Position numbers and translations under genes: made by a program | Assembly (NCBI GenBank): GCA_965235115.1 | Contig: OZ249444.1 | Span: 12,400,001-12,464,000, forward strand | Source of the DNA: Laetmonice hystrix | Taxonomy: Eukaryota | Direction: 5' to 3' | Length of the DNA: 64,000 nucleotides | Part shown: positions 1 to 64,000 of the stretch, one piece after another | How positions within the stretch are numbered: the stretch's first letter is position 1 | Layout of the letters: every line of letters starts with the position of its first letter | The notes under the pieces: generated by a model | Seen by the model: only the letters and a program-made list of their open reading frames with translations | Databases searched by the model: none | What the model was told of the DNA's origin: nothing

Positions 1-249
1 AATTTCAGATAAATAGGTCAAAACGTGTACAAATAGGGCCATTTCTAAAACTTCGTGTCAAAAATTGCAATCCCGGACCAGGGTCATTAGCGTGAAGCCG
101 CACGTCTTTTAAGCGGGAAACTGCCCTGAAAAACTGTCGCGTTGAATGACCCAGTTTTCTTGGTGTGTGTCCCAGTTAAGGCAGGGTTGTTGCCACTGTG
201 TCTGAATGACGTGACGTCAAATGTATAAAATGCCCCGTGCCAAAAACTG

Positions 250-714
250 GTGGCCAGTCCCGACTTAAACCGCATGGATTACACCATTTGGGATTCCCTG
301 TCTGTAAACGTCTATAGGCTAAAATTCGCAAACAAAAATTCGCCTAGAACGAACTGAAAGAGAAAATTCGGGACCGGTGGAAGGGAATTACTCTAGAAGA
401 AGTCAGGAAGTCAGCTGGGATATTCAAAAAGAGACTAAGGGCTGTGTGTGAACAGTGAACGGTATGGGGGTCACATCCATCACATTTTCATTTCAACTGA
501 AATAGGTGGGTGACACTTACATGGCTCTCCGCCATTGGATTTTTCGACAAGTGATGTTTGATTTGTTTCCACATAAAGAGTTTTTGGCCTATCTGCCAAC
601 AATTTTCACCACGAAATGCTATTAACCATATAACATGATGCCCTAAATATCAAGTCAATCTGGTCAAAAGTTATGGAACGTTATGGTAAGATTATGACCT
701 GTATGCCCTCTGTA
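250..714 (+). pseudogene. Tc1/mariner transposase C-terminal relic plus right end of the element
   Basis: Translation from 256 gives SPDLNRMDYTIWDSLSVNVY, then after a frameshift ELKEKIRDRWKGITLEEVRKSAGIFKKRLRAVCEQ*..GGHIHHIF. This matches the SPDLNP(L/I)D/E...RL.AV...GGHIE tail of Tc1/mariner transposases. The sequence ends in ...CCCTCTG|TA at 713-714, like a CAG-type TIR with a TA target. It is disrupted by a frameshift and a stop. Confidence 0.75.
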
Positions 715-729
715 GTAGCTACAGTTGGT

Positions 730-900
730 CAGTTACCCGGAAGTATTGTGCACATGCACTCCCGACGTGATACTGAAATCGGCACAAGTCAGTAGGCTGT
801 CGAATAGTCCGGTATAAGGACTTCCGTTTTCGTAACGCTATGGTGTGGGAGTGATACGGCCGTGGGGGATATTCTTACCCGTGACGTCACGGCAGTTTAC
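730..900. promoter_or_regulatory. CpG-containing promoter-like segment (ETS CCGGAAGT 737-744, CRE TGACGTCA 882-889) upstream of the SBP gene
   Basis: The motif matches are seen directly; function is inferred only from position. Confidence 0.2.
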
Positions 901-1335
901 TGACTTGAGCCACTTTTGTGTGCTACAGAGTAAAATATCAACATTTCTGATGACATACTACTGTATGTAGAGATCTATTCATTACAGACCAGTTTGCAGT
1001 TTTTCACCACTTTCCTGGTGCTCAAAGTCACTGGACCGCCCAGCCTCGCACCACGGCCAATGTTCAAACACCTTGACGGCGGACCTATTTTAAGGCACTC
1101 TTCCGTGTTGCCATGTTGGCAAAACGTTTGAATGCGTCCTTTTTATGGCATATTATTGTAGAATCTTTGCTATCTCGAGTATTGCAGCGCCAGTGTGGAT
1201 GAAAAGGAAAGGGATTTAAGTTGATCGAAGGGCAGGAATCCCACTGTTGATCATCTCATCGATTCCTCATCGGAGGGTATCTCCTGGGTTAGGCCCGACG
1301 TCATCAAACTGGGGAATACCCGACATCTATTTCAG

Positions 1336-1404
1336 TCCAGCACTTAACAAGATCATGATGATCCTTGGGACTATATTGAAATGTGGTTCAAGACTAAGTA
1401 ACAA
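1336..1404 (+). other. Possible upstream (5'UTR or in-frame) exon of the SBP gene
   Basis: It is flanked by tttcag| and |gtaagt. A 73-bp intron (1405-1477) would end at tctacag|, 1 nt before the ATG at 1479. ATG 1355 would be in frame across this junction. Confidence 0.4.
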
Positions 1405-1478
1405 GTAAGTTACTTAGAATTAAGTAAGCAAACATAGGAAAGAAGCCAGGTTGAGACGGAGGTCGTCTGGTCTACAGC

Positions 1479-1621
1479 ATGCAGCTGGGTCTGACCTTAC
1501 AATTGGTGACCGTGTGTGTCGCCATGGGAACAGTCAAGTTAACATCCATCGACGACGATGAAGGTCGGGGAAACATGTGGAAGGTGGCGGTCGGTATGGA
1601 CTGGGGCGCCCACGAGTACAT
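1479..1621 (+). CDS. Secreted family-3 solute-binding-protein-like gene, coding exon 1 (signal peptide, MQLGLTLQLVTVCVAMGTVK...AVGMDWGAHEY)
   Basis: Hydrophobic N-terminus. Donor AT|gtatgt (phase 2) joins the exon at 3903 to give HEYINERG. Confidence 0.8.
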
Positions 1622-1973
1622 GTATGTAGGGCCGCTATATAATCACGTTTTAATGTCGATTCTGAACAGAAACATGGACTCTAAATAACGGAACATGTCA
1701 CCTCCATAACAGTAGGCCTAGGTGGGCAAGACTAAAATATCAAGAGAAGATATATATAGGGTAGAGTCTACCCGGTATATGGCTGGATGTAGTCCATATG
1801 GCGTATGGAGTCATATGGCGTTTCACAAAAAGTATGTCTGCATTGCTGTTCTCCGATATGATCCAATGCTCCCCTGTACCTTTCTATGTGGACTTGGTGG
1901 GCATTATGTAAAATATATTCTGAATGTCGCCAAAATTTAATAACTGAAAATGACCTACTTGGCTACCGAGACC

Positions 1974-2735
1974 CCGGGCTGCGTTCAGATGGGCTGTTCT
2001 TGAAACTCAAACATGTTCTTGTTGTTCGGATGCACTGAGGAACGAATACGAACGTTGTTCTTTTCATCCGAACAGTGCCGAACATGTTCACGAACATTGT
2101 TCTCCCCACTCCCCAACAAGGCAGGGGTGAGAAGAACAAATATGGCGGACTGCATACCATCAACGTCAGTGTTCTCATGTCAAAATTGGAATATTTGTAT
2201 ATTTATTCATGAACAGAGTTATTTTGAAAGAAAAGATGCTTAGTATCAATCATATAGGATACCGGTAATTGACTGACCAAGGAGAGCAGTTAGGCCTAGG
2301 CCTATGTGGTAAACACAGCCGCTGTGGCACTGGGCGTTGTGAAACTTGCGGCAGTTGCGCTAAGCCAAGCTGCCGACGCTGGACAGGTCGATCACAGGTG
2401 CTAGCTTGCAAAGTTGACAGTGGCGGATCCACAGGGGTCCAAAAAGGCCTTGCCTCCCGCCCCCCCCCCCCCCCCAAAAAAAAAAAAAATCCTTTAAAAC
2501 AACTACCAAAGGCATCACGCTGTCACATTTTGAAAGAACTAGTGATTCCTCACCAGATAACTGTTCAATTCATCATTGCTGGGTGCAGCCATTTTGTAAG
2601 GTTATAGTTCTCGGTGTTTGGATGGTGCTATGAAGAACATGTTCCAGGTGCATGTTCTTTGTTGTTTGGATGATCAGGAACATGTTCCTGAAGTGTTCAG
2701 GAACATCAAGAACAGCCCATCCGAACGCAGCCCGG
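1974..2735. mobile_element. Non-autonomous DNA transposon (MITE; Harbinger-like termini) in SBP intron 1
   Basis: About 30-bp TIRs: CCGGGCTGCGTTCAGATGGGCTGTTCTTGA (from 1974) and TCAAGAACAGCCCATCCGAACGCAGCCCGG (to 2735). Subterminal GAACA/TGTTC motifs are repeated. No coding capacity. Confidence 0.7.
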
Positions 2736-3735
2736 GAGTTGTTTTTTATATTCGTACGCACACGGCTATGCAAATTATGGTGGTGCAAATTAAAAGCTCT
2801 CGTATGACCTGAAATTCGTGAGATACCCCCTGATTACATCCAGCCAGAGACCCTATAGCTTCTCTTAATATTTGTACTAGCAAACATATATTTCGAATAT
2901 TGCCAGCATTAAGCCGGGTTTCCATGCACGTTGTCCGTTTCCGATTCGATCTTTTATGTCTATTTCCAATGGGAGTTTCCATGTGTAGGCCTACGTGAAA
3001 TAGACATAAACGATCGAAACGGATAACGAAAATTCTGGAACTACATTCGTTGCGGACTGTTGCTGAAGATGTGTTCGACACCACAATACGTTCAAACGAT
3101 TCATCATGTTTGCGTCCACTCGGGCTAGTTTTTGTAATTTGTGACAATTGGAACGACCGAGCCATTTCCGGTTTATATTGCTATTCAGGAAATAGACTCG
3201 GATAGTAAAAGTGTAGAAAGTCGACGGACATTTAACGGCAATGCGCCAGAGGTGTGGTGTGGTCTCTGATTCGGCCGATTGAAAATTTAGTGCAGTCGAT
3301 TGACCAACTGTTTTAGGTGTTTTTCTTTTTAAATGCACGGGCATCAGGCGTTTGAGAATGTCCGGAAAGAGAAAAGTTGTATAGTCCTCGGAATCGAACC
3401 CCAGCCCGACTTTTACCATAATGGCGGCGCCGACACGATGCCATAGCCATGGTATAGGTAGGTGCCATTTTGAAGATGGCGTTCTTAGTACTTACTACCG
3501 AGTTTATATCCCGAAATTGACTCGGTCGTGTCGATTGGTGCTGTCAGCGCAAGTTCGAAGAAATAACTGGCGCCACCTGGTGAGTATGGTGGAGAATGCA
3601 GGAACCTAAACTGATCCCCTGCCCTGTGAGGCAGGGGACCAGTCTAGCTGGAACCTAACTCTTGAAGAACAGCAGCTGCTGAGACATGGCTCTATTCCGT
3701 TATACTCCGCCAATCAGCTGTAAAAGTAACGTTGA

Positions 3736-3803
3736 TGCTCTCTCCTTTCTCCCTCCCCCTCTCCCTTTCTCTCCTTCTCTATGTCTCTCTGTCTCTCTTT
3801 CTC

Positions 3804-3858
<55 letters not shown>

Positions 3859-3860
3859 CT
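3736..3860. repeat. (CT)n microsatellite
   Basis: Seen directly; it produces the spurious SLSLSL ORF 3781..4014. Confidence 0.95.
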
Positions 3861-3902
3861 AAGTAACGATGTTATGTACACCATTTTATTTTTACTTTTT
3901 AG

Positions 3903-3952
3903 CAACGAGAGGGGTTATTTGACCGGATTCGGAATCGAGTTCGTTGATTTAG
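3903..3952 (+). CDS. SBP-like gene coding exon 2 (NERGYLTGFGIEFVDL)
   Basis: Acceptor tttttag| and donor G|gtaggc. The peptide matches the D..G.L.GFD(I/V)DL motif of SBP_bac_3. Confidence 0.85.
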
Positions 3953-4205
3953 GTAGGCCTATGTTATTGTTACTATTAGATCTCTGTCTCTTTCATGCCA
4001 TATCGATAAGATAATGCTAGAAGATGTAAGTGGCTAAAAGGGGGGGGGATTTAAGTGGATGTTCCGGACGAAGTTGTCGGAGGCCTATAATATTCTGTTT
4101 TTATGGCTTCGCGTAAAGTTCCCACTTGTACTAAGATTTTGAAAGAATCTTTTATACGATATCAAGAAAAAAAATACTTGTCACATTCGTGCTCGTTTTC
4201 CTCAG

Positions 4206-4301
4206 TATGCGAGGCTGCAGGGATGATTTGCCTGACAGTGAGAGACACATACGAAAACTGTTGGAACACATCAAACGGGCAACATGCCACAGGAGGCAAA
4301 G
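4206..4301 (+). CDS. SBP-like gene coding exon 3 (VCEAAGMICLTVRDTYENCWNTSNGQHATGGK)
   Basis: Acceptor ttttcctcag| and donor AAAG|gtaaaa, phase 1/1. It contains a C-x6-C as in HisJ/LAO. Confidence 0.85.
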
Positions 4302-4887
4302 GTAAAACTACTGATGTAGGCCTAATATTCTACCCCAAGTATGCATGTATCAGGAGCATCAGGAGCCATTTTGAAGTGTGTGTTATCGTTGACCTCTTCC
4401 AAGTAAGCTTGGCTCTTTTATATAAACATAAATGATAAATTTAACAATATAAATGAAAGATATAAATATAATTTTTAAAACATATAAATGAAAATATTTA
4501 TAACGATGGGAATTACTACCTTGACTGTTTTGAAATCTTTATGTACTGACCTTTTATATGGCTTTGGAAGATGTATGGGTGGTACAGGTCACGCCCGTCC
4601 CATCCAGTTCCGACGCCCCTGTGTATTGGGACCAAGCTTATCCTATAATATGTTTTATGATAACATATAAGAGTTAACCTATATTACCTACTGCAAGTGC
4701 ATATTCTTAAAAATATTTTGGTTTACTTATCAGGACCATATCCGGAGAGGGCGGTTCCAGGTTCATCCTCCCCATGGCAAATTTTGAATTCTATATTTGA
4801 AACGATGCTCCTGGTGCAGTCTGTGATTGCTTTGTTCTCCCGTTCTCCACAGAGCGCTGTACAAATTATCATTATCATATTTTACAG

Positions 4888-5061
4888 GTTTGCAGGGTCG
4901 CTGGTATGATGCCTGTATGGGGTGGGCAGTCACAGTCGAACGCATACACGTTTTCTCCTTCTCAGCCTCGTACCTGGAGCCGGACACGAGTGGCACCTTT
5001 TTCGTAAGAAAAGGCGAGGCAGAGGCGTTCAACCCCTTTGACCTTCAAAACAAGAAAATAG
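4888..5061 (+). CDS. SBP-like gene coding exon 4 (GLQGRWYDACMGWAVTVERIHVFSFSASYLEPDTSGTFFVRKGEAEAFNPFDLQNKKI)
   Basis: Acceptor tttacag| and donor ATAG|gtaaat. The peptide matches the L..G.(Y/I)DA......T.ER...F.F...Y core of family-3 SBPs. Confidence 0.9.
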
Positions 5062-5269
5062 GTAAATTATGAGGGCTAGGATACGTGCGTTTGTAGTCCA
5101 ATTTTGCGGTCCATAAAACTCCTACCAGACCGTTTTATGCTCTGCAAGACCATTGTAGAGATTCAATTCTTACCAGTTCTTTATCATTTTTTACAATATA
5201 TACAGACAATTATCATAGCCCCCTTTTTTCTGTAACTTATGTTAGCTTCTTTTCCTATATTGTTTTAAG

Positions 5270-5406
5270 GATTTTTAAAAGGCTGGACATATTCGGAAGA
5301 TTGCATTGCAAGGGAGAAAAGGATTCAAAATCACAAGCTTAAACAGATACAGATACACCAATCGGAGGGCCCTAAACAAATTATTGAAGAACTCGAAAAC
5401 GGAGAG
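5270..5406 (+). CDS. SBP-like gene coding exon 5 (GFLKGWTYSEDCIAREKRIQNHKLKQIQIHQSEGPKQIIEELENGE)
   Basis: Acceptor tgttttaag| and donor GAG|gtgacg. KKIGFLKG matches the K.IGV..G motif, and L.NGE precedes (F/I)DA. Confidence 0.85.
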
Positions 5407-5748
5407 GTGACGATTTATGCTAATGTTATACATGAATGAACCATGATAGTCAAATAGCTGTTGCCTTTGTTACCTACGTGAACGTGTGGCAATTCAGGAA
5501 TAAGTCTGAAGTTGAAAGTGATATCTTTTAGCCTGGACTAAGGACATCTTTTCGAGTCAATACTTTCCTTTTCATATTACCGTTCAAATTTTCCTTCTTT
5601 CTCCCCGTATTTCTTTATTTTATTTGAAGTTTGAAATGTTACAGTATTCATATATTAATTCAATCTTTGCGGGGCCGAAAACACTCTGCCTCTTGTCATT
5701 TCCATTCCTACGCGACTACATCCGACACCTTGCTATAACCCTCTGCAG

Positions 5749-5965
5749 TTTGACGCCATCTTCGCTGGGGGCCAGACATTCTCCAAAGCTCAGCGTGCGA
5801 CGATTGAGGCAGTTCCGGGTTTGAAAGTAACATGCATGTTGAACGGTAACGCTATGATGACGAGAAAAACGAGTTTTTTTAACGTTAAATGGAATGTTGG
5901 TTTCCATAAAGTCCGCGCCAATGGACGCTTCCAGAAGTTATGCGATCGGTGGCGCAAAGAGTATG
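5749..5965 (+). CDS. SBP-like gene coding exon 6 (FDAIFAGGQ...CMLNGNAMMTRKTSFFNVKWNVGFHKVRANGRFQKLCDRWRKEY)
   Basis: Acceptor ctctgcag| (phase 0) and donor TATG|gtacgt. The C-terminal part matches the RK....L...N..L..L...G.Y..L...W pattern. Confidence 0.85.
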
Positions 5966-6207
5966 GTACGTCTCGCTCTATTTTATTTTAACGGAACCCA
6001 AAAGATCAAAGCGTGTTGTGATTCACGTACGTCTCGGTGCGGATCAGTTACCTGAACTCACCATAAAACCCTTTACACTTCAGTTACACGACACAGTAGA
6101 TTTTGTATAACAACTAAAACGGTTTTTATTCAGTATTATAAATTTTAAGACTTCAGGTGGGATGATTTGGTATGATTTATTACGGTATTGTATTTCATTT
6201 TTTGCAG

Positions 6208-6236
6208 GTGATATTGGGGAGATACGGTGCCTTTGA
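6208..6236 (+). CDS. SBP-like gene last coding exon (GDIGEIRCL*)
   Basis: Strong acceptor tttcattttttgcag|, phase-compatible with exon 6. TGA at 6234-6236. The seven exons sum to 846 nt = 281 aa plus stop. Confidence 0.7.
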
Positions 6237-6348
6237 GTAGTGGGCCTACATGATTATGCCTGTGATTGAAGATTTCCAGGAGATTCTACAATGCTGTGAT
6301 AAACTGGGACATTCAATGCATCTGTCCGTTCGCAGTAGAATCAACCCA

Positions 6349-6354
6349 AATAAA
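6349..6354 (+). terminator. Candidate polyadenylation signal AATAAA of the SBP-like gene
   Basis: The hexamer lies 113 nt after the stop codon. Confidence 0.4.
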
Positions 6355-7129
6355 TGCAGTAAGATAAATTCCTATACAGCAACCTGAGCATGGCCGACAC
6401 TGAATAGCAGATATTGTATAGGTGAACCTTGTTGCTGTTCCGCTAATTCTTACCGATTTCAACCGAACCCACTATACCCCGGCCTTTACCTGACCAAGCT
6501 TGGAAGGATGGTGCCAAGAAGCATCCCCCAGAACTTTGTTTCGATATGAAAATGAATATCCTGTCGGACTAGTAAAAAACTAAGACTGATAACAGTGAAT
6601 GGTAGCCTAACTGAGAGCGGCAGTGGAAGGAATTTATTTGGATGGCAGGATGTCAGATGGCGTTAGTAGGCCTAGCACTGCGGTGTGGTTTGTTGGGTGG
6701 TCTCATGACGGCTACTGTAAATACACCTAGATAATGATCGCTTTAAATCTCATAGGTCTGGCTTTAAGACAGAATGCTACAAGGGTAGTTACGCTAAAAA
6801 TCCACGCTTTGACTTTCGCCTCGATGCTACTTTAAAGCGACAGTAACTGGCGTCTATAAATAGCACATCGACCGTTAGGAAGGAAGCCTCTTGCTCAATG
6901 CTGAAGGACGAGACTGTCGCTGTAACATGTCGAGGGAATACCGCAATTAAATTTGGTGGCTCCGCCTAGCGATATCCGAAGGTTCTCCATCGTGATTTGT
7001 CCGCATACTCACCAGGTGGCGCCAGTTATTTCCTCAAACTGGAATTACGGCAATCCGAGGGAGCGCGAGTGTGATTTGTACCGATTGGATATCTCGCAGT
7101 ACTACTGTGGCCGAAAAGCACAAACATTC

Positions 7130-8490
7130 TCAGCTGGGTGGTTTCGATCCTCAGGTCACAAATGTCGCTACTCAGATCATTCGGGATTCCCTCGGGCATA
7201 TGACGTCATATCTGCATATACCCTCGGGTGAAATGGGCGCCATTGGCAACCAGATACATGGCGAAATCGACCTTGGCCTGGTGCCCGGTCTAAACACTAC
7301 GTATATAGAGCCTGGTGATGGCCAATCGAAGCAAGCGTTGTGATTGGTCCATCAAAAACATTGGCCTCAAACGAGGTAGTTCCGTACCTTCCGTATTTCT
7401 CCAACAAGATACAGATATTTTCGTCAATCACTTTACAATACAAGTGTTAAATGTCCTCGCTTTTCTGGATGTAAGCATAGCGTCATCAGTTCCCATACCT
7501 GCTACGGTCTGCATACGGACATGCATGTTGGCCACTCCCGGCCACGCTCCAAGCAGAAGTCAATCACTCTGTTAACGCTGACAAACGGACCGGAGGCGGA
7601 AGTGATTAGCTCCGATGCGGAAGTGCTTGGAGATAACCACTTCCGTTTTACAGCTTTCTGTTAGCCATCACCGGGCCTAACATAGCGGATGCGTATGGTA
7701 GGCACCGGGGACCAGGCTAAATCGACCTGTGTAGCGAGGCACTGAGTGAACCGTCATATCCCATCGAGCCAGAAAGTAGTGCATTATTGAAACCTGCTTC
7801 TTGGCATCGTATGTGCAAATATATATTTTGTGGTATGAAGGGGAACGGTTGAACTGAAAAAAATCAATTACCTAATTTACCTAAATGGGCGCGATACGTT
7901 AATTTATCAAATTATGGGAAGCAATATGGCTGCGCCCATGAACGACAGCACCACGACAGATGGTACGACTACTTGTATCATGAACATGATACTCTCGTAA
8001 TATTGCCCACTGACTATGGGGAAAACACTGGAAGCCTATTTTAGTTGCTTCCCTGCCTGATGCAGGCAAAATACTGCAAGCACTGCCATGCTGTCGAGAG
8101 TCCCGGCTAAATGTACCCGCGATGCAATGCTCAAAATGGCGCCTATTTCACCCGAGGCTACTTTCAAAGATATGGCCGAGGATTCCCGAATGCGGTCAGA
8201 TGTTGCTACTCAGTTCGTCAATATCGATCCTCGGCTCGCAGATTTCGGTACTAGGGTCCAATGTTGCTACTCGGCTCGCAGATTCCGTTATTCGGGACAT
8301 TGGATCCGAGTAGCCTACCGAAATCTGCGAGCCGAGGATCGAAATCGACGACCCGAGTTGCAACATTTGACCTGAGTAGCGAAATTGGCGAGCCGAGATT
8401 CGAAATCGGCGAGCCGAGAAGCAAAATCTGACCAGAGTAGCGAAATCTGTGACCCAAGTAGCGACACATTTGACCCGAGGGCGCTGCAAG
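7130..8490. mobile_element. Degenerate foldback/DNA-transposon remnant with repeated subterminal motifs
   Basis: 7150-7250 is an imperfect inverted copy of about 8140-8230. 8190-8490 is built from CTCGGCTCGCAGATTTCG / CGAAATCTGCGAGCCGAG and GAGTAGCGA(C/A)ATTTG motifs in both orientations. Confidence 0.45.
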
Positions 8491-8639
8491 TTTGTTTTTG
8501 TTTTGTTTATAATTTCGTTTATTTACCCCGGAAAGGTTTTCGGTACAAGAGTGGCACCGGTTTTCAAAACCGTCCAGAACAAAACTGACATACATATATT
8601 CACACGTATGCCGGGAGATATAGTTAAGAGTGATTTTAA

Positions 8640-9955
8640 AGAGATGAAAAAATGAGAAATGAGAAATGAGATGAGATGGATGCGTCAGGTTAAAAACATC
8701 ACAGAATGCTGCAAGATTCAAAGGTAGTTCCGATATTTACATCTCAGTAATCTTTTTGGGGCATTTTTAAAACATGACATTTTAGGAATCTTTTTCAGGT
8801 TGACGTCCATATCGTTCCACATAATTGCACCTTTATAGCAGATACTTCTTTTGAATGCCTCAGTGTTGGGACGCGGAACTATAAAGGTTTTGTAATCATG
8901 AAGCCTGGTAGGCAGAACTCTGGTGTCAATGTAAACCGGATCGTTTCTTCTTTGATATATAAGGTTTAACAAGTATGCATTACGCCTGTCTTCAAGGAGG
9001 TTAATTTTAGCTCTTGAGTGGACGTCGAGTGTACTGGTTTCTGGCGGCAGGTTAAGGCATAGCTTTAGTCCTCTGTTTTTGGAGCCTTTGTAGTTTATTC
9101 AGGTGCCGCCGGTTGGTGCCGCTGTAAAGGATGTCACCATATTCAATGTAGGGAAGGACCATTATTTTGTATAACATGAGTCGTACATCAGTGGCAAGGT
9201 ATGGACGTAGCTTCGTTAAAAGGTATAGTTTGTGACTGGCCTTTTTGATTGTAAGTGATATATGCTTTTCAAAAGTCAGAGATCTATCTAGCGTGATACC
9301 AAGGTATTTGTAGGTATGCACCATGTCTAGGAAGGTATTTGCTACTTTAAGTGCAGGACTAGGGAGGATCTTTACTTTCTGTGGGGAAGCAAAGGCCATT
9401 ATTTTAGTTTTCTTAGTATTTCTAGTTAGGCAATTTTTATTGCACCAGTTACTCACGATATTCAAGTCTTCTTGAAGAAGTAGGGTCATTTTATCGAAGT
9501 CAGATCCGGAAATATACATCATAGTGTCATCAGCATGAAGTTTCACAGAAGAGTTCACAACATGAGAAGAGATATTGTTGACATAACACAGAAATAAAAC
9601 TGGACCCAAGATTGATCCTTGTGGTACACCACAGGAGCTAGTCAATGAACTAGACACCAGATTGTTAACGTAGACAGATTGTGTTCTTTCACATAAGTAA
9701 TTTCGCATCCATGCAACTGCATTTTTAGAGAGACCCAAGCATGAAAGCTTTTTTAACAGTATATTGTGATCAACTGTGTCAAACGCCTTTTTAAAGTCTA
9801 CAAATACAGCCAGCGTAGCTTGTGAGTTGTTCATTGCCGTATAGATAGCATCTGTTGGATGCTAGATAGATGGTTGAGATTGTAGAAAGGCCTTTTCTGA
9901 AGCCACCTTGATCAGGATTTAATAAGTTATTTGAATTAAGGTAATCCATTAGTTG
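8640..9955 (-). mobile_element. 5'-truncated CR1/L2-group LINE, reverse-transcriptase pseudogene
   Basis: ORF 9052-9834 has VFVDFKKAFDTVDH, GVPQGSILGPVLF, HADD (YADD altered) and YKYLG. A +1 frameshift at about 9082 links it to the C-terminal ORF 8718-8972. NLLNPDQGGFRK lies upstream at about 9890-9950. The 3' tail is short (CATCT/CATTTCT) repeats at about 8640-8680. Confidence 0.93.
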
Positions 9956-10898
9956 TTCTTAATTTCGCCTAGAGCATATAGTGTCGTTCCGTGTTGACAA
10001 CTTTACCGACAGGCGGCAGCACTAGTCTATAATTGCGGGAGCCGTAATGCTAAAACATAGATATACACGAAACATCATGGAATCCAAGGACACATCCTAC
10101 GTAGCAGTGGAAAATATATCTGTTTGAAGATTTCCTTTTTAATTGTATCTTTCTCAACTGAGAAGTGTTAATTAACATGGACCACACATGAGTCGTAGGC
10201 TACTAGATCTATAGACGCCTCCATCAAACCAGCATTTTTTCATTAGTGCATGCCTATTGCACATCTTCAAAAAAAGTTGTTTTTATTGAGGGTTGTTTTT
10301 TTTTTGTGTTTTGATTTTGTTAGTCGCGAAAGGGTTTCTCCCATTCAAGCTATCAATTTTGAAATAGACTTTTTACATGTAGAATTCATAAGATTAGAAG
10401 ACCAGTTCACATGTGGCACAAATGGAACCGTACCTGAGCTACACTAAGAAACCATTAAACACCATTAAACCGTTAACCCCCCCCCCCCCCCCCATTATCA
10501 GTTATTTCCACGCCCTGTACTGTGTATAGAGATATAGATCACACTGTACTGAAATGTGTTGTGGTTTTTTGTATATTTCAAAATATCCTGCAAGGGATGC
10601 AGTGCTGGCATGTTGTGACATCGAACTTAGAAATGGGAACTTGACAAAATTATAATCCTATGCCCTATAATGTTCTTAAGTCATTAAATTTGAAGGAAAA
10701 AATTGAATTGAGTCTCCTGTCTTCTTTGATTTGTTGATGCCATTAGGCCTAAAGGAAGGTCAAAGATATATCCATATAGTCTGCCCGAAAACCAATGAAA
10801 AAAACCAACGCCTAACTGGATGAAAATTGCCCAGAAGTTGGGAAACGTGCATGTTTAGAATTTAGGCCTATAATAGGCCTAGGCCGTAAACACTGAGC

Positions 10899-11062
10899 CA
10901 GTGACTGGTTCCAGGGGGGAAAGGCCCCCCCTTAGATTTTGGGAATATTATCACAGCATAGCGTCCATTCTATATGCCCCTCTTATCAAAATCCTGGGCT
11001 GCGCGGTGTTCTTAGGTCTATATTTTTTCCCAAGTGCGCCCCCCCCCTGGATCCCACCTCTG
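10899..11062. mobile_element. Short GGATCC-type MITE (CAGTG..TTCCAGGGGGG ... CCCCCCTGGATCCCACCTCTG)
   Basis: Imperfect TIRs with G/C runs. A similar fragment (TGGCGGATCCACAGGGG) lies at about 2420. Confidence 0.45.
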
Positions 11063-11189
11063 TATGTAGGCCTAACCCAGACCTATAGACCATTAAATTC
11101 CTGCAAAGATATCAGCCAAGGCCACACCTCTATCTGAGAGACTCGTGATCTTCAAGCCCATTAACGCTGAGGGTGTGGTGACCATCGAA

Positions 11190-11900
11190 GACTGCCAATG
11201 ATGATCACACGCCGCGTTCAAAGTTGGCGCCACGCACATGTCCTCCCGCCGTGCCGCGCCCATTTTCTGCTCCTCACGCGCAGCTCTCCGCGCAGCTTCC
11301 TTCCAATGTTAATGGGCGATGAGACGGGGCCGTGGAAGTTCGGATGTTACGGCACAAATTACTCGCCCTGGAATGCATACCCAATCTGGAGTTACCTTAT
11401 CTGGAGTTCCCAAATAGTGGATTATGCTTTAGCCGAGATACAGTGCAGGTGCGGAAGTAAGTAGCAGAGTGTTCTCGGACGCTGGCTCTCATGGAATTTG
11501 ACCCGCAAGATGTTCGATTCGTCGATAAGACGGGGAGCTGGCCGCCGCGTGAGGGGGCTTCGGTACCGTTAGCTTTTGCCATCCTTCGTTCGCTGCACTG
11601 CCTTTTCTACCCTTCTGAGGCCATGGATTTTTCTGTTTTAGGGTGATCGAGTGCTGTAAAAGATGGCAGAGGACGACGTACTGTTTGATGATGTCTACGA
11701 GCTGTGCGAAGTAATTGGAAAGTGAGTGGCGTTGATTCAGTACCGTAGTAGTAGTAGCGTCGCTGTTGAACCAGAGCACGGGGCCGTCGGTGTGGCCGCG
11801 GCGGCCGTGTGCCTGGCGCTAGGCGGTGGGAAGGGACACTGCGGTCGCCCCCGGGCACGCCCTCCCCGAGCAGATTCTGTCCCCAACATGTGCATGCATG
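11190..11900 (+). promoter_or_regulatory. CpG-rich promoter/first-exon region of CASK
   Basis: Locally high GC and CpG density surrounds the CASK start codon at 11663. Confidence 0.55.
11663..11721 (+). CDS. CASK: CASK (peripheral plasma membrane protein CASK / lin-2 / camguk) coding exon 1, [19 protein letters not shown](K)
   Basis: Near-identical to the vertebrate CASK N-terminus [20 protein letters not shown]. 59 nt, donor AA|gtgagt (phase 2). Confidence 0.96.
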
Positions 11901-13020
11901 CACTGTCTCATATGGCGTCACCTCAACACGCCAGTATTGAAGCCAAGAATGCCACATCTTTCTTGCAGTCCACACTTGTTTTCTAGACCTGGCCTCAGAG
12001 TCTGCGGCTGTAGGGGGGCTATGGGAGGGGGGGGGGGAGATAATCGCACATTAATTATGGCAGTCGGGTGCCGGTGAACATCCAGGCTCAAATGTAAAGA
12101 TGATAGATTTGATAGCAGCAGTGGTCTGTAGTGGCCGTGTGACAGATAATAAAGTAAGTCACACTATATGTAGGCCTACTATTGGTAATGTCGCCATTTA
12201 AATTGGTGACATCCCCAATAGCAGATATGAAGCAGGAGCCAACATTGTAGACTGTTCTATCAGGCCAGCAGGACTTCAATTTTAATTCATCTATCGAATA
12301 TTCTGCAGTCACATGTAGAAGTCCTTGTATCAGTCCTAATACAACATGTGCTCTTAGTGACAGGGTCCATATATTGCAATATTAAATTGGTTAAAGTGAA
12401 TATATGGCATGAAGGTACAAGGTCAAAAGGGGTTATGCTTTGATAATACCTTGGCTATGCCTTGCTATAGCCCCAGTGTATGGACACTTGGCCATATACA
12501 TGTAGTATGGACGCTATGCTATGATAATATTCCCAAAGGCATATTAATTATCATGTCACAACATAGTGTCGCCCTCACGCCAACTTGTAAGTTTAATACC
12601 AGACATCATCTGGGTCAGCAGAAAGATATGCTTGCCAAGAAGTTCAAATTGTAGTTTAGGCGAGTCTGCCTAATTATGCACACCTGAACTCTTTAAAGGG
12701 GAATGCCTGTAATACTTACACTAAACTTTGCACTATAGTATAGAGAGGCAAGAAATAGCAAACACGATTTCCATATAATTTTGCTCATTAAAGATGCACT
12801 TTGAACAGGTAAGTGCATGTTTTTATTGGTTGTCAGTTAGAGTCCTCTTTACTTGTATCTTAAGAAAAGGTCTAACTTTTGACTATTAAAGTAAGTTGTG
12901 TAATCATTTATGTCATTATCATTGACATTGGGACGACTGTCAATTATGTCTTATAGATATCTTCTGGTTACAGGATACTAGTGGAGAATATATAAATTTC
13001 CCTTGCCATGGTAGATATGT

Positions 13021-13470
13021 ACGAAGCTGTATTAGGGCCATGGCAAAAAAAAATCACAAAAAAGTAACCCGTACGTACGACTTAGTAACCCGTACGTACG
13101 ACTTACTAACCCGTACGTACGACTTAGTAACCCGTACGTACGACTTACTAACTCGTACGTACGGGTTACTAAAAGTCGTACGTACAGGTTACTAAGTCGT
13201 ACGTACGGGTTAGACTTTTTTCACAGTGAACACAAAGAGTCGTACGTACGACTTTTAGTAACCCGTACGTAGTGGTTAGTAAGTCGTACGTACGGGTTAG
13301 TAAGTCGTATGTATGGGTTACTAAGTCGTACGTACGGGTTACTAGGTCGTACATACGGGTTACTAAGTCGTACGTACGGGTTAGAAAGTCGTACGTACGG
13401 GTTACTAAGTCGTACGTACGGGTTAGACTTTTTTGTGATTTTTTTTGCCATGGCCCTAATACAGCTTCGT
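13021..13470. mobile_element. Foldback-type MITE with long TIRs and an internal 22-bp tandem repeat (AACCCGTACGTACGACTTAGT)
   Basis: TIR ACGAAGCTGTATTAGGGCCATGGCAAAAAAA(A)ATCACAAAAA is present at both ends. Direct repeat AGATATGT at 13013-13020 and 13471-13478 (8-bp TSD; 6 or 10 bp are equally possible because of overlap). Confidence 0.9.
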
Positions 13471-15275
13471 AGATATGTAATATGACAAAAGTTAAAAGTT
13501 AAAATATAGATCTACAACAGCGTGTGAATTTGCCACCAATGAGAAAAGTATGCCATGTTATTAGTTCTTTGGTCCTTTTAAAATATACCCCGTCCTCAGC
13601 TCTGATCTGCCAATGGAATCACCAAAGTGCATGTGTTTATACGGGACAGCTCCATACTGACTCCTCAGTGCAACTTTTCACAGCCAACTAGGCCTAGACT
13701 AAAATAAGTACATGAATCGTGTGCTGGGCAAGGTAAATGCTGATAGACTATCAGTGGTTGGATTAGAGCAATGTGTCAAATTAGTTGGCAGTCTGCTTGC
13801 ATCCTGCCTGGAATATCTCACCTATAGCCGTTTACACTTGGTACACCTGTCGCGAATTCTGTTTACTTTAGGCTGATAATTGACACCAGAAAGCAAAGGT
13901 CAGCTGCGTTTCTGAAGACACCATTGTAAAATACGGGAGGTTCAATTTGAGAGTGAATTTGAAAAGCCTGAGCAGTTGACCGCCTTGATTGTTAGGAGAA
14001 AGCTGTGCGTCTGTTGAGGTCTGCGGGCTTGCAATGCTGAGACTCGGTGAGAAGTCTCACTCAACGCTCAGCAGGGACGGATGGCTGGTGTTCAACCAGA
14101 GGTGCGTTCAATATGTAAAACGTTATATAAGAGCCCCAGGCACGTTCAATGAAAACCACAATTGAGTCTTCCTATTGATGACACTCCTGTTTTTCCAGAG
14201 CTCCAGCACACAGCACGCCTTCTGGTGGGGACCCCCCCCCCCCCGGGCAAAATGGGCATTTTTGCCTAGGACTGTACTGGAAATAAATGGATGAACCATG
14301 TAGTTGACGTTTACATTTTTTTTAATAAAGGGGTTTTTATATTTCATTTTGGCTCAGGTATCCATTTTTGGGTCAGTTAGCCTGGGTGGCTGCATTGCAA
14401 AACTTTGAAACAGTTTTAGAGCAAACATGGCTTTGGAGTCATAATGGAAGAGAGAGGGGTGAGAGGTCAGCAGGCAGTTTATCTTCAATGATTGCTTGCA
14501 GAGGTCATGAGGCTGACATTGTGTTGACAACCACCTCACCTGTGGGTGCAGCCCTTGATACAGAGCTGTGCAGTACTCGAGTATGTTAGACAAGTAGGAA
14601 AACTTGATGGCGACTGATATAAAAAATGGTGACATATATTGGGGCAATACTTCAGTAAGATATGTACAATGTATATGAGTTTACCTGGACATAAATCTAC
14701 TTGTACTATTTAACTAACCATATGCTTGCAATGTCTTTCATGTTTTGGAATCATCAGATATAAAGAAAAGATATATCATGTTGACTTAATTAAGGTAAAG
14801 AGTCCTGCCTTAAGCAGGGCTAGTTTTTAGAGAGATTTCGTTTTTTAGTATGTACGTTGGTGTGTAAACATATTGGGTGTGCACAAAATTCGGAACGGAC
14901 TTTAGTCCACAGAAGATATGTCAGGCTAACTTTTTACAGGCTTGACGTTATTTTATAGAGCAGCATGATAAAAAAAAACGAACTGACCGGTATTAGGTTT
15001 CTCCCAGTGCATCATTAGCATCAGTCTATGAGAAAACATCCGAAATAGAACGTGAATTGTATGCATATAACTTGACTTGCTTGACCACTACCGTGTTGTA
15101 ACTCAGGAATCAGATCTGTGTACGTGTAGTAAAATAGTACACAGACCATGTGGGTAATCATCTGTGGAATGTACACCTGAGCAGGGCTGGTGGTTCATGA
15201 ATAGGAGAGTTAGTCAGCCCCCACCCACCCCACTCTGTGGGGGTCCGGCTGAGTGTGTGGAGAAAGGGAAAGGGA

Positions 15276-15648
15276 GGTAGAACTGGAAGGCTCTGATTCA
15301 CCAAGGAGAGACTTTCGATTCACGCAAACTCTGGTGTGTGCATTGAGACTTGTATACACGTGTGGTTCAGGGAGGTGATACTCATGGTCGCCATACACTG
15401 GTAGAACTGGAAGGCTCTGATTCACCAAGGAGAGACTTTCGATTCACGCAAACTCTGGTGTGTGCATTGAGACTTGTATACACGTGTGGTTCAGGGAGGT
15501 GATACTCATGGTCGTCATACACTGGTAGAACTGGAAGGCTATGATTCACCAAGGAGAGACTTTCGATTCACGCAAACTCTGGTGTGTGCATTGAGACTTG
15601 TATACACGTGTGGTTCAGGGAGGTGATACTCATGGTTGTCATACACTG
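15276..15648. repeat. Three tandem copies of a 124-bp unit
   Basis: GGTAGAACTGGAAGG starts at 15276, 15400 and 15524; the units are nearly identical. Confidence 0.95.
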
Positions 15649-18600
15649 CCCTGACCGCACTCCGTATAATTGACTATCTCCATACACCTCTCATGAATAA
15701 TGCACATATGAAGATAGAAATTTTAAGAAGAGAAATGAATGACCGCTTCCACCTGCAGTCATTTAGGAATCATGGTAGAGAACTGGCATACAAGAGTAGG
15801 ACTGGATTGGGTGGACAGTGGACAATAGACCCAAAGTGGACCCACCTGTATTTTATTGCCCCCCCGGCGTGGGAACCCGGGAAACGGGTCCATTGTACCA
15901 CAGTTGTTGTGTTTTAAGATATTTGTTGACATGAAGACCGCCTTGGTTTCCAGACATATCAACCCGCCTCCAACATTCCCCATTGTAGGCCTATACTACT
16001 AGCCACGGTTTTATTGCAGATAATTAAAATATAATATCAAAGAATACCTTTGACTACACTTCTACATACGTTCCCGTAGTTGACCTTCAGGTTTTAAGAA
16101 GCGGGGCAAATCATGCTTAAACTTGGAGGGGTTAGGGTGTGAATTAAAACCATGTGCACAGGTTTATCCATCTTAGCACCCGGTGGGGATACATGGAAGG
16201 TAGGGTAAGGTGGCGGGGTTCTTACGAGGAAGGCAGAACTGGGTCAGGAGGTCAGGGGGCGGGGAGGGGCCAGGTTGACTGACATTGTTGAGAAGTGTTG
16301 CAGACTGGTTGTGTGTGTATGCCCGCCTGCCTGCCGGTGTCGCAGTCTGTACCTTCCTTGAAAGTATCAGTACGTCCATCGTCAATGAACTTTAACTTCG
16401 GTTTTTGACCGTGTTGTGTATTATTTTCCTGAATAAAGATGTTCACACACAAAAAAAGCACAGTACAGCGGAAGGCACAGACCAGGACACCGGGCATCGT
16501 TCGTTTGGCAGTGGGTTCGTGGGTAGACGGTCCAGCACGGCTGGGACACCTTGACATGGACTAGGGTCGCCTGCTAGTTTTTGACCTTGATGTGAAGATG
16601 GAGGTCAGGACACATAGCTCATGGTTAAATAAATAAATGGGGGGGGGGGGCTAAAGAAACAACCCCCCCCCCCAAGGTTTCCCGCAGGCCCGTTTGGGGG
16701 TTATTTCCCCCCCCCCCCCATGATAACTTCCCCACAATTTTTTTGGGCAGGGGTTCGGGTTAAGGTCAGGGATAGGGATAGGGTAGGGATATGTTTCTGG
16801 GAGGTGTAGGCATCGGGGTTAGCGATAAGGTCAGGGCTTCGGATCTTTACTTTAGACCAAATTTCGTTATTGCGTTAAGGTGAGACCTTTCCATGACAAG
16901 ATGCGGGTATAAATTAACTTCTCATTGTTTTTTTTCTATGGCAGGCAGGCATGGAATAAGAAGGTCATGTATTTGAGATAATCTTGGTTGACTGGCGTCG
17001 GTCGCACTTAGCGCCATCTAACGGCTGGTCTCGCCCACCCCGTATAATTCAGTGTAGCTAAATACAAGTACGTGATAAATATGAATCATAATCCGCCCTG
17101 TACCCTGTCCATCTTCTCTCCCCCATCAAGCTAGTGCACCTCGCGGGGCGGGGGGAACCAATCAATGAGTGTTCAATATTAGCTGCTTCAGACAGCTGTA
17201 CAGTCTGGGTTTCAGTCTTCCGTTTGGTGGAGGTTCCAAGTCTCCCGGAGTGTTCCAAGGCTCCCGGAGTGTTCCAAGGCTCCCCGACTAAAATCATTAT
17301 GAGCACCTATCAGCCTCCAAGTGATGTCCCTGTGAATCTGAAAGGATTTTCTTGTCGGCTAAAACGTGGCCAAGTCTCCACTAATGGGGCAAATGGAGGC
17401 GGGGCACCTGCAGATCATCAGCAGGGATCAAAATGAAGAAGTTTGGTAGCTTTATAACCCACCCGCATTATAACCAGGGTTAAATAGGAACTCTGGGAGG
17501 CGTCTATATGACTTTCATATATTCTTGAAAAATTTGACTATTTTGGATAATAAACATTTTAGTTACACGCGTGGAAACTGAATTGCATGGGGAGTTCTTT
17601 CTTTCTGACAGTTAAGTAGAATCTTTGTAATAATGTTTTGTTATTGATTCGTTTTGATAATTACGCTATAGTAAAGTTTTGAAGGGGTGGAGAGGCCAGG
17701 CGGTGGGATTTAACCTTAAAGTTGTGTAGAAATGCTTAGTTTGTGATGGAACCCTCCTTACTCGAGCAATATAACACAGTACTTCCACTGGCGTGATCGG
17801 TATGGTGCCTGGTTTCAGCATGGAGTAGCACTTGGATATGATTTATTTGTTAGCTTAGCCTTTTTATTTATTTCCTCACTTGTTGCTGAGCGCCTGCGCT
17901 ACCTGGCCTGTCTCGCCTGTCGAAGGCACATCTTTTTGAGCATACTTTTTATATTCCTGGAGTAACTTCGCACAGGGAATGCTAACAGGTGTTTCTTAAA
18001 TTTTCCCTTGTAGTTTTAAGTCACCTAAGTGTTTGACTTTGTGAGGAGATGAAAATAGAAATGTACATAACATTTCGAAGTTTTGGAACAGGTTGAAGAT
18101 TCAATATTAGCAGCTTGATACTGTTCTGTTCCAAATCTATTCAGAGTACTGTAACCAATCCCCTCAACGAAGTTACACGCTATTAACTTAGAAAAAGTTT
18201 TCTAAGTTCTGTAAATAGGCTTGTGAACATTAATTATCAGAAAAGGAAACATTTACACAAGGCAGTAAGCCATGCTTTCTCCTGTAGAGAGTGCTTGCTA
18301 ACATGGGGCTGTATAAATTTACATACCTGTAGAGGTAGAAAACTGGCAAAACCCTCTTAACACTTTTCCTGAGTGGATTCATTTTATCCGTCCCTAAAAG
18401 TAAGCCTTCCCTTACACGTCGTTTATAGGAATACAGGCCTCCAGTAGAACTAAACAAATCGACTCATTGAGTTTCAAATCTTGAGCATTTCGATTTTGGC
18501 TGTTTTCGTGTTTTCCACGTTAATGGTTTTCTAAACTTAAAGGTGTAACGGCTCTTGAAAATGCTTCTTGAGAGAAAGAGTATTGTGTGGAATTACAATC

Positions 18601-18865
18601 ACATTATCACAAATAATAATTTTTAATTCAAAATAAATTGCAGGGGATGAAGTAATGAAGAAAAGAATAAACATAATTTCAAAAGGCATATTTCTGAAGT
18701 AAATTTGATTATTGATAAATGACCCTGTTTTGTAAGTTTACTGGAACTACCAGCATTGAAGGGACCAAAAAAAAACCAAAATGGACCAAACGTTGCCGTA
18801 CCAACAGGAGCCGTGACCGTAGTGTCACCAGGCGAACACGGAGACCACCCATCACCATCACGTAG

Positions 18866-18883
18866 CAGCCACTAGGGGGCGTT
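18866..18883 (+). promoter_or_regulatory. Strong CTCF-like motif CAGCCACTAGGGGGCGTT in CASK intron 1
   Basis: Matches the CCRSYAGRKGGCR consensus without mismatch; binding is not shown. Confidence 0.4.
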
Positions 18884-18989
18884 GTTAGCGGTGTCTGGGG
18901 TGTAGACTGTCCTCAGTGACTGACAACGAGTGGTTGACTGCTAACCCCTCCTCCCGATCATCGCCCCCATGGGACAGCTCTGACACCGA

Positions 18990-19440
18990 CGGGTTGGTTG
19001 ATGTAGCCTGACCCAGATAGAAGGCCCTGAGATACAACCAAAGAGGCCAGGTGTTGGATGATGTTTTGACATAGTCTAGACGGTGTTCTCCTACCCCTAT
19101 ACCTATTTCTACATAACCACTGGGCCAAGGGAAAGCTAGGTCCTGTCACAAACGGTCCCCAGTCACCGTTGGAATGTTAGAGCGATGTAGGTAGACTGGT
19201 GGTACATGTTGTAGCTGTTGTACATAAGTGAGCGAGGAGGGTGGATGGGTGCAAGGGGGGTGAATAAACACTCTTTAAGTTTAACCAATAGTGACTGACC
19301 AGGTGAAACGGAATGAGATGGAGCCAGAGGAATCTTACGAAAGTGGATGCAGTATTCAATGCTGCGACTGCGAAATGAGGCCGTGACCTCGTAAGTAAGG
19401 TCAAGCCAGGTCAGGTCAGATGAGGTCAAGTCGGAGATCA
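18990..19440 (+). mobile_element. Possible decayed RTE-like LINE 3' end
   Basis: Ends in a GTAAGTAAG/GTCAAG/GTCAG short-repeat tail. Protein similarity is weak and fragmentary. Confidence 0.2.
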
Positions 19441-19587
19441 ACTGCTAAGAGCACACCCAGTCGATCTGATTGTTACCTGATAGCAGGGTTTGGTAGACAT
19501 CTTGTACATCCTGGCACGTCTGGTGTGCTCCATGTAGAACGTTTTGTCGGTTCATATTTTACCTAAGGATTAAGGATGAAGTGAATA

Positions 19588-20039
19588 CCGTAATCTTCCG
19601 TGTACAAGCCGCGGCCCTGTATAAGTCACAGCAAAGTTGGACCCAACCGTCAACCCTATGAAACATGTGTGCTGATACGTGTATCAGCTAGGTGCTTCAC
19701 CAGCCTGGCCATAGTGTGAAAACTCACTGTCCAGACGCCAGTGTCACCATCACCTCCCATTGTTGCTTTCCCTGGGCATTGAAAACAATAGGATACACCT
19801 TTATTTTGGGAATCGATCCTAATATTGACAGGTAAAACAATAGGTGTTAAAGGGAACACCGCAGCTTTTGGTATATAGCAGGCCAGTTCCCACCGGGAAC
19901 CTAGGGACCTCTAGAGGGATAATATCCTCAACTATCTTAGAGGCCGTCCTCAAACATATGTGGCCATCTATAAGCCGCACCCCCAAATTATGAATAGTTT
20001 GAGGGGGGAAAAGTGCGGCTTGTACACGGAAGATTACGG
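19588..20039. mobile_element. Tc1/mariner (pogo/Tigger-like) MITE
   Basis: Perfect 25-bp TIR CCGTAATCTTCCGTGTACAAGCCGC, flanked by TA at 19586-19587 and 20040-20041. Confidence 0.9.
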
Positions 20040-21154
20040 TACGTTTAGAGATTAAAATCTTTGGCAGTATCTAGATGTGTATTTCCGGTGTTTAAACTCG
20101 TGAATGCTGTAATAAACCCGGGAATCTGACATTGATTTTCTACTTGAAATGATTTAGATCGATACAGTACATGCCGTACAGTGTAAAGCCATTATCATGG
20201 AATGGAACTTCCATATCTTTGACATCACGATAGTAGTTTTTGCCATTTCATTCACTGCGTCACTCCTTTGAATTTGGTGGTGTGCAGTAACGTGGTTTCT
20301 CAATGGACAAGATTCAAAATAAAATGCAATTTGGATGAATGAAATTCTCTTGTTGTTAGTGTTCAAATAGATGTAGATTAAAAGATTAAGGCCAAATATT
20401 ATTAGATTTGGATAGATCCCTGCCTGATGCGTTATTGTTTCTGAACGAATTATGATATCAGTTGAGCCAGAGATTCTGTGTCAGTTTATCTGTGAGAAAT
20501 CAGCTGAATCACTCTGTAGTCAGAATTGACAGATAGCTTCAAGTGAAAAAGTAAATTAGGTTAGCGTGACCCAGTTAGTGACTTGATGGCAATGGGGGAA
20601 CAACTATACATGTACGAGAAATTTTATGCGTTGAATAGATTGAATCGTGGACAAATCGTTATGTGGCAGTTAATTGGTTCAGGGGATTGTAGTGAGGAAG
20701 CCATTTGTTGAGCAAACAAGTGACCAGAATAATTTATCCCTGCCCAGATCGATAGTTGGGTTATCCACGGCCATGACTGTGGTGACCTAGACTTTAGTGC
20801 CTCTGAATGTTGGTTATTGCTCGGGTCAAGGATTCTTGCTGGGGAGGGGGTTGCAGTGAAGATGGCTCCACTAAATCATGTCAGATTTCGAAGTGTGTGT
20901 GTGTGTGGGGGGGGGGGGGTAACGGAAAGAAGTAAATTCACCCCGAGTATCAATTTGTAAAGCATGGGGAGACACAAAAATAACCTTTGAATATCGTCTT
21001 AAGTTAGAATTGGCTGATGTGTTGAAGTTATTGGCAGTATATCTCGTGGAAAACATCCCGGGGAATTTATACTGCGACTGTTGGACCAAGGACAGCGAGT
21101 CTGTACGAACGTGACCAGGCAGGATTAGAGTATAAAGTGTACACAGGCTTTGTG

Positions 21155-22770
21155 GCCATTGATGTGGCTACATTGAGGGTGGTTGGAGAGACAAAGGTTG
21201 ACATGACCACACTTAGTGATGAAGTCTGGGGGTTGATGTGGCTACATTGAGGGTGGTTGGAGAGACAAGGGTTGACATGACCACACTTATTGATGAAGTC
21301 TGGTCATTGTTGTGGCTACATTGAGGGTGGTTGGAGAGACAATGGTTGACATGACAACACTTATTGATGAAGTCTGGTCATTGATGTGGCTAAATTGAGG
21401 GTGGTTGGAGAGACAAGGGTTGGCATGACAACACTTATTGATGAAGTCTGGCCATTGATGTGGCTACATTGAGGGTGGTTGGAGAGACAAGGGTTGACAT
21501 GACAACATTGGGGGTGGTTGGAGAGACAAGGGTTGACATGACAACACTTATTGATGAAGTCTGGCCATTGATGTGGCTACATTGAGGGTGGTTGGAGAGA
21601 CAAGGGTTGACATGACAACATTGAGGGTGGTTGGAGAGACAAGGGTTGACATGACAACACTTAGTGATGAAGTCTGGCCATTGATGTGGCTACATTGAGG
21701 GTGGTTGGAGAGACAAGGGTTGACATGACAACATTGAGGGTGGTTGGAGAGACAAGGGTTGACATGACAACACTTAGTGATGAAGTCTGGCCATTGATGT
21801 GGCTACATTGAGGGTGGTTGGAGAGACAAGGGTTGACATCACAACACTTATTGATGAAGTCTGACCATTGATGTGGCTACATTGAGGGTGGTTGGAGAGA
21901 CAAGGGTTGACATGACAACATTGAGGGTGGTTGGAGAGACAAGGGTTGACATGACAACACTTAGTGATGAAGTCTGGCCATTGATGTGGCTACATTGAGG
22001 GTGGTTGGAGAGACAAGGGTTGACATGACAACACTTAGTGATGAAGTCTGGGGGTTGATGTGGCTACATTGAGGGTGGTTGGAGAGACAAGGGTTGACAT
22101 GACAACACTTATTGATGAAGTCTGGCCATTGATGTGGCTACATTGAGGGTGGTTGGAGAGACAAGGGTTGACATGACAACACTTATTGATGAAGTCTGGC
22201 CATTGATGTGGCTACATTGAGGGTGGTTGGAGAGACAAGGGTTGACATGACAACACTTATTGATGAAGTCTGGCCATTGATGTGGCTACATTGAGGGTGG
22301 TTGGAGAGACAAGGGTTGACATGACAACATTGGGGGTGGTTGGAGAGACAAGGGTTGACATGACAACATTGAGGGTGGTTGGGAGAGACAAGGGTTGACA
22401 TGACAACACTTATTGATGAAGTCTGGCCATTGATGAGGCTACATTGAGGGTGGTTGGAGAGACAAGGGTTGACATGACAACATTGAGGGTGGTTGGAGAG
22501 ACAAGGGTTGACATGACAACACTTATTGATGAAGTCTAGCCATTGATGTGGCTACATTGAGGGTGGTCGGAGAGACCAGGGTTGACATGACAACACTTAT
22601 TGATGAAGTCTGGCCATTGATGAGGCTACATTGAGGGTGGTTGGAGAGACAAGGGTTGACATGACAACACTTATTGATGAAGTCTAGCCATTGATGTGGC
22701 TACATTGAGGGTGGTCGGAGAGACCAGGGTTGACATGACAACACTTATTGATGAAGTCTGGGGGTTGATG
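21155..22770. repeat. Composite minisatellite: 74-bp unit with optional extra 39-bp subunit (113-bp higher-order unit)
   Basis: Unit CATTGATGTGGCTACATTGAGGGTGGTTGGAGAGACAAGGGTTGACATGACAACACTTATTGATGAAGTCTGGC. Unit starts at 21451, 21564, 21677 and 21790 (113 apart), 21864 (74) and 21977 (113). Confidence 0.95.
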
Positions 22771-23733
22771 GGATGGCCAAGGCGTTACCATGGTGCTGAG
22801 ATGGACCCCCCTAGTGTTTTCTTGGAAGAAAAGGTCTTCATAAACAGGCAAGCGCTCTTTCGCAAGAGGGGCACAGATTTTCGAAGATAGAACCGTGAAT
22901 TTTCTTAGTTTCAGTGTGAACATTCTGTGGTTGACATTAGTTGATGGTTGAGTTTGGTTGCCAACCGCCTTACCATATTTGAACGATTTTCAAGTAGGAC
23001 TGCCTAAGAGAATTTCACGTTAACGTGCTAGGACGGTCCCTGCCCAAGTCAAGTTACACATCGCGTAAGATAACGTGTATAATTGTCCTAACGATAATGT
23101 AACATGGCTAGCGAGGGGAAACAAGGAAATCATTACCAATGGCTAGCGAGGGGAAACAAGGAAATCATGCTTTGCTAGAAAGTCTTGACAAATTTAGATG
23201 AACTTACTGAACATCGCAGTGACTGCCATTGAAGCGTGTTTAAATGCCATTGCGAGGTTGGGATAACGCTGAGTGGGTTTCCCATTAATTCTGTCACATT
23301 GCTGTGTGTTTGCCTGCAAACCAGGAGAAAGAAAATAGCATGCAATTTGGAAGGATTTGGGATTTTTATATGGCAAGGTGAGGGCTGAGAATCGCAGCTG
23401 TTTAATATTTTATACTCACTGTTATGGTGTAGTCCACATTTATTTTTCACGCAGCAGCTTACAAATTCGATTGAAATATTATCATGTTGGGTACAGTGTA
23501 AAGAGATAGTGTCTTAGTACGTAGTCGTAATGAGATTTGTAGATCGTGAAGATATTTCTGGCTTGATCTAATTGTCGTTAGGATGATGGTTCTTAGATGA
23601 TGGTCCTTGGATTTTGAAGGTTCGGGTTGAACCCCCCCCCCACCCCTTCTTTTTCGTCCCTGAATCCAGTGGCCTCCTACGTATTAGTGTACGATGTGTT
23701 GTCATAGTTATGGTTAACAAGTAACTGGTCTCT

Positions 23734-23747
23734 GTTACCATGACAAC
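23734..23747. promoter_or_regulatory. RFX X-box GTTACCATGACAAC
   Basis: Matches GTHNYY-AT-RRNAAC. Confidence 0.4.
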
Positions 23748-26700
23748 TGTTTTTAAAAGACCACTTTTTATACAAATGAAATGGTGGCTGTCCGTGGTTC
23801 TCTATTGAAAACGCGTATTAAATTGTAACTGGCCGGCCTCAGACTACCGGCATAATGTCATACACAGGCTTCCACATGATAACCATGGTCGTATCGATTC
23901 AGGCTGGACGTCGGGTGTCATGTTTTCAACAACAGAGCATTGTTCACAAAGAGTCGAAGATGCATTTTAAGCAGCACCGGAACTCAAAATCACCTTGATG
24001 TTTAGAAAAACAGATAGAGCCAGGATCATGTTATATTCAGACTCAGATCTTGTTTTGGCTCATTGCATTAAAGTTATTCATAGCGACTGTTTCCAAAAAA
24101 CTAACACTGTCTCGGTCAACAATACATGTAATACAATATGCAGTAGATGTGCACTAGAAAACGTGTTGCCGGTTATGATAATTGTATTGTACCGGTACCC
24201 GTATAACAACGATATATTATTTACTTATGTAGACCATAATTATATCCTGCCCCCTTTTCGCTATGTTGTGTGCTGTACTCGGTTATCGACACCCACCACG
24301 TTTTGATCAAAGTCTTACCAAAGTATTACTCAGAATTACATCATGTATAAGTTTAATGTGTACTTGTTATTTCAGTACAGTGTTGAGTACGTATTACACG
24401 TAATGAAATCTAACGCTAAGCCCCCCCCCCCCTCAGTGTTTCTCTCATGTGGCCCAGATTATCATCAAAGGTGAGTAGTGTATGAAATAGGAGTTTGGTA
24501 ACATCCGTACCGGTCAGGGTCTGCAGGCCTAGGCTGGTGATTTTAAAACAGGATCCTAGTACATGTATATTTACATTAGACGAGCCTTACATTTTAGAGT
24601 TAAGCACAAACATCTGTTGCAACAGGATTAAGGCAGTTTTTTATATTAATTATATTATCACTATGCATCTTAGTCACTCTGAGGTCATCGTCGAAAATAA
24701 AATCGGTCCAAACCATGTCCAATTTTATCTAGTGCTGATCCCATCCACCGCTACAAATAGCCACTAGAAATTCTAACCGCGCTTATTCCAAACATAGTGA
24801 ATGTTTGGAAACATTCACTATTTCTGGAATGATCATCGTTAGAACCTTGTTCAAATTCCCATACATGATGACATTGTGACTTTGATACAGATATGATCGT
24901 ATTCAGATATAATATTGTAGTTTGAATAGATGTACAGTCGCGTTTACTGACGGTAACATTAGGGGCCGAGCTATTCATAAACGTACACAATAGCAATGTT
25001 CATTCATGGCGAATGAAATTACATTTACCACTCAACACATCTACATTTCTTTTTCGTATAGGAGAATTGATACTCATTGGGGTCAGATAGCAGCAAGATC
25101 GTATTGGTAATGTGTATAGAATCATGAAAAACCCTTTGGAAACAAGGTTTGAAATGGAATATGAGATTTCTTTCTCTAACTTTATTCTGTCTTCCAGCCT
25201 GTAATTACAGAGTTGAAATAAGCATTAGAATTAGGTCAGTTATCAGCTGTGGTAAGCAGTAACTCTGAACCTTAAACCATAATTGTTCTATTTAATATTG
25301 AAACAGGCTAATATTATTGGCCGTGTGATGTGATGCTAATACATTGGGAAAACGCAGGTGAATAGAATTAGTGGTTAAAATTGTGTACCCCCCTCACCAC
25401 CACCACCACCACCACCCCCCACCCACCACCACCCCGGCTGTGCTGGGTCCTCCCTCTTGTGGATTGAGTGACCGCTTGTTCCCGCTTGTTCAGGCAGTCA
25501 GAAATTCCCACTCCCACCACGGTTTCATATCTCTTGTAATTTCCCTGGTCAATATTGGCCACTTCCGTTGTGCCATTGGGCTCGGGCATTTTACGTTTGG
25601 GCGGGACTTGGTATTGAGTATTGATCTTAGCGGCGAGTCGCACCCATTCTAGGACATTTTTACTACAAATAACTCCCAACAGTGGTCCGATAGTGGGGAA
25701 TGTCGGTGTGGAGGGGATAAAGAGAGAGTCAAGTTATGGAGTATATAGAGGATAACTTGGTGAACTAGGTTGGTTGGGAGAGCTGGCTGTTTTTGTGACC
25801 TAGTTTTTCACTCCACATTGGATCTATGTGATTTTCCCACAACACGTGTTGATGCATAGATCTGTGAGGGCGAACGTGAACTGAGAGAAAAAAGGCCATT
25901 TTGGGACCCCTCCTCCCGTCATACACACACGTACTCAATATTGTGTTAGTGCCACATTGCTGAATTGGCACCAGTGCCACATCACAGACATTGCCCAAAG
26001 CCACATTGTAGACATAGTGCCAATTGCATGCTAGGATAGCATTGATCATTAAATGAAGGCTCTTCATCTGAAGTTGTGTAGATCACTGAAAAAGGGGTGG
26101 GGGTGGGGTCAAATCTGTGTGTGCCAATGCTAAAAGCTAAAGAGTTTTAGACCGGTTTGTAGGGAATTAAATGTATAAAGAAGAGTGGAATAAGCATATT
26201 TGCTCTGTTGACCAGTGCAAGATTCATTCCCTCCTATGATCAAGAATGTCCGGCCCTCCCTAGTGTTATAATAGAAATAGTCGGATTGCAGAGTCAGATT
26301 ACAAATGTGTGTGCACAGTGAGTAAAAATACACTGTTTAGAAAAAAAACGCCATGATTCATGAGTGTCAGGGAAGTCAGTGGCAGAAAATATGTTGGAGC
26401 CAGTCATGCATTGCGAGTGGCGCTGTGAAATATTGTGTGAAGATATGCTGTGTGAAATCCCACCAGGAAAACAAAGGTTTGGTTTGTTGTTCCGGCATGC
26501 CATGTTTTGTTTTCGACAAGCCTTGGTTGATGAGGCTTCGCTGGGGGATGAGAGGTGCTTACTGGTAGCATTTGCACAGGTTTCCACCCGATGAAGGCAA
26601 TTTGTTATTTCGCTTCACCAAATATTAAGTTAAGGGATGTTGTAGTTTCTGTACTAATTTGGTTAGAATATCACCAAACGTTAGCTAACAATCTGATAAA

Positions 26701-26991
26701 ACAAATTCCAACAGCTTCAAAACTATAGAACAGATATTATGATCAAGATTCCTGGAACTCTGAACAAAATCACTGCATATTAAACATAGGACAATAGCAG
26801 GAACCACTAAAGAAACTTTTAGCAAAGAAATCGCACTGAAGTGAGTGCTATGAATGGTACTATTACAGAGTATTGTATTGGCAGTAATGATACTATTACA
26901 GATATTGTATTGAAAGTAATGGTACTATTACAGAGTATTATATTGGCAGTAATGATACTATTACAGAGTATTGTATTGAAAGTAATGGTAC

Positions 26992-27514
26992 TATTATACA
27001 AATATTGGATGGCGGCGAGTCCACTATACAGTTTACGGGACGAAGAAAAGCGATAATGGACGAGGCGAAGCCGAGTCCATTATCGCTTTTCAGAGTCCCG
27101 TAAACTGTATAGTGGACGAGCTGCCATCCAACATTTGCTATATTATACACCTGTATATAAATGAAATATTGATAATATTGATAAATATTGATAATCATAA
27201 TAATTGATAATCCGATATAAATAAATTGGAGGTATAAGCTTGGATTACAAGAACCAACACATGAGTCATCGCTGTCGGCAACTATTGTGACGTTAGTAAT
27301 TTGGCCGCTATTGTTTAAATCTAGAATAGTTCCAAAAGTACTGTGACGTCACAGTATCTAAGTGATGACAATAGGACTTTGACGTCATCTCTATGGTTTC
27401 CAGAGTGAACCGTCCAATATCGTATTTTACCGTCCAATATCATTTTTTTCGGGACGGTCACGTGGTACAAATGAACCAATCAGATTGCTTAGCTGGGCCA
27501 GGTGTATAATATTA
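26992..27514 (+). mobile_element. Unclassified ~520-bp non-autonomous element with a 57-bp-arm hairpin (apex GAGGCGAAGCCGAG), copy 1
   Basis: A second copy lies at 53041-53541. Hairpin 27005-27131. TATTATACACCTG (27141) and CAGGTGTATAATA (3' end) are inverted repeats. T(A/G)TTA occurs at both ends. Confidence 0.85.
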
Positions 27515-27548
27515 CAGAGTATTGTATTGGCAGTAATGGTACTATTAC

Positions 27549-27916
27549 CAGGCCTTGCCGTTTGACGGGCATGATCGCGCTTGCACCCCTAAGCGCCTGC
27601 AAAACCTGTTTTAGAAGCGCTGTTTATCGCGCCCCTCAACTTCACTGACTGATGTGAACCCTCAGCCATGTCTGAGGCAACCTCAAAAACGCTCTCTGTC
27701 TCCTCCTTGTCCCCCAGTCATTAATGAGTCAATTATTTCCTAGACGGCTCCCAGGACCTCGTTAGCCTATGCCAAACCTTATAAACTACCCTGAGTTTAC
27801 CTGGAAATACCCAAACGTGGGACAGGAACGATTTCCAGGGGAGTGATTTAGCTCTCCTCGGATAACCAAGGAGAGTGATGGATCGCTCCCGTAAAGATTT
27901 CAAACGGCAAGCACTG
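27549..27916. mobile_element. hAT-like MITE inserted in the 33-bp satellite
   Basis: TIRs CAGGCCTTGCCGTTTGA / TCAAACGGCAAGCACTG. The flanks share TATTAC (apparent 6-bp duplication; 8 bp expected for hAT). Confidence 0.65.
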
Positions 27917-28293
27917 TATTACAGAGTATTGTATGGGAAGTAATGGTACACAAATGTACTATTACAGAGTATTGTATTGCCAGTAATGGTACTATTACAG
28001 AGTATTGTATTGCCAGTAATGGTACTATTACAGAGTATGGTATTGGCAGTAATCGGTCAGTGGGTAACAGTACAGATACCAATGTTTGCCGAGTAGGCCT
28101 GTTGGCCGGGTTATCGCACACATTGAATGTAGACAGATAAGGTTTGCGGTCAGAAGTCAAGTGTAGCGAGTCCGTGATTTAACCATCACAGCAGAGTGAG
28201 CCTTGTTACCGAGAAAAACGGAAACGCCGGTCCTTCACTCCCTCGCCATTCAGTTATCAGACGAGAAAATGAGCTTCCTATATCAGCACGTAC

Positions 28294-29066
28294 TAGGGCT
28301 GAAACGATACCCTTGTGTCACGATACGATACGTATCACGATACATGACAAATGATACGATACGTATCATGATATTTCTCAATGAAACTAAAAGTTTACTA
28401 TGCTGAAAATGAATAAAAATAAAACGCTTCTGTTTAAATTTCAAACATTTTAATAGCTGAGTAAGTAGTGCCTTGTATCCTTACAAAGCCTTCAGGTTTT
28501 TCTTCAAGAATATAAGTTTGTCAACATTTAAAGGTGCTATTCGTGAACAAAAATTCAATTTTTTTATTTTTAATTTTGTTGACGTTTATGTGATCCCACC
28601 TATCATGGAAATAGATTCACAACAAAGGAAATCAAAATTTTTCATGGATAACGGCACAAATGGGGCTCTCTCAGAAGGCCTGTGGAGACCCTGACACGCC
28701 CCACCATAGGAAATGGCTCTATCTCGGTGCGCACCGAGATAGGTTTCAAATGCTGCACACAAACTAATAGAAGGTTTATCAGGCCAATGGTATCGGTAGG
28801 AATTTTTTCTAGTACTATGTGCACAATGTATGATAGGAGAAATGCCATTCTGTGCGAGACGAATAGCACCTTTAAAGGCAGAACGCTGGGCAGTAACAAT
28901 ACCCACAGCAGTTGAGCACACTGTTTCAGAGGGCACACTAGTTGCAGGTATTCCCAGATATGTCATGACTCATGGCGTATCGTTTTGTATTGATACTTTA
29001 ACATTCATATCGATCTATCGTATTGGACACAATACCGATATATATCGATGAATCGTTTCAGCCCTA
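28294..29066. mobile_element. hAT MITE with 8-bp TSD
   Basis: TIR TAGGGCTGAAACGAT / ATCGTTTCAGCCCTA. TSD GCACGTAC at 28286-28293 and 29067-29074. Subterminal (CGATA)n repeats. Confidence 0.92.
28532..28871. mobile_element. TTAA-targeting (Kolobok-like) MITE nested in the hAT MITE
   Basis: TTAA|AGGTGCTATTCGT ... ACGAATAGCACCT|TTAA. Confidence 0.75.
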
Positions 29067-29699
29067 GCACGTACAATAGGAAGAAAAATACAAGAGGGTA
29101 TAGGCCTACTATTTGTAAAATATATTCGGACGGGTAATTTAATGTTACTCTCTCTAGTTTTCTCTTTGATGACTGCTCCTGAAGTTCTGGAACCAAAGAT
29201 ACGGCTAGGATATGTTAATAAACATTTTTAATACAAAAAAGGATTTTACTGTTATTATGGTGTACTTTAATTCCATGTATGCCCACGGGTGCATAGTATA
29301 TAGTAAATAGTTATACTGGAATTTGTAAGTGATTTTGTTTCGTATTTCTGTCAGGATATTATGAGGAACGGCTTGGAAAAGCATTGCGAAATTTCTTTGG
29401 CCATCGAGACCATATCATAATAATGTACGATGCTTTAATAATGTAGCCGTTATCAGGGTACATGTATTAATTAGTATCGTTCCTTTGGGCCAGCATGTCT
29501 TATGACTTATCCTGTATAATAATAATACCCCGTACAAGATTGTACAACTGATGGGCAGAGTAAACTGAGAATGAAAAAGTATTTTGGCTGAGCACGGCTG
29601 GCAGCACAACTCCCGCCTGACCCAGAGTTCATTGAACTAGAGGCCTACTCCGCAAAGTTTACAGTCTACACGCTCCGACTGTCAAGACGTGTAAAGTAC

Positions 29700-30100
29700 G
29701 GAAGGGGGGCAGGTACACATTCTGAGCACCAGGTGGAGCCGGTGTGAGCCGTAGTAGCAAGCAATGACCTTTACGGCGGCGTGTACTCAAGTCTTGTTTT
29801 ATCAAGAGCTCCCTGTTTAGTGCCACTGATATGTAACAACAGTCTGGATTGGATAGATGTGATGGGAGAAGAAGCAGAAACAGCACGCTGGATTGGACAG
29901 ATCAGATTGCTGTGTAAAGACTTTGCCCAGCTGTTCTGATAAGTGTTTTCTGGGTCAGCAGGCAGCACGGTTGGGGTTCTGTTGGAGTTAGTGGGGTCCA
30001 TTTGAAGTCTGTTTGCTCTGCTTCAGTGTAGCTTGTCTGTGTTGAGTAAATACTGAAAGAAGGTCGGGGATAGGAGGCGAGTCAAGTGTTGTCACTAGTC
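29700..30100 (-). mobile_element. Possible decayed LINE RT C-terminal fragment
   Basis: Minus frame DLSTRRRKGHCLLL resembles the L..RR..H.L.L.YK motif. The frame is interrupted by stops. Confidence 0.2.
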
Positions 30101-31318
30101 AGCCAAGTTTCGCCACTGGGGTAGTTGTAACTTGAGGGAGGACCAGTGCATGATGGAAGAGCGACTTGGTCAGACGATACAGGACGGAAGCTGATCGGCA
30201 CATTGTAAATAACTGCTTCAGTTTCGTATGCAGTGGTTTTTACGTTTCAGTATGTCTGCAAAATAGAAAATAATTTTGTTTGCATGGACTACAGTCAGTA
30301 AAATGTACTGCAACAGTTTTTTGATGTCTTCATATGAACTTGTTTGCTGGGAAATACATGAAAATTAAATGAGGTGTTTTTTTGTGAATCACTGAGTAGA
30401 ACACACAACAGAGCCTTTTAGCGTGTCAACAGTAACATGAACACATACATGTGTACACGTCAGCAGTCGTAACTCCGTAAGTTCGTATTTACCATAACTT
30501 ACAATGGAAAATGTTGGATTAGTTCACACAGGGATCTCTAGTATATAACGGCTATTCCTTCAGTAATGTACACAAAATGTAGTTGTCCACAGAGCTGTAT
30601 TAGTTGGAGAGGACAAAAATAACGCTCAGGTAATTACATCAGTTGTGTGCAGTTTGTCAACTTGAGCGTCATTGTTGTGCCGGGAAACAATCAGAGTTGG
30701 GATTTTGATACATGGCATTGTTTTGTGCGATAAGAAAGGAACACTGATTATCTTTTTAGCTCAGTCTCCGCGTGAGGGTGCCTCGGGAATCCTTGCTTAA
30801 TTGAGTATAGCTTAGTCTAAGTCTAAATTGATGCTTGTCACCCGGAAAGCGCGTAACATGGCCAAACAGGGTGATATCTTGGAGCAAGAAAAAAAACGCT
30901 CCAAGTTCCCCAGGGAACGAAGTCGACAAGAAGGGATTTTAAGCCAGTACGTCGCGGTAGGTTGACTGTTATTTTGTTGACCAGAATGCTCCATTAGAAA
31001 AAAAATGGATTCCTAGCAATGTGAGTTCGACATTAAACATGCTAATTGAAGATATGCTTTTTATTTATTGCAATACAATTTTGCAGCATAATTATTTGGC
31101 CCTGTATTTTATGGTGATCAGTTAAATGTACCCTGAACGTGTATTTAAATATAAAGTTTTTTGGTAACATTCAAGAAGGGATCGACGGATGTTATTTAGT
31201 AGCAATATCTCACACGAGATTCAGTGCAAGTGTTAAGCTAGTCATTAACATATAAACCAACCTCTTCAGTTGACAATCATATCTGTAAACTGCCTTTTTT
31301 CGCAAAACTACTGAATAA

Positions 31319-31332
31319 GTTGCCATGGCAAC
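31319..31332. promoter_or_regulatory. Perfect palindromic RFX X-box GTTGCCATGGCAAC
   Basis: Exact canonical X-box. Confidence 0.5.
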
Positions 31333-32486
31333 AGGGATGAGCACATTGGAAGTTTAATCACTGGCATTCTCTTGAATGAAACGATGCATAAGGATTAAAT
31401 TAGTGGACCGTCTACATCTTGTAATAGAAGCTGGTGTATAGGAGTCTGCATATTTTCAACGGAGACGCCCAAGAGGCGTAGATTTAAAAGAAGATGCTAC
31501 TGATGAGCTAATCGCATTTATGGGAAATCAAGAGTGAGCTAATCGTCTTATGCAAACTCGATTGTTGCGGAGTAGATGTTTTCAGATGTTGACATATGGT
31601 GATTGTAATGAGGGAATGTACTCGAAGATTTGGATGGTTTGATGTAGGAACAGCCTCGAGGGACGTTCCAATGTTGGGTGTTGACAGTAGCCAAAGGACG
31701 TAAACGTGAAGCATCTAGAAAGGTCGACCAAAGTGAAGTAAAGTGGAAAAGATGTTCAAAGTAAAGCAATGCTGCATTTTAAAGAAGGTGGGATGAAAAG
31801 AAACGGTATTTTTGGTGATATTAAATTCCAGGAAATTCCTTCAGCAGAGAAAGGATACCCTTCCGAGCTGATTGTTCTGTAAAATTTAAGAAAATATGAT
31901 TAAAATAAAAGCAAGAATTTGCATTGATGAAGCGAACGGGGGAATTTTTCTAGATTTTTATGATTAATAGTAAAGTTAAGTTTAAGACGTGTGAAAAACA
32001 TATACACGTTGGACAAGGATAGTTCAAAGTGCCTGCGTGTGGTTGGGTTATCAGCAGATGATGCAGCTCGTGGGTATGGTTGAGAAGTGCTATACTGGAG
32101 GGGTGAGAGGCCAGTGCGGAGGGAATTCTAGATCAATTAGCGGGACTGCCTCCTTTGAGCAGCGGCCGGAGTTTGAAGGATCACCGTTAAGCGTGCTGCT
32201 GTCTCATATCTGGGCCAGGATCACAAACCTGACAGGAGGTTGGCCTGCGGCGGGTGGCCCGGCCATGGCCTAGTGGTGGTCGGTGTGGCAGATAGTGCAT
32301 AGAATAGTAGTCGACCTTCTCGGCAAATTGCCTCAAGATCGTTCTTTAAAAGGCGGGTATGATCTTATGTGGGGATATTTTGTTATTAGGGTATAATGTG
32401 GGGTATTCTGATGGACATGTTATAGCGAATGTATGACAGAAAGATATAAACGTCTCCGTCTCCACAGCAGCAGGAGGCTAATGGCT

Positions 32487-33890
32487 GCACACTGAGACAG
32501 ACGGGGGATCAGGGTGGCACACTAAGACAGATAGAGGCTGAGGGTTGTACACTAAGACAGATAGAGGCTGAGGGTTGTACACTAAGACAGATAGAGGCTG
32601 AGGGTTGTACACTAAGACAGATAGAGGCTGAGGGTTGTACACTAAGACAGATAGAGGCTGAGGGTTGTACACTAAAACAGATAGAGGCTGAGGGTTGTAC
32701 ACTAAGACAGATAGAGGCTGAGGGTTGTACACTAAGACAGATAGAGGCTGAGGGTTGTACACTAAGACAGATAGAGGCTGAGGGTTGCACACTCACGGTC
32801 TTAAGACAGATAGAGGCTGAGGGTTGTACACTAAGACAGATAGACACTGACGGTTGCACACTTAGACAGATGGAGGCTGAGGGTTGTATGCTAAGACATC
32901 TAGAGGCTGTGGGGTGCACACTAAGACAGATAGAGGCTGAGGGATGTGCACTAAGACAGATCAACGGTTGAGGGTTGTACACTAAGACAGACGGGGGATG
33001 AGGGTTCACCCCTCGCGTGGTCTTACGAGCTCTTCCGAGGGAAAAATTCCAAATCGGGAATGCACGCAAGCATTTTAAGTGAATCACGCATTACGAGAGT
33101 TCACGAGTGTTCCGAGGGCTTCAGACGTCTTACGAGTGCCAGAGCGCTCTCGGGACCTCCTTACGAGCAGATCAAAAATGTTAGATATTATCGGAAGTGT
33201 GCATAGTGTGTGGCCTCGCGTAACATATCGGAAGATGCATAAAGAGTTCGTAAGCACTCTTTCCGAATTTCTTACGAGTGCTTACGAGGGTTACGCAAGC
33301 CTACGATTCCTTACGCGGCCTTACGAGCACTTTTACGTACTTCTGAAGCTTCCGAGAGAGAGAAAATCGTAGACGCGCGGAAGCCATCGCAACGCAAGTG
33401 GATCACGTCCATAACAAAGCGTGTGATCCACTTATGCTCCGATCATTCCGATTTCCTCCTTACACGCTCTTGTGCGCCTTCCGATTATGAAAATCATCGA
33501 AATCGGTACCGCGCAACGGGACGCAAGTGGATCACGCTCTCCGATCTCTTACGCGTAATGCGTGATTTACTTAAAATGCTTACGTGTATTCCGATTTGGA
33601 ATTTTTTGTCCTCAGAAAAACTCGTAAGACCACGTAAGGGTGAATCAGAAGCATCGCAACGCAAGTGGATCACGTCCATTGGACAGATAGAGGCTGAGGG
33701 TTGCACACTTAGACAGATAGAGGCTGAGGGTTGTACACTAAGACAGATAGAGGCTGAGGGTTGCACACTTAGACAGATAGAGGCTGAGGGTTGCACACTT
33801 AGACAGATGGAAGCTGTGAGTTGCACATTTAGACAGACGGAGACTGAGGATAGCAATGAGGAAGGCAGATGGAGGTTAAGGGTTGTACAA
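32487..33890. repeat. 30-bp minisatellite (ACACTAAGACAGATAGAGGCTGAGGGTTGT) interrupted at about 33005-33680
   Basis: About 16 units at 32487-32995 and about 7 at 33682-33890. It explains the repetitive ORFs 32478..32792, 32509..33087, 33423..33893 and 33494..33856. Confidence 0.95.
33005..33644. mobile_element. MITE with ~95-bp imperfect TIRs (Harbinger-like) inside the 30-bp array
   Basis: Left TTCACCCCTCGCGTGGTCTTACGAG...CACGCATTACG matches the reverse complement of 33545-33644. Internal CTTACG and GCAAGTGGATCACG motifs are repeated. Confidence 0.75.
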
Positions 33891-34100
33891 TGAGGAAGAC
33901 GTCATTAAGAAGTGATGTCGGAATGGTCGCACCTTTAAGCTTTAAGTACGCTGAAAACTAGCTTTGAGGTGAGACTGTTGATGTGAACGAGAGAGGACTC
34001 ATCATGAAGACATCTTGTAGCAGTTCTCTCCATTAAGATTGTGCTAATTGGCCTGCAGCAGCACCGGCTTAGCCAGCAACGGGGTGGCAAGGATCCGATG

Positions 34101-34114
34101 GTTGCCATGGAAAC
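34101..34114. promoter_or_regulatory. RFX X-box GTTGCCATGGAAAC
   Basis: Canonical X-box in a GC-richer non-repetitive patch. Confidence 0.5.
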
Positions 34115-35253
34115 GGTATCGGGATGGTGCCGTCTTCTTGCGTCTCAAGGAAGGCTTTATTGGAGAGATACGGGCAGAGGGCCGGGTTTGTTAGGCTGTC
34201 TGATGGCATGCCCAGACCCTTGGAGGTGAATCTTTCATGGGCGTGTCGTATACAATAACAGTCCACGCCAAGGGAAAACTATGTAAGACCTGTTTGGTGC
34301 GATGTAATGTAATGATAGAGATTGTTCCGTAGAATTGTCCCGTTTTCTTGAGGTAGCGTTCTGGGGTTGTTTTAAAAATATATATACAGTGTATATAATA
34401 GAAATAGAAGGCCGTTTCACGATTTGCCGTGAGATCCGTTAAGGTAGTGTAATCTGTCCTTTGAATATTGTGTATTACTACTGACATTGTTCCTGGAAAG
34501 CTAATACGGGAGTTGCTTTAGTGTTTTTAGTGTTCTGAGCCATCGCCAGGTCTTTGAGTCCCTCAGTTGGATAGATAATAATTATTGGCAGCTGGGTTCA
34601 GGCGAATGCCTCCATTATGACTAAAGAGCTCAACCCAGAATTAGCCTCTTTGATCTGTTAAAGAAACTTTAAGATGAAACAGGTTGCCCTTGAGTAGTTA
34701 TAAATATAGTCGAGGAGAGAGGCTAAACTTAGTTACTGGTGGTGAATGCGTGGAAGAAGATTTAATTGTGGCAGTTGGAATTCAAGGTTACCATAGTGAG
34801 ATTGTATTACACCACGCTAATAATTCTCAGCCCTCTGGGATTCAGGGGAAAGCGTTTCATTTCAACATCTAGGATCCAGGGAGGTTTAGTTGAAGCTGTG
34901 TGGACAGCACATACTGGGTGCATCATGGTTTTTAGTCACCCCCCCCCCCAAAAAAAAGTAGCTTCAAAATAACTCCGGTACGGATATTGATTTTTGAAAC
35001 CATCATAGATTAATGATACTGGGAAAGATACCACAACAGTTCTGCCGATGTGCCTGGCTTACCAGTGTTTGCCCAGATTAAAAAAAAACTAAAACAGGTT
35101 CCTTACCAGTCAAGTACATGTACATTGTATAGAGTGAAACGTAACGCAATACTTTTCATTGGCAAGAGATCCTAGAGGTAACTTTTTGGGGTATTGGCAC
35201 TTTTTTCAGTGAAGAATATGATCTTGTGCCACCTCGGTTCTGCTTAGTGTTTT

Positions 35254-37520
35254 TTAGCCCCCAAACCCATGGGGTTTTGGGGGCTTATGATTCACCCTCT
35301 GTCCGTCCGTCCGTCCGTCCGTCCGTCCGTACGTCCGTCCGTCCGTCCGTCCGTCCGTGAACAGCGATATCTCAGAAACGTGCGGAACAATCATTTTCAT
35401 ATTTGAACACAAGATCAGGTACCATCCTGGCATGATGCACGTCAAAGGATTTTTTGATACGATCCAAGATGGCCGCCTGGCAGCCATATTGGTGAAATAC
35501 ACATTTACAGCGATATCTCTGTTAAAAGAATACCATTTTCATTCAAACTTGGCACAACGATAGGGGTTCATGGGACAAACATACACGACATTTTGTTTTC
35601 AGTTCGGATCCAATATGGCCGATCGGCAGCCATGTTTGTGTTGTTGGCAATGTCATTAGACTTTAGTGGCGTATAACTTGACAATGGGGCGAGGTGTGGG
35701 TAAAGTTACTATGGGGAGCGAATAGGAAGTCATATATGAGGAATCTTTTGACACCATTATATTTGACCTTGGGTTGACATTTCAAGGTCATTTGAGGTCA
35801 GGTGTTTATTAAGGATCACTATGTCAGAAATGGTGTTCTTCAAGTCCTTTAGTGCTACGATGCATTATGCAAAGAGAGGCTTATATTACAATTCACCAGG
35901 ATCAAGATTTTGAAGAGTGCATCCAAGATGGCCGCTCGACAGCCATATTGGCAAAATAGACATATACAGGCATATCTCTGTTAAAAGAATACCATTTTCA
36001 TTCAAACTTGGCACAACGATAGGGGTTCATGGGGCAAACATACACGTCATTTTGTTTTCAGTTCGGATCCAATATGGCCGATCGGCAGCCATGTTTGTGT
36101 TGTTGGCAATGTCATTAGACTTTAGTAGCGTATAACTTGACAATGGGGTGAGGTGTGGGTAAAGTTACTATGGGGAGCGAATAGGAAGTCATATATGAGG
36201 AATCTTTTGACACCATTATATTTGACCTTGGGTTGACATTTCAAGGTCATTTGAGGTCAGGTGTTTATTAAGGATCACTATGTCAGAAATGGTGTTCTTC
36301 AAGTCCTTTAGTGCTACAATGCATTATGCAAAGGGAGACTTATATTACAATTCACCATGATCAAGATTTTGAAGAGTGCGTCCAAGATGGCCGCTCGACA
36401 GCCATATTGGCAAAATAGACATATACAGGCATATCTCTGTTAAAAGAATACCATTTTCATTCAAACTTGGCACAACGATAGGGGTTTATGGGGCAAACAT
36501 ACACGTCATTTTTTTTAGTTTGGATCCAATATGGCCGATCGGCAGCCATGTTTGTGTTGTTGGCAATGTCATTAGACTTTAGTGGCGTATAACTTGACAA
36601 TGGGGTGAGGTGTGGGTAAAGTTACTATGGGGAGCGAATAGGAAGTCATATATGAGGAATCTTTTGACACCATTATATTTGACCTTGGGTTGACATTTCA
36701 AGGTCATTTGAGGTCAGGTGTTATTTATAGATTAGGAAGTCATATAATTATGAAGTTTCATTTGGCGCCATTTTCCATGACCGTGAGCGACCTTGAAAGG
36801 TCAATCAAGGTCATGCATTTTTTCAATAGCCTGGATCTTTAAAACAGTTGAGGATGCAGGTCAATGATATTTTTGACATCAGTCAAAATGGCCGTGTGGT
36901 GGCCATCTTGGATATAAACACATTTGAAGCAATACCTCAGACAAAACGATCCTGATGTCTTTAAAATTTGGTGGAAAGAAGGTGCATGAGGGGCAATGTG
37001 TGTGCCAATACATTGCCAGATCAGAGCAAATATGGCGACATGGCGGCCATATTAATATCCCCCCCCCCCCCAATAACACTGTTTTGGCTTATATCTCGAA
37101 AACGGTGCAATATAAGGCAATAGTTACTATTATTGACAGATAGGAAGTCATATATGAAGTTTGATTTGGCGCCATTTTCCATGACCTTGAGCGACCTTGA
37201 AAGGTCATGCATATTTTAATGGCCTGTACCTCCAAACCAGTTGAAGATAACAGCATCTAATCTTGCGTGAAACATTACATAATAACCAGGGACAGTCTAT
37301 AGGGAGGACACAGGTCAAACATATCATTAAAAATGGCTGCTTCGTGGCCATCTTGGATATAAAAAAAATTCGAAGCAATAACTCGGACATTTTCTGGATT
37401 TCGTTCTTGCTGACAGAAAGCATGAGGGGTAACAAGCGTGCCAAAAGTACACATAGTTCCTGGACCCACAGAAAATTTGTTCCTACTCAGTTGGGGGCTG
37501 TGACTCCGACGGGGTCTAGT
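35254..37520 (+). mobile_element. Full-length Helentron-associated non-autonomous element (HINE / DINE-1 / pearl-like), copy 1
   Basis: Inserted in a T-run. 5' subTIR AGCCCCCAA with a nearby inverted repeat hairpin, then a (GTCC)n microsatellite at 35301-35358 and about 3 tandem ~458-bp core units. The 3' end has subTIR TTGGGGGCT (37491), hairpin GACTCC-GAC-GGGGTC, then TAGTT. Confidence 0.85.
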
Positions 37521-39599
37521 TCTCATGCCATTCAAAGGATTTTCTCACAAAGGCAGTTCGTAGCTGATCAGAACTGATAAAAGAAAAGAGAGGAAGAAAG
37601 AAAAATATGGACCGGATTCATCAGCTTGGATTGTAAAGGTGACAGTGGCGAAGATACAAGGCAAAAACGTCCGGAAAGGTTTAATTCTGTGGAGCCTGAA
37701 GCATGAATGTGGAGGGAGAGAATGTTGAATCTACAACATCACAGACATTTCATCATGGGTTATTGTTTTAGTGATCAAAGTCCAATTAGGTTAGTAGGTT
37801 AAGACACTGTATACATAACTTTCATGTATGTCGCCAAGAATTGTTTTTATAATGAATACGCCTTAGTTAGGTCACGCAATCTGCCGAGAGGAAAGGCCTA
37901 GAATAGCGTGGATCAGTAGTTACTACTTACGTCTACTTTACGTCTACTGTAGACGTAAGGTTCACTTTGGGTCAAGGGACTTGCACTAATCGGAGGACGT
38001 TTGTAGTTGTCAAGAATAATCAGCTATTGCACAGGATTAAAAACGTCCACTTTGTGAGGCCTGGACTCGTATAAATCGATCCAGGCGTACAGAATGAATC
38101 TTTAAAACGCTGAATCTGTTGAACATGTTTCTGCCTGTTTGTGCGACAGTCATAGATTACAATGCTGAAAAGCTAAGTCAGTAAGTGATCCGGTGACTAT
38201 CTTGGCACCTTGAGACGACCAGCTTGTCCCACTCGGCAAGTCAGGATCCACGTCAGGATCGCCTTAAGGACGGTCACTGCCTGCCAGCCTGTCCTATTTA
38301 TAATCACAACCCACACTGACTATGACCCAATTTGTACAAATTGTGTCAGGACTCCTCCGGATAATTAAAGACAAACCATCCTGATGAGTGTCTGTGTGTG
38401 TTGGGCTTTAAGAAATGAATTCTGTCAATCATTGTTTGATTCTGAAACCGTTATCGGACATCGTTGGGAACTGATGCCTGCCCTTCCAAATTTGTATGGC
38501 GGGATCCCCATTCGACTATCTGCGATTCGGTGGCCAGGAAGGCTGATTGGCGTGTCCTTTGACTACAGTCGTTGGGTCTGTCAGTACTGATCCCATGTGT
38601 GGCCTTGAGAACTATAAATATGTGAAGCGTCCCTGAAAGGCTGTCAGTGGGCCACAATTAGGCCGGCTTGGAGCAGCAGCAGCAAGGCTGGAGAATTCGT
38701 GTGATTGGGCAAGTGTTGGAAGTGGACGATTCGGTGTAATAAATTGAATCAGGTTCTGATGAATGTGGGCGGCCGAGTTGGGACGTGGAGGCCAGGTTTT
38801 TCGCGGGGTGTGGCCGGTCCGGGGATGTGAAGCCAGCAACTGCAGGACCGCACTGATGCCGGTAACACGGTGATAAGCTATGGTGTGGTGGCTTCCACAG
38901 GGAAATGCTGGGTTGGATCACTTGGCGACTGGAACATTGATTCAGTGCTAAAGATTCCCAAAACATGAATAACAAGAGCCTGCGACTGGTTCGAGAATAT
39001 GGTCGCAAATCATTGTTTTGCCGATGATGAATAATTAAGCCACCATGTATTACTATAAATTCCAGGTTTTCGTAATATTTCCATGCCAAATTATGAATTA
39101 AAACCTGGTGACAGGGAGGTGCCGTGGGGAAGTACCTGCATTAGGACGTCCTATCAAAGTGCACTCTATGGTTCCATCTAGTGCACTGCCTACCGAGGGG
39201 CAGTCGGCAGAACCTTTGACATTTTTGTTCTGAGTGAGAAGAAGATTCCTGGTTGTGTCAGTTGGGACAGGTAATTGTTGCTGATTTAGTGGGTGGGTAG
39301 AGAGTGACTGGACGGATGGCAGGACCTGACCCAGGGGTTGCTAGCCCCTGGAGAGATGGCCTCTATTGATGGGGTCGGGTGTCTCCTCCAGCCCGGTACA
39401 ATCTGTTACTTTCCCACCGTTTCCAAACTCACCCACCCACCCCTTCCGCAGGGAGTTGTCGTCGGTATGAAGGACTTAGTTCTGGTAAGTTGTGCGGTAG
39501 CCGGAGATGCTGACTGTGGTTCTGAGCCGGCAAAAACGGGGACTTGGGTGGGTCAACCTGGCTTTGGTTGAATACTAATTGTTTTTTGGGGTTGATTGA

Positions 39600-39860
39600 T
39601 TGATTTGTTGATTGATTAGTGAGTCTAGAAAGTTCCGTTGCACTGTTCACACCCTTTGGATATCTCACTTGGAAATTCAATCGCTTCAAGATATAGAGCC
39701 TTCCAGGACAAGCCAAACAGCTTAAATACAGATTTTAGCAAGAGCTTAGGTTTTGAAAACCGGGGGACCAGATCCCCGTTGTACAGTTCACGATTGACAC
39801 CTGCCAATACAGATTACTTGTTAATACTGGAAGACCTGAAAGAAATCTAGCCATGAAAAC
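39600..39860 (-). mobile_element. Possible LINE 3' end with (ATCA)n tail
   Basis: (TGAT)n tract at 39596-39626, next to a weakly LINE-like minus frame. Confidence 0.25.
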
Positions 39861-39915
39861 AAGAAAATAGAGAAAGTTATGTTTTGTGTAACAAGGAGGG
39901 ATTCTTTGGTCCATG

Positions 39916-39929
39916 GTTTCCATGGTAAC
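39916..39929. promoter_or_regulatory. RFX X-box GTTTCCATGGTAAC
   Basis: Canonical X-box. Confidence 0.45.
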
Positions 39930-42532
39930 GTTTCATGCTTATTATGTTTGTGCGGTGTTTTACGTAAATAAGATAAGACCCAGCCCAGTGGAGTAATCAA
40001 GGTGGTGGTGGTGGTGGAAGTAGTTGGGGGGGGGGGGGGGGGGGGACATGGCGGCAGCTGGCCTGGGTACGATTATTGTCTGTTTCAAGAGTTTTCTTTG
40101 ACTCTTTATAAGAAGAGGTTGAGGGACAGAGTGTGGAGTGTCAACACGTTGAAGTCTAGTCTGTTCTAGCTCTGTTGAAGTAGATTCTCCGTGCACATAA
40201 AGGACTCTAAGTCACCATGTGATCCATGGGTGATTGGCATAAATTGTCAATCTTGTCATTATGATAAGTTTACTGATGAAAATGTAGAATTTCTCCGATC
40301 AAATGAAGCCATGAAATGAAGCGATTCCTGCACGTTAAACTGTAACTCAACCTTCGTGTCCTGGCTAGGTGATTGACAAATCGTGTTTTAGTTGTTGTCG
40401 GTAGGGGGCGCTGTCGGTAGGTGGTGTTTGATAACGCTGACGTCATAAAACGCCCGTCACGACGTTGTCTCATCCATTATATATGGGAGCACTGATAATA
40501 TTTGATATTACGTATGTGTCTGCCTGCGTTATTAACGCCCTTATTGTTGACTTCACAGAGGGAGGGGACTGATTATTGTATAATTCGATATCTCCTATAA
40601 TGCTGATGTTCTCTTTGTTTTCGGCAGCCGCTGGGTTAACGTTAAACAAAATGGTCTGATTCACAATTACGTCGCTGCCCTTTCAGTATCCAATAGCCGC
40701 CGTTATTTTGTCATTATGTATGTGCCGCGGCTTGAAGGCAGTTAGATGCTGTGTGGCTGGATGTAGGAACATGTTATTTGATAGTGGTTTCCAGCCGGTT
40801 CGAGGATGTTAGAAGCCGAGGCGAACTGATGCTCATTGCTGTTACAGAACAGACCTGGGTAGTTGCCGTGTTGTAGATTGGCTTAACGACGTAAAAGAAC
40901 CAGCCAGGGAGAATGGTCTACTCTACTACCTGGGACAGCTAACAACAGGGATATGATAGCAACCAGAGGGGATGCTGGCAGGCATCTAAGTGTGGCACCA
41001 TTAAGCGGATTACCGGAGTACCCCCAAGAGATAATCCGTATGGCAGGGATTAGCTGCTTGCGTTGGTGGTGTTTGCTAATCTCAGGCTAAGTGAGCGTGT
41101 GATTTGTTCGGAGATATGAGCGCGGGTTGAGTGGTTGCGTTGTTGGTAGAGTACCAGTCATTCCTACCTCTGGAAGTGGTTGCCGCTGCGGCTCCCTCCA
41201 ACCCCAGTCGGCGACTTGGACTTCCTCCTTGTCTGGTTTTTAAAGGGATACAAAGATACAGGCCCGTTTTTTGGGACCCCCCCAAGTTCAACTCCACAAC
41301 CTTAAGGTGAAATCCTCTAGGAAACCAGGATATAAAAACAATTTTGACGTTCAAAAATTGGGGGGAAACTCTATATTGTTAACAGATCTGTTAACATTTT
41401 CGAGTTGATAATTCAGAAATAATAACAGTCCTTACATGAGACCAAAATTAAAAGCATGTCCAATTGACCACCTGTTCCAGGAAAAACCAGTGGACGTTAT
41501 TAGAACTAGTCTGAGATATCAGCTTGAATATTTCACCAGATACATGTATTAAGAACATCGAGGTGTTTACATCTGTAAATTTTCAGAAGCTTGTCACATA
41601 GGGCAATATTTAACGTCACAGTTAGACAAGTTTTTTTTATGCCCACCCGATATATCAGCCAACGCTCAATCATAGCCGTCAGGTTTATGAATACATTTGC
41701 ATATCATAGGTCTGTACCAGATGGTAGCCACTCATGCTTGAGAGAAAAGAGGTAGTGTTTTATGCGATAGCATTGTTTTTATCATGGTAATGTCATAGGC
41801 ACCTAGAAACAGATTACTGTTCTCGGGACAGAATCTAAAGGCCCTGATTCATTCGCCGCTGGTCCATACATCAGATATCGGCCTTAGAATTAAATTTAGA
41901 ATTAGTATTTAGAAATGCGCAAAGCTACCTTTATTTGACTGAGGTCTAGGGTCGTAGATGGTGCACAGCAGAACCCGGAATCGAAACTGTGCAGGATCTT
42001 CCATTTTGTAACGCCATGTCTTTGAAAAAGTGTGGTCAAATTTTCGGAAACCTTTCTGAAGATTGCCGCTCAAATAAAGTGTACGTCTGCTTCCTCACAA
42101 GTATGACGTCCAGCGTCAATGTTAGCATTGCTGCCGTCAAATCACCATGGTGAAAATTGCCATGGTTACTGCACCACAGGAGGAGGAAGGCAAGGCATTT
42201 CTCTTTTGACATCATTATTGTTGGCAGGCCCACTGAAGGCGAAAGTGGAGATAGGGCGGGTTCTAGCAAGAGCAACTCTTCACCATGATCGTCCGTAATT
42301 ACTATGGAAACGTTCTTTAATTCATTCTGGCTATTTGAATTCGTAAAATTCTAATAACCTTCGTTGTGAGGGGAGGTATATGGTTGTAGGGAGTTCAGAC
42401 TGCAGGCATTCAAAAAATAATAGGTCCTGTAGTTGATTATGCCATAATAGTGATATTGTTTTGATGTAACTTGCAATAATGGTGTCCCAATACGTGATGT
42501 ATTTATATACATTGTAGATGTATTACATAATG

Positions 42533-42723
42533 GAATCACACCTGATTATGATGATATACACCCTTGAGCTGATATATCATAGAATCACACATGATTATGA
42601 TGATATACACCCTTGAGCTGATATATCATGGAATCACACATGATTATAATGATATACACCCTTGAGCTGATATATCATGGAATCACACATGACTATGATG
42701 ATATACACCCATGAGCTGATATT
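42533..42723. repeat. Four tandem copies of a 49-bp unit, ~200 bp upstream of CASK exon 2
   Basis: GAATCACA recurs every 49 bp from 42533. Confidence 0.95.
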
Positions 42724-42917
42724 CTCTGGAGGGAAGGTTCTTTCTGACCAAGTGCTTGCCTCTCAATTGACTTCATTTGGCTCCTCCGCCTTGTGATGGT
42801 TAAGGTAACTTCATGCCGGTGTTTTATTCGAACGCTTCTATTATTCGTGATCTGGACCCATAATTCCTGTTTTGCAATATGTGCTGATATTCATGCCTGT
42901 AATTGCTCGGTTTGCAG

Positions 42918-43030
42918 GGGGCCGTTCAGTATCGTACGGCGATGCATCCACAGGGAGACGGGGCAGCAGTTTGCTGTCAAAATCGTCGACGTTGCCAAGT
43001 TCACGTCCAGTCCTGGCTTAAGCACAGACG
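42918..43030 (+). CDS. CASK: CASK coding exon 2, (K)[37 protein letters not shown]
   Basis: Acceptor tttgcag| and donor G|gtaagc, 113 nt, in phase with exon 1. The peptide matches CASK CaMK-like domain subdomains I-II. Confidence 0.97.
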
Positions 43031-43463
43031 GTAAGCTCTTGTTTTACAGTTTAGAGGGTAGGCCGAGTGGGCAAATGTTGTCCCAGAACTGGGTGCCCTT
43101 CTCACGAGGCACCAGGTGGCAGATTGTCATCTTGTAGTTGTACCAGGTTATGGTGGCAGATTATCATCTTGCATCCATTCTTCAGCATTCAGAATGTAAA
43201 TCTCTGTGTCTGGTGGAGACGTTATCCTGTTTAGGATGATGACAAGAAATTGAGAATATAGGCATGTCGTCCACGCTGTCTTTTTCTGTCAACATTTTGA
43301 AGACATGGACGACAAGATAAACGAATAAATAATGTGCCAAGGTCAAAGGTACAAGAAGTCAACTGGTTGATTATAAAAATGTACCAGTGAATGCTGATAT
43401 CCTACCTGGAGTAGACTGAGGTACGGTTCAGAGCGTGCCGCCGATATCGATATCAAGAGTCAG

Positions 43464-43654
43464 TCGGAAATGTTGCTTACATGTGTCCGGTAGGAAGGAA
43501 CGACCGGTCGCTCATGGCACGTGAGTTTTGATGATACTGGGGAGGATTTTATTGACCACGTCGGAAATGTTGCTTACATGTGTCCGGTAGGAAGGAACGA
43601 CCGGTCGCTCATGGCACGTGAGTTTTGATGATACTGGGGAGGATTTTATTGACC
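43464..43654. repeat. Tandem duplication with 97-bp period
   Basis: TCGGAAATGTTGC... starts at 43464 and 43561. Confidence 0.95.
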
Positions 43655-44634
43655 GACCTTGTTGGACCCAGTGATGTGAGGACCACGTACAGGGGAGGGG
43701 GTGTGGCGGGTGAAGGGGGATGGTACGGACACCAGGGGATGATGTGCACTGGAGCATAGGCAGGACGGCGGAGGAGAACGAGGAGGTTTTTATCCAGGGA
43801 GCAGAAGAGGGAGCTATTCATTGACACCAGCCCTGCCCCCCCCCCCCCCGCCCACTCCCCAGGGTGACTGGGTGCATTGTCCACGGAGAGGCGGGCATAA
43901 CTTCGTGTCTTGGGTCTCATCTCGGCTAATCTGAATCAGTCCGCGACTCTGTGCAGACGCATGGGATTGCGACACGGGCGAGGCGCTCTGCAGCCTCCTG
44001 TAGACAGTCGTTACGATGTTCTGCCATCACTGGGCGTGCCATTCGGAATAGGTGGAAGGCGTTGGGGGAGCGAACGATGGGTGGGTGGGGGTAGGCGAGG
44101 TAGGAGGGGGCGGGTCTTTTGAGTAGGCGTTAGAGATCTGGGAACAACAAACGCTTCCCAATCGGTCTCTTTGGTAACGGTTGTGACCCTGAGCCAGTGG
44201 AAAGTCCTCCTCCCCCCTTTGATGGGAAATGGAACAGAACACGCCCCACAGGCTCATCGTATCTAATACACAGCAGCTTCCTTATATTGTAGTAATAGTA
44301 GTCGTACCATGCGAGTCGTAGACTTATCTGTGTTAATATCTCCACAGGGGTTGGCAGGACCACAGTGAAGTGTGTATTAGAGCATTGATCAGGGATCCAT
44401 GGGGATTCTATAGGGGTAAAGTCGAGTTCTAGTTTACAACAATCCCAGAGGCCTCGTACCCGAGTGCTGTGACTGTTATTCATACTGGGTTTTTTCTATT
44501 CATACTACATACCCAGCTTCGGTATGGAGGAACCTAAGTGAAGCAGCAGCAGCAGCCACAGTTTAATCTGCAAGAGTGGCTTAAGAACGACTTGTCAGGG
44601 TCTATGTCGTTGGGTCCGAGTATACAAACACAAA

Positions 44635-44717
44635 GGTACCATTTGTAGGTCGATAAGAATTATTTAGTTTCTAGGGTACCATTTGTGGGTCGATAAGAAT
44701 TATTTAGTTTCTAGGGT
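44635..44717. repeat. Tandem duplication of ~40 bp (GGTACCATTTGT.GGTCGATAAGAATTATTTAGTTTCTAG)
   Basis: Seen directly. Confidence 0.9.
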
Positions 44718-45924
44718 AGTACCTGGGTGTCATCAGTAAGAGTATGACTGAGCTGATCCTGGTGGGTGGGAGGGTTTGTCTACGTATCCACAGCGCTGCC
44801 TGAACACACTCGTGTCAACACGCCCCCAGGGGGCACCAGTGCTAATTACTGTCCACAGAATCTGTTGGATCAGCGAGGCTAGAGACTCATTGGTTGCGTG
44901 GGGTACATGACAAGGCGGATTGCATTTTATCCTGATACAATTGCCATGAGACCAGTCTGGCTGGAAGCAGAAGAACTATATACTTGGCCGGAGACTGACA
45001 ATGCCTTAACCCTCAGCTATTATATGAAATAATATTTGATAGATTAGACGCGCGTGTCTAGACCGAAGTTGTCTGAATTCAATACGATGGTTTATTGGCT
45101 TGCCGCATGCTGTCATGGTCAGAGGCCCCCAACAGAATACTGCAATGTGGGAGGGGGGGGGTAAAAGAAATATATATCCGAGATTATGAGAAGATATTGT
45201 GGGACTTGTGATGAATCATCGTGCCGACCCATGTGGACCACCTTGTTTGGCGCCCCCTTGTGGCGGGAATTGTGCCAACATGTATCCTCTCAGATGGCTC
45301 GCTTACAAAGCGTTCAAAGGCTCGAGTTCGATATGTACGGTTCAATGAGGAGTATCAGTATTTCCTATTCAAGGCACATGTGAAATGTGGTCCATAATAC
45401 AAACTTCTGTGAAATACGCAATTGCAGATATTCTGTCTTGAAATTAATGGATTTCTGTCTGATTTAAAACAGGTACGAATTAGACATGTTATAAGGGAAG
45501 GCCGGGGGTTCATTTTGATTAAGGATTAAGGATAGTGTTTTTTGATAACAGGAGGGTAGGGGGAGGGGCTGGATGTGAGTTGTGAGGCTGGTTGCCGGCA
45601 GCCGAAGATTTCCTCCTCTGTGCCGGTAATGGAAGCTTGATGCCTGCCTGGCTCTGACCTTGAGATCCCCAGATAATTCCGGCAGACAACACAAGAAAAC
45701 CCGTAACTGGTATGGACATCACAGAGATCCTGCACGGCAGTGAGACCGACACAGCCCTGGAGGCATGGACCCACCCACCCCACCCACCCCTTCCTACAGT
45801 GGGCCTGCAGCAGCCTTCCCCTACCGTCTTCGCCCACTGACGCAGAGACCGCCCCCAGCAGTGCTAATTGCCAATGTCCTTTTGTGTCTTCTCAGGTCGA
45901 ACCGTCTGAAGACCTACATAGAGG

Positions 45925-46937
45925 TTTCGTACCGTAATTATTTTGTTTAGGGTTGTCCACCACTTTTGTACCGTGCTTGGTATATTGCTTTTGGATTGTC
46001 AGTTGATGCTTGTTGAATGGTACGAAAAGAAAAGGGAATGGGGAGAGAAAGTTGATGACACAATTATTGTTGAGCTTAGAAAAGGAACATCCGTCTTTTA
46101 ATCAGTACTGTTTAGTTATATTGTCCTTGTTACAACACCGCAGGGACCGCATGCTCTTCCAACATGGCGGCCCACACTGACCGGCCTGGCCCACGCTCCA
46201 TACACTAACACATCGCACAATAGGGACCTTCCACACATTTTCCGGGAATACACGGATCCATACGTTAAACAAATTGACTGGTCCGGAGACTCTCACCAAC
46301 GCTTTACAAGTAGGATATTGTTCATGGTGCTGCCAAGGTGGCTGTCCTGGTGACCACGTGGTGGCCCCAGAGGGGAAAACTTACTGTATTATCTTTGACT
46401 GTTTGCACACATATTCCAGGCAATCCGGGTGAATTAAATGTCCAGAACAGTGATCCGTGAATACACATATCTTGCTGATGAATTTCTTGTTGGATACGGC
46501 GCAGCCATGTGGCCGGCACGGGGTTGACTTGGTCGCTTAGAGTAAACAGTATAGGTGTGTATGCTATGACGGCCAGCACGTAAGAGAGTGAGAGAGATGA
46601 GGGAGAGAGCCTCCAGGCAGGGGCTTGACCTATATCCGGTCACGTGGGGGGGGGGGGTACACGAGGTTTACTTTGACCATTAAGTTATACACAAATCCTA
46701 AATATTAAATAAGTGTGAGTAGTGACTATGTTTTAACAAGATGATGCACATGCTATATAATTAAAATAAAATAGTTATGGATTTAAAATAACTGAACTTA
46801 TGGTAATGGCTATGGCTACCATGGCTACCATGGGTGATGCTGACCGGCGCGCTCAGTGTGATGAGAGTGGCCGGTTCTCCCAACTGTTTTTAATTAGGCC
46901 GTGCTATATATACACACATAGAAAATTCCCTACCACA
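45925..46937 (-). repeat. 3' LTR
   Basis: Direct repeat of 49980-50990; minus-strand termini TGTGGTAG...GGTACGAAA. Confidence 0.92.
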
Positions 46938-48189
46938 GATGCCCATTACTTGGAGAAGTTTGCTCCGCTCAAACTTTTCTTTTTCTTGAAACAATTACTA
47001 CGACTGACGAGCTCAATAAAAAGAGCAACACGAAACAACGCAAAAACACACTCTACACAAACTACTGTCTCTTGCACCCATATCAAGAAACAAAATGTAA
47101 ACAACTTTTACCTGTAGGATGCACTATACCAAATACGACAGTACTGCATACAATTTACATGGTGTGAATCAAAATATCACCAATCATTAACGTTAACAAA
47201 AACAGTCCCGCAGCAGACTGGACTATGACGTAATTGCTAATCTGATAGTGTATCTTGTGAACACAAAGTTGTTTAACGGTGAAGGTGACTATGCCACCAG
47301 TAATCAATGACATGTATTAAAGTATCTTAACATCTAGAAGAGCACTCGGCTACAGTTCGTTTTGTTTGATCATTGCTTAAAACATCCATATGTGATCTAC
47401 AGTTCTTAACAGTTGGCTTTGAACACCGATCCGTGTTTGATAACATGTGGCACAAAAAGTCTTGGCATTAAAGTCAATATCAGCAATGTCCCTGATGATA
47501 ATATGCCATATCAAAGATAGTGTCCACTGTCATGGTGTAATGTTGAGAAATTAAACACATGGAGCACTGCATAAACTGTCCTTGTGCAGCCACTCCTGTT
47601 TAAAATGTTAAGACTGTATATTTCTCACCTACGTCATACCCTCGTGATATGAACCTGTCCTAGCGACAGTTTGAACCTGGTGCCAAAGTTTTTGCTTGAA
47701 GCTTGAGGTCCACTGAGATGGTCCGTGACCAGTTTTGGACCTGGTGCAGAATAAAGCAATACGGCTCCTGCGGTTGTCACTGACGTTGAGGATGTGATGA
47801 CTGATGTGACCAGGCTACATATATGCCGAGTCGATGATGACCACTTCAGGAATAGCAGGTCGAGTGCGCCAAGGTCTCCTGCAAGGTACACAAGCTACCC
47901 AAAGCGGCAAAACATATAGATAAACGTATGTGGTCTACTACTAAATTGTTAACTTTGTTTATATAACACTTTTGACCTAAGTGTTGCATTGTTGTTAACA
48001 CCGTGTTATATGTTGAGTTGTGATTTGTTTGTGTTTGTTTGGGAACCTAATAATACTACATGCTTATAAGGTATATATTTGTACATCCATTTTTCCCTGG
48101 TTACCTAATCTCCAGCATCCAACATAGTATGCTGATTCAACCTAACCCATGTCCTTTTTCACAAACAATATACTAGGACACCTGACTAA

Positions 48190-49152
48190 ACTAAGGTAAC
48201 TAATGTGTCAGATTACCATTTTTTTTTTCGAGTACTGGTACTCTACTGTCGGTAATCCTTGGATCATGAGGATAAAATACCTGACAGGCACCATTTCTAC
48301 ACCCATAGTTGCTACACCGGAAAAATGCACACATACCCAAAACTTTACCAACACAAGGGGTGACGCTACTTGACAGAATGTAGGTAACATGGTTTGAATG
48401 GTCAGACATGAAATGACTGCCTAATTAAAGTTTGATGAAAGAGTGACAGATAACTTGTGAAGAGAGTTTAGCTTTTTGGTTGATTGCGACTTGATTAGAA
48501 ATGTGACGCTTTGTAAATGGGACTGTAAAATATCAGCCTGCACACTATATCAGAGCTGTAATGTGCCATGGTGAACATGTACACAAATAATGAGTTGGGT
48601 GGCTAATCCATGCACTGCTTGACTTGGATCAACAACACAGTAGTGCATACTCAGTGGAAACATTCCAAGTGATTTGGTGATGATTCTGATGATAATGAAG
48701 ACTTAACTGTAGGTATACCTCTGAATAGGCCAGCTACTCAGTACAGTCTTGCCCATAGTGTACTCTGTGAATGACATCACTGGTAATATTTAACGCACAA
48801 AGACAGCATGTCCGGTTGTTTACCGTCTTGAATGCCTCATCTTAAAATGAACAGTCCTATTAGATATGTGTTTGGGCATTTTAACCACACAAGTGAACTT
48901 TGTGGTGACAGGAATAACTTGTGGCCTTGACTGTGCGCCAATGGCGCACTAAAAGATAACATGGTGATTATATATTAAGCACGTGTGTTCACGGGCACTT
49001 ACATGTAATCCCTTTGTAAAAATCTTGACTATGTCATTTGGTGTGCCCGGAGGGCACAAAAGATCTTTGGCCTGAGTGATTCCTGTGGTGATGTTGAAGT
49101 TGAAGGTTTGTAGAGTATGCGTCGCCTTTAAATGATAGAAGCAATTCTTCAC
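48190..49152 (-). pseudogene. Decayed Cys-rich, sequon-bearing reading frame downstream of the Gag fusion (env-like?)
   Basis: Long minus-strand frames broken by isolated stops and about one frameshift (MKNCFYHLKA...; VNNRTCCLCALNITS...*LAYSEVYL...YILSSSVTPCVGKVLGMCAFFRC...). It contains NIT, NRT, NVS and NLT sequons and a late hydrophobic patch. Confidence 0.35.
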
Positions 49153-49934
49153 TGTTTCACAAAGAATGTAGGGGTCTTCCGTTTTCGTCTCCTTCCTTTC
49201 AGTGTTTTTGTTTTACGGAAGATTTCCATCACAGTTGGTGGTATGATATCCTCCAAAACCCATGGATACGTGTCACCTGGTTTGTGGCTTCTCAGTTTCA
49301 CCTTGTAATAGCGTATTTTATTCTGGGTTATGGCTTGGAGAACTTCTTGGATCTCAGAGGGTGTAATAGTTGGTGGTTGGCGTTGGGATTCTGATGTTGA
49401 ATCCTGGCTATTGTTGTCATCTCTGCCTTGGTCCAATGTTCCCTGATCCTGGGAGATAGTGGATCCTTGCTGTGCCACCGTAGACATGTGTGGCTCATCA
49501 TCATCTGCCTCGTTATCATCTACCGGGAAGGGCAGACAATCCTGTTGTGGATTATCTACTGGATCCTTTGGAGGTGTGGTGTCAGTACCTGGATGACACG
49601 TTGATGGCAAGGACGGCGAGTGTGATGGACCAGCCTGTGTTGTCCATCCTTTCCCGCTGGCATGGATCTGGAACTGGGCCAGCCAGGCTGACACATCCAT
49701 CCCTTCTCTGAAAGCCGGCAGTCTGTCGGGCACCTCCAGAGAAGCCATTCTCTCAGTTAAACTGTTAATGTTCTCCATGCCGGTGTCTGACTGAGGTGTT
49801 CTCGATCTCAGATTATGAGCAGGACCGAGTGATGACGATGATGAACGTGAAGCTTTACTCATGAATGAGTCAGCGCTAATACTTGATATAATAAAATTTT
49901 GAGCTATGGGCGAATTTTGATACGGATGTTCCAA
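49149..49934 (-). CDS. In-frame fusion of retrotransposon Gag N-terminus with Pol C-terminal (chromodomain-like) tail, 261 aa
   Basis: LPAFREGMDVSAWLAQFQIHASGKGW is a typical Gag N-terminal motif. It is followed by a low-complexity spacer and EIQEVLQAITQNKIRYYKVKL...YPWVLEDIIPPTVMEIFRK...RRRKRK, resembling integrase C-terminal chromo-like tails. The junction is at about 49640. Confidence 0.7.
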   Translation of the reverse strand: MEHPYQNSPIAQNFIISSISADSFMSKASRSSSSSLGPAHNLRSRTPQSDTGMENINSLTERMASLEVPDRLPAFREGMDVSAWLAQFQIHASGKGWTTQAGPSHSPSLPSTCHPGTDTTPPKDPVDNPQQDCLPFPVDDNEADDDEPHMSTVAQQGSTISQDQGTLDQGRDDNNSQDSTSESQRQPPTITPSEIQEVLQAITQNKIRYYKVKLRSHKPGDTYPWVLEDIIPPTVMEIFRKTKTLKGRRRKRKTPTFFVKQ

Positions 49935-49960
49935 TTGAAAATAAAAACCAGAAGTTCAAA

Positions 49961-49978
49961 CCTCGGGTTCTACCACCA
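49961..49978 (-). other. Primer-binding-site-like sequence TGGTGGTAGAACCCGAGG
   Basis: Starts 1 nt after the 5' LTR with TGG. Its complement looks like a tRNA 3' end with T-loop (AGTTCAAACCTCGGGTTCTACCACCA). The tRNA identity is not established. Confidence 0.6.
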
Positions 49979-49979
49979 C

Positions 49980-50990
49980 TTTCGTACCGTAATTATTTTG
50001 TTTAGGGTTGTCCACCACTTTTGTACCGTGCTTGGTATATTGCTTTTGGATTGTCAGTTGATGCTTGTTGAATGGTACGAAAAGAAAAGGGAATGGGGAG
50101 AGAAAGTTGATGACACAATTATTGTTGAGCTTAGAAAAGGAACATCCGTCTTTTAATCAGTACTGTTTAGTTATATTGTCCTTGTTACAACACCGCAGGG
50201 ACCGCATGCTCTTCCAACATGGCGGCCCACACTGACCGGCCTGGCCCACGCTCCATACACTAACACATCGCACAATAGGGACCTTCCACACATTTTCCGG
50301 GAATACACGGATCCATACGTTAAACAAATTGACTGGTCCGGAGACTCTCACCAACGCTTTACAAGTAGGATATTGTTCATGGTGCTGCCAAGGTGGCTGT
50401 CCTGGTGACCACGTGGTGGCCCCAGAGGGGAAAACTTACTGTATTATCTTTGACTGTTTGCACACATATTCCAGGCAATCCGGGTGAATTAAATGTCCAG
50501 AACAGTGATCCGTGAATACACATATCTTGCTGATGAATTTCTTGTTGGATACGGCGCAGCCATGTGGCCGGCACGGGGTTGACTTGGTCGCTTAGAGTAA
50601 ACAGTATAGGTGTGTATGCTATGACGGCCAGCACGTAAGAGAGTGAGAGAGATGAGGGAGAGAGCCTCCAGGCAGGGGCTTGACCTATATCCGGTCACGT
50701 GGGGGGGGGGTACACGAGGTTTACTTTGACCATTAAGTTATACACAAATCCTAAATATTAAATAAGTGTGAGTAGTGACTATGTTTTAACAAGATGATGC
50801 ACATGCTATATAATTAAAATAAAATAGTTATGGATTTAAAATAACTGAACTTATGGTAATGGCTATGGCTACCATGGCTACCATGGGTGATGCTGACGGG
50901 CGCGCTCAGTGTGATGAGAGTGGCCGGTTCTCCCAACTGTTTTTAATTAGGCCGTGCTATATATACACACATAGAAAATTCCCTACCACA
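49980..50990 (-). repeat. 5' LTR
   Basis: Direct repeat of 45925-46937, adjacent to the PBS. Confidence 0.92.
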
Positions 50991-53040
50991 GAGGCAATCA
51001 GGAGAAATGACGCCCTGACGACGGCGGTGCCACCACCACCACTCACCACCACCGGGGTTCTGGTGGTGGCGGCGGTGTGGTGGTCGTTGTAGTGGTGGCC
51101 ATACAGGTTCAGATATAGGAGAAAAACCACTGGTTCCCCTTGAACACACCTGGGGTCTTGGAGCATGTTGAACCATAGCTGTCTTGTAACCGGTTTCCTG
51201 TGTCTCACGTGATGGGGAATGGAGGTGGAGGTTTTCCTGCTTGGTTGAAATGAGTCCTCACAGAGTATGGTGAAGGGAGAGAGTTCCTGGATCCACAACT
51301 ACTTAAGATTAACGCTTCCGATTCGCTGGTCTGCATCGATCAGGCAATCCAAAACGTTTTTAAGAACTGAGCCCAGATCACAAGGCAGGTTGTCCGAAGA
51401 ATTGCGAGTAAGATCCCCGTCTAGATGATCTCTGTGTTGCGCAACAATTTACACATTCCATTTCAATTTTTTAATCTAATAGAAAGTCGTGAATGCAATA
51501 TCAGTTTCGGAAAGGTTGCTTTAACAGGCGACCATTCAAAGCAAAGAGCAGAAATCGTGAGACCCAGACGACCAAGTCCCCAGTTTCATTCACTTCAGTT
51601 TTATAGCTCTCCTACTCCACACAGCACTTGTTCCGAACTCATTCGGCCAGCACTATAAACACCTATTTCAGGGATTTCATGGCTGGCCAGGGACATTTCA
51701 TGGATCAGGAGTGTTATTCCAGGAATGTCAAACGACTGTTGTCTCAGTGCAGCGCTGTTGTTGGGCGGTCGGCACTTGTGCTGTCCCACACATTAGGTGG
51801 TATAGGATTCCGTAAGCTTGACTGACTGCGGCAATCAAGTTGCTGCCCTGCTATTTACCAAACTCTACCTTGATGCAGTTCTGTAGTGGCCTCGGTGCAA
51901 TGGCTTCTTCCCCGAGGGAAAAATGCCTAGATGTTTTCCCAAGCTTTCAGCTGTGGTTCTAGACCAACTGTAGTGTATTATAAAAGGTTTCATTTAATGG
52001 TCTAAAATGACTGTATTTATAGTTGGCTCTTGAATTAGCTGTCCGCATTTAGCCAGCACAGAAACACCTGGGGAGAGCATGAGTTATTGGTGGCATTTCA
52101 TTTTTAGTCAGCCACTTTTGTGTATTTTAGAACCTGGATAAAATGGTAGGCAGAGTTGTAGTTATGTTTGCCCCATGCCGATTGAACCGTGGATGGTGAA
52201 TGCCGACGTAAGCGTGTCAACCTTGGTGGACGCGACCGTTTTAATGGTGGAGAACCCGGCAGTGAGAGCCCCTCGAGGGAAGCTGATTAAATTCGGATTG
52301 GGATCAGATTTTGCCTGTCGAGAGACTGACACATCACGCCGACTTCATCCCAGTGCTGACATAATACGTCAAACATTAATACTGCCGCAAACTTAACGCA
52401 CAGCAGGGATAGAATGTGAGCAAGGCATCAATTGATAAGTGTCATTCTTGATAAATCTGTGTAAGGGGGAAGGTAGCCAGCATAAAACCCACAGGGCGAG
52501 GTTTTCATGTTTCACGAAAGGCAACAAGATGAAAATATTAGTGCTGCTTGGTTGATAGCCCCAGGGACGTTGATGTGTGGAGGGATGTCTTATCTTGGAT
52601 GCAGACAAAAGTTTCATACGGTTTTTCCTTGATATCTGTAACCCCATTATAAGCAACCAATATGGTAACTATGTTAAACAGTAAAGGGGTACGATTTGAC
52701 TGAAGCTACACCCAAAACATGGCTTTGTAAAGGAAAACTATTGCCGTCAGTTCCAGGTCCGTCTTGACCACACATATGGTAGTCAGTAAGAGCCAGTTCA
52801 GGGTTGGTCGATGCGTCTGTGCTGGGAAGTGACCAGTGCCTTGACCAGAAAATCTGCACGTGGCAGGTTTCAACTCTGCCTCCGTCAATATTGTCATGTG
52901 TTATTGCGATTATTGTGATTGCGGAGGGTTGATGGCCAGTTGCCAGCCTGCTCTGGACATCGGCTGTTAATGGTTGTTATTGTGATGGGATATATCCGTG
53001 GTGAAGGTTGTATAGGAGCCTAAATACACTTATTGACCGT

Positions 53041-53541
53041 TGTTATACAAATATTGGATGGCGGCGAGTCCACTATACAGTTTACGGGACGAAGAAAAGC
53101 GATAATGGACGAGGCGAAGCCGAGTCCATTATCGCTTTTCAGAGTCCCGTAAACTGTATAGTGGACGAGCTGCCATCCAACATTTGCTATATTATACACC
53201 TATATAGGCCTATAAATAAAATATTGATAATCCGATATAGGCCTAAATAAAGTGGAGGTAGGCCGCTTGGATTACAAGAACCAACACATGAGTCATCGCT
53301 GTCGGCAACTATTGTGACATTAGTAATTTGGCCGCTATTGTTTAAGTCCAGAAGAGTTCCAAAAGTACTGTGACGTCACAGTATCTAGGTGATGACAATA
53401 GGACTTTGACGTCATCTCTATGGTTTCCAGAGTGAACCGTCCAATATCGTATTTTACCGTCCAATATCGTTTTTTTCGGGACGGTCACGTGGTACAAATG
53501 GACCAATCAGATTGCTTTGCTGCGCCAGGTGTATAATATTA
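53041..53541 (+). mobile_element. G.A-hairpin element, copy 2
   Basis: Homologous to 26992-27514 along its whole length; the hairpin segment is identical. Confidence 0.85.
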
Positions 53542-53885
53542 GCACTTGTGGTATACATTATATGAATATAACATTAAGGTGATTGTTTACGAGTGTGATT
53601 AATATGTCAGCAGGAACCCAGGGGTCATGTAATTATGAAGGTGATATCTTTAACATGAGTTCTGTTGAAATCTTCTTTTCTATTTGTGTCCAATCAATTT
53701 AGATACTTTTGTTGAAAGGGGAGGGGAGACAGCCAGTTGTACTGTCTGGGTAGAACCAGAAGTGAACGTGTCGGAACAGAACATTTGAGAGTCAGATAGT
53801 CGACGCGGACTTACGTCTCGTCTCATAACACAGTGGCGTAATGTTGTATTAGGACGCGCGTGACGTCCTTTGAAACGCTGCATCC

Positions 53886-53925
53886 TGACGTCAGCCGCGG
53901 TAACTATGGTAACGTCAGGTAAGCT
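53886..53925 (+). promoter_or_regulatory. CRE (TGACGTCA 53886) + X-box-like GTAACTATGGTAAC (53900) + consensus splice donor CAG|GTAAGC (53919)
   Basis: The motifs are clustered at the end of a CpG-rich patch (53750-53920). Confidence 0.25.
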
Positions 53926-56084
53926 AGGATGAGAGAAGCTTATGAATATCGAATATCAGTTTTCAAATGAGTTGGGGAAATTGGATTTTCGTTTTAAAAT
54001 TTGATGTACTCCAAGCTTGACCCAAATGATTTTATGCGTGAAGTCGTACGGTGTGGTCGCCTGATGAGAACCCCCTTCTAACCCTCTCCCGAACATCCCC
54101 AATACCCATGTAGGTAGGCCTAATTGTCCCAGAATTAGAGATTGGGAATCAGAAAAATATTACGTGCGATTCCAATATCCACCCAAATTGGAGTAACAGT
54201 TGGTGATATATTTTATCGTCGGAGAGTAGGGTGTAAATTTATCTGTTGTGACAGGAAGGACAGTACAAGGTGGCGTTTATCACGGAGAGTCTGTGAGGTG
54301 TTGACGGTGGCAGTGTGGGGGGTGACGATGGTGCTGTTGGCAGTGGGTGACAGTCGTTGGCAGTGGTTGAGTGACAGTTGTCGGGTGGTTACAAATGAGA
54401 CCGACTGTAGGCAATGCCTGCGATCCTGTGATCGCTGTCTGTCAGTCGGTCGGGGTTTCTGTCATCGTATTTACAACTTCCCCCACATCTGGGTATAGAC
54501 ATTTCTTGCGGCAGGCAGGATCGGGCAGGCAGCTGCCTCAGGGTGGTTGAAGGTACCTTTGGTATCAGAAGAATTCCACCTAGACTGTGTGACTGTGAGG
54601 CAGCCGGCTAGGACCTGAACAGAACGATGAACTGTCAGGCACTACGGTCGGTATCCAGTAATTAGAAATTATCCAGTAAGATCTTGGGGTGGATGGTGGT
54701 TAGCCCCTTTAAACACCAGTTTTCCTTTTCTAAAACATGTACTTATTTTGATTGACCCCTGCTGGAACCCCCATTCTTTTCTCAGGCTTTTCTCAGCCTG
54801 GTGGACCTCCTCCCTAGCTAGCTTCCTCTCCAAGTCCTGAATTCGCTCCTGTTAATACGAGTCATATATTTCGGGTTGGGGGGGGGGGGGGAGGAGGTAT
54901 ACAGAGTGCTGTAGGAGTAAGGGGTAGACGTGCTATGTGATAACTGGGACTGGACGCATTGATCCACCGGTGGGAATAGGTTTTGGGAGCGTTTGCGTCC
55001 TTTCTTTGTGATTTGCGGGTGGGAGCCAACCCAAGGCAGCATGTCTTCATTTACTTACCCAGTGTTCGGACTGATTACTTCCTGATTACTCGGTGATTAC
55101 TTAGAGCAGGCTGTCATCGCTCTGGTACGTTGTCCCGTCACCAGAGGGCTCTTTCATTAGTGTTAAAAGTTGATCAGTCGGCAAGGGAGCTGGAGCTGGA
55201 AGATGGGAGCGTCAAAACAAGAAGGGATTATTGGGCCAGGAGTGATGGAGCGGCAAGAAATAAAACGGGATTGGGTCAGGGGGTGGGAGCGGCAAAACAA
55301 TTGAAAATGGGGTCAGGGGGTGGGAGCGGCAAACCAATTGAAAAGGGGGTCCGGGGGTGGGGTTAAAGGCAATTCTTGGGTTGGACAGGGTTGTCCCCTC
55401 CAGGGCTATTTGAGGTTGTTTGGTGGCACACATGAAGTCGGTTTGTGGAAGTAGATTTGGTTGCTCAAACTTGGTTGGACAGTTTATGATACAGAGAGGG
55501 CGTGTGAGAACTCTCACCCCTGCCCCCCTCACCAGCCACAACCCACTTGTCTGTGGCAGTCAGTGCACACAAATCGACGGGGCGCTGTGGTGGACTGGCA
55601 TCTCTATGGAATTCATAACAAAAGTGTTGAGGGCGTGCAAGGGCGGCCAACGTCGATTGTTGGGGTGGGGTAGGTTCGAGACGTGGCCTTTCATTACTGT
55701 CGTGAGTTCGTGATCCTCAGCGTGGGGTGTGAAGGAGGGGATGGGGTACTGGGGGAGATCATTCAGAGAGGGGTCTGTTTATTAGGGGGGATGAGGGGTG
55801 GGGTCAGGACAAGGCATGTGGCTGAGGTTAGAGGTCTGGCCTAAAGGTGACCTTATCAAAACATTGCACTAAAATGTGATTGTTAATGGTGACTGCCTGC
55901 TCATATGTTACTTCTGGTTCAGTGGTACGGGATCTATGGGTTATTGAGATGGGTGGCGGACAGGGCTTGTGTACGGTCGTGGATAGAGTATGAATCCCTA
56001 GGGTGAATGGGAGAATTTCACGGGAATTTAATGCAGAATTTAAACCAGTGGAGTATCAAGCATAGTTGTAAACATTGACCTGCA

Positions 56085-57444
56085 TGTTAGCCTGACAGTG
56101 TGACTTTGTTACTGTTATCTTGTATGGTTCATAAGCAGGTTAGCCTGACAGTGTGACTTTGTTACTATTATCCTGTATCATTTATAAGCAGGCTACCCTG
56201 ACAGTGTGACTGTGTTACTATTATCTTGTATAATTTATAAGCAGGTTACCCTGACAGTCTGACTTTGTTACTGTTATCTTGTATGGTTCATAAGCAGGTT
56301 AGCCTGACAGTGTGACTTTGTTACTATTATCCTGTATCATTTATAAGCAGGTTAGCCTGACAGTGTGACTGTGTTACTATTATCTTGTATAATTTATAAG
56401 CAGGTTACCCTGACAGTGTGACTGTGTTACTGTTATCTTGTATAATTTATAAGCAGGTTACCCTGACAGTGTGACTGTGTTACTGTTATATTGTATCATT
56501 TATAAGCAGGTTAGCCTGACAGTGTGACTGTGTTACTGTTATCTTGTATCATTCATAAGCAGGTTACCCTGACAGTGTGACTGTGTTACTGTTATCTTGT
56601 ATCATTCATAAGCAGGTTACCCTGACAGTGTGACTTTGTTACTGTTATCTTGTATCATTCATAAGCAGGTTAGCCTGACAGTGTGACTGTGTTACTGTTA
56701 TCTTGTATCATTCATACGCAGGTTACCCTGACAGTGTGACTGTGTTACTGTTATCTTGTATCATTCATAAGCAGGTTAGCCTGACAGTGTGACTGTGTTA
56801 CTGTTATCTTGTATCATTCATACGCAGGTTACCCTGACAGTGTGACTGTGTTACTGTTATCTTGTATCATTCATAAGCAGGTTAGCCTGACAGTGTGACT
56901 GTGTTACTGTTATCTTGTATCATTCATAAGCAGGTTAGCCTGACAGTGTGACTTTGTTACTGTTATCTTGTATCATTCATAAGCAGGTTAGACTGACAGT
57001 GTGACTTTGTTACTGTTATCTTGTATCATTCATAAGCAGGTTAGCCTGACAGTGTGACTGTGTTACTGTTATCTTGTATCATTCATAAGCAGGCTAGCCT
57101 GACAGTGTGACTTTGTTACTGTTATCTTGTATCATTCATAAGCAGGTTAGACTGACAGTGTGACTGTGTTACTGTTATCTTGTATCATTCATAAGCAGGT
57201 TAGCCTGACAGTGTGACTGTGTTACTGTTATCTTGTATCATTCATACGCAGGTTACCCTGACAGTGTGACTGTGTTACTGTTATCTTGTATCATTCATAA
57301 GCAGGTTAGCCTGACAGTGTGACTGTGTTACTGTTATCTTGTATCATTCATAAGCAGGTTAGCCTGACAGTCTGCCTTTGTTACTGTTATCCTGTATCAT
57401 TTATAAGCAGGTTACCCTGACAGTGTAACTTTGTTACTGTTATT
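56085..57444. repeat. 53-bp minisatellite, ~25 copies (CTGACAGTGTGACTGTGTTACTGTTATCTTGTATCATTCATAAGCAGGTTAGC)
   Basis: CTGACAG recurs every 53 bp from 56092. Confidence 0.97.
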
Positions 57445-58947
57445 CTCTGCATCCACTCGGATATTGACAAATATATTGTATGCAGTTTATCCTTATTCTC
57501 GTTGAGGAAAGTTGGACGAACTTCAGTCATACCGAGTCGGTTCCCATGGTGCTCGTAAAATTTGGTAGAGGGTATTTCCGATAACCGAGGTTGGCAGGAT
57601 CATTTGACAAAGTTCTGACCTTGGTCTTGGCCAGACCATCTGTTTGCAAGGATCCAGGTCAGGGCTAGGCAAGTGTCTAATTGACCAAGTTGTGTGTTGC
57701 GTTCTATCAGCACTGACCACTGGTCAGTTAATGTTGGAGTTGAGGCGGCTTGTGGGGGGTAGGGTGAGCGTGGTCAGTTTGAGGGGGTGGTTTGCCGATG
57801 GCCAATATTGATGGCAGTTGACAGAGCAGCAAATGGACCTTGGTCTCAAATACTACCATCCAATCAATGACCTTGACACAGCAGACGGAATGATGACATT
57901 CTTTCTGAAAACCAATCAGAAGTTGACAGCCAGAGATGGCTCGGCCTACTTCAGTCAGTGTGCTGACTTGTGATTGGTTGTGTTTATCTGTCCAGATAAA
58001 CCTGGCAATTATGGAGGAAAATTCTTCATGTGTGAAGAAATGTGAAATGGTATGGCTTGTTTTGGACATACATGTACATGTATTTTAAGACCTCATAGGT
58101 TGATACCTGTCAAATCTTTATCTTTTATATTTCATGGGCTTTGGATCAAGTGATAAATTGAAAGTTGTTGAGGATGTTTTTGAACTTAAAGCAGTAGAAC
58201 AAGGGACGTTGATAAATATGCTTAGTAAATACTAAGCATTTTTAGGCTCCCATTTTCAGCCCCCCGTTCAGGATGTTTCGACAGGAGATGATGTGATGTG
58301 TGGCCCAGGGATGACTATAGAGGAGGGTAATGGATGCATCACCTTGGCGCAACCCCCCCCCCCCCACCCCCACCCCCACCCACCCCCCACCCCAGACGGC
58401 ACAGTCAAAACAAGTGTAAGAAACCATCAATATGAAATATGACGGTACACAGTTCTCTGACAACAACAGCTGTCTGTTGCTGCCTGTGAATGGTAATGTG
58501 TCTGTGACCGGGGGAAGGTATAGGATGTTTGAATGGGGCGGCCTACGGGGGCTGGTTGGGCGGTAACTTGAGTGAGCAGGATCCCCACCCCTCTCCTCCC
58601 AACTGATACCTAGGGGGAGTCCTGCCACTGACCGGTCTGTGTGACTGTTTGCCGTACTACAATCGAGTGGTCCAGATGGTTATTGTTACCGGATGGAATC
58701 TCAGAGGAAAAAAGAGGAAGTTGAAGTGTCACGTCATGTTGAACTGGTTTAACTGTCTTCCTGTGATGTCATCCTATTGAAAATTTGTCTGTAAATGCCA
58801 CTGATAACTATTTCTGACGTCTTTTGAAGATTTGGTGATGAGACACGTACAAGTATCAGATGTACTCCTTTCAAACTCCGTTTTATGCCGTCTGGATTCT
58901 GGAAGAAAAGTGCTGTGTGTAGTTGGTGCCATACTGGAATGCCGTTT

Positions 58948-60703
58948 TTAGCCCCCAAACCCATCGGGTTTTGGGGGCTTATGATTCACCCTCTGTCCGT
59001 CCGTCCGTCCGTCCGTCCGTCCGTACGTCCGTCCGTCCGTCCGTCCGTCCGTGAACAGCGATATCTCAGAAACGTGCGGAACAATCATTTTCATATTTAA
59101 ACACAAGATCAGGTACCATCCTGGCATGATGCACGTCAAAGGATTTTTTGATACGATCCAAGATGGCCGCCTGGCAGCCATATTGGTGAAATACACATTT
59201 ACAGCGATATCTCTGTTAAAAGAATACCATTTTCATTCAAACTTGGCACAACGATAGGGGTTCATGGGACAAACATACACGTCATTTTGTTTTCAGTTCG
59301 GATCCAATATGGCCGATCGGCAGCCATGTTTGTGTTGTTGGCAATGTCATTAGACTTTAGTGGCGTATAACTTGACAATGGGGCGAGGTGTGGGTAAAGT
59401 TACTATGGGGAGCGAATAGGAAGTCATATATGAGGAATCTTTTGACACCATTATATTTGACCTTGGGTTGACATTTCAAGGTCATTTGAGGTCAGGTGTT
59501 TATTAAGGATCACTATGTCAGAAATGGTGTTCTTCAAGTCCTTTAGTGCTACGATGCATTATGCAAAGAGAGGCTTATATTACAATTCACCATGATCAAG
59601 ATTTTGAAGAGTGCGTCCAAGATGGCCGCTCGACAGCCCTATTGGCAAAATAGACATATACCGGCATATCTCTGTTAAAAGAATACCATTTTCATTCAAA
59701 CTTGGCACAACGATAGGGGTTCATGGGGCAAACATACACGTCATTTTGTTTTCAGTTTGGATCCAATATGGCCGATCGGCAGCCATGTTTGTGTTGTTGG
59801 CAATGTCATTAGACTTTAGTGGCGTATAACTTGACAATGGGGCGAGGTGTGGGTAAAGTTACTATGGGGAGCGAATAGAAGTCATATATGAGGAATCTTT
59901 TGACACCATTATATTTGACCTTGGGTTGACATTTCAAGGTCATTTGAGGTCAGGTGTTATTTATAGATTAGGAAGTCATATAATTATGAAGTTTCATTTG
60001 GCGCCATTTTCCATGACCGTGAGCGACCTTGAAAGGTCAATCAAGGTCATGCATTTTTTCAATAGCCTGGATCTTCAAAACAGTTATGCAGGTCAATGAT
60101 ATTTTTGACATCAGTCAAAATGGCCGTGTGGTTGCCATCTTGGATATAAACACATTTGGAGCAATACCTCAGACAAAACGATCCTGATGTCTTGTAAATT
60201 TGTTGGAAAGAAGGTGCATGAGGGGCAATGTGTGTGCCAATACATTGCCAGATCAGAGCAAATATGGCGACATGGCGGCCATATTAATATCCCCCCCCCC
60301 AATAACACTGTTTTGGCTCATATCTCGAAAACGGTGCAATATAAGGCAATAGTTACTATTATTGACAGATAGGAAGTCATATATATGAAGTTTGATTTGG
60401 CGCCATTTTCCATGACCTTGAGCGACCTTGAAAGGTCATGCATATTTTAATGGCCTGTACCTCCAAACCAGTTGAAGATAACAGCATCTAATCTTGCGTG
60501 AAACATTACATAATAACCAGGGACAGTCTATAGGGAGGACACAGGTCAAACATATCATTAAAAATGGCTGCTTCGTGGCCATCTTGGATATAAAGAAATT
60601 CGAAGCAATAACTCTGACATTTTCTGGATTTCGTTCTTGCTGACAGAAAGCATGAGGGGTAACAAGCGTGCCAAAAGTACACATAGTTCCTGGACCCACA
60701 GAA
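58948..60703 (+). mobile_element. HINE copy 2, 3'-truncated, one core unit shorter than copy 1
   Basis: Colinear with 35254-37473 and has 2 core units. Similarity stops at ...GGACCCACAGAA before the 3' subTIR and hairpin. Confidence 0.85.
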
Positions 60704-61459
60704 CATTTTTTTTTAGGAAATTAAAGTTCAAATTTCTATTACAGTTCTGGATAAACTGCTCCTGCCTGTTGAAGCTTTATTGTTCTGGTTTGAGTGCTTC
60801 ATTAACGGGACCGTTTGATATTGGAGACCGGTTCTGGTGAAGTCGTAAACATGGGAGCTGCTACCCGAAGGGGCACAGTCTGGTTTTACGACAGCCGGAG
60901 GGGGGGGGGGGGGGCGCCCCGAGGAGTGGCCGAGGTCTGTTTTTTACGGGGGCCGGAGGGGGCGGGGGGGGGGGGGGTCCTCCCTGTCTGAGGAAAACAG
61001 AATCTGGTCTCGACCATCAGGACATTGGTACTCTATGGGCCGCCGAAACGCGAATGTGCATGCAGGGAGTGGATCCTTTCATAGCCGTGTGTCCCCTGAA
61101 GTAATTAAAGTCAGGATAAAGCCGCTGTGTACATAGAGGGGAATCGTGGGGCCTTTATAGTCTTTAATGTTCAGATGGCATGACAGAGTGCGAGTATCTG
61201 TGAGTTGGGGGCAGCTGCATCTCCTGATGTCATGGTTGTCATCAGTTAGAATAGAGATTCAGACTCGGGCGGATTGCCATCAATCTAGGTTGTTTTCTTA
61301 ACGGAAACCTTGGGGCTAGTTTTGTTTAATGAAGCTGGGAAAGCAAACGTGGCATTTTGGTATGAGCTAGAACTTTGTGATGGATTGGGTATTAGCGCAT
61401 TTGGAGTCCCACATAGCTCAGTGGCTATATGGAAGCTTCGTGTTTTACTCGCCTTGGGA

Positions 61460-61860
61460 AGTTGTGGGAAGAGCTCTGATTGCTGGTTGTGGGGAGAGCT
61501 GTGATTGTTGGTTATGGGAAGATTTGTGATTGTTGCTTGTGGGAAGAGCTCTGGGTTTTTGGCTGTGGGGAGAGCTATGCCTTATGAGCTTTGAGAATAC
61601 TGACACCTTGTTGGCTGTGGAAAGACTCCAGCCTTGTGGCTGAGGGAGGATCTCTTCCTGGCTGTGGGAAGACGTCTGGCGTTTTGTTTGTGGGAAGCCC
61701 TATGCCTTTTTGGCAAAACCATTGAAAAACCTCTGTGGCTTTCGGAACATCCTTGTCTTGTTGGCTTTCGGAAGACTTTTGCCTTGTGGCCATGGGAGGA
61801 CCTCCTTCTTGATGGCTGTGGGAAGACATCTGCCTTGTTGGCTGCGGAAAGATTTATACC
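61460..61860 (+). repeat. Degenerate dispersed repeat of (GGC)TGTGGGAAGA
   Basis: Perfect TGTGGGAA at 61463, 61538, 61663, 61689 and 61817, plus about 6 variants. Confidence 0.7.
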
Positions 61861-64000
61861 TTGTTGGCTGTTTGAAGTCAGACCTCTATTGCTGGTTCTG
61901 AGAAGCCCGTCGTATTGCGTGCCATGAGAATGGCCAGATCTAGCAGGCCATGGTAAAGTTCGGTATTGCGGGCCATTGGAAGGCTCTGTGTGCTAGTGGA
62001 TCCCTCCCCGCGAGGACAGAGCGTGGACGTTAGATTGCATTCTGACGGTGCCGCCACATCGCTCATTGATTTTGTTAAGACAAAAAGTGCTAGAAATAAG
62101 GATTAATTTGTTTTTGTCCAGCAGGCAAGAGTGTTTCACATTTGTCCACAAAGTGACGTTCTTATCCTGAAAGCCTGAAGGGTTTGTGAAATAAAAATAT
62201 GATTTGACTGAAAGGCAATTTCCATATCATTTCCCTAAAGATGATATATGAATACATGTACGTACTTTGGGAGATGAGATGACTATTTCCCACCACCACC
62301 ACCACCCAAATAAATAAATAAAAAAAATAAATGAAATGAGAAAAAAAATTGTGATGTAGCACAGACTTTAGCCTATTCACACTATAACTTCATGTGGACA
62401 AACAGTAAATCAGACTGGCCGTTAGCCGTAGGAGGTAAATTCTGATGGACCAGGGTTGAATCTCTCGCAAGTACACACATGAATGGTTGCTTACGGCATA
62501 GAGCGAGTCTCCAGGCAAACGAAGTGTGCCGTAAAAACGTGGCTCAAAGCAACTGTAAAGGGATCCATCTCGTGCCGGGCTGCGAAAGAAATTGTTGGAG
62601 CAGTCAATGGACAGAGCCAGGGCGTGATACTGATTTACTGCACCATGTGTACATGGCCGTACCACCAGTCTTTATGGTGATGGATCGAGTTGGAAACTGA
62701 AATGTACAACTGGTCGTTGGCCAAAAATAAATTGAAAATTTCCGATTTTGACCGCAAATTTCGCCAGGAAATATACCCAGAGTGACGTACACGTAATTAG
62801 TAGCTTAATTATTCTGTAATTATATAAGGCCTCAGGACAATTGGAAGATTCACACTTTCAAATGGCTTTTGAATCGTTTGTTAGGCATTCTATAGTTAAA
62901 AGCAAAACTTAAAAAAAATTGGGCAAAACCCGTTGTCTTAATTGGCCGAGATATGACATAACTTCCAAAGGGGTCACTTGGGGCCACGCCCCCCCCCTAC
63001 AATGCTTAATTACTGAATTCCGAAATTCACTTTGCCTGTGGCTTGATTACAGGCCAATCAACGCTCTTTTCAGGGTAGGAATATTTATTTCGCGCGTCGT
63101 TATGCTATCAAATAAGAAATACCCAAAATCGAAAAATTGTGCCCCTAAAAATAATGTCGATTTTAAAATTTGTGCTAGTTTACCTTCACTATAAAAAGGT
63201 AATGATCAGGATGCTTTATGGCCCTGATTATCTGTAGAAACCTTGATTTCTGGGAGGATCTTAAACACTCAACTGGCCAGGAAGTTATTTTAAAATCTGA
63301 AGAGGTGAAAAGTACATGCAGGAAGAAGAGCGGGCGATTGGTTAAAATGTAGTTTAATGTGACGATCACGACTTAATGAGTCCTGGGTGGATAGAGGGCG
63401 CCACTGGATCCCCGGGTGGGTCCTTGAGATGTCCTGCTGATAATCTGGTATTGAAAGGGGAAGAAAACGGTTTGAATGGAAGAAAAGCTTGGCTGGGGAG
63501 GGGGAGTAGCAGGACTGGGACGCGCGGATGGCCGGTTAGTTGGTGGGGGGGGGGGGGGGGTCAGGAGGCAGTGAAGGTTGAAGATTACGAAGGGACACAC
63601 CACAAGGGTAAGGTTGTAATGATGCACGTCTTCTCACGATCATTGACTCCGTGGCCAGCGTTCATCGTACTTTCAACTGCTGGGCTGTCTGGTGAAATAA
63701 AAGTACTCACAAAACACAGATATTTTTTGCAAGCAATTAGTGAGAATGATCTGTTCTCCATAACACAGATGACGTTTTACTAGGGCTGCTTGGAAGCGAT
63801 AGGAAAGGAAAACTGAAATTAATATTTTATGTACCGTACCTTTTATAAGGTGTCCATTATATTTAAGTTCGGGTTGTCTACTTCAAATAATAAATCAGAA
63901 GCAAGACACCTGACGTCGTTATTCATTGTCCTCACCCAGGTGAACAATACTAGAGTTTATTTCTGACAATATTTGTAGGGGCTGAATCAGAGTTTACCAA

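Follow-up and report, generated by a model that had tools for sequence, protein, structure and literature searches.

The family-3 solute-binding fold is a textbook subject in two contexts, ABC import in bacteria and, in glutamate receptors, the core that binds the ligand. A locus on contig OZ249444.1 of Laetmonice hystrix raises the question of what such a domain does in an animal gene that has neither partner. The window is the whole stretch of 64,000 nucleotides that was analysed around this locus, and a preliminary description had read from it a secreted, stand-alone, bacterial-type solute-binding protein that was possibly acquired horizontally.

As indicated in Table 1, the gene occupies positions 1479 to 6236 of the window on the forward strand, and we observed seven exons and six introns whose spliced coding sequence of 846 nt encodes 281 amino acids and ends with a TGA stop codon. 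All six introns have GT..AG ends, the exon phases are compatible, and a stop codon lies in frame 8 codons 5' of the ATG; the program-made ORF list holds the gene only as fragments (4103-4435 and 4827-5072). Contigs of run X4, obtained from the same sample as the assembly, exactly joined 6/6 predicted junctions (1621>3903, 3952>4206, 4301>4888, 5061>5270, 5406>5749 and 5965>6208), and X4 record 25 (1002 nt) spans 1300-1621 at the 5' end of the gene. None of these six joints was found in the three DNA-like runs X1-X3, and the expression evidence is that of the single run X4, whose library type is unrecorded. The preliminary description had proposed an intron-bearing, transcribed animal gene, to be checked by RNA-seq or RT-PCR over the six junctions; splice structure, ORF and the X4 junction contigs bear it out. 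This is a real animal gene with seven exons, and it is expressed.

Table 1. Features of the gene, in positions of the window.
Feature	Position	Strand	Description
5' UTR	1300..1478	+	minimum extent; transcript contig extends at least 223 nt beyond 1300 upstream
exon 1 (CDS)	1479..1621	+	ATG, hydrophobic N-terminus, start of lobe 1 up to the GAHEY motif; phase-2 donor; junction 1621>3903 in X4 contig
intron 1	1622..3902	+	2281 nt, repeat-filled
exon 2	3903..3952	+	50 nt; GYLTGFGIEFVDL strand-helix opening of lobe 1; X4 junctions
exon 3	4206..4301	+	96 nt; C66, C73, C83 and family-specific insert NCW...GG.G; X4 junctions
exon 4	4888..5061	+	174 nt; WYDAC(106)MGWAVTVER with invariant carboxylate-clamp Arg, FSFS, then hinge to lobe 2
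exon 5	5270..5406	+	137 nt; GFLKGW (Trp invariant), C166, lobe 2
exon 6	5749..5965	+	217 nt; FDAIF, C229, MMTRK, WNVGF, FQKLC(265); back into lobe 1 and C-terminal helices
exon 7 (CDS end)	6208..6236	+	last conserved Cys C280; TGA 6234-6236; junction 5965>6208
3' UTR	6237..6626	+	to the limit of the transcript contig; X4 record 29 covers 6207-6626

The length of exon 2 is identical in the Lingula gene, that of exon 3 is the same in Lingula and in paralogs of the same genome, and that of exon 5 is kept in Lingula, Branchiostoma and the paralogs. Intron 1 contains nested MITE-like elements, with 31-nt inverted ends at 1973-2003 and 2706-2736 lying inside a second pair at 1763-1794 and 2832-2863, as well as a C/A homopolymer (about 2459-2490) and a CT microsatellite (about 3744-3867). 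The depth of the DNA-like runs rose to thousands across 1662-3652 of this intron.

We then looked at the class of the encoded protein. The spliced protein scored 320.6 bits against an HMM of the family from which this gene had been left out, and the match is thus far above chance. Ten relatives, 27-45% identical to the window protein, all exceeded the gathering score of Pfam SBP_bac_3 (PF00497; 26.4 bits) with 27-39 bits; the window gene itself was scanned exon by exon, and exon 4 was the sole individual exon to match (13.1 bits, E 0.085). The family profile matched bacterial GlnPQ-SBD, STM4351, ArtJ, HisJ and LAO at E 4e-21 to 1e-8, single-domain chains being matched at E down to 1e-15, and the top 60 profile matches in the PDB were all bacterial-type or derived proteins. 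A direct alignment with E. coli ArtJ also covered residues 38-268 of the window protein (BLASTP E 5e-10, for a search within a small set). For structure, the closest relative, P0013 (45% identical), stood as a proxy for the window protein. Its AF2 model (pLDDT 90.6, pTM 0.81) shows two lobes joined by a two-strand hinge, as in the Venus-flytrap fold, and matched the structures of LAO, NocT, HisJ and ArtJ at E of about 1e-15; its top 50 Foldseek matches were all bacterial family-3 solute-binding proteins (SBPs), at E 6e-16 to 6e-14 and a TM by target of 0.58-0.74. These profiles and the proxy model place the product, a Venus-flytrap (PBP type II) protein with one domain, in the HisJ/ArtJ/LAO branch of SBP_bac_3. 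The stand-alone family-3 domain of the preliminary description was thus supported by the Pfam scores of the relatives, the profile matches and the Foldseek result for P0013, as was its statement that no transmembrane or channel segment follows, since the ORF stops after the domain. The motifs that it listed are all present; at GRWYDA, TVER-IHV-FSFS and the gap between RK and WN the spacing it gave deviates by one to a few residues, which is immaterial.

The bacterial proteins LAO/ArgT, HisJ, ArtJ, STM4351 and NocT/OccJ (class F amino-acid and opine binders) have the same full-length two-lobed PBP type II fold, and the LAO/HisJ/ArtJ group appears to share with the animal protein the Arg that holds the carboxylate of the ligand, aromatic residues at the positions of Phe52 and of Tyr14, and Gly at the ArtJ-type Ser70 position. 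Full-length identity is, however, only about 20-27%, and the animal gene is interrupted by six spliceosomal introns, while its protein has eight cysteines that are conserved, carries an insert (NCW..GG.GL) of about 11 residues, replaces Ser120 by Trp, lacks a conserved Asp161 and bears a eukaryotic signal peptide (putative) or type II anchor. Whereas the bacterial relatives lie within ABC operons, this genome has no ABC permease or ATPase partner. Indeed, a six-frame search of the 627-Mb genome for the permease domain BPD_transp_1 (PF00528) found nothing at E ≤ 0.01, with positive controls in 14/14 prokaryotes, and the preliminary description was right that the cognate importer is missing.

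The N-terminus bears 17-19 uncharged hydrophobic residues and resembles a signal peptide, with A-M-G ahead of the putative cut. The first 19 residues carry no charge, have a mean Kyte-Doolittle value of 1.59 and show A-x-G before Thr18; the anchors of relatives are longer, at 25 residues. This reading, from visual inspection and a hydrophobicity count, agrees with the earlier one, and we infer from it that the product is secreted. Eight cysteines are conserved in alignment A1 (C66, 73, 83, 106, 166, 229, 265 and 280), as are the family motifs GHD.GAHEY, NCW, GG.GL, WYDAC.GW, MMTRKD and WN.GF, of which the window protein has the minor variants GMDWGAHEY and MMTRKT. The carboxylate-clamp Arg (in TVER, equivalent to Arg77 of LAO and HisJ) is invariant in the window protein, 23 relatives and 16 paralogs of the same genome, and neither the family nor the paralogs vary at the positions equivalent to Phe52 (Tyr) and Ser120 (Trp). 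Where LAO has Asp161, which holds the alpha-ammonium group, the window protein has Gly and the family G, T, S, D, A, F, P or I, in a pocket mapping made at about 20% identity, in which the Asp161 column is approximate and the assignments are uncertain. Since this Asp is not conserved, the ligand may be other than a free amino acid. The pocket periphery of the window protein is Ala/Thr/Tyr/Gly where other members differ. The protein is likely to bind, outside the cell, a small molecule that bears a carboxylate.

Similar proteins in other marine invertebrates, which the preliminary description had suggested, were indeed found in Lingula anatina (XP_013403832), Branchiostoma lanceolatum (XP_066301533), Amphiura filiformis, the crinoid Anneissia japonica and the hemichordate Ptychodera flava. 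In databases they are auto-named 'arginine-binding periplasmic protein-like' or 'ABC transporter arginine-binding protein 1-like'. Across the whole domain they are 33-45% identical to the window protein, with which they also share the eight cysteines, the motifs and the intron positions and phases; the window copy is of the signal-peptide type, whereas many members have a type II anchor and a stalk. Intron position and phase are common to the Lingula gene at 6/6 introns, to Branchiostoma at 5/6 and to Amphiura at 4/6, which excludes a recent horizontal transfer; a bacterial origin, if any, would be older than the protostome-deuterostome split. About 20 further paralogs with the same exon borders lie on the same chromosome (about 21 copies in total) and are of both N-terminal types; the window copy has a long branch and stands alone, 12 Mb away from the main cluster of paralogs. 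Neither the paralogs nor the membrane-tethered, rather than secreted, state of many family members had been mentioned in the preliminary description. The genes belong to an old, uncharacterised bilaterian family observed in a brachiopod, a cephalochordate, echinoderms, a hemichordate and this genome.

We consider it probable that the locus encodes a secreted, disulfide-stabilised single-domain SBP family 3 protein of this family that acts without an ABC importer. Where the family came from is a separate matter. It may have been derived from bacteria by an ancient horizontal transfer, in or before the bilaterian stem, and have later gained introns, cysteines and eukaryotic targeting signals, a history that we hold to be quite possible, at somewhat under an even chance, and that concerns origin and is compatible with the preferred reading of function. 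It is favoured by the scores of the family against HisJ/ArtJ-type bacterial SBPs (37-55 bits, versus at most 11 bits for the iGluR-type ligand-binding domains (LBDs) of this genome), by the bacterial-type or derived nature of all top PDB matches, by the lack of a Lig_chan-Glu_bd signature in the relatives and by a patchy distribution, the named members found being all bilaterian marine invertebrates in a search of inadequate sensitivity for non-bilaterian animals and protists. Losses would, however, explain this distribution equally well, the branch of the animal clade is long, and no donor is apparent: the best bacterial identity was 24-27.5% (27.5% being the value for P0013), the window protein reached 31.7% only across a 126-residue local match, and the family signature motifs occurred in none of 185,579 prokaryote species. 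Of the horizontal acquisition proposed earlier, the recent event falls and only a very ancient one remains. A recent bacterial transfer or an assembly contamination, for which the bacterial-type name of the Pfam family is the argument, has a negligible probability given the spliceosomal introns, spliced transcripts, animal repeats in intron 1, introns common across phyla, some 20 intron-bearing paralogs and at most 27.5% identity to bacterial proteins; the recent transfer had already been refuted by the shared intron positions.

The domain could also be the LBD of an iGluR that lost its channel and became a soluble decoy, comparable to the molluscan AChBP, a secreted protein that is homologous to the ligand-binding domain of a receptor but stands alone, and that descends from the nicotinic receptor family. 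The iGluR LBD (S1S2) has the same superfold and, in principle, the same position of the carboxylate-binding Arg, and channel-less iGluR-type LBD genes on another chromosome of this genome make the route possible in principle. We nevertheless find this origin very improbable: the family has no channel insertion, the exons gave no match to PF10613 or PF00060 (E ≤ 10) and neither did the ten relatives (E ≤ 1), a phmmer search with the window protein returned nothing significant among iGluR-type LBD exons, and the hallmark KWW..C end and PLTIT-type S1 motif are missing. The protein did not nest with iGluR-type LBDs by sequence; such nesting is what the preliminary description had named as counting against horizontal transfer. 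The resemblance to AChBP, whose fold is unrelated, is one of concept, a soluble extracellular binder from a domain better known in a larger machine. Recruitment of the fold for catalysis, or for a structural role without binding, as in the cyclohexadienyl dehydratase and the MltF N-domain of SBP family 3, is improbable as well, if a little less so. Cyclohexadienyl dehydratase and reconstructed ancestors are among the profile matches (E about 1e-7) and the alpha-ammonium Asp is lost; these matches are, however, weaker than those to true binders, the clamp Arg and aromatic pocket are invariant in all members and paralogs, which is a binder pattern, and the peripheral pocket residues differ among paralogs, as expected of diversifying specificity.

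On the preferred reading the family has two forms, with a cleaved signal peptide or with a type II membrane anchor and stalk, and tandem duplication has given its copies on one chromosome here. The two lobes would shut around a small ligand whose carboxylate is clamped by the invariant Arg and whose body packs on the invariant Tyr/Trp/aromatic pocket, and the variable peripheral positions would set the specificity of each paralog. From there we infer that the loaded protein may sequester its ligand or present it to a membrane partner, a transporter or receptor other than an ABC permease. The roles put forward in the preliminary description, an extracellular scavenger, carrier or chemosensory accessory protein, are candidates. 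We regard as unlikely, and offer as speculation, the wider proposal that marine invertebrates keep an ancient ABC-independent capture system in which secreted or tethered family-3 binders on outer epithelia trap dissolved carboxylate solutes (amino acids, opine- or betaine-like osmolytes, microbial signals) and pass them to SLC-type transporters or receptors. Were it true, epithelial SBP capture would be to animals what SBP-dependent uptake and sensing are to bacteria, and could be the basis on which soft-bodied marine animals take up dissolved organic matter, as they have long been known to do.

These old bilaterian binders, stand-alone, putatively secreted or tethered, and cysteine-rich, give the fold a third setting with neither of its known partners, in a family that is conserved across phyla down to intron positions and is duplicating actively in this genome. 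The family offers a concrete protein set for expression and ligand screening, the results of which would bear on how animals sense and capture small extracellular solutes and on the relation of the receptor and transporter branches of the fold. The names under which its members are filed are corrected as well, 'periplasmic' and 'ABC transporter' being not literally possible in animals.

We read the stretch from 1200 to 6600 and joined the seven exons of the preliminary description by script. The model spliced cleanly: all six introns have GT..AG borders, and the coding sequence of 846 nt gives 281 amino acids before a TGA terminator. Every motif originally listed is present, although the spacing as first written was slightly off. 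The gene had also been said to escape the mechanical ORF list; indeed no whole gene is listed there, but two fragments of it appear. A larger gene with further coding exons upstream was rejected because of an in-frame stop eight codons 5' of the ATG, although the transcript begins outside the 1300-6700 region. When the spliced protein was compared with the 64-kb window by tblastn, no second copy was found.

Four sequencing runs made from one sample of the same organism contain the gene, and their contigs were placed on positions 1300-6700. Three runs are DNA-like: their contigs stay colinear across the introns and contain no predicted joint. In contrast, the contigs of the fourth run, X4, matched all six predicted junctions exactly (see table). 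Since intron-skipping contigs occur in X4 and in none of the DNA-like runs, and since a profile search of the assembly found no intronless copy of the gene, we infer that X4, whose library type is unrecorded, is of RNA nature. The 5' UTR is long, since one X4 contig continues for 223 nt or more beyond 1300 on the upstream side; a different X4 contig extends to 6626, which puts the 3' UTR at about 390 nt. A further X4 contig is unspliced through intron 5. Its depth is 23, compared with 300 for spliced contigs, and it points to pre-mRNA or to retention of the intron. The reads carry four SNPs (N88K, H176N and two synonymous changes), too few to judge selection.

Coordinates of the gene, its relatives and neighbouring elements (C10, chromosome of the window gene; C20, another chromosome; exons joined by script)
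Feature	Sequence	Position	Strand	Remarks
Exon 1	window	1479-1621	+	X4 joint 1621>3903
Exon 2	window	3903-3952	+	X4 joint 3952>4206
Exon 3	window	4206-4301	+	X4 joint 4301>4888
Exon 4	window	4888-5061	+	X4 joint 5061>5270
Exon 5	window	5270-5406	+	X4 joint 5406>5749
Exon 6	window	5749-5965	+	X4 joint 5965>6208
Exon 7	window	6208-6236	+	TGA at 6234-6236
Unspliced X4 contig	window	5377-5776		intron 5
Nested MITE-like insertions	window	1763-2863		intron 1
Inverted ends, MITE-like element	window	1973-2003 / 2706-2736		31 nt, 97% complementary
Outer arms	window	1763-1794 / 2832-2863		32 nt
Very high-copy repeat	window	3110-3652		intron 1
Imperfect inverted arms of the repeat	window	3145-3177 / 3505-3537		33 nt
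Reverse-transcriptase-like ORF	window	9052-9834	-	260 aa
Window gene	C10	12.40 Mb		alone
Paralog pair	C10	10648001-10678000 (10.648-10.678 Mb)		2 loci, 1.7 Mb upstream of the window
Paralog tandem array	C10	24158001-24278000 (24.158-24.278 Mb)		18 loci
Tandem copies in a paralog's intron 4	C10	24196301-24196894 (clA 38301-38894)		eight copies
Intronless family member P0047	L013 (ENA ERZ25069853, contig ctg31492l)	10001-10837		278 aa
Channel-less iGluR-type gene	C20	3297868-3298395
Channel-less iGluR-type gene	C20	11803635-11804156
Channel-less iGluR-type gene	C20	10341772-10342299

The protein was analysed through its exons, by local HMMER and BLAST, and with its closest relative, P0013 (45% identical), as a proxy. 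With Pfam, only exon 4 matched SBP_bac_3, weakly (13.1 bits), the single exons being too short, and a six-frame PF00497 search of the genome did not detect the gene, retrieving iGluR-type genes instead. A HMMER search with exon 6 alone returned 38 family relatives and two chance matches to repeat proteins; the window protein itself was absent from the collections searched. The full-length relatives are 27-45% identical to it across the whole domain. All ten tested passed the SBP_bac_3 gathering score (27-39 bits), and neither PF10613, the signature of iGluRs, nor the pore domain PF00060 occurs in any of the ten. The profile A1, made from 21 relatives and the window exons, matched the solved structures of the GlnPQ substrate-binding domains (4e-21), STM4351 (1e-15), ArtJ (1e-13), HisJ (5e-12) and LAO (8e-8), with no glutamate receptor among the best 60. 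Using A1, AlphaFold2 modelled P0013 with a pLDDT of 90.6 and a pTM of 0.81, and Foldseek matched this model only to bacterial family-3 binding proteins (LAO, NocT, HisJ, ArtJ, STM4351; E about 1e-15). The AFDB clusters and the ESM Atlas agreed, giving bacterial clusters only and nothing on the range of the family in eukaryotes. Finally, a family HMM from which the window gene had been left out gave 320.6 bits for the spliced protein, 37-55 bits for E. coli HisJ, ArtJ, ArtI and ArgT and four plasmid binding proteins, and at most 10.8 bits for GlnH (10.8) and the iGluR-type ligand-binding exons of this genome. The window protein aligned with E. coli ArtJ over residues 38-268 (21.6% identity) and had no significant match to those iGluR-type exons. 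These results assign the protein to the stand-alone PBP type II domains of the His/Arg/Lys/opine branch and, as judged by sequence, not to the iGluR-type domains. The type of binding protein first proposed was thus borne out.

No charged residue occurs among the first 19, which are moderately hydrophobic and have A-M-G ahead of Thr18; such an N-terminus would fit a cleaved signal peptide. Cysteines 66, 73, 83, 106, 166, 229, 265 and 280 of the mature part occupy the family's eight conserved columns, a pattern that would fit an extracellular, disulfide-bonded protein. In agreement with the preliminary description, no hydrophobic segment follows the domain, the transcript ending in UTR. An insert of about 11 residues in lobe 1 (NCW..GG.GL) sets the animal family apart from the bacterial proteins. 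We then transferred the ligand contacts of LAO and HisJ through the HMM alignment. Three positions do not vary among the window protein, 23 relatives and 16 paralogs: Arg77 corresponds to the R of TVER, Phe52 to a Tyr and Ser120 to a Trp. Ser70 corresponds to a nearly invariant Gly, found likewise in ArtJ (three of the 23 relatives differ), and most members have an aromatic residue in place of Tyr14. The equivalents of Ser72, Thr121 and Gln122 differ among paralogs. Asp161, the residue by which bacterial amino-acid binders grip the alpha-ammonium group, has no conserved equivalent and is Gly in the window protein. The predicted pocket may be read as a conserved carboxylate clamp beside an aromatic surface, with a variable periphery; at about 20% identity, this alignment points to a carboxylate-bearing small molecule as the probable class of ligand.

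A profile search of the assembly followed by exon-by-exon modelling placed the paralogs on the same chromosome. The modelling script recovered exons 3-6 of the window gene exactly, which validates it. Exon borders are equal in all loci (96 nt, 165-180 nt, 137 nt or 131-146 nt in three copies, and 214-226 nt). Fifteen paralogs gave clean models of exons 3-6, another is interrupted by one stop at a join, and two gave partial models; two loci look truncated. Some copies are identical across exons 3-6, evidence of recent duplication. The window gene, by contrast, sits on a long branch, and its nearest paralog shares 44% identity with it. The paralog N-termini show two architectures: short signal peptides in the eight plus-strand genes whose first exon was translated, and a type II anchor with a stalk in three minus-strand genes and both genes of the distant pair. 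In intron 4 of one paralog, just upstream of the real exon 5, a unit encoding 14 residues that match the start of exon 5 (family HMM 187-200) is repeated in tandem, with a spacing of 69 nt in nearly every case.

Homologues in marine invertebrates had been guessed at, and named members do exist in Lingula anatina (several), Branchiostoma lanceolatum, Amphiura filiformis (more than a dozen), Anneissia japonica and Ptychodera flava, with unnamed ones in transcriptome and metagenome assemblies. Many have a 25-residue N-terminal anchor and a low-complexity stalk in place of the signal peptide. One member, P0047, is a single uninterrupted ORF on a gene-poor, eukaryote-like contig of 204 kb; it is either an intronless, perhaps retrocopied, member or comes from a lineage that lost all introns. 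To place introns on the family alignment, the exact coding sequences of three annotated genes were mapped to their loci. The window gene has introns at columns 152 (phase 2), 170 (1), 203 (1), 263 (1), 313 (0) and 391 (1). In the Lingula gene all six recur, each with column and phase unchanged, and a further one lies in its N-terminal extension; the Branchiostoma gene has five of the six and one extra; the Amphiura gene has four, two displaced and one extra. These common positions and phases mean that an intron-bearing gene was already present in the common ancestor of lophotrochozoan, chordate and echinoderm.

The shared introns refute contamination or a recent transfer, to which we give practically no credence; the horizontal acquisition suggested earlier could only be a very ancient event. 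An ancient transfer from bacteria would be compatible with the proposed function, and we regard it as a real possibility at somewhat below even odds. Against it, no donor was found: the best bacterial identities are 24-27.5%, to genes lying in classical ABC operons, and two motif-based scans (P0013 and the tighter alignment A2) found no relative among 185,579 prokaryotic species. In a tree with eight bacterial outgroup sequences, the animal family forms one clade (SH-aLRT 100) on a long branch. A decoy derived from an iGluR was also tried and rejected on the low HMM scores of the iGluR-type exons and the lack of PF10613 and PF00060 in the relatives, and is very unlikely. Recruitment as an enzyme, of the cyclohexadienyl dehydratase type, or as a structural protein is improbable.

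We favour instead a secreted binder. BPD_transp_1, the permease of importers that depend on such binding proteins, had no match in this genome at E≤0.01 and was detected in 14 of 14 control prokaryotes, in line with the earlier statement that animals lack the cognate ABC importers. The window carries an expressed gene whose product is a stand-alone Venus-flytrap domain of family 3, from an ancient, locally expanding animal family without ABC partners. The protein would be secreted, would close on a carboxylate-bearing small molecule, and might then either sequester it or present it to a non-ABC membrane partner; the existence of tethered paralogs hints at the cell surface as the site of action. 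Gene and function taken jointly, we consider this account probable, most of the doubt falling on the functional half. Both the fold and its Pfam family are textbook matter, and animal members are present in public databases under automatic names, some as "arginine-binding periplasmic protein-like" at NCBI. No paper on the animal family was found in the full-text literature, which does not disprove that one exists. The gene represents an ABC-free, eukaryotic, secreted or tethered, cysteine-rich form of family-3 binding protein, in an unstudied bilaterian family.

A second, unrelated set of channel-less ligand-binding-domain genes was observed on C20, at seven loci or more (including L001-L004, L006 and L010), five of which were scanned against Pfam or read through. 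They are single exons in which the end of iGluR S1 (Pfam Lig_chan-Glu_bd) is fused straight to S2, with no pore, and they end in an iGluR-type KWW..C and a hydrophobic tail at the C-terminus, which is either M4-like or a GPI signal.

In intron 1, a MITE-like element of about 764 nt is nested between two outer arms. Contigs of the DNA runs jump from 1977 to 2758 and depth is in the thousands, so this element is high-copy and possibly polymorphic at the locus. Also in intron 1, the very high-copy repeat flanked by imperfect inverted arms has a depth in the DNA-like runs of up to about 90,000. No ORF near the gene is longer than the reverse-transcriptase-like one on the opposite strand, probably a fragment of a non-LTR retrotransposon.
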